A stretch of DNA of 64,000 bases from the human T2T-CHM13v2.0 reference genome, Homo sapiens. Location of the stretch: assembly GCF_009914755.1 (NCBI RefSeq), contig NC_060931.1; one strand, written 5' to 3'. The translations under genes were made by a program, and so were the position numbers. Below the pieces are notes generated by a model. That model was not told the DNA's origin, made no database searches, and saw nothing but the letters and a program-made list of their open reading frames with translations. Shown here piece by piece: positions 1 through 64,000 of the stretch; the stretch's first letter is position 1; the number at the start of each line of letters is the position of its first letter.

Positions 1-348
1 TCTTCTGGAATCTCCTGAAGAACCTGCCTGAGGATCTTCTTGCGGGGGTGTCACTCTTTTCAGAAATCTGTTCATGGTGGTTTCCTTGGGTTTGTTTCTG
101 TTTTTCATCATAGATTTGCTTGTAAGCAGATCTATGAACATTCCTCTCTAGTAATGAAAACCTTTCATTGTTGGGGTTCATGTTTTCAAACTTGTTAAGC
201 AGCTTGTTGAAGTCTGCAAAAACTTCTGCTAAACCCTTCACTGTACATTTTCTTGAGAGAATTATTCAGCTGCATTATAATCTTTTGGAACCACTGTTGT
301 ATATGTAGTCTTTGGTCGACTGAAATAATGTTATGTGGTACATGACTG
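1..348 (-). mobile_element. Tigger3 (Golem/MER7) DNA transposon, internally deleted, cut by the window edge
   Basis: The minus strand starts TA|CAGTCATGTACCACATAAC...AAGATTATAATGCAGCTGAA, then jumps to Tigger3 internal sequence (GTGAAGGGTTTAGCAGAAG...GAAAAGAGTGACACC). Confidence 0.8.
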
Positions 349-1689
349 TATCCAAATTGATGAGGTAATTCTAGTAGCTTATAAAATATCTTACATAACA
401 AGATCCATGTCATTTCCCCCTGAATCAAGGACAAAGAAGAAAAAAGGTTTGTTATTTTAAGTATAACATATAATATTCAAATGTGAATTATGTTTGATTG
501 TAGGTCAATAATTTTTGAGCCCCAGTTTCTTATGAGAATGGAATTGGTAGTGTGCCAGTTAAGGAAAATTTATGGTGACACTAGATAAACATGGCAGTAA
601 GTAGAAGCAGTTCATTTTGTATAAGTTAAATCGTTACATTTATAAATATAAAGAATAGCCATTTAACTATTTTTTATAGGTTTTTAAATTATAGTTTTTA
701 CATCTTACGTTTTAGTTGAATGTTTTACTGAAATATATTTCATGTCATAGTATAGATAAAAAAGAATTTAAGAAACCATGTCATCTAAGGATGACTTTGT
801 CTTCTCCAGGTTTCTGTCCTCAAGCGAAAAAATCTTGCCTGTTTTTAACTCTAGAAAAGTGGTTATAATTATTTGATTTTTCAGCATGCAAACTAGTAAC
901 TATTTACACATGATAGATATACTTTTTTTTTAGGTTTTTATTTTTTATTAAAACTATTAATGCACATATGGATGAAAGACTAGAGGTGCTCCCCAACTCT
1001 ATTTCTGTTTCTTCCTCCCAGGAGGCTACTACATCGAACATTTTTAGCTGACTGTTTTGGTATCATGTCAGTAAATGGTGTGCTTATGTTGCTAATTCTT
1101 ATTTTTTTGGTTTTAACCATTATGGAGGATGAGGATTTAGCTCTTTACATTTTCCTTCACCACGTATGCATATCATATACTCTTCCAATCCCTCAGTTCT
1201 TTCACCCTAATTATATTAGTAATTTTGATTAGATTAGTATTTGTTAGCAGATCCACTAGTAAATTGTAGTTGCTATTCTCTATTCCTGTATTTTCATTTT
1301 CTCAGACTTCATTTATTTGCTTCATTTTTTTGTATATGCCACTTGGCTATAATTCAACCCCGAAATCTGTGCTTGTTTTCAAAATCAACTTTCAGTGCAT
1401 TCATTCTGATTTGTCAACTTCATTTTCTTGAAGATGTCACTCCTGGAGCCTTCTAAGCTGAATACGGACTCATTTTCTGAAGCTGGTGTACACGTGTCAC
1501 CGATCTTCTTAGAAATTATCTTTGCCTTTTTCCTGAGTTGGGCCTTCTAGATCCTGTATTCTCTGTCTCCCTCTTTATGTTTTGCTTGTTTCATGCTTTG
1601 AGAGCAGCATGTCTTTTTTTTTGTTTTTGTTTTTAATCTTTCTGAGGAAAAGTGTTTGTGGTAGGTTAATTTTGTGAAACCTTATGAGC

Positions 1690-2730
1690 AAGTCTGAAAA
1701 TTATTTTTAACTATCCTCACACTTGATTGATGGTTTGGCAGGGTAAAGAATTCCTGGGGGAAATGTTTTTAAAGGCATCATTGCATCATCTTCTACCTTT
1801 AGATGTCATCATTGAGCCATTCAGAATCATTCCTGATTCTTGACACGTGATTTTTTTCTTTTTTCTCAGTATTCTGATATTTCACAACAAAATATCTTAA
1901 TATGAGTCCATTTTCATCTGTTTTGCTGGGTGCTCAGTGTACTCCAGCAACTTACATCTTTCATTTCTGGAAAATGTTAAATATTTCATTATTGTTTTTC
2001 TCCCCTCCATTTTGTCTCTCCTTTCTTTCCAAAACCCATCTGGTTTAGATGCCCTCTAATCAGGTTCTCTAATTTTCTTCTGTTTTTCTACTCCTGTGCT
2101 TTTCTACTTTTTGTGGTATTTCCTCACATTTACCTTCCATGATTTCCATTGAATTTTTTCTTTCTGCTTTTGTATTTTTATTTTCTAAGAGCTCTTTTGT
2201 TTCCTCTGTAACTATCTTATTCTAGTTTCATGAGTATGATATTCTTCTTTTTCTTTGATAATTTTTATAACTGTTTCTTTTTTCAACCTGAGTAGTTTTT
2301 ACCTATTTGTTTATTTTAATCTCTTTCATTTACTAGGCTTTTCTCAGCTATCCAGTATCCCAAGATTCTTAGCTCATTAAGAGTGGGGGACTAAAAACCT
2401 GATGCTCTGATTTCATGTTGAATGTCACTGTAGCTAGTTTGTAGCTGGGTTATTTGGGGGTAATACCTGATCTTCATGTCTGTGTCTTTCTTGTTGACTG
2501 GTCATATTCTGTAGACTATGAAGAAGACTTCACATCTGCCTGGAAAGTAAAGACCAAGCTGAAGGCTTCAGATAGTCAGGAGGGAGAATCAGGTGGAGGG
2601 GTTTGTATCAGCATTTAATAATCCTGTCTTCTATATTATTTCATTGTCTTTGGTCGAGAGGTACCTCTTATCTTACTCTCTCCAGAAAATAAGCCCCTAG
2701 TTTTCAGTTCTGTGTAGTGGAGGAAGGTGG
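1690..2730 (-). mobile_element. Ancient L1M (L1ME-like) ORF1/5' fragment
   Basis: T-rich degenerate antisense L1 ORF1-like sequence. Boundaries approximate. Confidence 0.5.
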
Positions 2731-2731
2731 G

Positions 2732-3081
2732 TGATATGGTTTGGCTTTCTGTCCCCACCCAAATCTCATCTTGAATTGTAATCCCATAATTCCCACATGT
2801 CATGGGAGGGACCTGGTGGGAGGTAATTGAATCATGAGGGTGGTTTCCTGTTCTCTTGATAGTAAATGAGTTCTCACAAGATCTGATGGTTATATAAGCA
2901 TCTGGTATTTTCCCTGCTGCCACTCATTCTCTTTCCTGCTGCCCTGTGAAGAGGTGCCTTCCACCATGATTGTAAGTTTCCTGAGGCTGGGGAGCCATGT
3001 GGAACTGTGAGTCAATTAAACCTCTTTTCTTCATAAATTACCCAGTCTTGGGTCATACCAGCATGGGAACAGACTAATACA
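2732..3081 (+). mobile_element. THE1 (C/D-like) solo LTR, MaLR
   Basis: Starts TGATATGGTTTGGCT...CCCACCCAAATCTCATCTTGAATTGTA, has ATTAAACCTCTTTTC, ends GACTAATACA. Confidence 0.9.
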
Positions 3082-3228
3082 GTAAGAAGGCATCCCTCTG
3101 TAAACCAGGAAGTGAGCCAGCACCTTGATCTTGGACTTCCCAGCCTTCAGACCTGTGAGAAATAAATTTCTGTCATTTAAGCTACCCAGGCTATATTTTT
3201 GTCATAGCAGCCTGAATTAACTGAGACA
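3082..3228 (+). mobile_element. MLT1A-like LTR, 3' half
   Basis: GCACCTTGATCTTGGACTTCCCAGCC...GTGAGAAATAAATTTCTG...GAGACA terminus. Confidence 0.8.
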
Positions 3229-4214
3229 GTGAGCTTAGGACTAGCTGAGAAAACCAGCAGCTTTGCTGCCCAAAAGTTGTGGAGTGACTTGATTCAGGCT
3301 AGGGAAGAAAGAGAAGACACACAAACTAAACCTGTGACTTTGCTGGTGAAAAGTGGTGGATTTGGTTGGAAACAAATAGAGAAAACCTGCTGCTGTGCTA
3401 ATTTGACATTGTGGACCAGCAGAAATTTAATAGGGAAATCCTAGAAATGAGAGAGCCATGGAAGGGTTAAGATGAGCTCTCCACATAGAGACCCAGGAGA
3501 GCCTGGAAAAAAGTGAAAGCTGATGGGGACTTGACAACTGGCTGCAACTTTGAATGCATTTCCCAGTCCATCACAGCTCAACTCACTGAGAGTGAAGTCT
3601 TAAAAGCTTGAGGTTTTTGAACACAGCCGTTGCTGATTTGTCCACAACATTGGCTCAAATGGCTGTTGGAGCACAATATTGGTCCATCATTAAGCTTTAC
3701 AGACATAGGTACAACCCCAAGAGAGTCAGACTAAAATGTAAAAATAAGAATTAAAATATTAAACGGATGTCCTGACAGCATACCTTGGAGGGAAACAGAT
3801 TCTGCAGTTTAAGTCTAGACCAATTATTTAAAAACTCAAACTCTGAAAAAAAAATAATAAATCTAGAGTTACTGTTAAGGGTTCCATATTCAACCCCAAA
3901 CTGCTAGACATGGCAAAGAAAAGAAATACCAGGAAAATGTGAGTCATCATCAGGAAAAATAGTCAATAAAACGGACTCTGACTGGGCTCAGTGTTGGATT
4001 TAATGAAGACTTCAAATTGGCTATTTAGAATATATTGAAAGAATTAAAGGAAAATACAGTCTGGGCATTGTGACATGTGCCTGTAGTCCCAGCTACACAG
4101 GAGGCTGAGGTGGGAGGATTACTTGAGCCCGGTAGTTCAAGACTATGATCACACCTGTGAATACCCACATCAGTCTAGCCTGGGCAGTAAAGACCCTGTT
4201 TCTTTCAAGAAAAG

Positions 4215-4245
<31 letters not shown>

Positions 4246-4600
4246 ATATGTGAACAAGATGCTAACAGGACACAATAAATAGAGAACCTCAGTAAAGAAG
4301 CAAACTCAAAAAGAACCAAGTAGAGATTTTAGATTTGAAAAGCACAGTATTTGAAATGAAAATTTCATTGGATAGGCTCAACAGATTTAAGATGGCAGAG
4401 AAAATGTGAAGATCAATAAAAAGTATTCCAACAAGAGAAAGAAAAGAGATTTGTAAGAATAGGGAACAAAGCCTTGGAGACATGTGGGACAATGTCAAAC
4501 ATTCCAACACACATGTAATGGGAGTTTCAGACAGAAAGGAAAGAGAGAGACAGAAAAAAATATTTGAAGTAATAGTGGCCCCAAACCATCTCAAAGTTTT
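3229..4600 (+). mobile_element. Old L1M 5'UTR/ORF1 fragment, interrupted by an Alu monomer
   Basis: ORF1-like A-rich sequence (GGATAGGCTCAACAGATT...AATGGGAGTTTCAGA...GAAAAAAATATTTGAAG). Confidence 0.7.
4059..4240 (+). mobile_element. Free Alu monomer (FAM-like) with A tail
   Basis: CCTGTAGTCCCAGCTAC...ATGATCACACCTGTGAATA...AGCCTGGGC followed by poly(A). Confidence 0.75.
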
Positions 4601-4658
4601 ACTAAATTCTGGTAGAAAATAAAACTTAAAAAGAATTTCAGTAAGATGAAATAAGCAC

Positions 4659-4864
4659 ACTATACCCTAACTTGGCAGAGACAGTGAGCTCTGGTCCTTT
4701 CAGCTTCTGATAAGGGCATTCCTGCCAAGATGGGGGCTCCACCCTCATGACCTAGTCTAACCCTAATCACCTCCCCAAAGACTCCACCTCCAAATACCAT
4801 CCCACTGGGAATTAGGGTTTTAGCATATGAATCTGGGAGGGACACAAACGCCTAGGCCATAGCA
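4659..4864 (-). mobile_element. MLT1A-like LTR, 5' half (opposite strand to its 3' half)
   Basis: The minus strand begins TGCTATGG...TGTCCCTCCCAGATTCATATGCTAAAACCCTAA...GGTATTTGGAGGTGG...GGTCATGAGGGTGGAGCCC. Confidence 0.8.
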
Positions 4865-5573
4865 CTGATCAAGCTTCGGTTATCACCAACTGAGCTGGGG
4901 CCCTGGGGAGGTACATGGGGACAGCCCCAGGCAAGAAGGCCACAGAGTCACACTGTTCTTACCTCAAGCTCTAGCAGTTTTGCCAGAATAAATGTGCCTC
5001 ATTTTTATAACGGCCTTTGGGCAATTTTCAGCACCCTTAAAAGACTGCCTTTGATGATGCTGTCCAGTTTTATATTTGCTTTTTTGCAGAGGGGAACTGC
5101 CAATCTCTTCATGCCAATATTATCAGAAATTGAGTAATGTTTGTAATAAAAGATTTTCAACATTTTACTATTACTAAACTTTCATAGTCACAACTTTGTT
5201 ATCAAGTGAAAGAAATCATTGTGATATGGGCAATATTGTTTCTAATGATGAAATTCATTAGGATGTTCACTGCAGCATTTCTTGAAGACATGGGAAAAAT
5301 AGAAACAACTGCCATGTTCCTCAGACGCTAAATAAACTACACTCATCCTATGAATCTGCAACAACTAAAAGAATAACATGGTTTCATATGTACTAATGTG
5401 AAATGTTCTCCAAAATACATTTTTCTGTGGGAAAATAAGTTTCATATATCACTGATATAGTAAGATATTACTTATATAAATACAGTAACACATTATGTTT
5501 TAGATATTTATATAAGTATAGAAATGAAGCATATATCTTCATATTTTCTACAGATACAAATATGTAAATATGT

Positions 5574-5642
5574 AAGAATAGGTCTATAAAGACATAAAGA
5601 ATAGGTCTATAAAGACATAAAGAATAGGTCTATAAACACATA
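5574..5642. repeat. Tandem repeat, 3 x 23 bp (AAGAATAGGTCTATAAAGACATA)
   Basis: Copies at 5574, 5597 and 5620, with one substitution in the third. Confidence 0.95.
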
Positions 5643-6596
5643 AAAACAAAGTATAACATGCATTACCCCTAGGGAAAGAGCAGAGATGGAAAGCTGGCCA
5701 AGTTAAAAAGGCTCTTGTCTCTATCCAGTAATACCTGAAATTTTTTACAAAATTAATTTATGTATACCTGTGTAATAAAACAATAATTTAACAAATGGAT
5801 TGCCCAAGCTATCAGCTATGTATATGGAAAGTCAACATCATGAGGATTCCTAGAAGTTTCTATACAAATTCACAGAGATTAAAGAAAACCATTTGATGAA
5901 ATAAAATTAAGCACCCTTATATAAAAGATTTTATTAGGTGAAACATGCTTGGCATCATTTCTCAAGTCATGGATTTGTCAACCCAAAGATGATCTCCTTA
6001 TATAGAACATTTCATCTTTTAAAATCCCATGACTTATATGTTAGTTTGTGCTTTTTATCATGGATTTCTTTCCTAGTAGTAAGCCATTTCAGTATGTGTC
6101 ACATTCAATAATATCTTTTAATAACTTTAACAGGTGCATTTCAAGTTACAAGATTTCTTTATGCCTACAGTTAAGAATTACTATGAATGAAACTTATTAA
6201 CAATTACTCTTAATTCTTTAAATCGTCATCTTATGAATCAAGTATTTTCTGCTAGAAATACTTTACCCTAATTACAACCTTCATAGATTGTAAAAAGGAA
6301 ACAGACTCCAAGACACTGTGGCAATAAATGGAAATAATTTGTCTTCCACAGTTCTTTTAAGAAGAAAATGATTTTATAGGTGATAGGAGAGGGCCTTGAG
6401 ATACTATGTCAAAGTGAATTTAAGTACTATCTTTATATTTTGAGCTCTGGCTTTTCATATTCTAGCATTTGTTGTTGAGATTAGTTTTTCACTGACACTT
6501 TGAAAAATTAGTCAGAAAGAGATGGTTGATGAGTTGCAGAATATAGATAAAATAGAATAGCATTTATGTTTTTAGTAAAGTAGGCATTTAATTAGG

Positions 6597-6738
6597 TTTT
6601 TTTTTGTTTCATTTTGTTTTTTTGAGATGGGGTCTTGCTATGTTGCCCAGACTGGTTTTGAATTTGGGCTTAAGCAATCCTCCTGCCTCAGCCTCCCAAA
6701 GTTCTAGGATTATAGGAATGAGCCACTGCTCCTGGCCT
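6597..6738 (-). mobile_element. Alu left monomer (FLAM-like)
   Basis: Poly-T, then GAGATGGGGTCTTGCTATGTTGCCCAG...CCTCAGCCTCCCAAAG...CCTGGCC. Confidence 0.85.
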
Positions 6739-6754
6739 ATTTACTTTTATTATA

Positions 6755-7093
6755 CAGGTTGAGTATCCCTAATCTGAAATGCTTGGAACCAGAAGTGTTT
6801 CAGATTTGGGATTTTTCTGGATTTTGGAATATTTGCAAATACATAATAAGTTGTCTGGGGAGAGGACCCAAGTCTAAACATAAAATTCATTTATGCTTCA
6901 TGTACACTTTGTGTACATAGCATGAAAGTACTTTTATATAGTGCTTTTAATTTTGTGCATGAAACAAAGTTTTGACTATGACCTGTCACATGAGGTCAGG
7001 TGTGGAATTTTCCACTTGTGGTGTCCTGTTGGTGCGCAAGAAATTTTGGAGTTGGGAGCATTTCAGATTTTTGGATTAGAGATGTTCAACCTG
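6755..7093. mobile_element. Tigger4-family MITE (MER46/Zombi)
   Basis: TIRs CAGGTTGAGTATCCCTAATC ... GATTAGAGATGTTCAACCTG, flanked by TA on both sides. Confidence 0.85.
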
Positions 7094-7457
7094 TATAACC
7101 TTATGAGTTGTATCAATGTCATTTATATTTTTCAGGTAAGAAGATAGATGTGTGGTTAGATTTTTTAAAAATACTACATTGGGGAAAATGAGATTATAAT
7201 TCAGAATTTAGTTTTTACTCTATTTAATCACTCCTTTTGCCACACATGTCCTCAGCATTTATACTGGAGTGTTTTATGAAGCAATTCATTATTATTATTC
7301 TAACATATAATGAAATGAAGCCCTCTTAATGAAAATGTCATTGCTACAACCTGTTTAAAGGACAGTATGACAGTATCTGACAATTGAAAAATCATGTATC
7401 CTTTGATCTAGGAATTCTACTTTTAGCTCTTAGTGTTTACTTGCTAATGTATGTGTA

Positions 7458-7690
7458 TCTCTCTCTCTCTCTCTCTGAACACACACATGATATATATGTG
7501 TATATATATGTGTATATATGTGTGTGTATATATACACGTGTATATATGTATGTGTATATATACATATATGTGTGTATATATACATATATGTGTGTGTATA
7601 TATACATATATATGTGTGTATATATACATATATGTATGTATATGTATGCGTATGTATACACACACATATACATATGTGTGTGTATGTGTA
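7458..7690. repeat. Compound microsatellite: (CT)n, then about 200 bp of TA/TG/CA purine-pyrimidine alternation
   Basis: Directly visible. It generates the six overlapping spurious ORFs at 7384-7835. Confidence 0.95.
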
Positions 7691-8614
7691 TTTGTTTTTG
7701 GATGCTGATTGCCACACTAATTACAACTGCAGAAATGGAAGCAGCCTGTATGTCTTTCAGTAGAGGACAGACGAGATAAATTTTGATGCATGCATACAAT
7801 GAAGTACTAGGTATCTCTAAAAGAATGAGCTTCAATATGGAAAAATCACTAAGATTTTATTAAACAATTGCATTCATGTAAATAAAAATTGATGTATTCA
7901 ATTTTGTCTGAAAGTTTTGTGTAAATTTGTCTAAAAGGCTAGAAAGAGACTTCTTTAGGGGAGAAGATCAGTTTTTGTTTTTTGATTTTTAAATATTTCA
8001 ATGTAATTAGACTACATCTTTTACCACATACATGTGTGTTTATATACACATACATACACATATTTATATACATATGTGTGAACCTGTAATGGATTTTTTT
8101 AAATGTTATATGTAAAGGTTTTTTTACTCACTGTTCATCACAACTTTGGAGTCTACTCCATTATCTCCTGTTGTTCAGTACTATCAGTAATAAATGTCAT
8201 GCAGGTTTGATTATTGTTCCTTTTACATTAACATTTTTCTTTCTGGAAATCCCCATTTTTTTATGTTTTAAACATTCTGAGGTTTCACTTAGTGTTTCTA
8301 GATTTGGGCCATTTTCATTCCATCTGCTCTGCACATGGTAGACCCCTTCATTCTAAAGTTTTCTGTGTCATTTAAACTCAAATACATTTTCTTCTATTAC
8401 TTCTTCAACTATTTCCTCTCACACTTATTCTATTCTTGTCTTATGAAACTCTTAATAGGTAGTGTTGGATTTGCTTCTGGGTTCTAACTTTACTCATATT
8501 TGTCATCTTTGTTCTGCATTTGGAAGATTAACTTGACTTGATTTTCTGGATTAGCAGTTTCAACTTTATTCTGTCATTTAGTCTGCTGTTACATTTTAAT
8601 TTTAATTTTAATTT

Positions 8615-8905
8615 TTGTTTTTATTTTAGAAACAGTGTCTTGCTGTTACCTAGTAGCACAGTCACAGCTCACTATAACCTTGAACTCTTTGGCTCAAGTG
8701 ATTCTGCTGTCTCAGCCTCCCAAGTATCTGGGACTACAGGCACATTGCCACCATGCCCAGCTAACTAATTTATTTATATTTTCTTTTTGTAGAGATGAGG
8801 TCTTTCTCTATTGCCCAGGCTGGTCTCAAATTCCTGGCCTTAAGCCATCCTCCCACCTCAGCCTCCTGAAATGCTGGCATTACAGGTGTGAGGCAGCATG
8901 GCCAA
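8615..8905 (-). mobile_element. Old Alu (AluJ-like)
   Basis: Diverged dimeric Alu: CACAGCTCACT...CTCAGCCTCCCAAGTA...TTTTGTAGAGATGAGGTCT...TTACAGGTGTGAG. Confidence 0.85.
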
Positions 8906-10144
8906 CCTTAGATTTAAATTTGACAATAATGTTTTTAAGTGCCAGGAACTTTCTTATTTTTTGGTTGCTCCTTTGCTTCCTTTTAGTGACTTGTTCTTTT
9001 ATGAACACAGTAGCTTCTCACATATCTCTCAGAATGCTAACAAAAATAAAATGTTAAAATTCTCTTCTATTCTCAGCACCATCTGTTTTTCCCCCAGTTT
9101 AGTTTGCTTAGTTTACCCGCTGTCACTGATGTTTTCTTCAAATGCCTGGTGATATAATTGCTGAGTTTTATTTATAAATGAAGGACTAGGGTGATGATTC
9201 AGGATTATATCTGATGAGGATTTCCTCTGTATTTGTGTAGGCTGCTCCTCCCCTCCTCCCACCAGCCTTCTACCTGGAATGGGACGTCATGGTCAGGCAC
9301 TGAGTAAGTGGTGGGTTTGTCCTCAGGCAGACTGCTGCTTCAGATTTATAGGCAGAGAGCAGGTGGGAGCCCTTAAAATAACTAAATTAAGAAGGAAGAG
9401 TACTCTGGATATGGGACATATTAGGGTAAGGCTTTGAGTGGAAGAACAGAAGGGAAGAAAATGGCACCACCCCTAGAGTTACTGGGAAATGTATTAAGGG
9501 GAACTTTTGGTTGTTATAACACCTGTGGAAGACAACAGCCGTTTGATGAAAAAAGGAATTTTTTTCTCCCTAAGTGCCAGTGGTTTCCTGTTTGAAAAAC
9601 CCTGCTTTAGTGCATTCACTCCTAGGCAATCTCCCTTCCTCCATCCCTCCTCCTCTAGTGTCCTTTGCAAAGAACGAGATCTACCTCAGCCTCTACTCTC
9701 TTTTTTTTCAGGCTCCCACATCCCCATTCAGAGCCCTCCCCAAAGAGAACAAACCCCCACTGTCTTTGGAAAGAAGTTTGTGGTATTTAGTCAGGCCAAA
9801 ATGTGGGCTCTTCTATATGCGATTCCTTAATGGCCTGGAATGACTGCCCCTCCACTGTGCCTGCACTTTGTTGTTGTTGTTGACTCCAAGCTTGAATTTT
9901 CTCTAGGAATGGTTTAGGAAATTCAGCTCTACATTTGTTTTAAGGCTTTAAATACTGATCATAAATTCAGTGTTTTTAAGATGAATTCAGTTTAGTTTTT
10001 TCCACTAGGATACTTCCAGTGGTGTGTCCCCGTGTGTCTCATGTTCTTAACACCCCACCAAACCCATCAAATAAAGAGTTAACTGCTTTCCCTTATTTCC
10101 ACAATACTAATAATGCAGTAGGAAGTATTGTTCTAGGAGTTTTC

Positions 10145-10300
10145 CATGTATTATTTAGCAATAACAAACCTGTGAGTTAGATACCATTGTCATTCCCCCA
10201 TTTAACAGGTGAAAGAAACCCACTTTAGGAGGGTAAGTAATTTACCCGGGTTTTCAGGACTAGTTAAGTGGTAGAATGCAGGTTCTTTACCACTGTGCTG
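10145..10300 (-). mobile_element. MIR fragment
   Basis: AACCTGTGAG...CCCATTTAACAGGTGAAAGAAAC...AGTAATTTACCC...CTAGTTAAGTGGTAGA. Confidence 0.6.
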
Positions 10301-13300
10301 TATCACCTTTTTCTGTGATTACTTTATGATGATCTTATCACCAGTTTCATACATGTGTTTATACATTTTGGTCTACTCTAATAAATTTGAGTTTTTGGGG
10401 AACAGATGGTTTGTCCATATATTTTCTTCAACATCTAACCACGTGCATAGCGTCTAGCTGTGAGTAAATACCTATGGAATTAGCTGTGCGCAAAGTCCTA
10501 CTTTTCTTTGATTCAATGAAATATTACTAAATTACAGTTTCAAGATAGTAGTTTGAGAGGGAAGATATGGATAGCATATTGTCAGTTTATAGAAAATTAT
10601 TTTTATTGATTTAATGTTTTAAGTGAACTCTGGTTATGGTCAAATCAGTATGTGAAAATAGTTGCATCAAAATTTAATCTTAAGAAAATGAAATTTCAGT
10701 CAGTTCTTTTTTCTTTATCATCTCTTGGAAATGTACTTTACAAAATAATGTTGCTGCTGTATTGCAAAAACCTTAGAAATAGTGCAGATGACTTTTAAGT
10801 GCTTCCTTTAAGAAAATACTTAAAAATAATGCATAGAATGAGATTTTGTTTTTCATTTCATGGATACTGTAAGTTATGCAACATGGATCTGGTGAAATAA
10901 TTATTTTATCTGTAAAATATAAGAGCAGAAGTAATTTTTAACATCTTATGAATGCTTAATTTAGCTGTCATATTTTCAATGGAAATTCAGTTTGTTGAAT
11001 TAAATGGGTGTGAACCTATCACCTAATGTAGTTACAAAAGGATTTTTAATATTAAAATAGGCACGGCCTAGTATATTAAGAATAGCTCATTTACTTACAG
11101 TTCTAAACCTGGGTAGAAATGCTTTTGTAAAACAATTGTTACAGAAAACTTCTGGGGCAGAATATAGGCGAATAAATAACACTTTTATTACATTTCCTTA
11201 ACATAATAAACTGTATTGTAGACAGCTAGAAATACATTTATAGGCAGGAAGTATTACCGTAAAAGCTTGCCATTTTAGTAGACTAAAGATGCCACTTCTA
11301 TCTTTATGCCTTGTTATGCAATTCACGGGAAGTTGATAGCTTTAAGAGTACTACTCTATAAACAATATCACCTTTTGCTGCTTCCAAGTATTACACAATT
11401 TTATTTATAAATAGTAATATGTACATTTAAAACTATTCTTGATTTTGGTAACAGAAAAATGTAACATTTTTGTGACTGTGAAACTATGCCACCAAGAAGT
11501 AATGATGTCCCAGATGTGGCCTAGTTGTTGGGGATGCAAAGATGATTTCTGCACTCATAAAACTTAGAGTTTAGAAAGGAAGTTGCACATTAAATACCAA
11601 AAAATTTAATTATATAGGTTTATCAGAATTATGAAGTATAGAGTACTATGAAAGTATGTCTTAGGAGAAGTTATCCTAATTAGGGCAGTTAGGGACATTG
11701 ATATTTTGCCCTTAAAGAATGAGTGTGAATTAGGTATGCAAAGATGGTTGTGTATAGGTGGTGGTAAGTGCAGGGAGGGTTTTGCATCAGGGCTGGGGTA
11801 ATACTGGTATGTTTAAAGCTGTGGGAGTGGTGCAAATTGAATCTAGCAATATATTAAAATGCTTATAAGCCATAAAATCACATTTTAATTCCTCATAAGT
11901 TATATGTAGATACCAGGCTGTTGGGGTAGTCTGGGTACGATATGATAATGGCAAGGACTCATTAGGGGGTGATGGAAAGAAACTGATAGATTCTAGATTC
12001 TAGAAATATTTACGAGGTAGAATTTACTGCTTCTTTGCTGTGTCTGTTTCTACTCCTACCACTTTTAAGCTTTGAAATACTTTTGAATATTTTTGTACAG
12101 TGTTTCTCTTTAGCTATTCCCTTTGTTCATGTGGTTTTTTGCCTTAATACTTTGCTGCTGTTTTAATAGAGATTGTGAAGAAAAAGAATATAAACTCAGG
12201 TAGTCAATCTAACATATTTTACTGAACCCTAGGCCCACTGATTTGAAATGTCACCTTTATTGTATATTGTTTCATTTAACTACTCTGAAGATTTGTCTGT
12301 TCCTATGATAATACTGCACTATTTGAATATACAGTGTTTTTACAGTTGATAGCAGGTACCTCCTTGACATTTATGCTTTCCTAAAAAATCATGTTGGCTA
12401 GTTTTACGTACTTTCTTTTTCAGGTAAATTTTAGGATAAATTTACCCAAAATGCTTTTGGGATTTCTATTAGGATTTATTCATTTTTTTTTAAAGAATAA
12501 TTTGGAGAGAATTGGCATTTTTACGTTATTGGATCTTCTTACCTCAGAACACGGCTTCTCCATTTAATCAATTTATTTTAAATGTCTCAGCATAATTTTA
12601 ATAATTTTCATATCTGTCTGAACATTTTAGTCTTATTTGGTTATTACGATTATTTAGGAAAACTGTTGATTTTTCTGTGTTGCTCTTATTTATAGTCAGC
12701 CAAACTCTCATAAATAACTTTACTAATTTTTTCACTGATTTCTTCAGACCTTTCTGCAGTTCTTGAGAATGCACTTATATCATCTGCATTTCTTAAAATG
12801 CTATGTCTTACTACATTACTTAAAACTTAAACTACAAGTTTGAAAAGTAGTCATCGTAGTGGGCATTCTTGTCTAGTCCCTGACTTAATAGTAAAGCTTC
12901 TGACATTTCTCCATTAAATGTGATGCTTCCTATAGAACCTGGTATAAAATGACTCTTATTTCCTTCTGTTTTTACTAAGGTAAGGTTTTTTCCATCAGAA
13001 TTGGGATTTGAATTCTATCTGATATATCTTAAGCATTGAGATGAGTTTGGGTTTTTTCCTTATTCTATGATATTATATTAAATTACATTATAATTTTTTA
13101 ACTAAGTTTTGAAGTCTATGTAGAAATTGGAAAGCTTTCAGTCTTTTCTGTTTTGTTTTAAAAATGAATTATCTCCATCTTAAAGGTTTGATAGACTTTA
13201 TTCTTAAATCTCTCCAGATCTCATGCCTTTTTTTAAAGAGAGGACCCTTGGAAATCTTTCAGTTTCTTCTATTTGATCTATTTCATTTTTTACTTCTTTC

Positions 13301-13459
13301 TTTGATAATTGACATTTTCTTAGAAAATCACCTACTTGACTAGATTTTTAAAATAAAGTTGTTCATTGTATTCTTAAAAGAGATTTAAAAATCTCTATAC
13401 CTACAGTTATTTTCTCATCTCGTTTCTAATGTTATTTGTGTCTTGCCTTTTTTTAATTA

Positions 13460-16400
13460 ATTGACACATTAATAATTGTACATATTTATGGGGTACTTAG
13501 TGATGTTTTAGTACATACAATGTTTAGTGATCAGATCAGGATAATTAGCATATCCATTGTCTCAAACATTTTTCATTTATTTGTGTTGGGAGCATTCGAA
13601 TATCCTCTCTTCAGCCGCTTGAAAATGTATACTGTTGTCAACTATGGTCACCTTATGGTGCTATAAAACACTAGAACTTATTCCTCATATCTAGCTGTAA
13701 TTTTGTGTCCTTTATCACATCTCTTCCTACCCCTTCTTTCCCCCTATTCTTCCCTGCCTCTAGTAACCTCTGTTCTACTTTCTACTTCTGTAAGATCAAC
13801 TTTTTTAGCTTCCATGTAAGAGTGAGAACTTGTGATGTTTAACTTTCTGTTCCTGATTTATTTCACTTGATATCCTCCAGTTCCATCCAGGTTGCTGCAC
13901 ATGACAGGATTTTATTCCTTTTTATGGCTGAATAGTATTCCATTATGTATATATACCACATTTGCTTTATTCATTTATCTGTTATTGGACACTTTGATTG
14001 ATTCTGTATGATGACTATTATGAATAGTGCTGCAGTAAACATGGGGGTGGCACAGATATCTCATTAATACACTGATTTCCTGTACTTTGAATAAATTCCC
14101 AGTAGTGGCATTGCTGGATGATGTGGTAGTTCTATTTGTAGATTTTAAGGAATCTCCCTACTGTCCTCCATTGTGGCTGTACTAGTTTACATTTCCACCA
14201 ATAGTGTAAAAGAGTTCCTTTTTCTCCAAATCCTTGGTTAAATTTATTCTTAGGGTTTTTTTTCAGTTATTATAAATATAATAGCTTTCTTGATTTTTAA
14301 TGTGTGTTGTTTGTGTATAGATATACTACTGATTTTTGTGTATTTGTGTTCTGAAACCTGACTAAATTTATCAGTTCCAAGAGTTTTTTTGGTAGTCTTT
14401 TAGGCTTTTCTTTATTGTAAGATCATGTCATATGTAAATAGTAACAATTTGACTTCTCCCTTTCCAATTTGGATGCCCTTTATTTCTTATTTGAAGAGAG
14501 ACAAGGACATTGTAGTAAAAGGGTAAATTAAGCAACAGGCTAAATCAATTATAAATGCACACAACCCTGGAGCACCAGATATAAAAGGAAGTATTATTAC
14601 ATCTAAAAGGATAGACCCTGATACAATAATAGTTGGAAACTTCAGCATCCCATTCTCAGCATTGGACAGATCACCTAGTCAGAAAATCAACGAGATACCA
14701 GATTTAAACTGCACCATAGGCCAAATAGACCTAACAGACATTTACAGAACATTTCACCCAACAGCTGCAGAATACACATTTTTTTCGTCAGCACATGAAA
14801 CATTTTCTAGGAAAAATAAAGGCAAACATACAATGTCAAAGGAAAGAAAAGTAATGAGAAGTACTGCCAACCACATTTATGACCATATGTTAGGGCATAC
14901 AAGTCACAAAAATTTTTAAAAATCAAAATAATATCAAGTATCTTATCTGACCACAATGAAATAAAACTAGAAACCAGTAACAAGAGAAACATAAAACTGT
15001 ACAAAAACATGGAATTTCAACCACATGATCCTGAATGACCAATGAATGAAGAAATTTAAAAGGAAATTTAAAAATTCCTTGAAACAAATAAAAATAGAAA
15101 CACAATATATCAAAACCTGTGAGATACAGCAAAAGCAGTAGTAAGATACTAGTTTATAGCAGTAAATGCCTGCATCAAAAAAGGAGAAAGATTTCAAATA
15201 ACCTAATGATGCATCTGAAGGAACTAGAAAAACAAGAACAAACCAAACTCAAAGGTAGTGAAAGGAAGAAAATAATAAGGATCAGAGCAGAAAGTAAAGA
15301 CTAAAATAATACAAAGTCAACAAAAGAAGTTGGTTTTTTAAAAAGATAAAATCAACAAGAAAAAAAGAGCAAATCCAAATAAAATCAGAAACAAAACATG
15401 TCATAACTGATATTACAGAAACACAAGGATCATTGAAGACTATTAGGAACAACTATATGTCAATACATTTGAAAATCTAGAGAAAATAGATAATAAATTC
15501 CTGGACATATAAAACCTACCAAGATTGAGTCCAGATGAGATAGAAGACCTGAACAGACCAACAATGTATGATACGACTGAATCAGTAATAAAAAAAAAGA
15601 CTCCCAACAAAGGAAAGTCCAGGACTGGATGGCTTCACCACTAAATTATCTTCTCAAACTATTCCAAAAATTGGAGGGGAGGGAATTCTTCTAAACTCAT
15701 TCTACAAGGCCAAAATAACCCTGATACCAAAACCAGACAAGGACATCACACAAAAAGAAAACTACAGACCAATATCCCTACTGAACATAAATGCAAAAAT
15801 CCTCAACAATATTATCAAACCAAATCCAACAACACATCAAAAAGATCATACAACATGATCAAGTGGGATTACAGGGATGCAGCAATGGTTCAATATACAC
15901 AAATCAATAAATGTGACTCATGAACAGAATGAAAAATAAAAACCACATAATCATCTCAATAGATGCAGAAAAAGCGTTTTGTAAAATTCAACATTCCTTC
16001 CTGATAAAAACTCAATAAATTAGGTAGAGAAGAAATGTACCTTAACAAAATAATGGCCATATATGGCAAACCCACAGCTAATATCCCATTGAAAGCTGAA
16101 AAGCTTTGAGCTTTTCCTGTAAGGACTGGAACAAGACAAGAGCATCCACTCTCACCAGTCTTATTCAGCACAGTACTGGAAATTCCAGCAAGAGTGACAG
16201 AAAGGAGAAAGAAATAAAAGCCATCCAAATTGGAAAGGGAGAAATCAAATTGTTACTGTTTACATATGGCATGATCTTACAATAAAGAAAAGCCTAAAAG
16301 ACTCTACAAAAAAAACTCTTAGAAATGGTAAATTCAGTAAGGTTTCAGAATACAAAATAAATACACAAAAATCAGTAGTATTTCTATATACAAACAACAC

Positions 16401-18948
16401 ACATTAAAAATCAAGAAAGCCATTATATTTACAATAACTGAAAAAACTTTTAAAGTCTGTTTTATCTGAAATGAAATAAGTGTAGCTTTTGGTTTTCATT
16501 TACATGGAATATCTTTTTTCATCTCTTTGCTTTCCCTCTGTGTGTCTTCACAGTTGAAATGAGTTTCTTGTAGGCAACATGTAATTGACTCTTGTTTTTT
16601 AAATCCATTCATCCAGTTTATATTTTTTAATTGGGGAATCCAATCCGTTTACAGCCAAGGGTGTTGTTGATATGTGAGGACTTACTCCTGTCATTTTGTT
16701 GTTTTATTTTCTCTTTAAAAAATATCCCTTGTTTCTTACATTCTCTTATTGTTTATTTTTGTGGATGAGTGGTTCTCTGTAGTGATGTTTTGATTTCTTC
16801 GTCTATGACTTGATGCTTTTCTTTTGCTGTTTTTAGAACTCTTTGTCTTTGACTTTTGACAGTTTGAGTATAATGTGCCCCAGAGAGGACTGTTTGGATT
16901 TTATCAATTCGAGGACTTTTGTGCTTCCTGGATCTGAATGTCCATTATCTCCCAAGACTTGGGAAGTTTTTTACAACTAGCTCATTAAATATTTCCTATG
17001 ATATTTCCCTTCTCTTCTTCTTCTGGAACTCTCATAATGTGAATATTTGTTCACTTAATAGTATTCTTTAAATTATTCTTTTTTTCTTTTTGTCTGCCTT
17101 AGTTATTTCAGAAGACCTGTCCTAAGTTCAGAAATTCTTTCTTCTGCCTGGTCTAGTCCTTTGTTGAAGCTCTTCATTGTATTTTCTTCTAATTTCATTC
17201 ATTGAATTCTTCAGCTCTAAGATTTCTGTTTTCTAATATCTCTCTCTTTTTGAATTTCTCATTCAAACAATGAATCATTTTTCCTAATTTTGTTGAATCA
17301 TGTATCTATTATTTTGTATCTCACTGTTTCCTTACGATTATTATTTTGAATTCTCTTTGTGATATTTTGTATATTTCCTAATAATTGGGATCTGTTATTG
17401 GAGAATTACTGTATTCCTTTGGAAGTGTCACGTTTCTTTGTATTTTCATGTTTGATGTAGCTCTACATTGATTTATTTCTACACATATGGTAGAAAAGTT
17501 GCCTTTTCCAGTTTTATGGAGTTGTTGAAAAAACTTAGAGTATTGGTTGCGTGGGGTGCATTCACTTTGTTTTTAGGTAGACCCACTTGTGTAGTCTCTT
17601 TGCAGATTCTTCAGCAGTAATCAATTTTAGTGATGTTTGTAAGTGTTTCAGTGGCCTAAGCTGCAAGAGTTTGTGGCTGCGATGGTGCAGCTTTGCCAGG
17701 GGTGGGCTCACTGGGCTGTTTCTCAGGTCAGGGGTGCATGAGTGAACGCTGTGATGAGGCAACCAACTTGGTGTCTGGCTTGCTGGGATTATGGCCATGG
17801 GGCTGTTACTCTGGCTGGTGGCATGGGCACATGCCTGCTTGGCTGGCTTGGAGACACAATGCCTGGGTTGGGGCCACTGGGCTATTTCTCAAGTTCTCAG
17901 GGGTGGTGTGCAGCCACTCGGCCAGTCTAGGGGCATGTCTGCCAGAGGAGAACCTACTAGTCTGTTTTTTAGGTTCTGGGCTGGGTGCACAACTGCTTAG
18001 CCAGTCTGTGGGCATGTTTGTTGAGTTCAGGCCTCCTGGAGTATCTTAGGGTGTAGGTGCCAATGTGGAGCCAGTTCAAGGACATCTTCACCAGAGGCTA
18101 GCCTGCCAGGCTGTTTTTCAGGCTCAGGACATGGGTGTGCAACTACCCGGCCACCATGGGGACATGTCAGCTGCTCAGTTGCTCAGGGACCTCTGCTGCT
18201 CAGGGGAGGGCATACAGTGGTGTGACTGGCTCAAGGGTGGGTTCTCCCTGGATGTGTCCACCAGACTGTTTGACCAGAAGTGCTGGCAGCAGGGATTGGT
18301 TTCCTTGCTCTGCAGGACCAGAGCCACAGCAGATCCTGTGCTCAGGCTCTGTGCAGCTGGGGTTGTGGCATTCAGACACCTGTGTGGACTTAGTGGAATG
18401 AAAACAACTCCTAGGCTGGAAAAGTGCAGGGTGTACTTCAGAAATGGTTCTGGTCTCAAGGTGATCGGTGACATGCTGCAGCAGCTTGGCTCACAAGGGA
18501 GTAAGTGCAGATCTTGTGCTCCCAGTCTGGGGGAATACAGCTGTGTGAATTCACAGCAGCTCCCCAAACTGGGCTCAGGGCTTGCAAGGACTGTGGATTC
18601 TCCTGTAGTAAGGATTGCATGTGTTTGCAGTGGGAGTGGAGGCTGCTGAGGTTCCTCTGATTACCTTCCTCCCCTACCAAGCCTCCGCTCCCACAAGGAG
18701 AAGTCCCTTCTGACTCTGGGCCATTCCAGGCTCGGAGGATGGGATGGCAGAGGCAGGATGCCTCCACGCTGGCCTTGTGGGCTCCCAGTCATCACAGGTA
18801 CCTCTCCACTTCCCTGCTGTACTTCGGCACTCTCCCTTCAACACTCCAGTCAAATCTTAGCTGTTTATTTATTGCCGTGGTCCTTTCTTGAAGCGGAGGA
18901 ATGTGCACCAGACACTTACCGTCAGCCATCTTACTGACATCACTCTTC
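13460..18948 (-). mobile_element. L1MA-type LINE with both termini, an internal deletion and an internal inversion (14489-16446 on +), nested in an older L1M
   Basis: 3'UTR starts near 13460. The 5' end reads AAGAGTGATGTCAGTAAGATGGCTG (YY1 core) on minus near 18947, with GC-rich 5'UTR at 17600-18940. 22-bp TSD GTGTCTTG(C/T)CTTTTTTT(A/G)ATTA at 13438-13459 and 18949-18970. Confidence 0.88.
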
Positions 18949-19430
18949 GTGTCTTGTCTTTTTTTGATTAGACTAGCCAAGTATTTGTCTATTTAATTGG
19001 TCACTTGAAAAAGCCAGCTATTTACTGACTTACTGATTGAATCTATCTCTTTTGATTGGATGACTTTTGCTTTTCCTTTTATTCGTTTCTGGATTTAATT
19101 ACCTTGTAAATTTTGGTCTTTCGTGATCCATAATAGTTTACTCATACTTTCCTGCTCTTTGCCCTTTTTTAATGGGAGTATTCTTCCGCTTGATCTTTCT
19201 GTGTATCACAATTTAATCTTTGTTTTTGTTTTTGTTTTCCTCTCTTTTTATTTGGTAGTAATTCTGTTTCTCTGGAGGCTCATGCTTTTGTTTGTTGAAT
19301 TTGGTTAGTCTAATGCATGCTGCTAGTTTTCATAAGTGATTGGTGATTCATGGTTTATTCATATTTGTAACTGAAGAGTCTAGATTAAATCTATTAATTT
19401 TTCTCTAGCCCATGTAAGAATCCCATTTAT

Positions 19431-19832
<402 letters not shown>

Positions 19833-20045
19833 TTACTTTTTGAGTTTAGACTCTCCTTTCTTCCCGAAATCTCTAAGTAAATGGGAAAAACTTCCCTGTT
19901 TTTCTGGCTCCTATCTTAACTTTGTAAGGCTCCCATTCCAGAGAGCCTCTTATTTTATATATTAAGTTTTTACATATACTAGAGTTGTCTTGTGTTTATC
20001 GATATCTGAATAATTATTATAGATTTATGTTTTAATATTTTATAG

Positions 20046-20214
20046 GACTAAATCATTTTGCTACTTTAAAAAAATCACGAAAGTACATTATTTGAAGTTT
20101 GGAGAAGAAAGGGATTTGGTAACAAAGGACAGCCATTTCCATTTTAAGCAGCTAAACAGCAGGAGAGATTTCTGTAAGAAGGTACCAGCTCAGATTCCAT
20201 TGTTCATCATTTTG
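20046..20214 (+). other. PALS2: Probable non-coding 5'UTR exon of PALS2/MPP6 (169 nt)
   Basis: Acceptor ttttaatattttatAG|GAC (AG 20044-20045) and donor TTG|GTGAGA (GT 20215-20216). Non-repetitive, contains no ATG, and lies 3.4 kb upstream of the ATG exon. Confidence 0.65.
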
Positions 20215-21864
20215 GTGAGAGACTGCAGAATCACTTGTACTAAGTTGGGATTAGGCCCATCTCTCATTATTTGTTATAATTTTGTCACATGGTTTTTCTT
20301 TATCGTTTCATATGCTTTTAGGATAATATAGTTTAAAAGAACTATGTATTGTATTTTGACTATAAATCCACCAAATATACAAACTAATTTGAGAATGATT
20401 GACAGCATTATAATATTTGAGATTTCTTTGCCAGGACAAGGGATGTTGTCAAGTTTATCCATTTCTAGATTAAATTCCATATGATTAAGAGTCAGTAACA
20501 ACTTATGAAGATCTTTAAAATAACCAAAGATCTATTTCACAATTTCTTTCACTTTTCTACTGACTTAAACACCAATTTGAAAAAAAAACAAGCACTTCAA
20601 GAATCAATACAGAAGGTACATTTTTTAAAAATCTTCAGTACAACTGGCGTTATGAACACTGACTAAACATTTGATAACATTAAGGAATTACTGTTAATTT
20701 GCTAGGTATTGCTAATTTGTTACTATTGCTAACAGTATTTTGGTTATGTTGTTTAAAAGGAGTGCTGATCTTTGAGACATATACATTGAAATAGGATTTC
20801 TGGAATTTGCTTCAAAGTTATATAAGGTAGAAAGTATATAGGAGTGTGAAACAAGATTGGCCATGAGTTGCTAATTGTTGGAGCTGATCATTGTGTGGTT
20901 TATTATATTATTCTGTTTTCTTCACATATGTTTGAAGTTTTCCATAATAAAAGCTAAAAATAAAAACAAATGTACAATGTCAAAAGAAAGAAAAATAAAT
21001 AATGGGAAGTACTGCTAACCACATTTATAGCCACAGGACAAAAGTACTTTTAAAAATTGATTCTATTGTTCCCTGCCCACTTAAAGGTAACTTGTTGACC
21101 TTAAGCAAAATTACTAAGTAGCTTAGTTTATATTCTTTACTTCTTATGTCATCTTTCTTCATGTTAATCCAATACTTGTTTTCCTTCTCCTTTGTCAAGT
21201 GCACATTGTCCTCTTGTTCGCTTCTTTACCTTCAAAAATTGTCAGTCATCCATGAAACCCCCATGGATGAACCTGTCCAAGTTAACATACAAGAGAATGC
21301 TTTGTGAGGGAGATCAGGGATAGAAGACAGGAAATAGGTCTGATAGAGTATTAGAAAAATATTTGAATATTTAGAAAAATACTGGTAAAAATGTGAGAAG
21401 CTTGTTGGAACATTTGGAAAAAACTTAAGAGTTCCATATGAAAAACACTATTGATTTTGTTTTTAAAAATTGAGAGTCTGAAGATAGGGAAAGTAAAAGC
21501 TGAAACCTCTAGTATTCTAACAGAAAATAGATAATGTCCAAAATGGGTCAGTCACAAAGTAGCAATATTAGCATATTATCCAGAAAGAAGAGAAACTACG
21601 AACAGATCTGATTAGAAGAAACAATTAAATTCCTAGTAATTACTTCTGGGAGTAGGATAAGTTGGGAGAAGGGTAAGCAGCATGGAACAGAAAACTGTAT
21701 TTTATAAGCCATTTAGTACTACAATCTGACTTTTAACAGTGTTTATATTTTACTTTAATAAAAATAAAAGTTAATATTAAAAACGACTTCTGTATTTACT
21801 GTTGATTTATTCTATGAGCTAAGAGATAAAACTAATAAAATTAAGATTATAATATTGAGTGAGG

Positions 21865-23370
21865 GGAGGGGTCTAGCGTCACTCTCTAACATGTACATAT
21901 GTTGTCCCAGCACCAGCTGTTGAAAAAACTATTTTTTTCTTTATTGAATTGTCTTGGCACATTGTCAGAATCAATTGACCATAAATGTATGGATTTGTTT
22001 CTAGCCTGTTGTTTAGTTGTATGTATGTATATATGCTAGTTCCACACAGTCTTGATTACTGTAGCTTTTTAGTAAGTTTTGAAATTGAGAAGTGTGAGGT
22101 CTCCAACTTTGTTGTTCTTTTTGAAGACTCTTTTGGCTATTCTGGTTTTTTTGAGTTTCCATATGAATGGAATGAGCTTGTCAATTTCTACAAAAAAAGA
22201 AAAGGCAGTTCAGATTTTGATAGGGAGTGTATTAAACCTGTAGGTTAATTTGGGAATTGTTGCCATTTTAATAATAAGTCCTCTGATCCATGAACATGGG
22301 ATGTCATTCCCTTTATTTAGATCTTCTTTCATTCTTTCAATGATGTTTTATAGTTTCATTGTACAAATTTTGTACTACTTCTGTTACATCTATTTCTCAG
22401 TATTTTATTGTCTTTGATGCTACTGTAAAAGGAATGGTTTTCTTAATTTCATTTTTGGATTGTTTGTCACCAGTGTATAGAAATACACTATGTGTAACAA
22501 CATATTGGTTGTTTTGTATTAATCTTGTATACTGAAACCTTGGTGAACTCACATATTAATGATAATAAATTTTTGTATATTAGGATTTTCCATATACAGA
22601 ATCATATGATCTGCAAATATAAATTGTTTTACTTATTGCTTTCTAGTCTGGATGCCTTTTCTTTATTTTCTTTTTTCTTTTTTTTTTTTTTGCTTAACAG
22701 CCCTGTCTAGAACCTCTAATCCAAAGTTGAATAAAAATGCCAAAAGTGTACAGCCTTATTTTTTTCCTTATTAGGAGTAAAAGCACCATTAAGTATGATA
22801 TTAGCTGTGGGTTTTTCATAGAAGCCTTTTATCAGAGAGAAGAATTTCCCTTCTATTTTTAGTTTGGTGAATGTTTTTATTATGAAAGAGTTTTGGGTTT
22901 TGTCTAATGATTTTCTTTGTCTGAAGTGTCATTTGGTTTTGTTCTTGGTTTTATTAATAGAGTCTGTTGAGTTTTTATCTGTTGAACCACTCGTTCATTC
23001 CTGGGATAAAGTGAACTTGGCCATTATGTACAATTGTTTGTATATGTCACTGGATTCAGTATTTTGTTTAAGATTTTTGCATTTGTATTTCTAGGAGAGA
23101 TTGGTGGTAATTTTTTTGTGTGTGATGTTGTTGGGTTTAGTATCAGGGTAATTGGTCTCATAGAATGAGTTGGAAGGTGTTTCCTTCTCTTCCGTTTTTT
23201 TTTTTTTTTTGAAGGAGTTTGTGAAGTATTGGTTTTAATTCTTTTTTAACTGTTTGATAGAATTCAGCAGTGAAGGCTGGTTCTGAGCTTGTGGGAAGTT
23301 TCTGATTCCTAAATTAGACTTTTTCCTTCTTATAAGTCTGTTTGAATTTTCTGTTTTTTCTTGAGTAATG
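21865..23370 (-). mobile_element. Old L1M ORF2 fragment
   Basis: Antisense ORF2 motifs (TCCCAGCACC..TGTTGAAAA, CCATGAACATGGGATGTC, TCATAGAATGAGTTGGAAG). Confidence 0.8.
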
Positions 23371-23661
23371 TTTTTAAATTTGAAAAATACAGAGCAAGTG
23401 CAAGGTTGTAAGTATGTGTAAGGTAGTCTGATAAAGTCCAAATTACATATAAAAATCTATCCTGCTATTAATTCCTGGGAAGTCAATTTGAAACTCATAC
23501 TGTTTAACAATTTCATTTTTTAAAATGTTATTTTTCCAAAGAGTATTCTTAATGTCTAGTTGCATTATTAAAATAATCTTACTCCATAACGGCTTGAAAT
23601 TTAAGGGTTTTTGTTTGTTTGTTTGTTTGTTTGTTTTTATGTTGCTTTTATCTCAGCAGCA

Positions 23662-23778
23662 ATGCAGCAAGTCTTGGAAAACCTTACGGAGCTGCCCTCG
23701 TCTACTGGAGCAGAAGAAATAGACCTAATTTTCCTCAAGGGAATTATGGAGAATCCTATTGTAAAATCACTTGCTAAG
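23662..23778 (+). CDS. PALS2: PALS2/MPP6 first coding exon, aa 1-39 (MQQVLENLTELPSSTGAEEIDLIFLKGIMENPIVKSLAK), first L27 domain
   Basis: Recognised MPP6 N-terminus. Tandem acceptor tctCAGCAG (AG ends 23656 and 23659), ATG at 23662, donor AAG|GTATAT. 117 nt, phase 0. Confidence 0.96.
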
Positions 23779-24541
23779 GTATATAGATTTATTCATAAGA
23801 TTACTGAATTATTTTGGACTTAGTTTTTATAGAGATATTTTCAGATATTACTATTTTAGAATTTGGTTGATATACATTAGGTTTAGTTAGCAAATAAAAA
23901 CATTCAGCACATAATGAAATCTTAACATATGCAAAAATTAGACCATTTTTCTCTTTTCTACTCTGACTTTAAATACAGGATGAAATGACTCTTAGTTTTG
24001 GCGTAATGCCTTTAAGGTTTAGAGAAATCATACCTGCACAGTTGTGTTTTAACAGGGCCTGTGAAAAAGATCCTGATCCTATTTCCATTTTCAACAATGG
24101 CAAAGTACTGATTTTCTTCTTTTGCATTAGACTGTGTACCTACTTTTCATGTAAGTTCTTGACTTCCTTTATCTAGTGCTTTTTTGAAATTTTGTTATTT
24201 GTTGCATAAGCCTGGTATTTTAAGTCTGTTTCCCTAGTCAACTCTGGAGTAATCTCTTTAACTCATTGATAAGTATACTTTACAACCATTTTTATTAAAT
24301 AATTATTATATGCTAAAGCTTAATGTATTACCTATTTTACAAACCTGCTATACCATTCTTTAGAGTTCCCCCAAATGACTCTTGCTTTCAAGAATCTATG
24401 CCACATGCCTTCTTTGATCTTTTCTTCATAGAGCCATCTTGTTCCTTTTGGTTTTTGCTCTATGAGAATGTTGATTTCACTCTCTTCTGTGATTTTTTTC
24501 TTAGCCAAAGTCTGTTACTTGTTTTCTTCCAAGACCTCTGA

Positions 24542-24893
<352 letters not shown>

Positions 24894-26139
24894 AATGATA
24901 CAGAGTCTTCATTTTATTTACGTGTTTACTTATGCTAAAATCACATGGTATAAAGGCCCTTAAGTAGAAACGAATCCATTTGCAGATCATCCAACTGGAA
25001 TTTTTATTTTAGTCATTTTTTACTATAGCCTTTCCAATGTTCATTAGATATTTTTATATTTTAATAATAATGTGCAGGGTATTGTTTCAGATTCAAACTT
25101 GTCATAAACATTAATTCCTACTGTTTTAAAGTAATAGCTCCAGGGTCTGTTGAAATTAGTAGGAACTATTTAAATTTCTGTTAAATAGTTTACCTGGGTT
25201 CTTATTGTACTTTTAAAATGGTTTTTTACTCTTTTCTTGATGTTTTTCTGTTGATTGTCAGTTATTGTCCATGTAGCTGTTACACTGTTATCTCCATGTT
25301 TATTTAATTTATAGCTTTTGATCTATAGATTTTAAAACTATATAATGCACTAACAAATGTTTATAGTTTGCAAAGGTCTTTAAAATACACTGTTTTGTCT
25401 TCACAACAACTTTATGAATTTAAAATATACTGTTTTATCTTTCAACAACTTTTGAATTGAAAAGTAAGACTCAGTCAATAAGTGTTGTGTCTAAGGTCTC
25501 TCTGCTAGCAAAAGACAGATGAGGTTTAGGCCATGTGTTCTATCATCAAATTCTGTGTTCTACCTACTCCAACACCGGGTGATGGGGTATGTGTATGTTT
25601 GTGTATGCTTATTCTTAAAAACTGGTGGGAGTAAAAATTTACTGATTTTATGCCATTGATGTTGGTCTTTCAGAGGATTATCTTGTTCATTATTCTTAAC
25701 AGTTGCAATGGTTGGATGACTTTTGAGCAGGTAAGGTGCTACTGTACTCTTTTGATGATAAAAATGAAATAAAGCAAAGAGTTATCCAATAATATGCAAC
25801 ATTCAGGCAGATTCTTAATAAGGAAAAACAATGGTAGTTCAGTATTCCTATAATATAGGTTAAAAAAAATCCCAGGAATAGGGGAGGAATTCCGCTTCCA
25901 AGAAAGAAATAGTAAGTCACAGCAGCCTAGCACTCTCAGTATAACAAATAGAAGGAAAAAAGAGGCACACATTGCTAGATATGCAGAGAGGCAGAAATAT
26001 CTGGCCACTAATCATGAGAAAAACAACAGAGGCAGTCCCATAAATGGTTCTTTTATTAGCATTTATACACAAGGATTTGAAAATAACTTATTAATGTACT
26101 TTTAGTAGAAGAAAAGGGAAAAAAACATGTAAAATATTT

Positions 26140-26400
26140 TTAGAAAATCAGAATAAAAAATAATCAAATGAACATTTTAGGATCAAAAATACAGTATCTG
26201 AAATTAGTTCACTGATAGAAGACTAGACACAACAGAAGAGGGAATAAGTGAATTTAAAGATAGGTTATTAGAAAATACTCAAGCAAAAACTAATAGAGAA
26301 GAAAGAATGAAAAAAAGATAACAATATGTGAAACATACTCAAAATATCTAATATATGTAGTTTGTATTCCAGAAAGAAAGGAGAGAGGGAAGAAGAAATA
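26140..26400 (+). mobile_element. Old L1M ORF1 fragment
   Basis: AAAAATACAGTATCTGAAAT...AGACTAGACACAACAGAAGAGGGAATAAGTGAA...TCCAGAAAGAAAGGAGAGAG. Confidence 0.65.
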
Positions 26401-26460
26401 TAGGTAAACCCTATACTTTTGCATTTCACTTTATTCCCCTTTGCAGTTACTGCCTTTTTA
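26401..26460 (+). mobile_element. Tigger1 5' terminus remnant
   Basis: TA|TAGGTAAACC...TTGCATTTCACTTTATT...TTGCAGTTACTGCCTTTTT resembles the Tigger1 start (CAGGCATACC...TTGCGCTTCGCTTTATTGCGCTTCGCAGATACTGCGTTTTT). Confidence 0.6.
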
Positions 26461-26467
26461 ATAATCA

Positions 26468-29400
26468 AAATGGGCAAAATAACCAGCTAGCATTATAATG
26501 ACGGGATCAGATTCACACATAATATTAACCTTAGATGTAAATGGCTAAATGCCCCAATTAAAAGACATAGACCAGCAAATTGGATAAAGAATCAAGACCC
26601 ACCAGTCTGCTGTATTCAGGAGACACATCTCATGTGCAGTGACACACATAGGCTCAAAATAAATGGATGGAGGCAGATTTACCATACAAATGTAAAGCAA
26701 AAAAAAAGGGATTGCGATCCTAATCTCTGATAAAACAGACGTTAAACCAACAAAGATCAAAAAAGACAAGGGCATTACATAATGGTAAAGGGATCAATGC
26801 AACAAGAAGAGCTAACTATCCTAAGTATATATGTACCCAATATAGGAGCTCCCAGATTCATAAAGCAAGTTCTTAGAGACCTACAGAGACTTAGACTCCC
26901 ACACCATAATAGTCGGAGATTTTAACACCCCACCGTCAATATTAGACAGCTCAACAAGACAGAAAATTAACAAGGATATTCAGAATTTGAACTTAGCTTT
27001 GGACCAAGTGGACCTAATAGACATCTACAGAACTCTCCACCCCAAATCAACAGAATATACATTCCTCTCAGCGCCACATAGCACTTATTCTAAAATGGAC
27101 CACATAATTGGAAGTCAGTCCTCAGCAAATGCAAAAGAACGGAAATCATAACAAAGAATCTCTCAGACCACAGTGCAATCAAATTAGAACTCAGGGTTAA
27201 GAAACTCAAAACCATACAACTACATGGAAACTGAACAACCTACTCTTAAATGACTACTGGGTAAATAATGAAATTAAGGCAGAAATAAATAAGTACTTTG
27301 AAACCAATGAGATCAAAGACACAATGTACCAGAATCTCTGGGACACAGCTAAAGCAGTGTTTAGAGGGAAATTTATAGCAGTAAATGCCCACAGGAGAAA
27401 GCAGGAAAGATCTAAAATCAACACCCTAACATCACAATTAAAAGAACTAGAGAAGCAAGAGCAATTAAATTCAAAAGCTAGCAGAAGACAAGAAATAACT
27501 AAGATCAGAGCAGAACTGAAGGAGATAGAGACATGAAAAACCCTTCAAAAAAACAATCATTGAATCCAGGAGCTGGTTTTTTGAAAAGATTAGCAAAATA
27601 GATAGACCGCTAGCCAGACTAGTAAAGAAGAAAAGAGGGAAGAATCAAATAGATACAATAAAAAATGGTAAAGGGGATACCATCACTGATCCCGCAGAAA
27701 TATAAACTACCATCAGAAAATACTATAAACACCTCTCTGCCAATAAACTAGAAAATCTAAAAGAAATGGATAAGTAATTCGTGGACACATAACACCCTCC
27801 CAAGACTAAACCAGGAAGAAGTCAAATCCCTGAATAGACCACTAACAAGTTCTGAAATAGACAGTAATAATAGCCTACCAACCAAAAAAAGCCCAGGACC
27901 AGACAGATTCACAGCCAGATTCTACCAGAGATACAAACAGGAGCTGGTACCATTCCTTCTGAAACTATTCCAAACAACAGAAAAAGAGAGACTCCTCCCT
28001 AACTCATTTTATGAGGCCAGCATCATCCTGATAACAAAACCTGGCAGAGACACAACAAAAAAGAAAATTTCAGGCCAATATCCCTGATGAACATCGATGT
28101 GAAAATCCTCAATAAAATACTGGCAAACCGAATCCAGCAGCACATTAAAAGGCTTATCCACCACGATCAAGTTGGCTTCATCCCTGGGATGCAAGGCAGG
28201 TTCAACATGCACAAATGCATAATATAATCCATCACATAAGCAGAACCAATGATGAAAATCACATGATTATCTTAATAGATGCAGAAAAGGCCTTTGACAA
28301 AATTCAGCCCCTCTTCATGCTAAAAACACTCAATAAACTAGGTATTGATGGAACATATCTCAAAATAAGAGCTATTTATGACAAACCAACAGCCAATATC
28401 ATACTGAATGGGCAAAAGCTAGAAGTATTCCCTTTGAAAACTGGCACAAGACAAGGATGCACTCTCTCACCACTCTTATTCAACGTAGTATTGGAAGTTC
28501 TGGCCCAAGAGAAGGAAATAAAGCGTATTCAAATAGGAAGAGAGGAAGTCAAATTATCTCTTTTTGCAGATGACATATTTAGAAAACCCCATTGTCTCAG
28601 CCCAAAAGCTCCTTAAGCTGATAAGCAACTTCAGCAAAGTCTCAGGATACAAAATCAGCGCGCAAAAATCCCAAGCATTCCTATACAGCAATAATAGACA
28701 AAAAGAGAGCCAAATCATGAGTAAACTTCCATTCACAATTGCTACAAAGAGAATAAAACACCTAGGAATACAACTTACAAGGGATGTGAAGGACCTCTTC
28801 AAGGAAAACTACAAACCACTGCTCAAGGAAATAAGGACACAAACAAATGGAAAAACATTCCATGCTCATGGATAGGAAGAATCAATATCATGAAAATGGT
28901 GATACTGCCCAAAGTAATATATAATCTCAATGCTATTCCCATCAAGCTACCATTGACTTTCTTCACAGAGTTAGAAAAAACTACTTTAAATTTCATATGG
29001 AACCAAAAAAGAGCCGGTATAGCCTAGACAATCCTAAGCAAAAAGAACAAAGCTGGAGGCATCACGCTACCTGACTTCAAACTATACTACAAGGCTACAG
29101 TAACTAAAACACCATGGTACTGGTACAAAAACAAATATATAGACCAATGGAACAGGACAGAGGCCTCAGAAATGACATGACACATCTACAACCATCTGGT
29201 CTTTGACAAACCAGACAAAAACAAGCAATGGGGAAAGGATTCGCTATTTAATAAATGATGTTGGGAAAACTAGCCATATGCAGAAAACTGAAACTGTACC
29301 CCTTCCTTACACCTTATTACAAAAATTAAGTCAAGATAGATTAAAGACTTAAACGTAAGACCTAAGACCATAAAAACCCTAGAAGAAAACCTAGGCAGTA

Positions 29401-30493
29401 CCATTCAGGGCATAGGCATGAGCACAGACTTCATGATTAAAACACCAAATGCAATTGCAACAAAAGCCAAAATTGACAAATGGGATCTAACTAAAGAGCT
29501 TCTGCACAACAAAAGAAACTATCATCGGAGTGAACAGGCAGCCTACAGAATGGGAGAAAAATTTTGCAAGCTATCCGTCTGACAAAGGGCTAATATCCAG
29601 ACTCTACAAGGAACTTAAAAATTTACAAGAAAAAAACAACCCCATCAAAAAGTGGGCAAAGGATATGAACAGACATTTCTCAAAAGAAGACATTTATGCA
29701 GCCAGCAGACACATGAAAAAATGCTCATCATCACTGGTCATTAGAGAAATGCAAATCAAAACTGCAATGAGATACCTTCTCACACCAGTTAGAATGGTGA
29801 TCATTAAAAAGTCTGGAAACAACAGATACTGAAGAGGATGTGGAGAAATAGAAATACTTTTACACTGTTGCTGGGAGTGTAAATTAATTCAAGCATTGTG
29901 GAAGACAGTGTGGCAATTCCTCAAGGATCTAGAACTAGAAATACCATTTGACCCAGCAATCCATTATTGGGTATATACCCAAAGGAGTATAAATCATTCT
30001 ACTATAAAGACACATGCACATGTATGTTTATTGCAGCACTATTCACAATAGCAAAGACTTGGAACCAACCCAAATGCCCATCAATGATAGACTGGATAAA
30101 GAAAATGTGGCACATATACACCATGGAATAGTATGCGGCCATAAAAAATGATGAGTTCACGTCCTTTGCAGGGACATTGATAGAGCTGTAAACCATCATT
30201 TTCAGCAAAATAACACAGGAGCAGAAAACCAAACACCGCATGTTTTCTTTTAAGTGGGTGTAAGTTGAACAATGAAGAACATATGGACACAGGGAGGGGA
30301 ACATCACACACCGATCCCTGTCGGGGGTTTGGGAGGCAAGGGGAGGGGGGATAGCATTAGGAGAAATACCTAATGTAGATGATGGGTTGATGGGTGCAGC
30401 AAACCACCATGGCACATTTGTACTTATGTAACAAACATGCACGTTCTGTACATTATCCCAGAACTTAAAGTATAATAATAATTTTTAAAAAAA
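26468..30493 (+). mobile_element. L1PA (L1PA7-like), 5'-truncated near the ORF2 start; ORF2 disrupted, 3'UTR and poly(A) present
   Basis: ORF-track fragments match ORF2 ([40 protein letters not shown]). 3' end CCCAGAACTTAAAGTATAAT plus A tail. Confidence 0.95.
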
Positions 30494-30499
30494 AGAAGA

Positions 30500-32021
30500 A
30501 GAAGCTGCAACAAGTTACCCAGAAGATCTAGCTGAGATCATTGATTCCAGTGGCTACACTTAACAACAGATTTTCGATGCAGACACAGCAGCTTTGTTTT
30601 GGAAGAACATCTAGAGCTTTCACAGCTAGAGAGAAGTCAATACCTGCCTTCAAAGGACAGGCTGACTCTTTGGTTAGGAGCTTATGCAGCTGATGACTTT
30701 AAGTGGAAGCCAATGCTCATTTACCACTCTGAAGATCCTAGAGCCCTTAAGAATTATGCGAATTCTACTCTGCCTGTGCCCTCTAACTGGAACAACAAAA
30801 CCTAGCTGACAGCACATCTGTTTACAGCATGGTGTGCTACATATTTTAATCCCACTGTTGGGATTTACTGCTCAGAAAAAAAGATTTCTTTCAAAATACT
30901 ACTGGTTATTGACAACACACTTGGTCACCCAAGAGCTCGGACAGAAATGTACAAAGAGAGGAATGTTGTTTTCATTCCTGCAGACACAACATCTCTTCTA
31001 CTCATGGATTAAGGGGTAATTTTGACTTTCAAGTCTTAGTTAAATACATTTCATAGGACTACAGCTGCCATAGATTTCGATTCCTCTAATGGATCTGGAT
31101 AAAGTAAATTGCAAGCCTTCCAGAAAGGGTTTACTATTCTAGATGCCATTAAGAACATTTGTGATGCATGGGAGAAGGTCAGAATATCAACATTCACATG
31201 AGTTGGGGAGAAGTTGAGTCCAGCTCTCATGGATGACTTTGAGGGATTCAAGACTTCAGTGGAGGAAGTCACTTTAGATGACAAGTGACTTTCACTTAGA
31301 TGAAAGATGACACTTTCTTGACTTTAGAAGACAAGAAAACAAGAATTAGAAGTGGAACCTGAAGATGTGACTACATTGCTGCAATGTCATGATAAAACTT
31401 GAACAGATAAGGAGTTGCTTCTTGTGGAGGAGCAAAGAAAGTGGTCTCTTCAGATTGAATCTATTCCTGGTGAAGATGCTGTGAAAATTGTTGAAATGAT
31501 AACAAAGGATTACAAATATTACATAAAGTTTAGGTGATAAAGCAGGAGCAGTTTGAAAGAATTGACTCCAATTTTGAAAGTTTTGCTTGGATAAAATGCT
31601 CTCAAACAACATTGCATGCTATGGAGAAATCTTTCATGAAAGGAGAGTCCATCAATGTGGCAAACCTTATTATTGTCTTATTTTAAGAAATTGCCACAGC
31701 CACCCAAGCCTTCAGCAACCACCGCCTTGATCAGTCAGCAGCCATCAGCATCAAGACAAGACCTTACACAGGCAAAAAGATTTTGACTCTGTGAAGGCTC
31801 TGATCCTTAGCATTTTAACCTTTAAAGTATTTTTAAATTAAGGTATGTATATTGTCTTTTAGACATATTGCAGTTGCACACTTAATAGATCACCTTGTCA
31901 TGTAAACATAACTTTTATATACACAGGGAAACAAAAAAATTTGTGTGACTTACTTTGTTGCAGTATTTGCTTTATTGTGGTTATCTTGAGCAGAACCTGC
32001 AGTATCTCTGAGCTATGCCTG
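30500..32021 (+). mobile_element. Tigger1 DNA transposon, 3' 1.5 kb, transposase pseudogene
   Basis: Transposase-like [37 protein letters not shown]. Ends with TIR GCAGTATCTCTGAGCTATGCCTG|TA. Confidence 0.92.
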
Positions 32022-32023
32022 TA

Positions 32024-33622
<1,599 letters not shown>

Positions 33623-33679
33623 TTTCAGATTTTGTAGCATTTTGGATTTTAGATTTTTGGATTGGGGATACTCAACCTA

Positions 33680-35675
33680 TATTATGAATATTGCTGCCAT
33701 AAACATTCTTGGACACACTTTTATGTAGACGTAGTTTTTTATTTCTCCTGTGTATATAAGTAGGTAACTGTGTTTCATTGAGGAACTGCCGGACTGTTAT
33801 CCATAGTAGCTGTACCATTTTTTATTCCCACCAGTAGTGTACAAGAGTTCTAATATCTCTGTATCATCTTCAACACTTGTTATTATTTGATTTTTTGGTT
33901 CTTAACTGTCCTAGTGGGTGTGAAGTGGTATTTTATTGTGGTTTTGATTTGTGTTTCCCTGGAGACTAATGATATTGAGCATCTTTTCATGTGCTTATTG
34001 ACCATTTGTACATATTTTTTGGAGAAATATCTGTTTAGATTCTTTGCCCATGTTTAAATTGAGTCATATTTATTTTTATTATGAAGTTGTGAGAGTCTTT
34101 CATGTATTCTGGGTACAAGTCTTTTATGAGATATATCATTTGCAAATATTTCTCCCATTATATAGATTATCTTTTTACTTTCTTCTTAGTGCCTTTTGAA
34201 GCACAGAAGTTTTTGTTTTTTGTTTTTTATTTTTATTTTTTTGAGATGGAGTCTTGCTCTGCCGCCCAGGCTGGAGTGCAGTGGCACGATCTCGGCCCAC
34301 TGCAAGCTCTGCCTTCTGGGTTCATGCCATTCTCCTGCTTCAGCCTCCTGAGTAGCTGGGACTACAGGCGCCCGCCATCACACCCGGCTAATTTTTTGTA
34401 TTTTTAGTAGAAACGGGGTTTCACCGTGTTAGCCAGTATGGTCTCGATCTCCTGACCTCGTGATCCATCCGCCTCGGCCTCCTAAAGTGCTGGGATTACA
34501 GTCGTGAGCCACCACGCCCGGCTGAAGCACAGAAGCTTTTAATTTGATGAAGTCCAAGTTGTCTTTTTGTCTTTTGTTGCCTTGTGATTTTGGTCTTATA
34601 TGTAAGAATCTTTTGCTAAATCCATGGTCATGAAGATTTACCCCTGTGTTTCCGAAGAGCTTTATAGTTTTAGCTCTTACATTTAGGTGTTGGATCCATT
34701 TTAAGTTAGTTTTTTGTATACGATATTACGTTAGGCACCAACTTCTGTCTTTTACATGTGCTTCTCTAGTCCATTTGTTGGACTTTCAAATGGTGTTTCA
34801 GCACCATTTGTTGAAAGGAATATTTTTTCCCCATTGAGTGGTTTTGGGCACCTTTGTCTTAACATGCAACAGTTGGCCACTGACATGTGGTTTTATTTTT
34901 TTACTTTCAATTCTATTCCATTGATCTATAGATCTTTCCTTGTGGCAGCATCATGTTTTGATAACTCTTGTGTAGTACTTTTTGAAATGAGGAAATGTAA
35001 GTACTCCCATTTTGTTCTTTTTCAGGATAGTTTTCACTGTTCTGGATCCCTTTGCAACTCTATAAGAATTTTAGAATCAGTTTGTCAATTTCTATAAACA
35101 TGTCACTTAGGATTCCAGTAGGCATTGCATTGAATCCGTAGTTCGTTCTGGGGAGTATTGCCATCTTAACAGTGATGTCTTCTAATCCATAAACATTTAT
35201 TTAAATCTTTAATTTCTTTCAACAATGTTTTATAATTTTCAGAGTATAAATTTTGCACTTGTTTTGTTAGTTATACTCCTAGGTATTTTGTTCTTTTTGC
35301 TGCTGTTATGAATGGATTTGTTTTTTAAATTTCATTTTCAGATTTTTCATTGCTAGTGTATAGAAATATAATTGATTTTTGTATATTGATCTTATATATC
35401 TTGCATCCTTGCTGAACTTATTTTTTTATTCAAATAGTCTTTTAGTGAACTCCTTAGGATTTTCTAAATACAAGGTCATGTCATCTGAATATAGACAGTT
35501 TTATTTCTTTTTAACCTGAATGGCTTTTTTATTTTTCTTGCCTAATTGTCCTGGCTATAACCTCCAGTACAAATGTTAAATAGAAGTGATGAGAGTGGAC
35601 ATCTTTGTCTTGTTTCTGCTCTTAAGGGGAAGTATCTAATCTTTCACTAGTAAATATAATGGAAGTTGTGGGTTT
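33680..35675 (-). mobile_element. L1MB-like ORF2 3' fragment, interrupted by AluY
   Basis: TGAGGAACTGCC..ACTG, GTGGGTGTGAAGTGGTA, GAGCATCTTTTCATGTGCTTATTG, AAATAGAAGTGATGAGAGTGGACATC. Confidence 0.8.
34215..34522 (-). mobile_element. AluY
   Basis: CACTGCAAGCTC, GCCATTCTCC and CACCGTGTTAGCCAG diagnostics. TSD TGAAGCACAGAAG. Confidence 0.93.
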
Positions 35676-35814
35676 ATACTGCTATCCTATACCTTGATTT
35701 TTTGCATAAGATTTTATATCAGTACCTGTGTCACAACTTTATTCTTTGTAAATGTGACATAATATTTTATTTTATGGATATGTCAGGTTTTTTGAGTCAG
35801 CCTGCTGATATTTA

Positions 35815-36226
<412 letters not shown>

Positions 36227-36452
36227 AGTATCACTGTAATTTAGGTGGATATGGTGAATTTGCTTACCAGTGTATGTTCCCACTAGAAAAAATATGTCAA
36301 AGTGCCTGTCTTCTCCCATATTCTCATTAGCATGATGTGTTATCAGAATTTTTATCTCTGCCAATCTGATAAAGAGAAAAGGGATTTCATTATAGTTTTA
36401 GTTTGTACTTCTGAGTGAAGTTGTGTGTCTTTTCATATGTTTAAGAGATATT

Positions 36453-36680
36453 TGATACACAGTAGGTGACTATTGCAAATAACTATGTAATACATATTTC
36501 AAGATAGCTAGAAGAGAAGATTGTGAATGTTGGCATCCCAACGAAATAAATATTTAAAATAATGGATATGGTAATTACCCCATTTGATCATTATACTATG
36601 TATATACATGCATTGAAACGTCACATTGTACACCATAAATATGTACAATATGTATCAATTAGAAATATAAAATTAAATTT
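36453..36680 (+). mobile_element. L1MA 3' end fragment
   Basis: ATATTTCAAGATAGCTAGAAGAGAAGATT...TTTGATCATTATAC...CCATAAATATGTACAAT. Confidence 0.7.
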
Positions 36681-38267
36681 TTAAAGATAGGTTCCTAAAT
36701 TTTTCTTTCTGTGAATTTCTTTGCTGAAACTCTTCACCCAGTTCTCTTAATGAGTTGTTGATCTTTTTCTTATTGATTTGTAGAAGTCCTTCGTAAGTAG
36801 GGAAATTAGCTTTCTGTCTTGAATATGATTTGTGTTTTGACCCTAGTTTGTCATTTGTATTTTGACTTTGTCGATTTTTGATGAGAAATTTAAAACGTTC
36901 ATTAAGTTAATTTTATTGGGCCTTTTTTGAAATAATGTATGTATCTTTCAGATTTTGTGTTATAGTTAGAAAGATCCTTCCCACTCAAAGGTTATAAAAA
37001 GGTTATTGTGTATTTCCTCTGAATACTATTAAAGCCAAGCTTTTAAAATGTTGTTTTTTCTTTTAAAAATTTAACAGATTCCCTTTTCTGGTTTTTTGAC
37101 ATCTGTGTGGTTCTCCTGATTCTACAGATATATCTAAGAGAAGCTCAGCAGTGCTATTTAGAAGTTTCCTGAGTACCTTGATATGTAACTTATCTAATCT
37201 CGGAATTTGTATTTTGGTTAACTAGGCAATTTCTGATATGTTCTTTACTCACTAGAGAATTCCATTCTGATTTACTTACACTTACTCATCTTTTTTTTTT
37301 TTTTTTTTTTCAGAGCAAAGCTCATCCTTTTTGATATAATGTATGCAGAAACAAAATAGAAATTGAGTTCTCCATTCTCTCTGTCTCATTTCTACTTTCT
37401 GCTCAAAAATTCTTTTTTATTTTTGAGTATTAGTGAGCCTGTGTTGATCTTGAGTTTTAGGTCTCTAGAATAAAAGAAGAGGGTGGTGCTTGATCACAGC
37501 CAAACTTATTTCCCATTTACTTAGCTTTTTCAAGAAATAATAAGTAACTACTACATACATAGCTCTTTTCTCAAAAGATAGAAACAAAATTTATGATATG
37601 GTCCTTGTGTTTTAGAAAGACCAGGTTTCTACACATAACAATAATATGATTGTTATTAGAAAATAATATTTGTCACTTTAGATATAGCCCACAACTTTTG
37701 TTTGCAAGCATGGTTGGAGTGTCCTTGAGTGAAATACCCAGAAGTTCTGAAAGAACATTTTCTTCTCTGAAGTTCATTTCTCAAAGGTGCAGTGGTGAAT
37801 AAAATTCTCAGAACTGGATATTTAAGAAGGCTAGGCCATATTTGTATCAGCTGCAAATACTCAATGCCAGTCATAGAATGTTCTTCCAACCACTTGTGGC
37901 AAGTGAAATATATTTTTATTGAGTTATGCTAGTGTTGCAATAGTGCTCTTTAATTTAAAAAAAGAAAACAAGATTTATTTATTTAAATAGTATGTGGCTC
38001 ACTTGCTCCTCTGGTTATTTTTTGTGTGTGTTTCCTTTGTCTTTTTTAGTTTGATTAGTTAAATTTAAGTTGGTACTTGCCTCTTGAAAGCTAATAAAAA
38101 AAATCTGACCTTAAAGTGAATTAGAGGTTCCAAGTTTTTGACAACATCTCAGAGCTTAAAAAGCTATATGTTAATAAATGTGGACCTGCATTTGCTTTCT
38201 TAGAAAAAGTAAAATTGATCCCAGTTGAATCCAAGTATGTTGGTTTTCCATGTTAATATATTTATAG

Positions 38268-38642
<375 letters not shown>

Positions 38643-39284
38643 AATTTCTGTATTTTCTAGTGAGATTCTCTTCTTCCATAGAACCAAACTGTGAGGCTGA
38701 TATGAAAAAATCTTCAGATGTGCTTGGGTTCTTTTTCTAACATGATTCTGCCTTCTCACATGACTCTCCCCTGACCCCCAACCCCTTGCCATTAGTCTTT
38801 CCACATTCCTACTTCTCCTCACCCAATTTGGAAGCATTAGGTTAATACACATACTAAGGAATGGAGTTTTCAAGTCATTGATCATTTCTGTTCCTTTACT
38901 TCTCCTAAAGTCCTGAATTAAACCAAGGACTACTGTTGTCTAAAGTACTGTTGCTGATCATATAACATTTTCCTGAAGAAATAAATGGTCTTCATAGCTC
39001 TTACTTAGAGCAAAGGAGTGAAAGTCAAAGGGACGAGTGGTATTCTGAACCATAGAAGTATAAAATAACTGTGAGGATAGATACGGTGTAATGGAATTAA
39101 CACATCTAGACTGGAAGAGCCATGCTAATCAGCAACAACTAAATTAGACTGACTGAGATGTATGTCATACATTTAAGTGAATGAGAATAATGCATCATTT
39201 ATTGGATTGAATAATTAACTGCAATTTAATGTTAGAGTGGCTCTCTATATAAAGATGAAGTAAAGTAAGCTTTAATAGATGAGA

Positions 39285-39410
39285 GTTCAAGTCTTGGTGT
39301 TAGACTACTTGACTCTGCCATTCACCAGTAATGTGAACTCACGCAAATCAGTTCACCTTTTTTTGCATCAGTTTCTTCGTCCATAGTGTGAGTATAATAT
39401 ACCTACCTTT
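39285..39410 (+). mobile_element. MIR fragment
   Basis: GACTCTGCCATTCACCAGTAATGTGAAC...GCATCAGTTTCTTCGTCCATA. Confidence 0.6.
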
Positions 39411-39417
39411 GCTGAAT

Positions 39418-39445
39418 ACACACACACACACACACACACACACAC
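39418..39445. repeat. (AC)14 microsatellite
   Basis: Directly visible. Confidence 0.95.
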
Positions 39446-39826
39446 TACTTAGAATATAGTATCCAACGCAGAAAAAAAAGCCCTTCAATAGATGTTAAGG
39501 TTCTTTCCTTCCTTTTTTTTTCCTTTGAAGCTTTCTTTTTATACTATGTTAAAAGAATTGGAGTATTACAAGGTTAAAGATGCTAAATCAGGTAGTGGCT
39601 TTTTATTCCAGCAAATATTTCTATCTAAACAATTGGCAATTCTAGCTTATTTCATAAGAGTTAACTAATTCTGTAGATTATTTTCTTTTTTTTTTTTCCA
39701 ATGGTGATAGTCTTTTATGATAAATATTGAGTGTCCTCATCTTCTCATCCTTATCTGGCTTGTATTATATGTTCAGAAAATTACAAATTTACCCGTTTTC
39801 ATTTTTTGTGGCATTTTCTAGTCTAA

Positions 39827-40138
<312 letters not shown>

Positions 40139-40738
40139 TAAATCTCATAAAACTTCTTCCTCTATTTCAATTACTTTTGGTCTTTTGATATTTTTCTTTT
40201 TGTTTAGTAAGAGTTTTTTCTTCTTTCTCGGTATTTCATATGACTTTTAGAATTTCTTCTTTTAAGGTCTTTCTTTAAAATCTTGCTTAATATATAGCTT
40301 TCTTTTCCACTTAAGAACTTATTTTACTCCTGTGAATTACCTAGAAAAAATAGATTTAAGCAAGAAAAATTGTCTTTTAAAAATTAGAATGTTTTATTTG
40401 GACTCTGAAGGATCCACTCTATGGTAAAAATAACATCTAAAGTATGATAGTTTAGGTATCTGAAAAAGTTTAGTTGATACTGTTACCACTTGAAATGTGG
40501 ATTTTTCTTTAGCAATCCTTGAAATGGATCTTAAAATATAAGATTTGCTATCTTACATGGTTTTGTTTATGAATTAAATTTTGATAATTACGCTTTTCCT
40601 GTCTTCAGAATTGTATAGCAACCATTTATCAGAAAAGCAAGGAATGCTTAAAAGTTGGAGCCGCTTAGTGTTCATTCTCAATTTGAACTTAACACTCGGC
40701 TTTACTCCTACTATGAAAGGATGATTAGAATTACTTTC

Positions 40739-41049
<311 letters not shown>

Positions 41050-41727
41050 TTACTTTCTGTGACAGTGTGGTTGACGGTCTATTTTCTGTGGAAAAGATTG
41101 TGAGATTAAGAAAAAAACAACTTTACTTATAAAGACAGATGATCATTTCCCTGATTAAATTATATAGTCTTTTAAAATCCAGTTTAAGGGCCACTTGCTC
41201 TAAATTGACTTTTTTTTCCACTGATTTTCAACATTGGAAGATAGGAGCTTCCAGATTCTGGGGTTTCCAAAATTATTTTTATCATTTTAAAAAATATTAA
41301 CATATAATTATTACATTCCTATTCCTTGTTTTTATTATGCTTAATCATTTATTTTAATAAAATGTAACAATAACATCTAGAGTTTGAGCCTTGACCCTAG
41401 GAGGTCGTTAGGAAATTCTCTTGGTGGTAAGGGACTGTAATAGGTTTTGTAAATAATTAGCTGACTTGTCCAGTTTTTTCATGGTTTAGTTATAAAAATG
41501 AGTTTTTCATGACTTTCAGGATAGAACTAGAGGCCAAGATTTATTATATTGCATGATATACTTACTGTAAAATCTATATATTGCCTCTGGTTGAAGTATT
41601 AAATTTGGTTTACATGAATTAAATCTCCAAGTAATATATTTTAAAACTTTACGAAAAAGAAATAAACCATGGTCTGGTGCAAATAACAAATAAGTATTAC
41701 TACTTTAATATACTCTTATTTTTTCAG

Positions 41728-41880
41728 GCTCATGAGAGGCTAGAAGATTCCAAACTAGAAGCTGTCAGTGACAATAACTTGGAATTAGTCAATGAAATTC
41801 TTGAAGACATCACTCCTCTAATAAATGTGGATGAAAATGTGGCAGAATTGGTTGGTATACTCAAAGAACCTCACTTCCAG
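41728..41880 (+). CDS. PALS2: PALS2/MPP6 coding exon, aa 40-90 (AHERLEDSKL...ILKEPHFQ), L27 domains
   Basis: Acceptor ttattttttcAG|GCT, donor CAG|GTAACT. 153 nt, in frame with the previous exon. Confidence 0.97.
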
Positions 41881-44100
41881 GTAACTTTCCCTATCACTCA
41901 ACTCTCAAGTTCCCTGTATTCCCAAAGTATTCTCCTTTACTTTCCAGTTTAAGGTGATGTTTTCTTCAAAGATTATTTAGGGCTATAATAGGTAAGTATG
42001 TAAATTCCAACCTTGGTATTTTAATGTCCTCATATGCTGAGGATATATAAAGAGACATATGTAACAATAATGCTACATAAATGTACACTGTTACAGAAAT
42101 ACATCACAATGGATTTTTCTTTGTGCCATTAAAGAAAACAACCTTAATTCACCGTCAGACCACATGCTGGAGCCATTTTCCTCACTATGATAATGGATTT
42201 TTTTCTTCCTCATTCCCATTCTGTTTCTTAGTCAATACTTTTTAGTATTGCTTCTCAAGATTGTTGTGCAGTCAGTGACCATGGAACATAGAGAGCTGTG
42301 AAGTATAGAAACTATTGTATAACATAATCTCCACAGGTACAGAAATAAGTATGATTTTAGCAATGGCCTGTACCAATGAAGAGTTCATCAGTTTTACAAA
42401 GAAGAATGCATTTCAGAAGAGAAAAGACAGGAAAGATTTCTTGTAAACGTATAATAATTAAGACAGTGTGGTATTGGGGAAGGTGTTAGAAAAATTAACT
42501 CATTGAAAAGAATGGAAATCCCCGATAAATACATCCAGCCGTATATGGTAACTTGATTTATGACTGGGACACTGCATTTTCGTGGAAAAAGAATGGTGCT
42601 GGGATAGAATAAAGTAAATGTCACCTGCTTTCCCCTGCAAATCTTAGCACTGAAAATCAAATGGTAACAGCCTTTTGCTCTTTCTCAGCCAAAGATTTTA
42701 TGTGACTCTTCAACAATGTTACTGCAAAATATGAAGGTTTATAGTGAGATGGTTCCGACATAAATTAGTGTCTTAGGTACAAAAGAAATATGGACACATA
42801 TCTCAGAGACATATCCTGTGCAGGTCCCAGTTGATTGAGTCCTTATAAAGGCATACTGAGTTATTTGGACTTTATCGTAAGGACAATGGGAAACTTTAGG
42901 TGTGGAGGGGGAGATGAATAGGAAAGGAGGATGGGTTGGGTATTAACCAGGGAAAGGTCAGGTTTGTGAAATGAGATGGTTAAGTTCCAAGGCAAGAAAT
43001 TATGATGGCAGTACGTATAGATAGAAATTTAAAGACTTTCAAGTTTTAATGAATAAAATCAACAGGATATAGTGATTGGTTGCATATGACAGTTGTAGAA
43101 GAGAGATGTGGGAAGTTGATAACACAATTTATGACTTAAACGATGGCTGTTGAATGAGGTAAGGAACACTAGAAGAAAATGTTTTGGACATACTTATGTT
43201 AAGGAAACTGGCCACCTTAGGTTTGTGATACATTGGAAGCATCTAGGTTTTCAGGAATGCTACTTATTATTAGTAAATATTTGTAATTTAATAAATATAT
43301 AAGCACATACATTATATGAAGTGTAGCATATAAAAATTTTAGAATACCAGCAAATAAAAATACAAAAATGAAGACATTGCTTTTCTTCTACCCAGATCAC
43401 TATTGTACTCTTAGCGCATATTCATCCATATTTTTCTATGCACAAATGTACATATATAATTTTTTTACTAATTTGAGATTTTGCACAAACTGTTTTAACT
43501 TACTCTTTTTTTAAGTTATTGATTTCTAATTTTCTGTTTCAGTGAACTTCCATCTCATATAATACACACACCATATTCAGACTTCTCCATTTGATACCAC
43601 AATATTATTTACAGGTGGTTTGTACATATAAGTGTCCAGTTTAGGTCCATGTGTGGCAGCTGGTTGCACCATACCTTTTCCCCTTGATTATGACATTGAC
43701 CTATTGAAAAGACCAGGCTATTGTCCTGCAGAATGTTCCACCCCCGGATTTGTTTAGTTACTTCCCTGTGGTGTTGATGTTATTTCTTCTATTTCCTATA
43801 AACAGAAGTTCTATCTAAAAAGTTGATGATTCAAGTTGATTATTTGGAGCTAGAATACATCTTAAGTGATACGATGCAACATGAATTAAACTGCATTAGA
43901 AGATGTGTAATACCTTTTGGCCCACCACAGGGCTGAGATTGGTCCTTTGATTAAAGGTGGTGATGGCCTAATCCTTTCTTTGATTACTGGGAAGTAATCA
44001 ATTGTGTTTTTATCTTAACATTATACAAATTCTGTTCTCTATCAACCATGTACCTACTGATGAACACAAGTTAATAATCCTTGCCTAAATCAATATTTTC

Positions 44101-47575
<3,475 letters not shown>

Positions 47576-48273
47576 TAGAGGTTGCAAAATGACGTTTTTC
47601 TGTTCTACATTATTAGCTAGTATTCTTCCATAATGTAGAGCTTCTCATCAACTGGGCTGCTTAGTGCATTTCTACTGAAGAGGCAGGAATGTACTTGATC
47701 CTTCCTTTTACTAAGTTTCAAAGTGAAGAGCTGTTTAAAATTGCAGTTTCAAGTGGTAACAAATGAGTTTTTTCAGTCTTTTTTTAAATAGCATTGTGGA
47801 TCTATGGATTTTTTATTCAGTGTTTTAATCTTTTACAATCCCTACTTTTGATTTTCAAATTGCCGTGACTTTGACGAGTTGTGGGCAAATTTTTACTATA
47901 AAAATCTGAAGCACATGAGATTTCTGAACTAGAGATAGAAATTTAAGAGTTGTCAATGCATAAGTAGTGGCTCAAGTCACAGGAGTAAATGAAACTGCCA
48001 AAGGAGGATATAGGGTGGAAAACTAAGCAGCGCAGGTTAGCAACTTCCAGCATTTATAGGAAGAATCCTTACATATGGATTTATGAGTTGTTTTATTGAA
48101 TTTTTTTCTCCAGTGTTTCACAAATTGTTTTATGAAATGACCAGAAATTACCAATTATCCTGATTGCTTTTTTCCCGAACCTGTTAATATTTGCTTCTTT
48201 CTATTTTGATTTATTGTTTTTGAACTTGAATTCTATCCAGCCCCTCAAGAATGTTAACTTATCTTTATGTTGA

Positions 48274-48954
<681 letters not shown>

Positions 48955-49623
48955 TCAAAACCACCCATGCTGGTAGCACATACATAGTAAGTATAGGAGG
49001 TAAAAAAAATACGTTATATTCGGGACTATTACTGACTTGTTTTTTTGCTCAAAAAATGTTCCTTTTATAAACTAAAACCTTTATTGGTAATATAAAATTT
49101 TTTGTCACTGATATAAGATGCTAATATTTATCCATTTTCTGTTGGACATCTTTTAACAGACGTTTTCTACATATAAAAAGTATATCATATTACTAACATA
49201 GCAATGTTAGGTAAAAATGTCATTTGAATTTGAATTTTTATGGTATTTTAGTAAATAGGATTGATGGTAAATATTGAATGATATGATGACAGTGGTGGCA
49301 ATAAAACCCAGTACCTTCATTGCACCAGACTGGAAACCTAGGTTCAGTTTCCAGTGAACTTGCCAGTTTTTAAAAAGCATCACTAATATCTCTTCATATC
49401 TCAAAGAAGGAATATAATATTGTTTGATGATAATAAAACTATATATTTTTATATCTCTTAAAAATTATATATTTATTTGATCAACCTGATATTTGGGAAT
49501 TTAATACCATGTGCCTTGGAAATTTTTAGTACTCCATTGGAATAATGAAATAACAAAGTACTTTTAGTAACAAATTTCATCCACATATCATAAATAACCA
49601 CAGGCTATTTTGACTCCTTATAG

Positions 49624-49776
49624 TCACTGTTGGAGGCCCATGATATTGTGGCATCAAAGTGTTATGATTCACCTCCATCAAGCCCAGAAATGAATAATTC
49701 TTCTATCAATAATCAGTTATTACCAGTAGATGCCATTCGTATTCTTGGTATTCACAAAAGAGCTGGGGAACCACTG
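49624..49776 (+). CDS. PALS2: PALS2/MPP6 coding exon, aa 91-141 (SLLEAHDIVASKCYDSPPSSPEMNNSSINNQLLPVDAIRILGIHKRAGEPL), end of second L27 and start of PDZ
   Basis: Absent from the ORF track and translated by hand. Acceptor ctccttatAG|TCA, donor CTG|GTGAGT. 153 nt, no stop. Confidence 0.96.
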
Positions 49777-50496
49777 GTGAGTACAGATAAATCAGTACCC
49801 TATTAAATCTGAAATATGACATAATTTGTGGTTCAGTCACTACTCTGTTTCATTTTTTTTCCTTTTCATAATGTTATGAAAACTGTATTCTTGTTTGGCC
49901 TGTGTATAAAGACACAGCTGATGCTTTCTCAACTTGGTTTAGCCTGCAAAATTTAACTAAAATGAAAAGTTAAACTGAGCTAGAAGTAGAAATATGGCAA
50001 GGGGTAGCAAAAAATTTCAGAAGATGACTATTATGTTTCTTCCTACCCTTTGAAGACATGAACTACCCTTTGAAGAAATACTGACAGTATCAAAATATAA
50101 AAAGAAGTTGTTATTAAAAATTGAAGCCATACTAGGACTCTCTAAGTAGTGAAGTTTACTATTCCTTGGTAAAATTATTACTTCTGGATCCTGACTATAA
50201 GAACAGTGAGTGCAAAAAAGGAAAAGCCAGGAATAAGTCCATCAGAATGCACAAATACCTTTTCCTGCTCTCTCGAGTTTCCATTTAGCCTGTAAGATAC
50301 ATCCTATCCACTAGTGTAATAAACTATACTAGTACACAGTTTAATGGGAGTGAAATATTGAGACAGGAGAGAACATGGGAAAAGTAAGAATGATTCATTT
50401 TACCTAGTTTTAGAATTATTTTCTTACATATGCTCATGAATATTTAAGCATTTCTCCCTAATAATTAATGAGAAATCTGTTTCTTATTTTTCATAG

Positions 50497-50724
50497 GGTG
50501 TGACATTTAGGGTTGAAAATAATGATCTGGTAATTGCCCGAATCCTCCATGGGGGAATGATAGATCGACAAGGTCTACTTCATGTGGGAGATATAATTAA
50601 AGAAGTCAATGGCCATGAGGTTGGAAATAATCCAAAGGAATTACAAGAATTACTGAAAAATATTAGTGGAAGTGTCACCCTAAAAATCTTACCAAGTTAT
50701 AGAGATACCATTACTCCTCAACAG
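50497..50724 (+). CDS. PALS2: PALS2/MPP6 coding exon, aa 142-217 (GVTFRVENNDLVIARILHGG...SYRDTITPQQ), PDZ domain
   Basis: Acceptor tttttcatAG|GGT, donor CAG|GTTAGT. 228 nt with the PDZ motif LHVGDIIKEVNG. Confidence 0.97.
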
Positions 50725-51369
50725 GTTAGTAATAAAATTTTTGGTAGTATTAAAAATACTTTCATGTTTTTAATCACAGTGTTGGAAATAACTATCAGTT
50801 GCTACTATTTTGCTAAAGAAAAGAGAAAAAATTGATTTGAGTGTTCTGAAATGGCTTATTTTGTCATGGGTGAATTTTTGAATTTTTAAACAATGCTATT
50901 TTACTATTGTAAAGGAAATAGTAGATTTCTTCATTAACACCAGGAACCCTGGCATAATAGTAACCTACAGCTAGGTATCAGAAGAACCATAAAGTCTTTG
51001 AATTACTAATCTAGTAAACATTTCTGACAGCTGTTATGTTCAGGCATTGTATTAGGCCCTGGGAGAGGATAAAAATGCAGTCCAGATCACCTCCAGCTTA
51101 GTGTTTGTGTCATGGGTGAAATGACTGATGAGGCCAGAAAAGAGGATGGGTATAAAGAAAATCTTGGACCCCTGGTTTGCACACATTTGATCTGTATTTT
51201 AAAACTAATTTTAGGTAAACTAGGTAATTGAACGGGAAAATGTTTTAGTTATAGAGATTGTCTAGACTCGGTATGTTAAGTGAATTCAAAAAGAAGAGAG
51301 ATGAGATTATGTAACCAGGTGGCAGATTTTTGAAGGTGTGAGGTGATTTGTGAACAACAGCTCTAATGA

Positions 51370-51560
51370 ATGGTTAAGATGACCACTTAGGTTCAAATAC
51401 CAGTGCTGCCAGTTATCAGCTTACCTTCTCTGTGCTTCATTTTTCTCATCTATATAGTTAGGGATAAAATTTGTTTTCTCAAAAGATTGTTATGAGGATT
51501 AAACGAGTTAATTCATGTAATGCTCTCACAGCAACACCTGGCACATAATGAGTGCTCAAG
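51370..51560 (+). mobile_element. MIR
   Basis: TAGGTTCAAATACCAGTGCTGCCA...CTCTGTGCTTCATTTTTCTCATCTATA...GTTATGAGGATTAAACGAG...CCTGGCACATAATGAGTGCTCAA. Confidence 0.75.
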
Positions 51561-53099
51561 AAGTGGCTGCACTTGCTGTGGTGATGACGCAGTAGTGGTG
51601 AAATGGAACCGTAAAGAAAGAAAAAGAAATTGCGGAGGAAGAATTGAAAATTATGATAGGAGTGTTGGAACCAAAGAGAGGGTTTTCAAGCCTAAGTAAT
51701 GTAGAAGTAGATGCCTCTAATGCTTAGGTTTATTCCAGAAATTTATTGTTTGATGTATGAATGAAATTATAAGTTTTCTTACATAAGATACTGCCAGTGT
51801 ATCTTATTTCATATTGTTAAAATGAGAGTTTAAAAGTCTAGTTCTTACATTTCCATACAGTTATTTGAAATAACATTTCATTGAATGTCTATTTTAAACT
51901 GTTCTTTCAAAGGTAAGGATAGATTATTTAGTCATTAATATTAGCATGTAAATTGAACTTATGAAAATAGATAGGCTTGTAATTAACTTTGGTTGAAATG
52001 AAGGTAGTTTTGTGGTCCTCAAGGAAAAGAATTGTGAAAAATAAATGATATTAGTACTTAGACATTTCATATCACTAGTACCTCTCAGGCTACCTTTATT
52101 CCTCAGTTGGCAACTTTCAATTTGTGACAGCCTGAGGCCTTATCTTGGACCTGCGTACGCTGGAAGAGTAAAATCTAGGATTTACGTATTTTATTTATTA
52201 TTATGTGTTAGTTGTAGTAGGAAGATCTTATTTTCCTTCTGTGGTCTAAACTCCAGAATTCTTCTAGCTCACCATGGCTATAAGAGACTTTTACAGGCAA
52301 AATAAAATTTTATAATATTAATAACTAGGGCTTTGGCCCAAATTCCTACATAGATTTTGCATCTGGTGAACTAACTGAATACCATGAAATGCAAGGACAT
52401 TTAGCCTTGTTTAAACATAAGTTTTCCACATTCCATACCCTCTCAAACTCTGCTTTTCACTTAGCATTTAGAGCTGGGGAAATGAATTCAAGTAGGAGAG
52501 GAGGAGTCTTATAAGTCCGAGGTAGCCTGAGGCGTGTCCTCCCATAAAGAAGTAAAGAAACTATAACATGAAGGCTTCCAAAAGAACATCCAAATTGAGA
52601 CTTTTTTTTTTTTAAATGAAAAGGGGAACATTACTCATATGCTGGAATAATAGGCATAAACCAGGGCATCTGCAAACCATGGGCATCCTACTGAGATGCT
52701 ATAGGGAAGCAAGGGCATTTTGCGTCTTCAACTCTTTCACTAAAATCTCCACCATGTAGTGCTGTGGAGCTAGTCTCAGCTCTGGATTGCTGCAAGAGCA
52801 AATGAAAGCCAAGAACTCTTCCCTACCACGGTAATGTTTTTCAAAAGCATAGTCAGTAGATGATCTTTATCAGAATCGTTTCAGGTGCTTGGTAAAAGTC
52901 CAGAATCTGCTATGGGACATAAGTATCTATGTTTTAAATTTTGAGGGCCAGAGTGAGTTAGAAGTAGCCAATTCTGAAGTTCTTCAACTTTCTTATAGCT
53001 TAGATTTCCGGGGGCTATTCGTAATTCCATTTGTTTATTAAGGCCAACTGATAGGAATTCTCTCTTATTCTTTGGAACCAACATGACCTGGACAACTAG

Positions 53100-55020
53100 A
53101 AACAATATAAGAAAATATATTACAGGACTGTTTCATTCAAGGATATACATTAAAAATTCTCAACAAAATATTAGCAAATCAGATTTGATTGTGTATATAA
53201 CAAAGATGATACAACATATCCAAGTTAGATTTATTATCCCAGGTATGCTAGGAGAGTTTCATATTAGAAAATCCATATGTATGTAACTAAGCACATTACC
53301 AGATGAAAAGAGAATAACCTCAATGGAGAATTTGATAAAATTCAATGATTTTTAAAAAATGATTAGTAAATTAGGAACAGAAGGGAAAAGCCTTAATTTT
53401 ATTACAAAAAAAAAAAATAGAACAAACATTATTCTGAATTAACTAATGTTAGAAGCTTTCCCTTTAAAGTCAGAAACTGGCCTTGCAGCTGGTCTGCCTG
53501 AGACCTCTAGTGCCAACCCCAATACCCCACGAAGTTTAATTTCCACTCACGAAATTCCACTTTCGTTTTCATTATAAAATGAAAAAGCCCTCACAAACCA
53601 TGAAAAACTTGCCAGATTTCAAGCACAATTGTGCACTGGTAAAAAGGAACTGCCCTCAGATGATACAGCAAACATTATCTGTTAAAACAGATGATAAAAA
53701 AAATCTTCAGTTTTCCTGAAAGAAAGTAGAAATAGGCAATATCTCTGATACTAAAGAGGTATGTCTGCAAACCAAGGAATGGTGATCTTCATTAACAATC
53801 CCAGTGTTCAGACATCTCTAGCAGCGAACACTTTGACCATTACCAGACATGCTGAGACAAAGCAGCTAACAGAAATGCCACCCAGTGTCTTAAACCAGCT
53901 TGGTGTCAACAAGCTTAAGGAAACTGGCAGAAGCTGGATGGAAAAGTACCACTTACTATTGGGGAAGTGGTGATCTTGTTCAGAATTTTGATGAAGCTTC
54001 CAACAGTGAGGCAAACTGAATTGATTCAGCTTCTAAAAAATAATACAATTTCAAGAATTTTAACTGCTTTTAAAATTTTTGTTTTATATATGATAAAATG
54101 TAAGTCTATAAATTCCAAGACCCTTGGACACTGCTTTTTAATTATTGATTATATACAGTTATTTATTGGCAATTAATTAGCCAGAAAATAGTTTAAAACA
54201 AAGATAAAGCCTTTGCCTAGTTAAAAAAAAAAAAAGAAACTAGAGAAGGATGCTCACTAGCACCACTTATATTTAATATTTTCTTGAAGGATCCATAAGT
54301 ACAGTATGACAAAAATAAATTATACAAGCAAAATGTTTGGAAAGGAGGCAATAAAACTTATTTACAAATATGATCATGTTTTTGCATAGAAACCCCTCAA
54401 AACTACAACTTATTAGAAATAATAGAGTTTACCAAGGTACCTGAAAATAAGATGAAGACACAAAACTCAATTGCATTTCTGTATGTCATCAGCAAACGTC
54501 TAGAAATGTAACTATGACATCATTTATAGTAGAGTCAGAGAATGTCACATTTATGTCTAGGAATAAATTAACCAAAAAAATTCAAGACCTCTACACAAAG
54601 GAATTATGAAGAGGATCTAAATAAGCAGGTATATCATGTCATGGACAGGAAGACAATATTGTGAAGATGTTGATTTTTCACTCATTAACTTGTAGATTTA
54701 ATGGAATTCCAGTCAAAACAGGGTTTTCCATGGAATTTGATAAGATGAATAGCCAAGACACTTTTGAATCAGAAAAGCAGGAATGGGGTCTGATTATTAA
54801 TATGTAGGAATTAAGATATTGTGATGTTGGCATAGGAAGAGACAGCATGATCAATGGACTTTTAGAGAGCTCAGAAAGAGACCTACACATACATATTACT
54901 TTGATATGTGACAGAGATAATGTTTTTCAATGTGGAAAGGAGATGATGCAATGAATGGGGGGAACCTGGTTATTCTAGGGATACTGTTTGAAATTGTGTT
55001 TCACTCTACACAGAAAAATC
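53100..55020 (+). mobile_element. Ancient L1M ORF2 fragment, host of the BTF3 retrocopy
   Basis: AACAAAATATTAGCAAATC...GAAGCTTTCCCTTTAAAGTCAGAAACT | AGAAGGATGCTCACTAGCACCACTTATATTTAA is collinear with L1 RT across the pseudogene. Confidence 0.75.
53481..54234 (+). pseudogene. BTF3 (NAC-beta) processed pseudogene, degraded
   Basis: Translated pieces [45 protein letters not shown] and QNFDEASNSEAN* (TGA 54017-54019) match BTF3. ATG-equivalent at 53579, intronless, frameshifted, poly(A) about 54223-54235, and TSD-like AGAAACTGG (53472-53480) / AGAAACTAG (54235-54243). Confidence 0.9.
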
Positions 55021-55642
55021 AAGTAAAAGGGGACATGTGTTCAGTAAACATATAAAGATATATTGAAAATCATAATGTGATATACCATTAAGTTGGTAAA
55101 AATTATAGCTGTGAATCAACAGCATCTTTTCTACATTGCTGGTGGCAGTGTGTATTGGTATAAACACATTGGGGAGAAAAGTTTAATGTCTCTTAGAGTT
55201 AAATATTCACATATATCAAGCTGCAGTAATTCCCTAGAGCAATTCTTACGTATGTACAGCTGGAAACATGTTAATAAGCATATAAACCCCAAAAGATTAC
55301 ATGCATATAGCATGATACTATTTTTTTACGTTTAAAATAACTATATAAAGAGTACGTATAGATGCAGTAGAACTATAATCAAAATGTAAAGCAAGGAGTT
55401 TGTGAACCCAGGATTCAGGGTGAAGTGTGCCTTGGTTGGGGAAACCGAATGATGGGATGGGATGGAATGAGGGCAGGAGAATCAAGTAGGATTTTAATGT
55501 TAGTTTTAGGTGGCAAGTGCATAGCTGTCTATTATATTATTAAAACTAATTGAATCGACAAAAGCAGTCCTTGCACGAACCAGTGATATAAACTTAAGAA
55601 TTATGATTAGTATAATTTTGGCCTAGGTTAGTAGTTAGTAGA

Positions 55643-55847
<205 letters not shown>

Positions 55848-56394
55848 TGATTTTTAAAATAAAATTTTTTATTTGGCTGAGGCTTCAATTTGTGGCCCTC
55901 AGGTATTTATCAGAAAGGAACGTGGATTGCCCTTCAAAACTTTTTTAACCAAACATACCTTCTTGTTATCTTGCTGTTATCAAAAATGTGTGTGTACATC
56001 TGTATTTAACGAAGTAGACCAAGTTCGTACACTGAAAATTTTTAGAAAAAGAGCATCCTTCCTTGATCATCTCAGCTAGTGTCATGGAAAATCTCTTAGC
56101 AATGATAATCACTTTGTTCACCATCTTGTCACTCACTCTGAAATGCAGATTCAGATGGGCCTGGAACTATGGTTTAAGAAGTAGGTTCAATAAGCAACAT
56201 TTGCACCATGTTTAGCCAACACATTCCCAAATGAATTACTAGCCACCTTCTGATTTAACATCAGGGTCAAGGTGGAGCTGTTTTTCTAGCCGTTTCATCC
56301 ATTTAATTTTTCTCCCACTAATTATTGTCATTTGCATAAGCATAGTGTATTCCTGTGCAATATTTCCTCAATACTTTTACTGTTTTTATCTTTA

Positions 56395-57985
56395 CTTTTA
56401 AAAATATCCTTGAGATAAAGTTTATATAAATAACATAAAGTGTACAATTTGATACATGTGGACATACATAATATACCCATGAAGTCAACACAATTGAGAT
56501 GATGAACACTCCCAGAAATTTATTTGTGTCCATTTCTTTCTCTTTTTTTTTGAGACAGGGCCTCACTCCGTCACCCAGGCTGGAGTGCAGTGACATGATC
56601 ACAGCTCACTGCAGCCTCAGCCTCCCAGGGCTCAGATAATCCTTCTACCTCAGCCTTCTGAGTAGCTGGGACCACAGGCATGCACCACCACACCCGGCTA
56701 ATATTTGTATTTTTTCTTTTTTTTTGTAGAGACAGGGTTTCGCTACATTGTCTAGGCTGTCTTGAACTCCTGTGCTCAAGCGATCTGCCTGCCTCAGCCT
56801 GCTAAAGTGCTAGGATTACCGGCATAAGCCATTGCTCCCGGCCTCCCAGCTTCTTTGTGTCCACTTCTCATTCTTCCCTCCTACTCCCTTTCTCTCTACC
56901 ACCCCTGACTCCAGGCAGCTACTGCTCTGCTTTTTGTCACTTTAAATTATTTTGCATTTTCCTTATTTTTATATAAATGGAATACCTGTATTCTTTTTTG
57001 GATTTTGTTTGATTCGTTTGTTTAGCTTCCCTCACTCAGCATAGTTGTTTGGAGATTCATTCATGTTATGTATATTGATAGTTCATTTCTTTTTATTGAC
57101 AAGTGATATTCCATTGCATGGCTGTACCACAGTTTGTTTATCCATTACCTGGCTGATGAACATTTTTTTGTTACCAGTATGGGGCTTTTACAAATAAAGC
57201 TGCTATGGACATTTACATGTAAGTCTCTTGAGTATATACCAGGGGTTGAAGGATTGAGTCATATGGTAGGTATATGTTGTACTTTTGAAGAAATGACTAA
57301 ACCGTTTTCAAAAGTTAGTATAACAACTTAAATTTCCACCAACATTATATGAAAGTTCCAATTACTCTACATTTTGGGCAACATGTGGTATGGTCAGTCT
57401 TTAAAATTTTAGCCATTCTAATAGTGTGTAGTGGTATCTCACTGTGATTTTAATTTGCATTTTCCTAATAACTAATAATATTGAACATGTTTTTATGTGT
57501 TTATTTGCCATACTTCTGTGCACTTTGGCGAAGTGTCTTCAAATATTTTGTCCATTTTTTGTTGAATTGTTTTTCTTAGTTTTGAGTATTCTTTATGTAT
57601 TCATTATACAAGTGCTTCATCAGAATTGGGATTTGCCAGGACTTTCTTCCAGTCTCTATCTTGTCTTTTCATTCTCTTAACAATGTCATTCAAAGAGCAG
57701 AAGTTCTGAATTTTGATGAAATCCAATTTATGATTTTTTTTCTTTGAGTCATCCTTTTGTGGCTTTAAGAAGTCCTTGTATAACCTAAGGTCATGAAGAT
57801 TTTCTCCAATTTGTTTTCTACAAGTTTTACAGTTCTATCTATGCTGTACCTCTGAGTCTATGATACGTGTACTGTATGTTAATTTTTATATAGGATGTGA
57901 GGAAAGGATCAGAGTTTATATTTTGCATATGAATATTCAATTTTTCCAGCTCAGTTTGTTGAAAAGACTATTTCTTTCATCAAAT
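56395..57985 (-). mobile_element. L1MC/MD-like 3' end, interrupted by AluJ
   Basis: TTGAGATAAAGTTTATATAAA...CACTCAGCATA...GGAGATTCATTCATG...TTTTAGCCATTCTAATAG. Confidence 0.75.
56543..56843 (-). mobile_element. AluJ
   Basis: GATCACAGCTCACTGCAGCCTC and GCTCAAGCGATC diagnostics. Confidence 0.9.
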
Positions 57986-58380
57986 TTAGAAAAACTTTGA
58001 CAATAATTTCTTCAGACATTTTTTTCTATTTTTCTGTTTCTCCTGTCCTTTGGTGACTGTAGTTACATGTATATTAGGCCCATTGAAGTTGTCCCATGGG
58101 TCACTGATTAGTTCATTTATTTCAGCCTTTTTTCTCTGTATTTTTCATGTTGGATGTTTTCTATTGTTTTGTTTTCAAGTTTACTAATCTTTTCTTTTGC
58201 AATGTCTAATCTGCTATTAATCACACCTAGTGGGTATTTTTCATCTCAGATATTTTGGCTTTCATTTCTAGAAGTTCAGATTGGGTCTTTTTTATATCTG
58301 CATGTGTTTAATAGACTTAATCCTTCCTATAGTTTCTTGAACCATGAATATAATATGTAAAGTTGAAACAATTACTGTAA

Positions 58381-58866
<486 letters not shown>

Positions 58867-59546
58867 CTTCCAACTTCTAGGTTCAAGGGGTATGTGTACA
58901 GGTCTGTTACATGGATAAATTGCATGTTTCTGGAGTGTAGTGCACAAATGATTTTGTCACCCAGGTAGTGAGCATGATACCTGATAGGTAGTTTTTCAGT
59001 CCTCACCCTCCTCTTATCCTCTGCCTTCAAGTAAGCCCCAGGGTCTGTTGTTCCCCTCTTTGTGTCGATATGTACTCAATGTTTAGCACCCACTTACAAG
59101 TGAGAACATGCAATAATCTGGTTTTCTGTTCCTGCATTAATTGGCTTAAGATAATGGCCTCCAGCTATGTCCATGTTGCTTAAAGGACATTTTATTCTTT
59201 TTATGGCTGCATAGTATTCCATGATGTATATGTACCAAATTTTCTTTATCCAGTCCACCATTATTGGGCGCCTAGGTTGATTTCATATCTTTGCTGTTGT
59301 GAAAAGTGCTATGATGAACATATGTGTACATGTGTCTTTATGGTAGAATGATATATATTCCTTTGGGTATGTACCCAGTAATGGGATTGCTGGGTCAAAT
59401 GATAGTTCCGTTTTAAGTTCTTTGAGAAATCTCCAAAGTGCTTTCCACAGTGGCTGAACTAATTTACATGTCCACTAGCGGTTCCCTTTTCTCTGCAACT
59501 TTGCCAACATCTGTTATTTTTTGACATTTTAGTAATAACCATTCTT
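58867..59546 (-). mobile_element. L1PA15/16-like 3' end
   Basis: GGTTCAAGGGGTATGTGTACAGG...GTCACCCAGGTAGTGAGCAT...CCCACTTACAAGTGAGAACATGC. Confidence 0.85.
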
Positions 59547-61852
59547 AACCTTTGTTCTAGGATACAGATGATTCTTTTAAATCTTGCTTTTTAAGGTTTA
59601 TTAGGTATGATTGCAGGATGTAGTTTAGCTCATAACCCTTCTAAGTATTGTACCCCACCTCCTGTGAATTACGAAGGTTTTTCCACTTGGCCTGGTGAGA
59701 ACAGAAACTATTCTTGACCGTATACAACTTCTATATATAGTTCCCTGTAATGCTTTCAAATGATTCTTTACCATCATTGAGGAAAGAGCTACACAGAGAG
59801 AGGATGCAGGTAGCTTCCTCATACACATGCATTGATTAAGTACTCAGTTGAAAACAGAGGGAGTCCCTCACAATTCTCTCTCTGTGCAGCCTTTCCTCAC
59901 TGATACTGTATTCCATGCACTGTAACCACCTTGATCTCCCAGGTCTCCCAGTTCATCTCCTCAACTTAGAGACCATCAGGCTTCACCTTTCTCCCTTCCT
60001 GATTTGCAGCCTGGAAACCCTCTCTGCAGTTAGCTGGGGCAATTGTGCAGCTCATCTTGTTTCTTCCATCTTTTAGGATCACTATCTTCATTGCCTGATC
60101 TCGGACATCTTGAAAGACATTGTTTCACATATTTTGTCAACATAGTTTTTAGTTGTTTCATGTTGGAGGGTCCTTGTTACTTCATCTGAATCCAAATGGG
60201 AGTGATTTATCTTTATTACCTTAAAATTTTAATTTTTATATAGGTGAATCATTCCCATGGTTTGAAAATCAAAAAATGTAATATGTATTCAGTTGAGATC
60301 TCCCTCTGAATCCTTCCCACTACCAACCTAGTCCTCATCCCCCCACCAGTAACAAACTTTGCTATTAATTTATCTTTCCAGAATTTCTTCATTCATATGC
60401 AAGTAAATAAAAATTACATATCCTTTTTCACCTTTCACCTCCTTTTTCATAGAAAGGTTGCATAGTACACATGCTATTCTGAACCTTATTTTTTTTCACT
60501 TAACCATCTGTCTTGAGGATATTTCCTTATTGGTGCATACACTTCCTATTGACAAACACACACACACACACACTTTTTTAACGACTATATATAGTGCCAC
60601 ATCATGTAGACCTACCATCATTTGTTTCACCAGTTCCTTTTTGTTAAACAATTAGGTTGCTTCCAATCTTTTGTTATTAGGAATGATGTAGTCTTGTGCA
60701 TAAGTCATTTTGGATGTATCTGCATAACATAGCTGTTGAATACATTCCCAGACATGGATTACTAGGTCAGAGGGTTTATGCGTTTGTAATCTTGACAGCT
60801 ATTGCCAAATTGTCCTCCCAAGAGGTTGAACCATTCTTCCACAAGCCTATTAGGAAAATGCCTATTAACCCACAGTTCTTTTGTAGAATGTTATAAAATA
60901 CAAGGATTTCTGCTAATCTGATAGGAAAAAATGTTATAAAGTAGTTTTAATTTGTATTTCTACTCTGAGTGAGGTTGTTGAACATCTCCTATGCTTAAAA
61001 GCCATTTGTACTTCCTTTTCTTTGTACTTTAAATCATTTTGGTCATTCAGTTCTTTTTAGTAATAAGAATATGAAATAGAAATATTTTAGTAGGTGGTGT
61101 TTAGTTAATGATGAATGAACAGTTAACATCCATAGCCTATAAGTGCAACACTTTAAATTGCATTTAATAAAATATAATTATACTAAATCTAGTCATATCT
61201 TTAATGGTTTTAGAGTCATTACAAAATGGTTAGATCAAAGGTTGGGTTGATTTTTCAGACAAATTTTCAAAGTTCAAAGTAAAATCAGGTTAATCTGAGT
61301 TTTTGACCATAACAGTAATGTTCTAAAACTACTTTAATTAATGAAAAAAAAAAAATAAATTGTTCTATAAATCTTTTACCTTTGAGAGATGTGGTTTGTA
61401 TTCCACAGATAATGGCATTTCCATAACAATTTGACAGATGTTGGAGGAATGAATATTTGAAATTTGGACTATCTTGTAAAGTCTGAGCTTTATGGTTACA
61501 AAATATATTCTGTTCCACACATAAGAATGGTAATCACATTCATGGTTAGATGACAGGATTCTCTTGCTATTCTTCAATCACTGCATCTTTCTTGAGAAGT
61601 AAGGAGTATGCAGGTATTTTTATAACTTTGCATACCAATCCTTTTTCTCTGCCTGATCTCAAATACCTTTAACTTTTTGTTCTATCATTTATAACTTGCA
61701 GGTATTATACTTTGTGGACAATTAATTAGGGAGGTAGTTGCCTTACCAAATGAGTGAAGTAATAAAATGGTCTAGTAGTTTGTTTATATTTTCTTAATTT
61801 ATTATAAATTAAAAGTCTGGCTTTATTTATGCAATTACAAATATATTTTTAG

Positions 61853-61895
61853 AGTTTCATCAATATGGAGAGGCATCCAGCACACATCCCATCAG
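61853..61895 (+). other. PALS2: Candidate 43-nt cassette exon (SFINMERHPAHIPS plus 1 nt), frameshifting remnant of the PDZ-SH3 insert exon
   Basis: atatttttAG|AGTTTCATCAATATGGAGAGGCATCCAGCACACATCCCATCAG|GTATGC. GC-elevated unique island with canonical splice sites, and TGCATG at 62014-62019. Confidence 0.7.
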
Positions 61896-62458
61896 GTATG
61901 CTGTCATTCCAGAACATTCTCTGGTACTTCATTTTTCTGTCTTATCCGCCAACTAAATTTCCTTTGGTTAAATTTAATTATTTTGGTTTTTTCCCGTTGT
62001 CAAAACATGGAGCTGCATGACATTATCAAGTTAGCCAATTGTCACACTTTAGCAATCTTAATGTTTGTATGCTTGCTTTTTAGATCTAAAATTATATATC
62101 AGGAAAAAAATTATTGACCTACTGATTTAAGGATTAATATTTAGCTTTTCTAGAGTAGTTGAAAATGTTCTGAATGCTTTCTATGAAAATCATCTAATTA
62201 TAAATAACTAAGATTTTATTACATGTTCCCAGATTTCGTTATTTTAAAATTATTTTGTATGCATCGATCACAATACTTTTACCACACTAATAATATAATA
62301 TGTCTACTTGTGTTATTTGAATTTTGTTGGTTACAGAAGTATGATAAACAAATAGAAAAAGAACATTGTTATTTTGACTAATTGTGTACTTTCTTATTAA
62401 AGTTTACATGCTGATTAATGCTAAGGCAATTCTTTAGAAGATAACATTTGAATTTCTA

Positions 62459-62845
<387 letters not shown>

Positions 62846-63601
62846 TCAAATACCAAAAATGCATAATTTAATTAGAATTTAAATTAAAGCAAATAAGCAA
62901 AATAGCCCAAATTTCGGAGATCATAACTAACAGTGTTAACTGACATACTTTTATTAATAATGCAAATGTAAAAGAAATGTGTATACACAAATGAATTTAA
63001 AATGGAAAATAGTTTCGAGACTTCTTCAGTATTTGTCTTACAATGAATTTAATGTTGATCATTTAAATTTAAGATGAGCATATAAATCAGAGCAAGATGA
63101 TTAAAAAAGTATTTAAGGCTACCAAATATATTTCATATCTGACTTCAACATCAACTTTTATTGTTTAATTTTGGTTTCAGGGCCTTTTCACAGAGTTCTA
63201 ATACATCTGAAATATATACCTTAAATCAACTACCTATATTATATTTCAGGATGTTAATTGGATCATAGCATTTACTTGCATTAAAAATTATGCAGTGTTG
63301 GTTGGAAAATCAAGTGAAAAGATTGAAGAAAAGTGGAAGAATGGTGGGATAGAATGATTATCAAACTCTTGTTGATTTAAAGTTAGATATTAAAGTAGAG
63401 AAGAAGTTTTATTATCTTTCTGATACCAAAATCTGTTAATATTCTAATAACTTGATTTCCATTTATGAGAGACAAGTTCATTATCTGAAGTACTAAATAC
63501 ATTGTCAGTTACAATTAAATCAGAGTGGTTTGACAAGGATTTTTTAAATTCAGTGGCAAGTGATACAACTATAGTATTTTTAATTGTGCTATGTGTTTTA
63601 G

Positions 63602-63733
63602 GTATTTGTGAAGTGTCATTTTGATTATAATCCATACAATGACAACCTAATACCTTGCAAAGAAGCAGGATTGAAGTTTTCCAAAGGAGAGATTCTTCAG
63701 ATTGTAAATAGAGAAGATCCAAATTGGTGGCAG
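63602..63733 (+). CDS. PALS2: PALS2/MPP6 coding exon, aa 218-261 ([44 protein letters not shown]), SH3 domain, first part
   Basis: Acceptor gtgttttAG|GTA, donor CAG|GTTAGT. 132 nt with the MAGUK SH3 motifs FDY and WWQ. Confidence 0.97.
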
Positions 63734-64000
63734 GTTAGTATGCTTCTCAGAAGTTCCTCAGCTACTTTTCTAATTTTAATCTTAGATCTGATCAATATCT
63801 GAATAGTCAGGAAGAATATTAGCATTTGTTACAATGATTTTTCCCACATGAACAGCTCCTGCTTCGTGGCTACTAATTTTGTGGACATAAGATCAAATTG
63901 GGAGGGAATTTGCAACTTAATAAGTGCAGAATTAACCAGCCTGTGGCACTAACCCATTGGTTTAGGGATTAGACCAATTGGTTTTTTTCACATGGGTAAT

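What the first reader, a model, noticed from the sequence alone, without database searches (positions are those of the whole stretch)
3082..4660. About 1.6-kb inversion revealed by an LTR whose two halves point in opposite directions
Seen: the 3' half of an MLT1A-like LTR is on + (3082-3228) and the 5' half is on - (4659-4864). The halves are consensus-contiguous (...CTGCCAAGTTAGGGTATAGT | AAGAAGGCATCCCTCTGTAAACCAGGAAG...). The L1 between them is on +, while L1-like flanks on both sides read on -. The breakpoints share microhomology TACAGT (3078-3083) / TATAGT (minus strand of 4659-4664). Re-inverting rejoins the LTR and puts GTGTG after the THE1 LTR, a 4/5 match to the GTGGG preceding it (currently GTAAG, 3/5). 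Inference: a microhomology-mediated inversion that postdates the primate THE1 insertion.
Basis: partly seen in the sequence, partly recalled or inferred. Interest (0 to 1): 0.7.

Follow-up and report, generated by a model that had tools for sequence, protein, structure and literature searches.

The report
Small inversion splitting an old LTR
About 1.6 kb inside an intron of PALS2 has been flipped end to end, cutting an ancient retroviral LTR remnant into two halves that now point in opposite directions; it is an ordinary, probably neutral rearrangement, of use mainly as an evolutionary marker.

Summary
An old MaLR-type (MLT1-like) solo LTR lies in two pieces: 3' piece on + (3082-3228) and 5' piece on - (4661-4864). 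In 30 of 40 natural copies both pieces sit on one strand in 5'-to-3' order, and in none on opposite strands. Piece-by-piece alignment to 14 of those copies gives a gap of 0-1 nt in 8. There is an independent test. The old L1 that hosts the LTR is flipped at the same point. Its upstream part (4865-5117, -) and its inner part (3229-4660, +) are colinear on one strand in all 8 of 27 fetched relatives that carry both. So a balanced inversion of about 1.58 kb is real.

- The left flank is not shown to be L1.
- The order relative to the THE1-type LTR (2732-3081) rests only on 5-mers: 4/5 when re-paired against 3/5 as it stands, calibrated on 20 copies. My estimate is about 12:1 for "inversion after THE1".
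- The microhomology is only 2 exact nt (5 of 6).

No outgroup genome was on hand. This is an ordinary intronic rearrangement of low interest.

The parts
2331..2731 (.). Left flank P. It is unique sequence that ends in the 5-mer GTGGG (2727-2731).
   Evidence: the only genomic match is itself; no similarity to the inner L1. Letters.
2732..3081 (+). Younger solo LTR of the THE1 type (simian-specific MaLR group). It is 350 nt, with TG...ACA termini. Subfamily not assigned.
   Evidence: termini; 6687 first-look candidates, and the 39 scored non-self hits are 82-87% identical, mostly full length; 20 relatives share the termini, and 15 of the 20 have a 5-nt duplication matching at 4/5 or better. The name THE1 is recalled, not given by a tool.
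3082..3228 (+). 3' piece (147 nt) of the older MaLR-type (MLT1-like) solo LTR. It lies inside the flipped block.
3229..4660 (+). Inner piece of an old L1: 5' region and first part of an ORF1-like stretch. It carries one nested SINE-like insertion and lies inside the flipped block. The last 5 nt, CACAC (4656-4660), are the candidate second copy of the younger LTR's target duplication. The ORF1-like stretch is decayed: no + frame is open for more than 71 codons.
   Evidence: relatives. (LINE-1 ORF1p, E 0.029). (longest open stretch).
4661..4864 (-). 5' piece (204 nt) of the same older solo LTR. It lies outside the flipped block.
4865..5117 (-). Upstream part of the same old L1. In relatives it is contiguous with 3229 onward. 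ATCAG (reverse complement of 4865-4869) and GTGAG (3229-3233) are the candidate 5-nt duplication around the older LTR.
   Evidence: 20 non-self matches covering 4889-5117; colinear in 8 of 27 loci; overlap of 3-5 nt in the two best-aligned relatives.
3082..4660 (.). The flipped block under the favoured model (1579 nt). Each breakpoint can slide by 2 nt (GT at 3082-3083, AC at 4659-4660).
   Evidence: Inference.

Best explanation
This is a balanced inversion of about 1.58 kb (3082-4660) inside an intron of PALS2. I infer this history:
1. An old L1 lay on the minus strand.
2. An MLT1-like MaLR provirus inserted into its 5' region and was later reduced to a solo LTR (351 nt, minus strand).
3. Much later a THE1-type MaLR inserted on the plus strand where the unique stretch P met the truncated end of that L1, and also became a solo LTR.
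4. The block between the end of the THE1-type LTR and the middle of the older LTR was then turned around.

The inversion lost or gained no bases at the older LTR. It had no long repeats at the breakpoints, only 2 nt (5 of 6) of inverted microhomology. That points to non-homologous joining of two breaks, or a replication template switch, rather than recombination between repeats.

Shown: the flip itself, its seamless junction in the older LTR, and the lack of repeats at the breakpoints. Inferred: the order relative to the THE1-type LTR, and the joining mechanism. No function is expected.
For: Both LTR pieces are parts of one element.
- same strand and order in 30 of 40 natural copies, opposite strands in 0 of 40.
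- gap of 0-1 nt in 8 of 14 copies aligned piece by piece.
- equal divergence of both pieces on the same 11 loci.

The host L1 is an independent witness.
- the right flank read on - and the inner piece read on + are colinear on one strand in 8 of 27 loci, with none opposite.
- the two best-aligned relatives (L045, L047) show an overlap of 5 and 3 nt. This fits a 5-nt duplication around the older LTR.

Breakpoints.
- none of the 25 inverted repeats listed, of 35 found, has its arms at the two breakpoints.

Order of events.
- in 20 natural THE1-type copies the 5-nt duplication matches 5/5 in 9, 4/5 in 6, 3/5 in 3 and 2/5 in 2.
- the window copy shows 3/5 as it stands (GTGGG against GTAAG) and 4/5 when paired with the reverse complement of 4656-4660 (GTGTG).
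- By my hand calculation, 0.30 x 0.088 against 0.15 x 0.0146 gives about 12:1 over each rival order.

Ages.
- the K2P branch of the window copy is 0.156 for the older LTR's 5' piece and 0.066 for the younger LTR.
- passages of PMC10735291 say the THE1 family is found only in simians, and most MLT1 members across placental mammals.
Against: - No outgroup or second human haplotype could be compared, so the ancestral orientation is inferred and not seen.
- One breakpoint coincides with the terminus of the younger LTR to within 0-2 nt. This model leaves that coincidence unexplained.
- The 5-mer argument is one comparison of G/T-rich words, so my 12:1 is rough.
- The abstract of PMC1794541 (listing) reports an antisense bias of intronic LTRs. 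This slightly favours the rival in which the THE1-type LTR first lay on the minus strand.
- The host L1 stops in mid ORF1 at the left breakpoint. Its continuation was not found in window 1-2731 or in chr7 24726001-24736000, so an older or accompanying deletion is needed.
- The 3' piece gave a lower branch length than the 5' piece (0.079 against 0.156). I put this down to picking the 29 best of 2028 candidates on the conserved end, but did not test that.
Confidence: 0.7

Rival explanations
1. Order C. The THE1-type element inserted inside the older LTR, on the minus strand like it. The flipped block is then 2732-4655 and carries the THE1-type LTR with it.
For: This order gives exactly the same letters before both events. 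The middle 5-mer GTGTG (reverse complement of 4656-4660) would then be the diverged partner of GTAAG (3/5). A 3/5 match is seen in 3 of 20 true duplications. An antisense first orientation fits the reported intronic bias (abstract of PMC1794541, listing).
Against: It needs the 4/5 match of GTGGG with GTGTG to be chance (15/1024). A breakpoint again falls exactly at an LTR terminus. By my estimate it is about 12 times less likely than the favoured order, and somewhat less unfavourable once the orientation bias is counted.
Confidence: 0.1
2. Order H. The inversion came first, and the THE1-type element later inserted exactly at the new left junction.
For: The present flanks GTGGG/GTAAG match 3/5, as 3 of 20 true duplications do. 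GTAAG is also what natural copies of the older LTR carry at that place, for example in L005 and L076, so the target could lie in the older LTR.
Against: It needs an insertion within 5 nt of the junction, and it needs the 4/5 match with GTGTG to be chance.
Confidence: 0.1
3. Integration-coupled inversion. The two ends of the incoming THE1-type DNA joined two different nearby target sites, and the flip arose in that same event.
For: It is the only model in which a breakpoint at the exact LTR terminus is expected. Nothing else supports it.
Against: It predicts no regular 5-nt duplication, yet a 4/5 pair exists. I did not look for print on such events in MaLR elements.
Confidence: 0.05
4. There was no inversion. 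Two unrelated truncated LTR fragments and two unrelated L1 fragments lie side by side by chance, or the assembly is wrong.
For: None beyond the general abundance of such fragments (1475 and 2028 first-look candidates).
Against: The fragments abut to the base in family coordinates. Their outer flanks also abut in the host L1's relatives. No near-identical second copy exists that could mislead an assembler: the only 100% matches are the window itself.
Confidence: 0.03

Closest known systems
Small (kilobase-scale and smaller) inversions found by comparing primate genomes
   Same: A short balanced flip in non-coding DNA with no long repeats at its ends, recognised because collinear sequence changes strand.
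   Different: Here it is inferred from one genome alone, through a split repeat nested in another repeat, and not from an alignment of two species. Papers seen only as search listings with the start of the abstract: PMC3227671 and PMC7954356.
Replication template switching and microhomology-mediated repair (FoSTeS/MMBIR; PMC2621351 and PMC9199198, seen only as listing and abstract start)
   Same: Very short microhomology at the junctions and no loss of bases.
   Different: This is a simple inversion with no duplication or added complexity. With only 2 exact nt, plain end joining fits as well.
Inversion by recombination between inverted repeats (NAHR)
   Same: Before the flip, the THE1-type LTR (+) and the older LTR (-) were distantly homologous inverted repeats (I22 and 3).
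   Different: The breakpoints are not at homologous positions: the terminus of one LTR and the middle of the other. Similarity is only about 50% by column. No repeat spans the breakpoints.
L1 5' inversion by twin priming (recalled from the literature, not looked up)
   Same: An L1 whose 5' part points the other way from an adjoining part.
   Different: The break lies inside an LTR that had inserted into the L1, and 147 nt of that LTR are flipped too. The flip therefore postdates the L1's own insertion.

Membership tests
ERVL-MaLR LTR, MLT1 group (older LTR) | LTR termini TG...CA | tested here: met
   the reverse complement of 4863-4864 is TG, and 3226-3228 is ACA.
ERVL-MaLR LTR, MLT1 group (older LTR) | Member of an abundant dispersed family whose copies cover both pieces in one orientation | tested here: met
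   (1475 and 2028 first-look candidates; hits 74-92% identical). (30 of 40 loci carry both pieces on one strand).
ERVL-MaLR LTR, MLT1 group (older LTR) | Homology to other MaLR LTRs along its length | tested here: inconclusive
   aligned with the neighbouring THE1-type LTR, the 5' piece falls at the start and the 3' piece at the end. Mean column identity is only 50%, and the ends of each piece are placed poorly.
ERVL-MaLR LTR, MLT1 group (older LTR) | 5-nt target duplication | tested here: inconclusive
   ATCAG against GTGAG is 3/5. Relatives of the host L1 show a 3-5 nt overlap of the two flanks.
ERVL-MaLR LTR, MLT1 group (older LTR) | Subfamily MLT1A by match to a curated consensus | not testable with these tools
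   No Dfam or RepeatMasker library was on hand. The name MLT1 is recalled. I built no consensus.
THE1-type simian MaLR solo LTR (younger LTR) | Full-length LTR with the family's termini and a 5-nt duplication | tested here: met
   (full-length hits at 82-87%). (the first and last 8 nt of the 20 relatives are the same or nearly the same; the duplication matches 4/5 or better in 15 of 20). The window copy's own flanks match 3/5 as they stand and 4/5 when re-paired.
THE1-type simian MaLR solo LTR (younger LTR) | Found in simians only | not testable with these tools
   From print only: passages of PMC10735291.
Simple balanced inversion | All collinear features change strand at the same two points, with nothing lost | tested here: met
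   The LTR and its host L1 flip together. The LTR junction has a gap of 0-1 nt in 8 of 14 copies. The left junction cannot be checked for loss, because P is unique.
Simple balanced inversion | Uninverted state present in an outgroup or another haplotype | not testable with these tools
Repeat-mediated (NAHR) inversion | Inverted repeats spanning both breakpoints | tested here: not met
   35 inverted pairs were found in 1500-6500. None of the 25 listed has its arms at 3082 and 4660.
L1 twin-priming inversion | Inversion junction inside L1 sequence, with only L1 sequence flipped | tested here: not met
   The junction lies inside the LTR.

The most novel reading that the evidence does not exclude
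The flip was made by the THE1-type element's own integration. Its two DNA ends joined two target sites about 1.6 kb apart on the same chromosome. This left one junction exactly at the LTR terminus and turned the host DNA between the sites around. If so, it would be a fossil of aberrant two-site retroviral integration in the primate germ line.
Probability: 0.06. Interest if true: 0.55.

Novelty: new member of a known kind. Interest (0 to 1): 0.2.

Why it matters
It matters little for function. The block lies in an intron of PALS2, about 15 kb upstream of the nearest annotated exon in the window (20046-20214), and contains only decayed repeats.

Its value is as a clean worked example. A small inversion can be proved from a single genome when a repeat nested in another repeat is split. 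If dated across primates, it would be a homoplasy-poor phylogenetic marker. The exact coincidence of one breakpoint with an LTR terminus is the only point that might repay a genome-wide count.

Tried and rejected
- Pfam on ten stop-free pieces of the two L1-like regions gave nothing relevant. There were two weak unrelated hits at E 0.14-0.15.
- PDB sequence searches on three left-flank pieces gave no L1 hit. I had read L1 ORF1-like motifs there by eye, but that reading is recalled and unconfirmed.
- I looked for the continuation of the inner L1 to the left. The 14 relatives' loci were compared with window 1-2731, window 4865-9000 and 10 kb upstream. The only hits were at about 6592-6739 and 8606-8911, which largely fall within masked repeats listed, and none to the left. 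The stretch chr7 24736001-24738000 was not examined, because one search returned 10,000 of the 12,000 bases asked for.
- The masked-repeat table marks only the younger LTR in this region and gives no family names.
- Twin priming and NAHR were considered and rejected (see Membership tests).
- A cruciform between the two MaLR LTRs was considered and dropped, because their similarity is only about 50% by column.
- Print. Searches (MPP6, inversion, intron; inversion, solo LTR, opposite orientation, breakpoint) found no paper on this locus. Supplementary tables of primate inversion surveys, which might list it, are closed and were not seen.
- Papers. From PMC10735291 I read the passages returned by a term search. 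All other papers were seen only as search listings with the start of the abstract.
- The neutral rate used for ages (about 2.2e-9 per site per year) is recalled.

Full report
WHAT IS THERE. One search shows the following layout in window coordinates.
- A unique stretch P ends at 2731 with GTGGG.
- A 350-nt LTR lies on the plus strand at 2732-3081 (TG...ACA).
- Directly after it, at 3082-3228, comes the 3' part of a second, older LTR on the plus strand, ending ACA.
- An L1-like stretch on the plus strand runs from 3229 to about 4660.
- The 5' part of the older LTR lies on the minus strand at 4661-4864. The reverse complement of 4863-4864 is TG.
- Further L1-like sequence, read on the minus strand, runs from 4865 to about 5117.

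The whole region lies in an intron of PALS2, whose nearest listed exon is at 20046-20214 (annotation supplied with the finding).

ARE THE TWO LTR PIECES ONE ELEMENT?
- The 5' piece has 1475 first-look candidates in the genome. The 39 scored non-self hits are 74-84% identical.
- The 3' piece has 2028 candidates. Its 40 scored non-self hits are 75-92% identical and lie mostly over its conserved last 110 nt.
- I fetched 40 loci with one piece or the other. Of these, 30 carry both pieces on the same strand in 5'-to-3' order, none carries them on opposite strands only, and 10 carry one piece only. The median extrapolated distance between the pieces is 19 nt.
- I then aligned each piece on its own, never joined, to 14 of those 30 copies. 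These were chosen for long hits or small gaps. The 5' piece ends and the 3' piece starts on adjacent bases in 7 copies. The pieces are 1 nt apart in 1 copy, 4 nt apart in 1, and 15-27 nt apart in 5.
- In three of those five (L004, L062, L079) I read the copy by eye as running straight through the same motif, the aligner having put the start elsewhere. L010 shows a local duplication.
- On one and the same set of copies (L002-L012) the two pieces are about equally diverged: 74.5-84.2% for the 5' piece and 70.8-82.4% for the 3' piece.

So the pieces add up to one 351-nt LTR with nothing missing or doubled at the break, give or take a base or two.

AN INDEPENDENT WITNESS: THE HOST L1.
- The start of the inner stretch (3229-3700) has 13 other matches. 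The right flank read on the minus strand has 20, covering 4889-5117.
- These searches gave 27 loci at 25 distinct places, because L030/L033 and L038/L041 overlap. Of the 27, 8 carry matches to both stretches (L030, L031, L036, L040, L045, L046, L047, L048).
- In all 8, the flank-like part lies upstream of the inner-like part on the same strand. None has them on opposite strands.
- Piece-by-piece alignment puts the end of the flank and the start of the inner stretch 5 and 3 nt into each other in the two best-aligned relatives (L045, L047). The values are +15 and -24 in two others. The remaining four alignments were poor.
- This is what a 5-nt target duplication around the older LTR would give. 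The candidate copies are ATCAG and GTGAG, which match 3/5.

The older LTR is therefore a solo LTR that inserted into an old L1. Today the L1 on one side of it and the L1 on the other side point in opposite directions, with the switch inside the LTR. That is an inversion. It cannot be the L1's own twin-priming inversion, because the LTR that came later is cut by it.

NAMING.
- The L1 label for the inner stretch rests on 38 non-self genomic relatives at 66-87% and on a weak best hit to LINE-1 ORF1p in the PDB (E 0.029, 33 residues). Pfam found nothing.
- The names MLT1 and THE1 are recalled from the look of the LTRs.
- Both are solo LTRs with no inner genes, so naming did not need any.

THE LEFT FLANK.
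I could not confirm this.
- 2331-2732 matches only itself in the genome.
- 1-2732 has no blastn similarity to the inner stretch.
- Three left-flank pieces gave no L1 hit in the PDB, and none of the seven left-flank pieces scanned gave one in Pfam.
- 1640-2330 is a low-copy old repeat with 12 other matches at 67-88%. I could not name its family.
- The continuation of the inner L1 was not found in window 1-2731 or in 10 kb further upstream.
- The host L1 therefore simply stops in mid ORF1 at the left breakpoint.

AGES.
- I built no consensus. I estimated the window copy's own branch from triplets of natural copies.
- The K2P branch is 0.156 for the older LTR's 5' piece (11 copies) and 0.079 for its 3' piece (29 copies). 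The second value is probably biased low, because those were the best 29 of 2028 on the conserved end.
- The K2P branch is 0.066 for the younger LTR (16 copies).
- At a recalled neutral rate of about 2.2e-9 per site per year, this gives about 70 My for the older LTR and about 30 My for the younger. Both are likely underestimates, since only best-matching copies were used.
- Passages of PMC10735291 state that the THE1 members, MSTA and MSTB occur only in simians (within the last 70 My), and that most MLT1 members are spread across placental mammals.

ORDER OF EVENTS. Three orders fit the same letters, because a single extra 5-mer sits between the parts.
- R: the younger LTR inserted between P and the L1 end, and 3082-4660 flipped afterwards.
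- C: the younger LTR inserted inside the older LTR, and 2732-4655 flipped.
- H: the flip came first, and the younger LTR inserted at the new junction.

I calibrated the family's duplication on 20 natural copies. It matches 5/5 in 9, 4/5 in 6, 3/5 in 3 and 2/5 in 2. In the window, GTGGG against the reverse complement of 4656-4660 (GTGTG) matches 4/5. GTGGG against GTAAG, and GTGTG against GTAAG, each match 3/5. Taking the other pairing as chance, R scores 0.30 x 0.088. C and H each score 0.15 x 0.0146. That is about 12:1 for R by my own arithmetic, and it is rough. The reported antisense bias of intronic LTRs (abstract start of PMC1794541) trims the advantage over C a little. I put R at about 0.7, C and H at about 0.1 each.

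MECHANISM.
- None of the 25 inverted repeats listed, of 35 found, has its arms at the two breakpoints. The two MaLR LTRs are only about 50% alike by column, and the breaks are not at homologous positions. Recombination between repeats is therefore out.
- The junctions share GT/AC (2 nt exact), or TACAGT against the reverse complement of ACTATA (5 of 6).
- Nothing is lost at the LTR junction.
- This fits end joining of two breaks or a replication template switch. I cannot tell which.

UNEXPLAINED.
- Under every order, one breakpoint falls within 0-2 nt of the terminus of the younger LTR.
- With hundreds of thousands of LTRs in the genome (recalled) and many small inversions, a few such coincidences are expected by chance.
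- The alternative is that the element's own integration made the flip. That reading is the boldest one not excluded. It is weakened by the 4/5 duplication pair.

VERDICT. This is a real, balanced, roughly 1.58-kb inversion in a PALS2 intron that splits an old MaLR solo LTR. It is probably younger than the simian THE1-type insertion next to it. It is ordinary in kind and unlikely to matter for function. Two searches found nothing in print on this locus. Supplementary tables of inversion surveys could not be seen.

Noticed in passing
window 5574-5655: A 23-nt unit is repeated head to tail about three and a half times. The repeat finder lists it as 3 overlapping 36-nt copies spaced 23 nt apart, at 100%, 100% and 83% identity (family D1).
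   Followed up: no
window 3223-3235 and 4678-4690: An exact 13-nt repeat on the same strand (D5). One copy spans the 3' end of the older LTR and the first bases of the L1, and the other lies inside the LTR's 5' piece. Before the flip the two copies would have been an inverted pair about 158 nt apart. Neither is at a breakpoint.
   Followed up: partly
inside window 3229-4660: A SINE-like (Alu-like by my reading, not tested) piece with an A-rich tail is nested in the inner L1 stretch. It says nothing about the inversion.
   Followed up: no
window 1640-2330: An old low-copy repeat with 12 other genomic matches at 67-88%. By eye some minus-strand frames recall L1 ORF1, but Pfam and PDB searches gave no such hit.
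   Followed up: partly
window 2331-2731: About 400 nt of sequence unique in the genome, wedged between two repeats. The host L1 ends abruptly against it or against the younger LTR, so an older deletion or rearrangement may lie here.
   Followed up: partly
window 195-434, minus strand: A 79-codon open frame in a stretch that looked to me like antisense coding sequence. It was not searched against anything.
   Followed up: no

What the first reader, a model, noticed from the sequence alone, without database searches (positions are those of the whole stretch)
61853..61895. Hidden 43-nt cassette exon between PDZ and SH3: a 14-aa insert exon knocked out of frame by 1 nt (poison or dead exon)
Seen: a unique island tttttAG|AGT TTC ATC AAT ATG GAG AGG CAT CCA GCA CAC ATC CCA TCA G|GTATGC lies in the phase-0 intron between the PDZ and SH3 exons. 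It has a TGC about 21 nt upstream (61830-61832) and an RBFOX-type TGCATG 119 nt downstream (62014-62019). It is 43 nt long, and removing one C from the CCC run gives 42 nt = SFINMERHPAHIHQ, ending on the CAG|GT donor. As written, inclusion gives ...TPQQ-SFINMERHPAHIPSGICEVSF-stop (TGA 63622-63624). The alternative AG at 61853-61854 (41 nt) also stops early. Recalled knowledge, to be verified: mouse Pals2 has alpha/beta isoforms differing by a roughly 14-aa insert between PDZ and SH3 with a similar S-x-x-NMER sequence. Inference: the coding cassette was lost by frameshift in this lineage, or was repurposed as a tissue-regulated NMD switch or a source of truncated L27-L27-PDZ protein.
Basis: partly seen in the sequence, partly recalled or inferred. 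Interest (0 to 1): 0.8.

Follow-up and report, generated by a model that had tools for sequence, protein, structure and literature searches.

The report
Frame-broken human PALS2 beta cassette exon
This is the human copy of a small alternative exon that adds 14 amino acids to the scaffold protein PALS2/MPP6 in other mammals, but here it has one extra base, so it can no longer encode that isoform and would cut the protein short if spliced in.

Summary
Window 61853-61895 is a 43-nt AG..GT island in the phase-0 intron between the PDZ and SH3 exons of PALS2/MPP6.

It is the ortholog of the 42-nt cassette behind the mouse PALS2 alpha/beta isoforms. 12 of 122 database proteins, all named as placental mammals, carry a 14-aa ....MERHP..... 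insert at this junction. An Old World and a New World monkey end it in I-H-Q. The human bases give that ending only if the C run at 61888-61890 had two Cs.

Two unnamed ORFs read across the same intronic block in other mammals place the extra human base at that run. They also show conservation over about 61550-62141.

Inclusion gives a stop at 63622-63624, 109 nt before the next junction, so NMD or a 238-aa L27-L27-PDZ stub is predicted.

The mouse exon is regulated: SRSF10-dependent in oligodendrocytes and switching during myogenesis.

Still open: the date of the +1 (some time after the Old World monkey split), whether it is fixed in humans, and whether the exon is still spliced in. My text searches found no paper describing the human frameshift.

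The parts
61853..61895 (+). 43-nt cassette exon, the human ortholog of the 42-nt PALS2/MPP6 beta-isoform exon. It reads SFINMERHPAHIPS plus one base.
   Evidence: It matches the 14-aa inserts of 12 mammalian proteins. It scores 59 against a next best of 24 in the intron scan. It is unique in the window and in the genome.
61888..61890 (+). CCC run holding the one extra base relative to other mammals (the +1 frameshift).
   Evidence: In P0125 and P0127 one open frame aligns to the human frame of 61813 up to the proline at 61888-61890. It aligns to the human exon frame from the proline at 61889-61891 onward. The monkey inserts end in I-H-Q.
61846..61852 (+). 3' splice site: a short T5 tract plus AG, preceded by an A-rich stretch. 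It is a weak acceptor. Possible branch-point As lie at 61825 or 61829 in TTTAT (inference only).
   Evidence: Crude matrix score -7.4, with 428 of 803 intronic AGs scoring as high. The matrix frequencies were typed from recall, so only the ranking is meaningful.
61896..61901 (+). 5' splice site CAG|gtatgc, as strong as the donors of the constitutive exons.
   Evidence: score 4.8 against 0.7-7.0 for the five annotated exons; 8 of 701 intronic GTs score as high.
62014..62019 (+). TGCATG (RBFOX-type hexamer) 119 nt downstream of the donor.
   Evidence: It is not enriched in the window (32 against 35.7 expected). The residues of P0125 and P0127 at this place are compatible with the hexamer but do not prove it.
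61550..62141 (+). Conserved intronic block around the exon, about 300 nt upstream and 245 nt downstream.
   Evidence: tblastn of the unnamed ORFs P0125 and P0127 against the window. P0127 residues 1-47 match 61750-61890 at 77% identity without gaps. P0125 reaches 61550-62050. P0127 reaches 62141.
50497..50724 (+). Upstream constitutive exon (PDZ domain), ending ...TPQQ in phase 0.
   Evidence: and the hub annotation.
63602..63733 (+). Downstream constitutive exon (start of SH3), beginning VFVKC. After inclusion of the 43-nt exon it is read out of frame.
63622..63624 (+). TGA that becomes the premature stop when the 43-nt exon is included. It lies 109 nt before the 63733 junction.

Best explanation
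61853-61895 is the human ortholog of the placental-mammal 42-nt cassette exon that lengthens the PDZ-SH3 linker of PALS2/MPP6 by 14 residues (the beta isoform). On the lineage to this human genome, after the split from Old World monkeys, one C was added to a C run near the 3' end of the exon. The exon is now 43 nt and can no longer make the beta isoform. Its splice sites, its GC-rich body and the conserved intronic flanks are intact. I therefore expect the spliceosome and the old regulators (SRSF10 in oligodendrocytes, the myogenic programme, possibly RBFOX) still to include it at some level. Each inclusion then gives a stop codon 109 nt before the next exon junction. That transcript should be removed by NMD, or at most yield a 238-aa L27-L27-PDZ fragment. 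My committed reading is a decayed coding cassette that acts, when used, as a passive unproductive-splicing exon rather than as a selected switch.

Shown: identity, position, the +1 and the in-silico consequence.
Inferred: residual inclusion, NMD and the lack of selection.
For: Anatomy and frames.

Orthology:
- 12 of 122 database proteins carry ....MERHP....., and 11 of them run straight into VFVKCH.
- All 12 are named as placental mammals.
- The monkey inserts end I-H-Q (P0016, P0012).

Place of the extra base: one open frame in each of P0125 and P0127 matches two human frames that meet at 61888-61891.

Conserved flanks: about 61550-62141.

Exon-like composition: GC 0.47 against 0.29 in the flanks.

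Donor: strong.

No frame-preserving alternative: no AG..GT/GC pair keeps both the conserved peptide and a good donor.

Mouse exon:
- 14-aa alpha/beta difference at the same junction (PMC12710781).
- 42-nt cassette at chr6:50153857-50153898, listed as exon 9. Inclusion falls without SRSF10 and rises during oligodendrocyte differentiation (PMC12121360, text and supplement passages).
- 'Mpp6_42' is among the splicing transitions of C2C12 myogenesis (PMC2995044, passage).

Annotation: the hub's RefSeq table lists 9 human transcripts, none with an exon here.
Against: - No ape sequence and no second human haplotype could be reached. The +1 could therefore be private to this assembly or polymorphic.
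- No transcript evidence was available. The absence of the exon from 9 RefSeq transcripts fits complete skipping as well as NMD-hidden inclusion.
- A word-index search for long proteins containing the frameshifted tail found nothing (weak evidence, only 2 candidates shared words).
- The acceptor is weak by my crude score, so the exon may depend on activators and be silent in most tissues.
- Apart from the +1, the human exon differs from the snub-nosed monkey peptide at only one residue (F for C at position 2). This gives no sign of long neutral decay. It is compatible with a recent event or with continued constraint.
Confidence: 0.8

Rival explanations
1. Selected poison exon. The +1 turned a differentiation-induced coding cassette into a regulated NMD switch that lowers PALS2 dosage in the cell types where the exon is included, and this state is maintained by selection.
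For: - The splice sites and about 600 nt of conserved flanks are intact.
- The premature stop satisfies the 50-55-nt rule.
- The mouse exon is strongly included and regulated, so the regulators are in place.
- There is little decay besides the +1.
Against: - The frame-breaking state is not shared with monkeys or other mammals. It therefore lacks the deep conservation typical of established poison exons.
- No human transcript in the hub table contains the exon.
- No paper pairs MPP6 or PALS2 with 'poison exon' or NMD.
- The flank conservation is inherited from the coding era and says nothing about present selection.
Confidence: 0.12
2. Private or rare variant, or a homopolymer error, of this one assembly. 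Most humans would then have the 42-nt exon and can make PALS2 beta.
For: Only one human haplotype was examined. The change is a one-base length change in a short C run.
Against: - The hub's RefSeq table lists no human transcript with this exon. Monkeys, rodents, carnivores and others have predicted isoforms with it.
- A three-base run is not a typical error site (my own knowledge).
- From my own knowledge of genome-wide rates, a fixed indel since the Old World monkey split is far more likely a priori than a private one in 43 nt.
Confidence: 0.06
3. Source of a functional truncated protein. Inclusion yields a stable 238-aa L27-L27-PDZ fragment that competes for LIN7 and PDZ ligands.
For: The predicted product keeps both L27 domains and the PDZ domain (217 native residues plus a 21-residue tail).
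Against: - The stop lies 109 nt before a junction and several more junctions follow, so NMD is expected (plus the established rule).
- No long protein with this tail was found in the word-index search (weak evidence).
Confidence: 0.04
4. Chance pseudo-exon with no relation to the mammalian insert.
For: 33 other AG..GT pairs in the intron have splice scores as good. The acceptor is weak.
Against: - 12 of the 14 residues are identical to the snub-nosed monkey insert up to the frameshift, at the same junction.
- The scan score is 59 against a next best of 24.
- The flanks are collinear with other mammals.
Confidence: 0.01

Closest known systems
Mouse Pals2/Mpp6 42-nt cassette exon (alpha/beta isoforms; 'exon 9', 'Mpp6_42')
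   Same: - Same junction (…TPQQ | VFVK…).
- Same peptide core MERHPAH, taking Mastomys P0032 SYVNMERHPAHVRQ as a murid stand-in.
- Same phase-0 intron.
   Different: The mouse exon is 42 nt and frame-preserving. It is well included (junction-count pairs 743::797 and 713::257 in controls) and encodes part of the canonical 553-aa protein. The human exon is 43 nt and cannot.
Poison (NMD-coupled) cassette exons, such as those of SR-protein genes and SCN1A (named from my own knowledge)
   Same: A small cassette whose inclusion brings a stop more than 50-55 nt before a downstream junction. It has conserved intronic flanks.
   Different: Classic poison exons are conserved in their poisoning state. 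Here the poisoning state is derived and young, and the ancestral state was coding. Neither inclusion nor NMD sensitivity has been shown.
PDZ-SH3 linker of the PALS1/MPP5 PDZ-SH3-GUK supramodule (PDB 4WSI, 7M4R)
   Same: It is the closest solved relative of PALS2. The insert falls in the PDZ-SH3 linker, between the end of PDZ and the first SH3 strand.
   Different: The PALS1 linker is fixed and shorter than that of PALS2 beta: there is a 9-residue gap in the alignment. No PALS2 structure with or without the insert was found, so the effect of the insert on the supramodule is inference.
RBFOX-activated exons with a downstream (U)GCAUG
   Same: TGCATG lies 119 nt after the donor. In the C2C12 set that includes Mpp6_42, FOX motifs within 250 nt downstream are enriched and conserved as a class (PMC2995044, passages).
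   Different: - A single hexamer is at chance level in this window.
- That paper does not attribute Mpp6_42 to FOX in the passages I saw.
- Its supplement could not be searched.

Membership tests
Ortholog of the PALS2/MPP6 beta cassette exon | Lies in the phase-0 intron between the PDZ exon (…TPQQ) and the SH3 exon (VFVKC…) | tested here: met
   hub annotation.
Ortholog of the PALS2/MPP6 beta cassette exon | Encodes the S/N-x-x-x-MERHP-x-x-x-x-Q type peptide | tested here: met
   The human exon reads SFINMERHPAHI and then shifts frame. 12 mammalian inserts are listed. Scan score 59 against 24.
Ortholog of the PALS2/MPP6 beta cassette exon | 42 nt, frame-preserving | tested here: not met
   It is 43 nt. 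Inclusion stops at codon 239. This is the finding itself: an ortholog by position and sequence, but not a working member.
Ortholog of the PALS2/MPP6 beta cassette exon | Collinear flanking intron sequence in other mammals | tested here: met
   P0125 and P0127 align to about 61550-62141.
Poison (NMD-triggering) cassette exon | Inclusion creates a stop more than 50-55 nt upstream of a downstream exon junction | tested here: met
   The TGA at 63622-63624 is 109 nt before 63733, and further junctions follow (hub annotation).
Poison (NMD-triggering) cassette exon | Exon is seen in transcripts, and these rise when NMD is blocked | not testable with these tools
   No RNA data. None of the 9 RefSeq transcripts in the hub table contains it. 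One search found no protein with the shifted tail (weak evidence).
Poison (NMD-triggering) cassette exon | The frame-breaking state is conserved across species | tested here: not met
   Of the 12 insert-bearing proteins, 11 run straight into VFVKCH and so keep the frame. The two monkeys are among them.
RBFOX-activated exon | (U)GCAUG within about 250-300 nt downstream | tested here: met
   62014-62019.
RBFOX-activated exon | Motif beyond chance and conserved | tested here: inconclusive
   32 matches in the window against 35.7 expected. The residues of P0125 and P0127 at the site allow the hexamer but do not fix it.
RBFOX-activated exon | Binding, or a response to RBFOX loss | not testable with these tools
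   None. A search for MPP6 + RBFOX + exon + MAGUK gave two unrelated papers.

The most novel reading that the evidence does not exclude
A single added C in the ape or human lineage converted a conserved, differentiation-induced coding cassette into a differentiation-induced off switch. In mouse, SRSF10 in maturing oligodendrocytes, the myogenic programme and perhaps RBFOX shift PALS2 from alpha to beta. In human, the same regulators would send a sizeable share of PALS2 pre-mRNA into NMD. That would lower the dose of a scaffold that restrains myelin thickness in mouse. Humans would also lack the beta isoform altogether.
Probability: 0.15. Interest if true: 0.75.

Novelty: new member of a known kind. 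Interest (0 to 1): 0.5.

Why it matters
PALS2/MPP6 work is done almost wholly in mouse: Schmidt-Lanterman incisures, myelin thickness, cone photoreceptors and synapses. There the 553-aa beta form is treated as canonical.

If humans cannot make beta, mouse findings that depend on the longer PDZ-SH3 linker do not transfer. Isoform-specific reagents would also have no human target.

The exon is regulated in mouse oligodendrocytes and muscle. The human version is therefore a clean natural test of what happens to a regulated exon after it loses its frame: silencing, neutral leakage into NMD, or reuse as a dosage switch.

It is also a concrete, datable candidate for a lineage-specific isoform loss in primates.

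Tried and rejected
- **Long proteins with the shifted tail:** I searched the word-indexed protein database with the 55-aa genomic ORF through the exon. Only 2 candidates shared words and none scored. This is weak evidence.
- **Exhaustive representative search**: 4 hits. P0126 and P0128 are unrelated repetitive proteins and were dropped. P0125 and P0127 were used.
- **Independent human or primate DNA:** I scanned genome contigs and viral contigs with the exon core. There were 0 matches, so no second haplotype or ape copy was obtained.
- **Processed MPP6 pseudogene:** one could have preserved the old exon state. I searched the whole assembly with monkey beta protein P0016. All 42 matches are exon-by-exon hits to MPP6 and its paralogs. 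The tool used a stricter first look, so this is a floor.
- **Paralogous cassette in MPP2:** the best window in the MPP2 PDZ-SH3 intron scores 25, which is background level.
- **Frame-preserving alternative splice-site pairs:** none keeps the conserved peptide together with a good donor.
- **Structured RNA or repeat explanation for the conserved block:** no Rfam match at E <= 1 in 61300-62400. There were no direct repeats and only two weak inverted pairs.
- **Papers not held:** Kamberov et al. 2000 and Zhang et al. 2008.
- **Supplement:** the supplement of PMC2995044 could not be searched. It may give the direction of the Mpp6_42 switch.
- **Reviews and other papers:** PMC7662862 and PMC10606877 (passages) and PMC2173254 (passages) say nothing on the isoforms. 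PMC7758463 (passages) is irrelevant.
- **Upstream TGC:** I know of no role for the 'TGC 21 nt upstream' and dropped it.

Full report
**1. The observation**

The window reads tttttag, then 43 nt, then gtatgc at 61853-61895. The exon translates to SFINMERHPAHIPS with one base left over.

The annotated upstream exon (50497-50724) ends …TPQQ. The downstream exon (63602-63733) starts VFVKC…. Both junctions are in phase 0.

Joining the annotated coding parts, the island and the next exon puts the first stop at codon 239. The tail is SFINMERHPAHIPSGICEVSF, and the stop is the TGA at 63622-63624, 109 nt before the 63733 junction. The 41-nt version from the second AG stops at codon 234.

TGCATG is at 62014-62019.

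**2. Is it more than chance?**

The splice signals alone are not. I used a crude matrix with frequencies typed from recall, so only the ranking counts.
- The donor CAG|gtatgc scores like the constitutive donors; only 8 of 701 intronic GTs score as high.
- The acceptor is weak; 428 of 803 intronic AGs score as high.
- 34 AG..GT pairs of 25-149 nt in the intron, this one included, reach both scores.

TGCATG occurs 32 times in the window on both strands, against 35.7 expected. 67 of 100 shuffles reach 32.

What lifts the island out of the background is its coding content.
- I scored every stop-free 14-aa window of the 12.9-kb intron, both strands, against seven mammalian inserts. This window scores 59 and the next best 24.
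- Its GC content is 0.47, against 0.29 in the 200-nt flanks.
- Its core is unique in the window and in the whole 3.1-Gb assembly at up to 2 mismatches.

**3. What it is**

I searched with the PDZ exon for longer proteins. It gave 1372 proteins at E <= 1e-10 among 1462 candidates, of which the best 120 were listed. A second search used 40 residues around the insert of P0016 and gave 15 proteins among 51 candidates. Together they yielded 122 database proteins.

12 of these 122 carry a 14-aa ....MERHP..... insert, and 11 of the 12 run straight on into VFVKCH. The sources name them as:
- raccoon dog
- gerbil
- tamarin
- colugo
- snub-nosed monkey
- deer mouse
- snow vole
- Mastomys
- yak
- prairie vole
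- pangolin
- black rhinoceros

In the rhinoceros model, the 12th protein, the sequence reads on into the intron after the insert.

75 of the 122 have the direct alpha-type junction. No protein named as a bird, reptile, amphibian, fish or marsupial has the MERHP insert.

The literature confirms the mouse facts.
- PALS2 alpha (539 aa) lacks 14 aa of the canonical beta (553 aa). The alpha junction peptide is DTITPQQVFVK (PMC12710781, passages).
- A cassette at mouse chr6:50153857-50153898, which is 42 nt, is listed as Pals2 exon 9 (PMC12121360, supplement passages). That the 42-nt exon is the alpha/beta insert is my inference from size and gene.

**4. The extra base**

The snub-nosed monkey insert is SCINMERHPAHIHQ (P0016). 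The tamarin insert is SYINMERHPADIHQ (P0012). The human bases after …HPAHI give P-S and a spare G. They give the monkey ending H-Q only if the C run at 61888-61890 had two Cs.

An independent, DNA-like test came from the exhaustive representative search with the 55-aa genomic ORF through the exon. Two of its four hits, P0125 and P0127, are unnamed ORFs that read straight across the same intronic block in two other mammals.

In each of them one open frame behaves the same way:
- It aligns to the human frame that starts at 61813, up to a proline at human 61888-61890 (81% and 73% identity).
- The same proline then starts the alignment to the human exon frame, at 61889-61891.

So the human sequence has one base more than both, at the C run. 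Read in the exon frame, both ORFs are compatible with …MERHPAHVRQ.

The +1 is therefore derived on the lineage to this genome, after the split from Old World monkeys. I could not narrow it further. No ape or second human sequence was reachable, and the protein databases are clustered too coarsely.

**5. Surroundings**

P0127 residues 1-47 match 61750-61890 at 77% identity without a gap. P0125 reaches back to 61550, and P0127 forward to 62141. The exon thus sits in a conserved intronic block of about 600 nt, which is usual for regulated alternative exons.

- The block has no Rfam match and no repeats of note.
- At the TGCATG site the two ORFs have residues whose codons can spell the hexamer. 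Protein letters cannot prove it.
- There is no processed MPP6 copy in the genome (a floor).
- There is no counterpart in the PDZ-SH3 intron of the closest paralog on contig 17.
- The closest solved structures are the PALS1 PDZ-SH3-GUK tandems 4WSI and 7M4R. The insert aligns to the PDZ-SH3 linker, opposite a 9-residue gap.

**6. How it most likely works**

In mouse the exon is a real, regulated coding cassette.
- Its inclusion falls in SRSF10-deficient oligodendrocyte-lineage cells (listed difference -0.22 and -0.25).
- Its inclusion rises steadily during differentiation (PMC12121360).
- 'Mpp6_42' is one of the splicing transitions of C2C12 myogenesis (PMC2995044). As a class, that set has enriched and conserved FOX motifs within 250 nt downstream.

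In the human sequence the splice sites and flanks are intact, so some inclusion is likely in the same cell types. This is inference. Every inclusion gives a stop 109 nt before the next junction, with further junctions downstream. By the established 50-55-nt rule that predicts NMD. Failing that, it predicts a 238-aa L27-L27-PDZ fragment.

I commit to this reading: a coding cassette inactivated by a +1, now a relic that is unproductive when used (confidence 0.8 for identity plus frameshift). A selected NMD switch is possible but has no support of its own (0.12). A private variant or assembly error is unlikely (0.06), because the hub's table of 9 human RefSeq transcripts has no exon here while many other mammals have predicted beta isoforms.

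**7. Known or new**

The alpha/beta isoforms and the regulated 42-nt mouse exon are in print. I found no paper on the human frameshift. The searches were:
- Pals2 + isoform
- MPP6 + poison exon
- MPP6 + human-specific + exon + frameshift
- MPP6 + cassette exon + MAGUK
- Pals2 / Kamberov / alternatively spliced
- PALS2 + nonsense-mediated decay + exon
- MPP6 + Rbfox + exon + MAGUK
- MPP6 + exon inclusion + alternative splicing

These cover open-access full texts only. Supplements and subscription papers are not searched, and the state may be visible in genome browsers.

I file it as a new member of a known kind: lineage-specific loss of a conserved alternative coding exon, with possible unproductive splicing.

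**8. Verdict**

The choice between dead exon and poison exon, and the date of the +1, remain open. Interest is 0.5.

Noticed in passing
window 63602-63733 (SH3 exon): 12 of 122 database proteins (turtles, two bats, a bird, a frog) join …PQQ directly to ASHVKEGG. These are annotated isoforms that skip this 132-nt in-frame exon and so lose the first part of the SH3 domain.
   Followed up: no
the same PDZ|SH3 junction in other vertebrates (proteins P0070-P0074, P0097): Anolis and Sceloporus models carry a different insert at this junction (ISLQQDELHSL…). A bichir protein has a 13-aa insert with an H-x-A-H-x-R pattern faintly like HPAHVR. The PDZ-SH3 linker may be a recurrent site of lineage-specific cassettes.
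   Followed up: no
bird proteins P0050, P0051, P0055, P0063: These have a 17-aa insert VSSTF…FQ at the junction. It begins with the residues obtained by reading straight into the intron from the donor, so it looks like a gene-model artefact rather than an exon.
   Followed up: no
window 61779-62117 (+): A 112-codon stop-free frame runs across the exon in another frame. The public protein libraries hold 'proteins' (P0125, P0127) that are such non-coding ORFs, called across the conserved intronic block of other mammals.
   Followed up: partly
own genome G000, contig 17 about 44.73 Mb; L006: The closest paralog has only a 685-nt intron between its PDZ and SH3 exons. It holds nothing like the MERHP cassette: the best window scores 25.
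   Followed up: partly
window 61853-61858: Residue 2 of the insert varies among mammals (C, Y, or F in human). Residues 3-4 vary in rodents. MERHP-A/S-H/D is nearly fixed. The conserved core may be the functional part of the linker insert.
   Followed up: no
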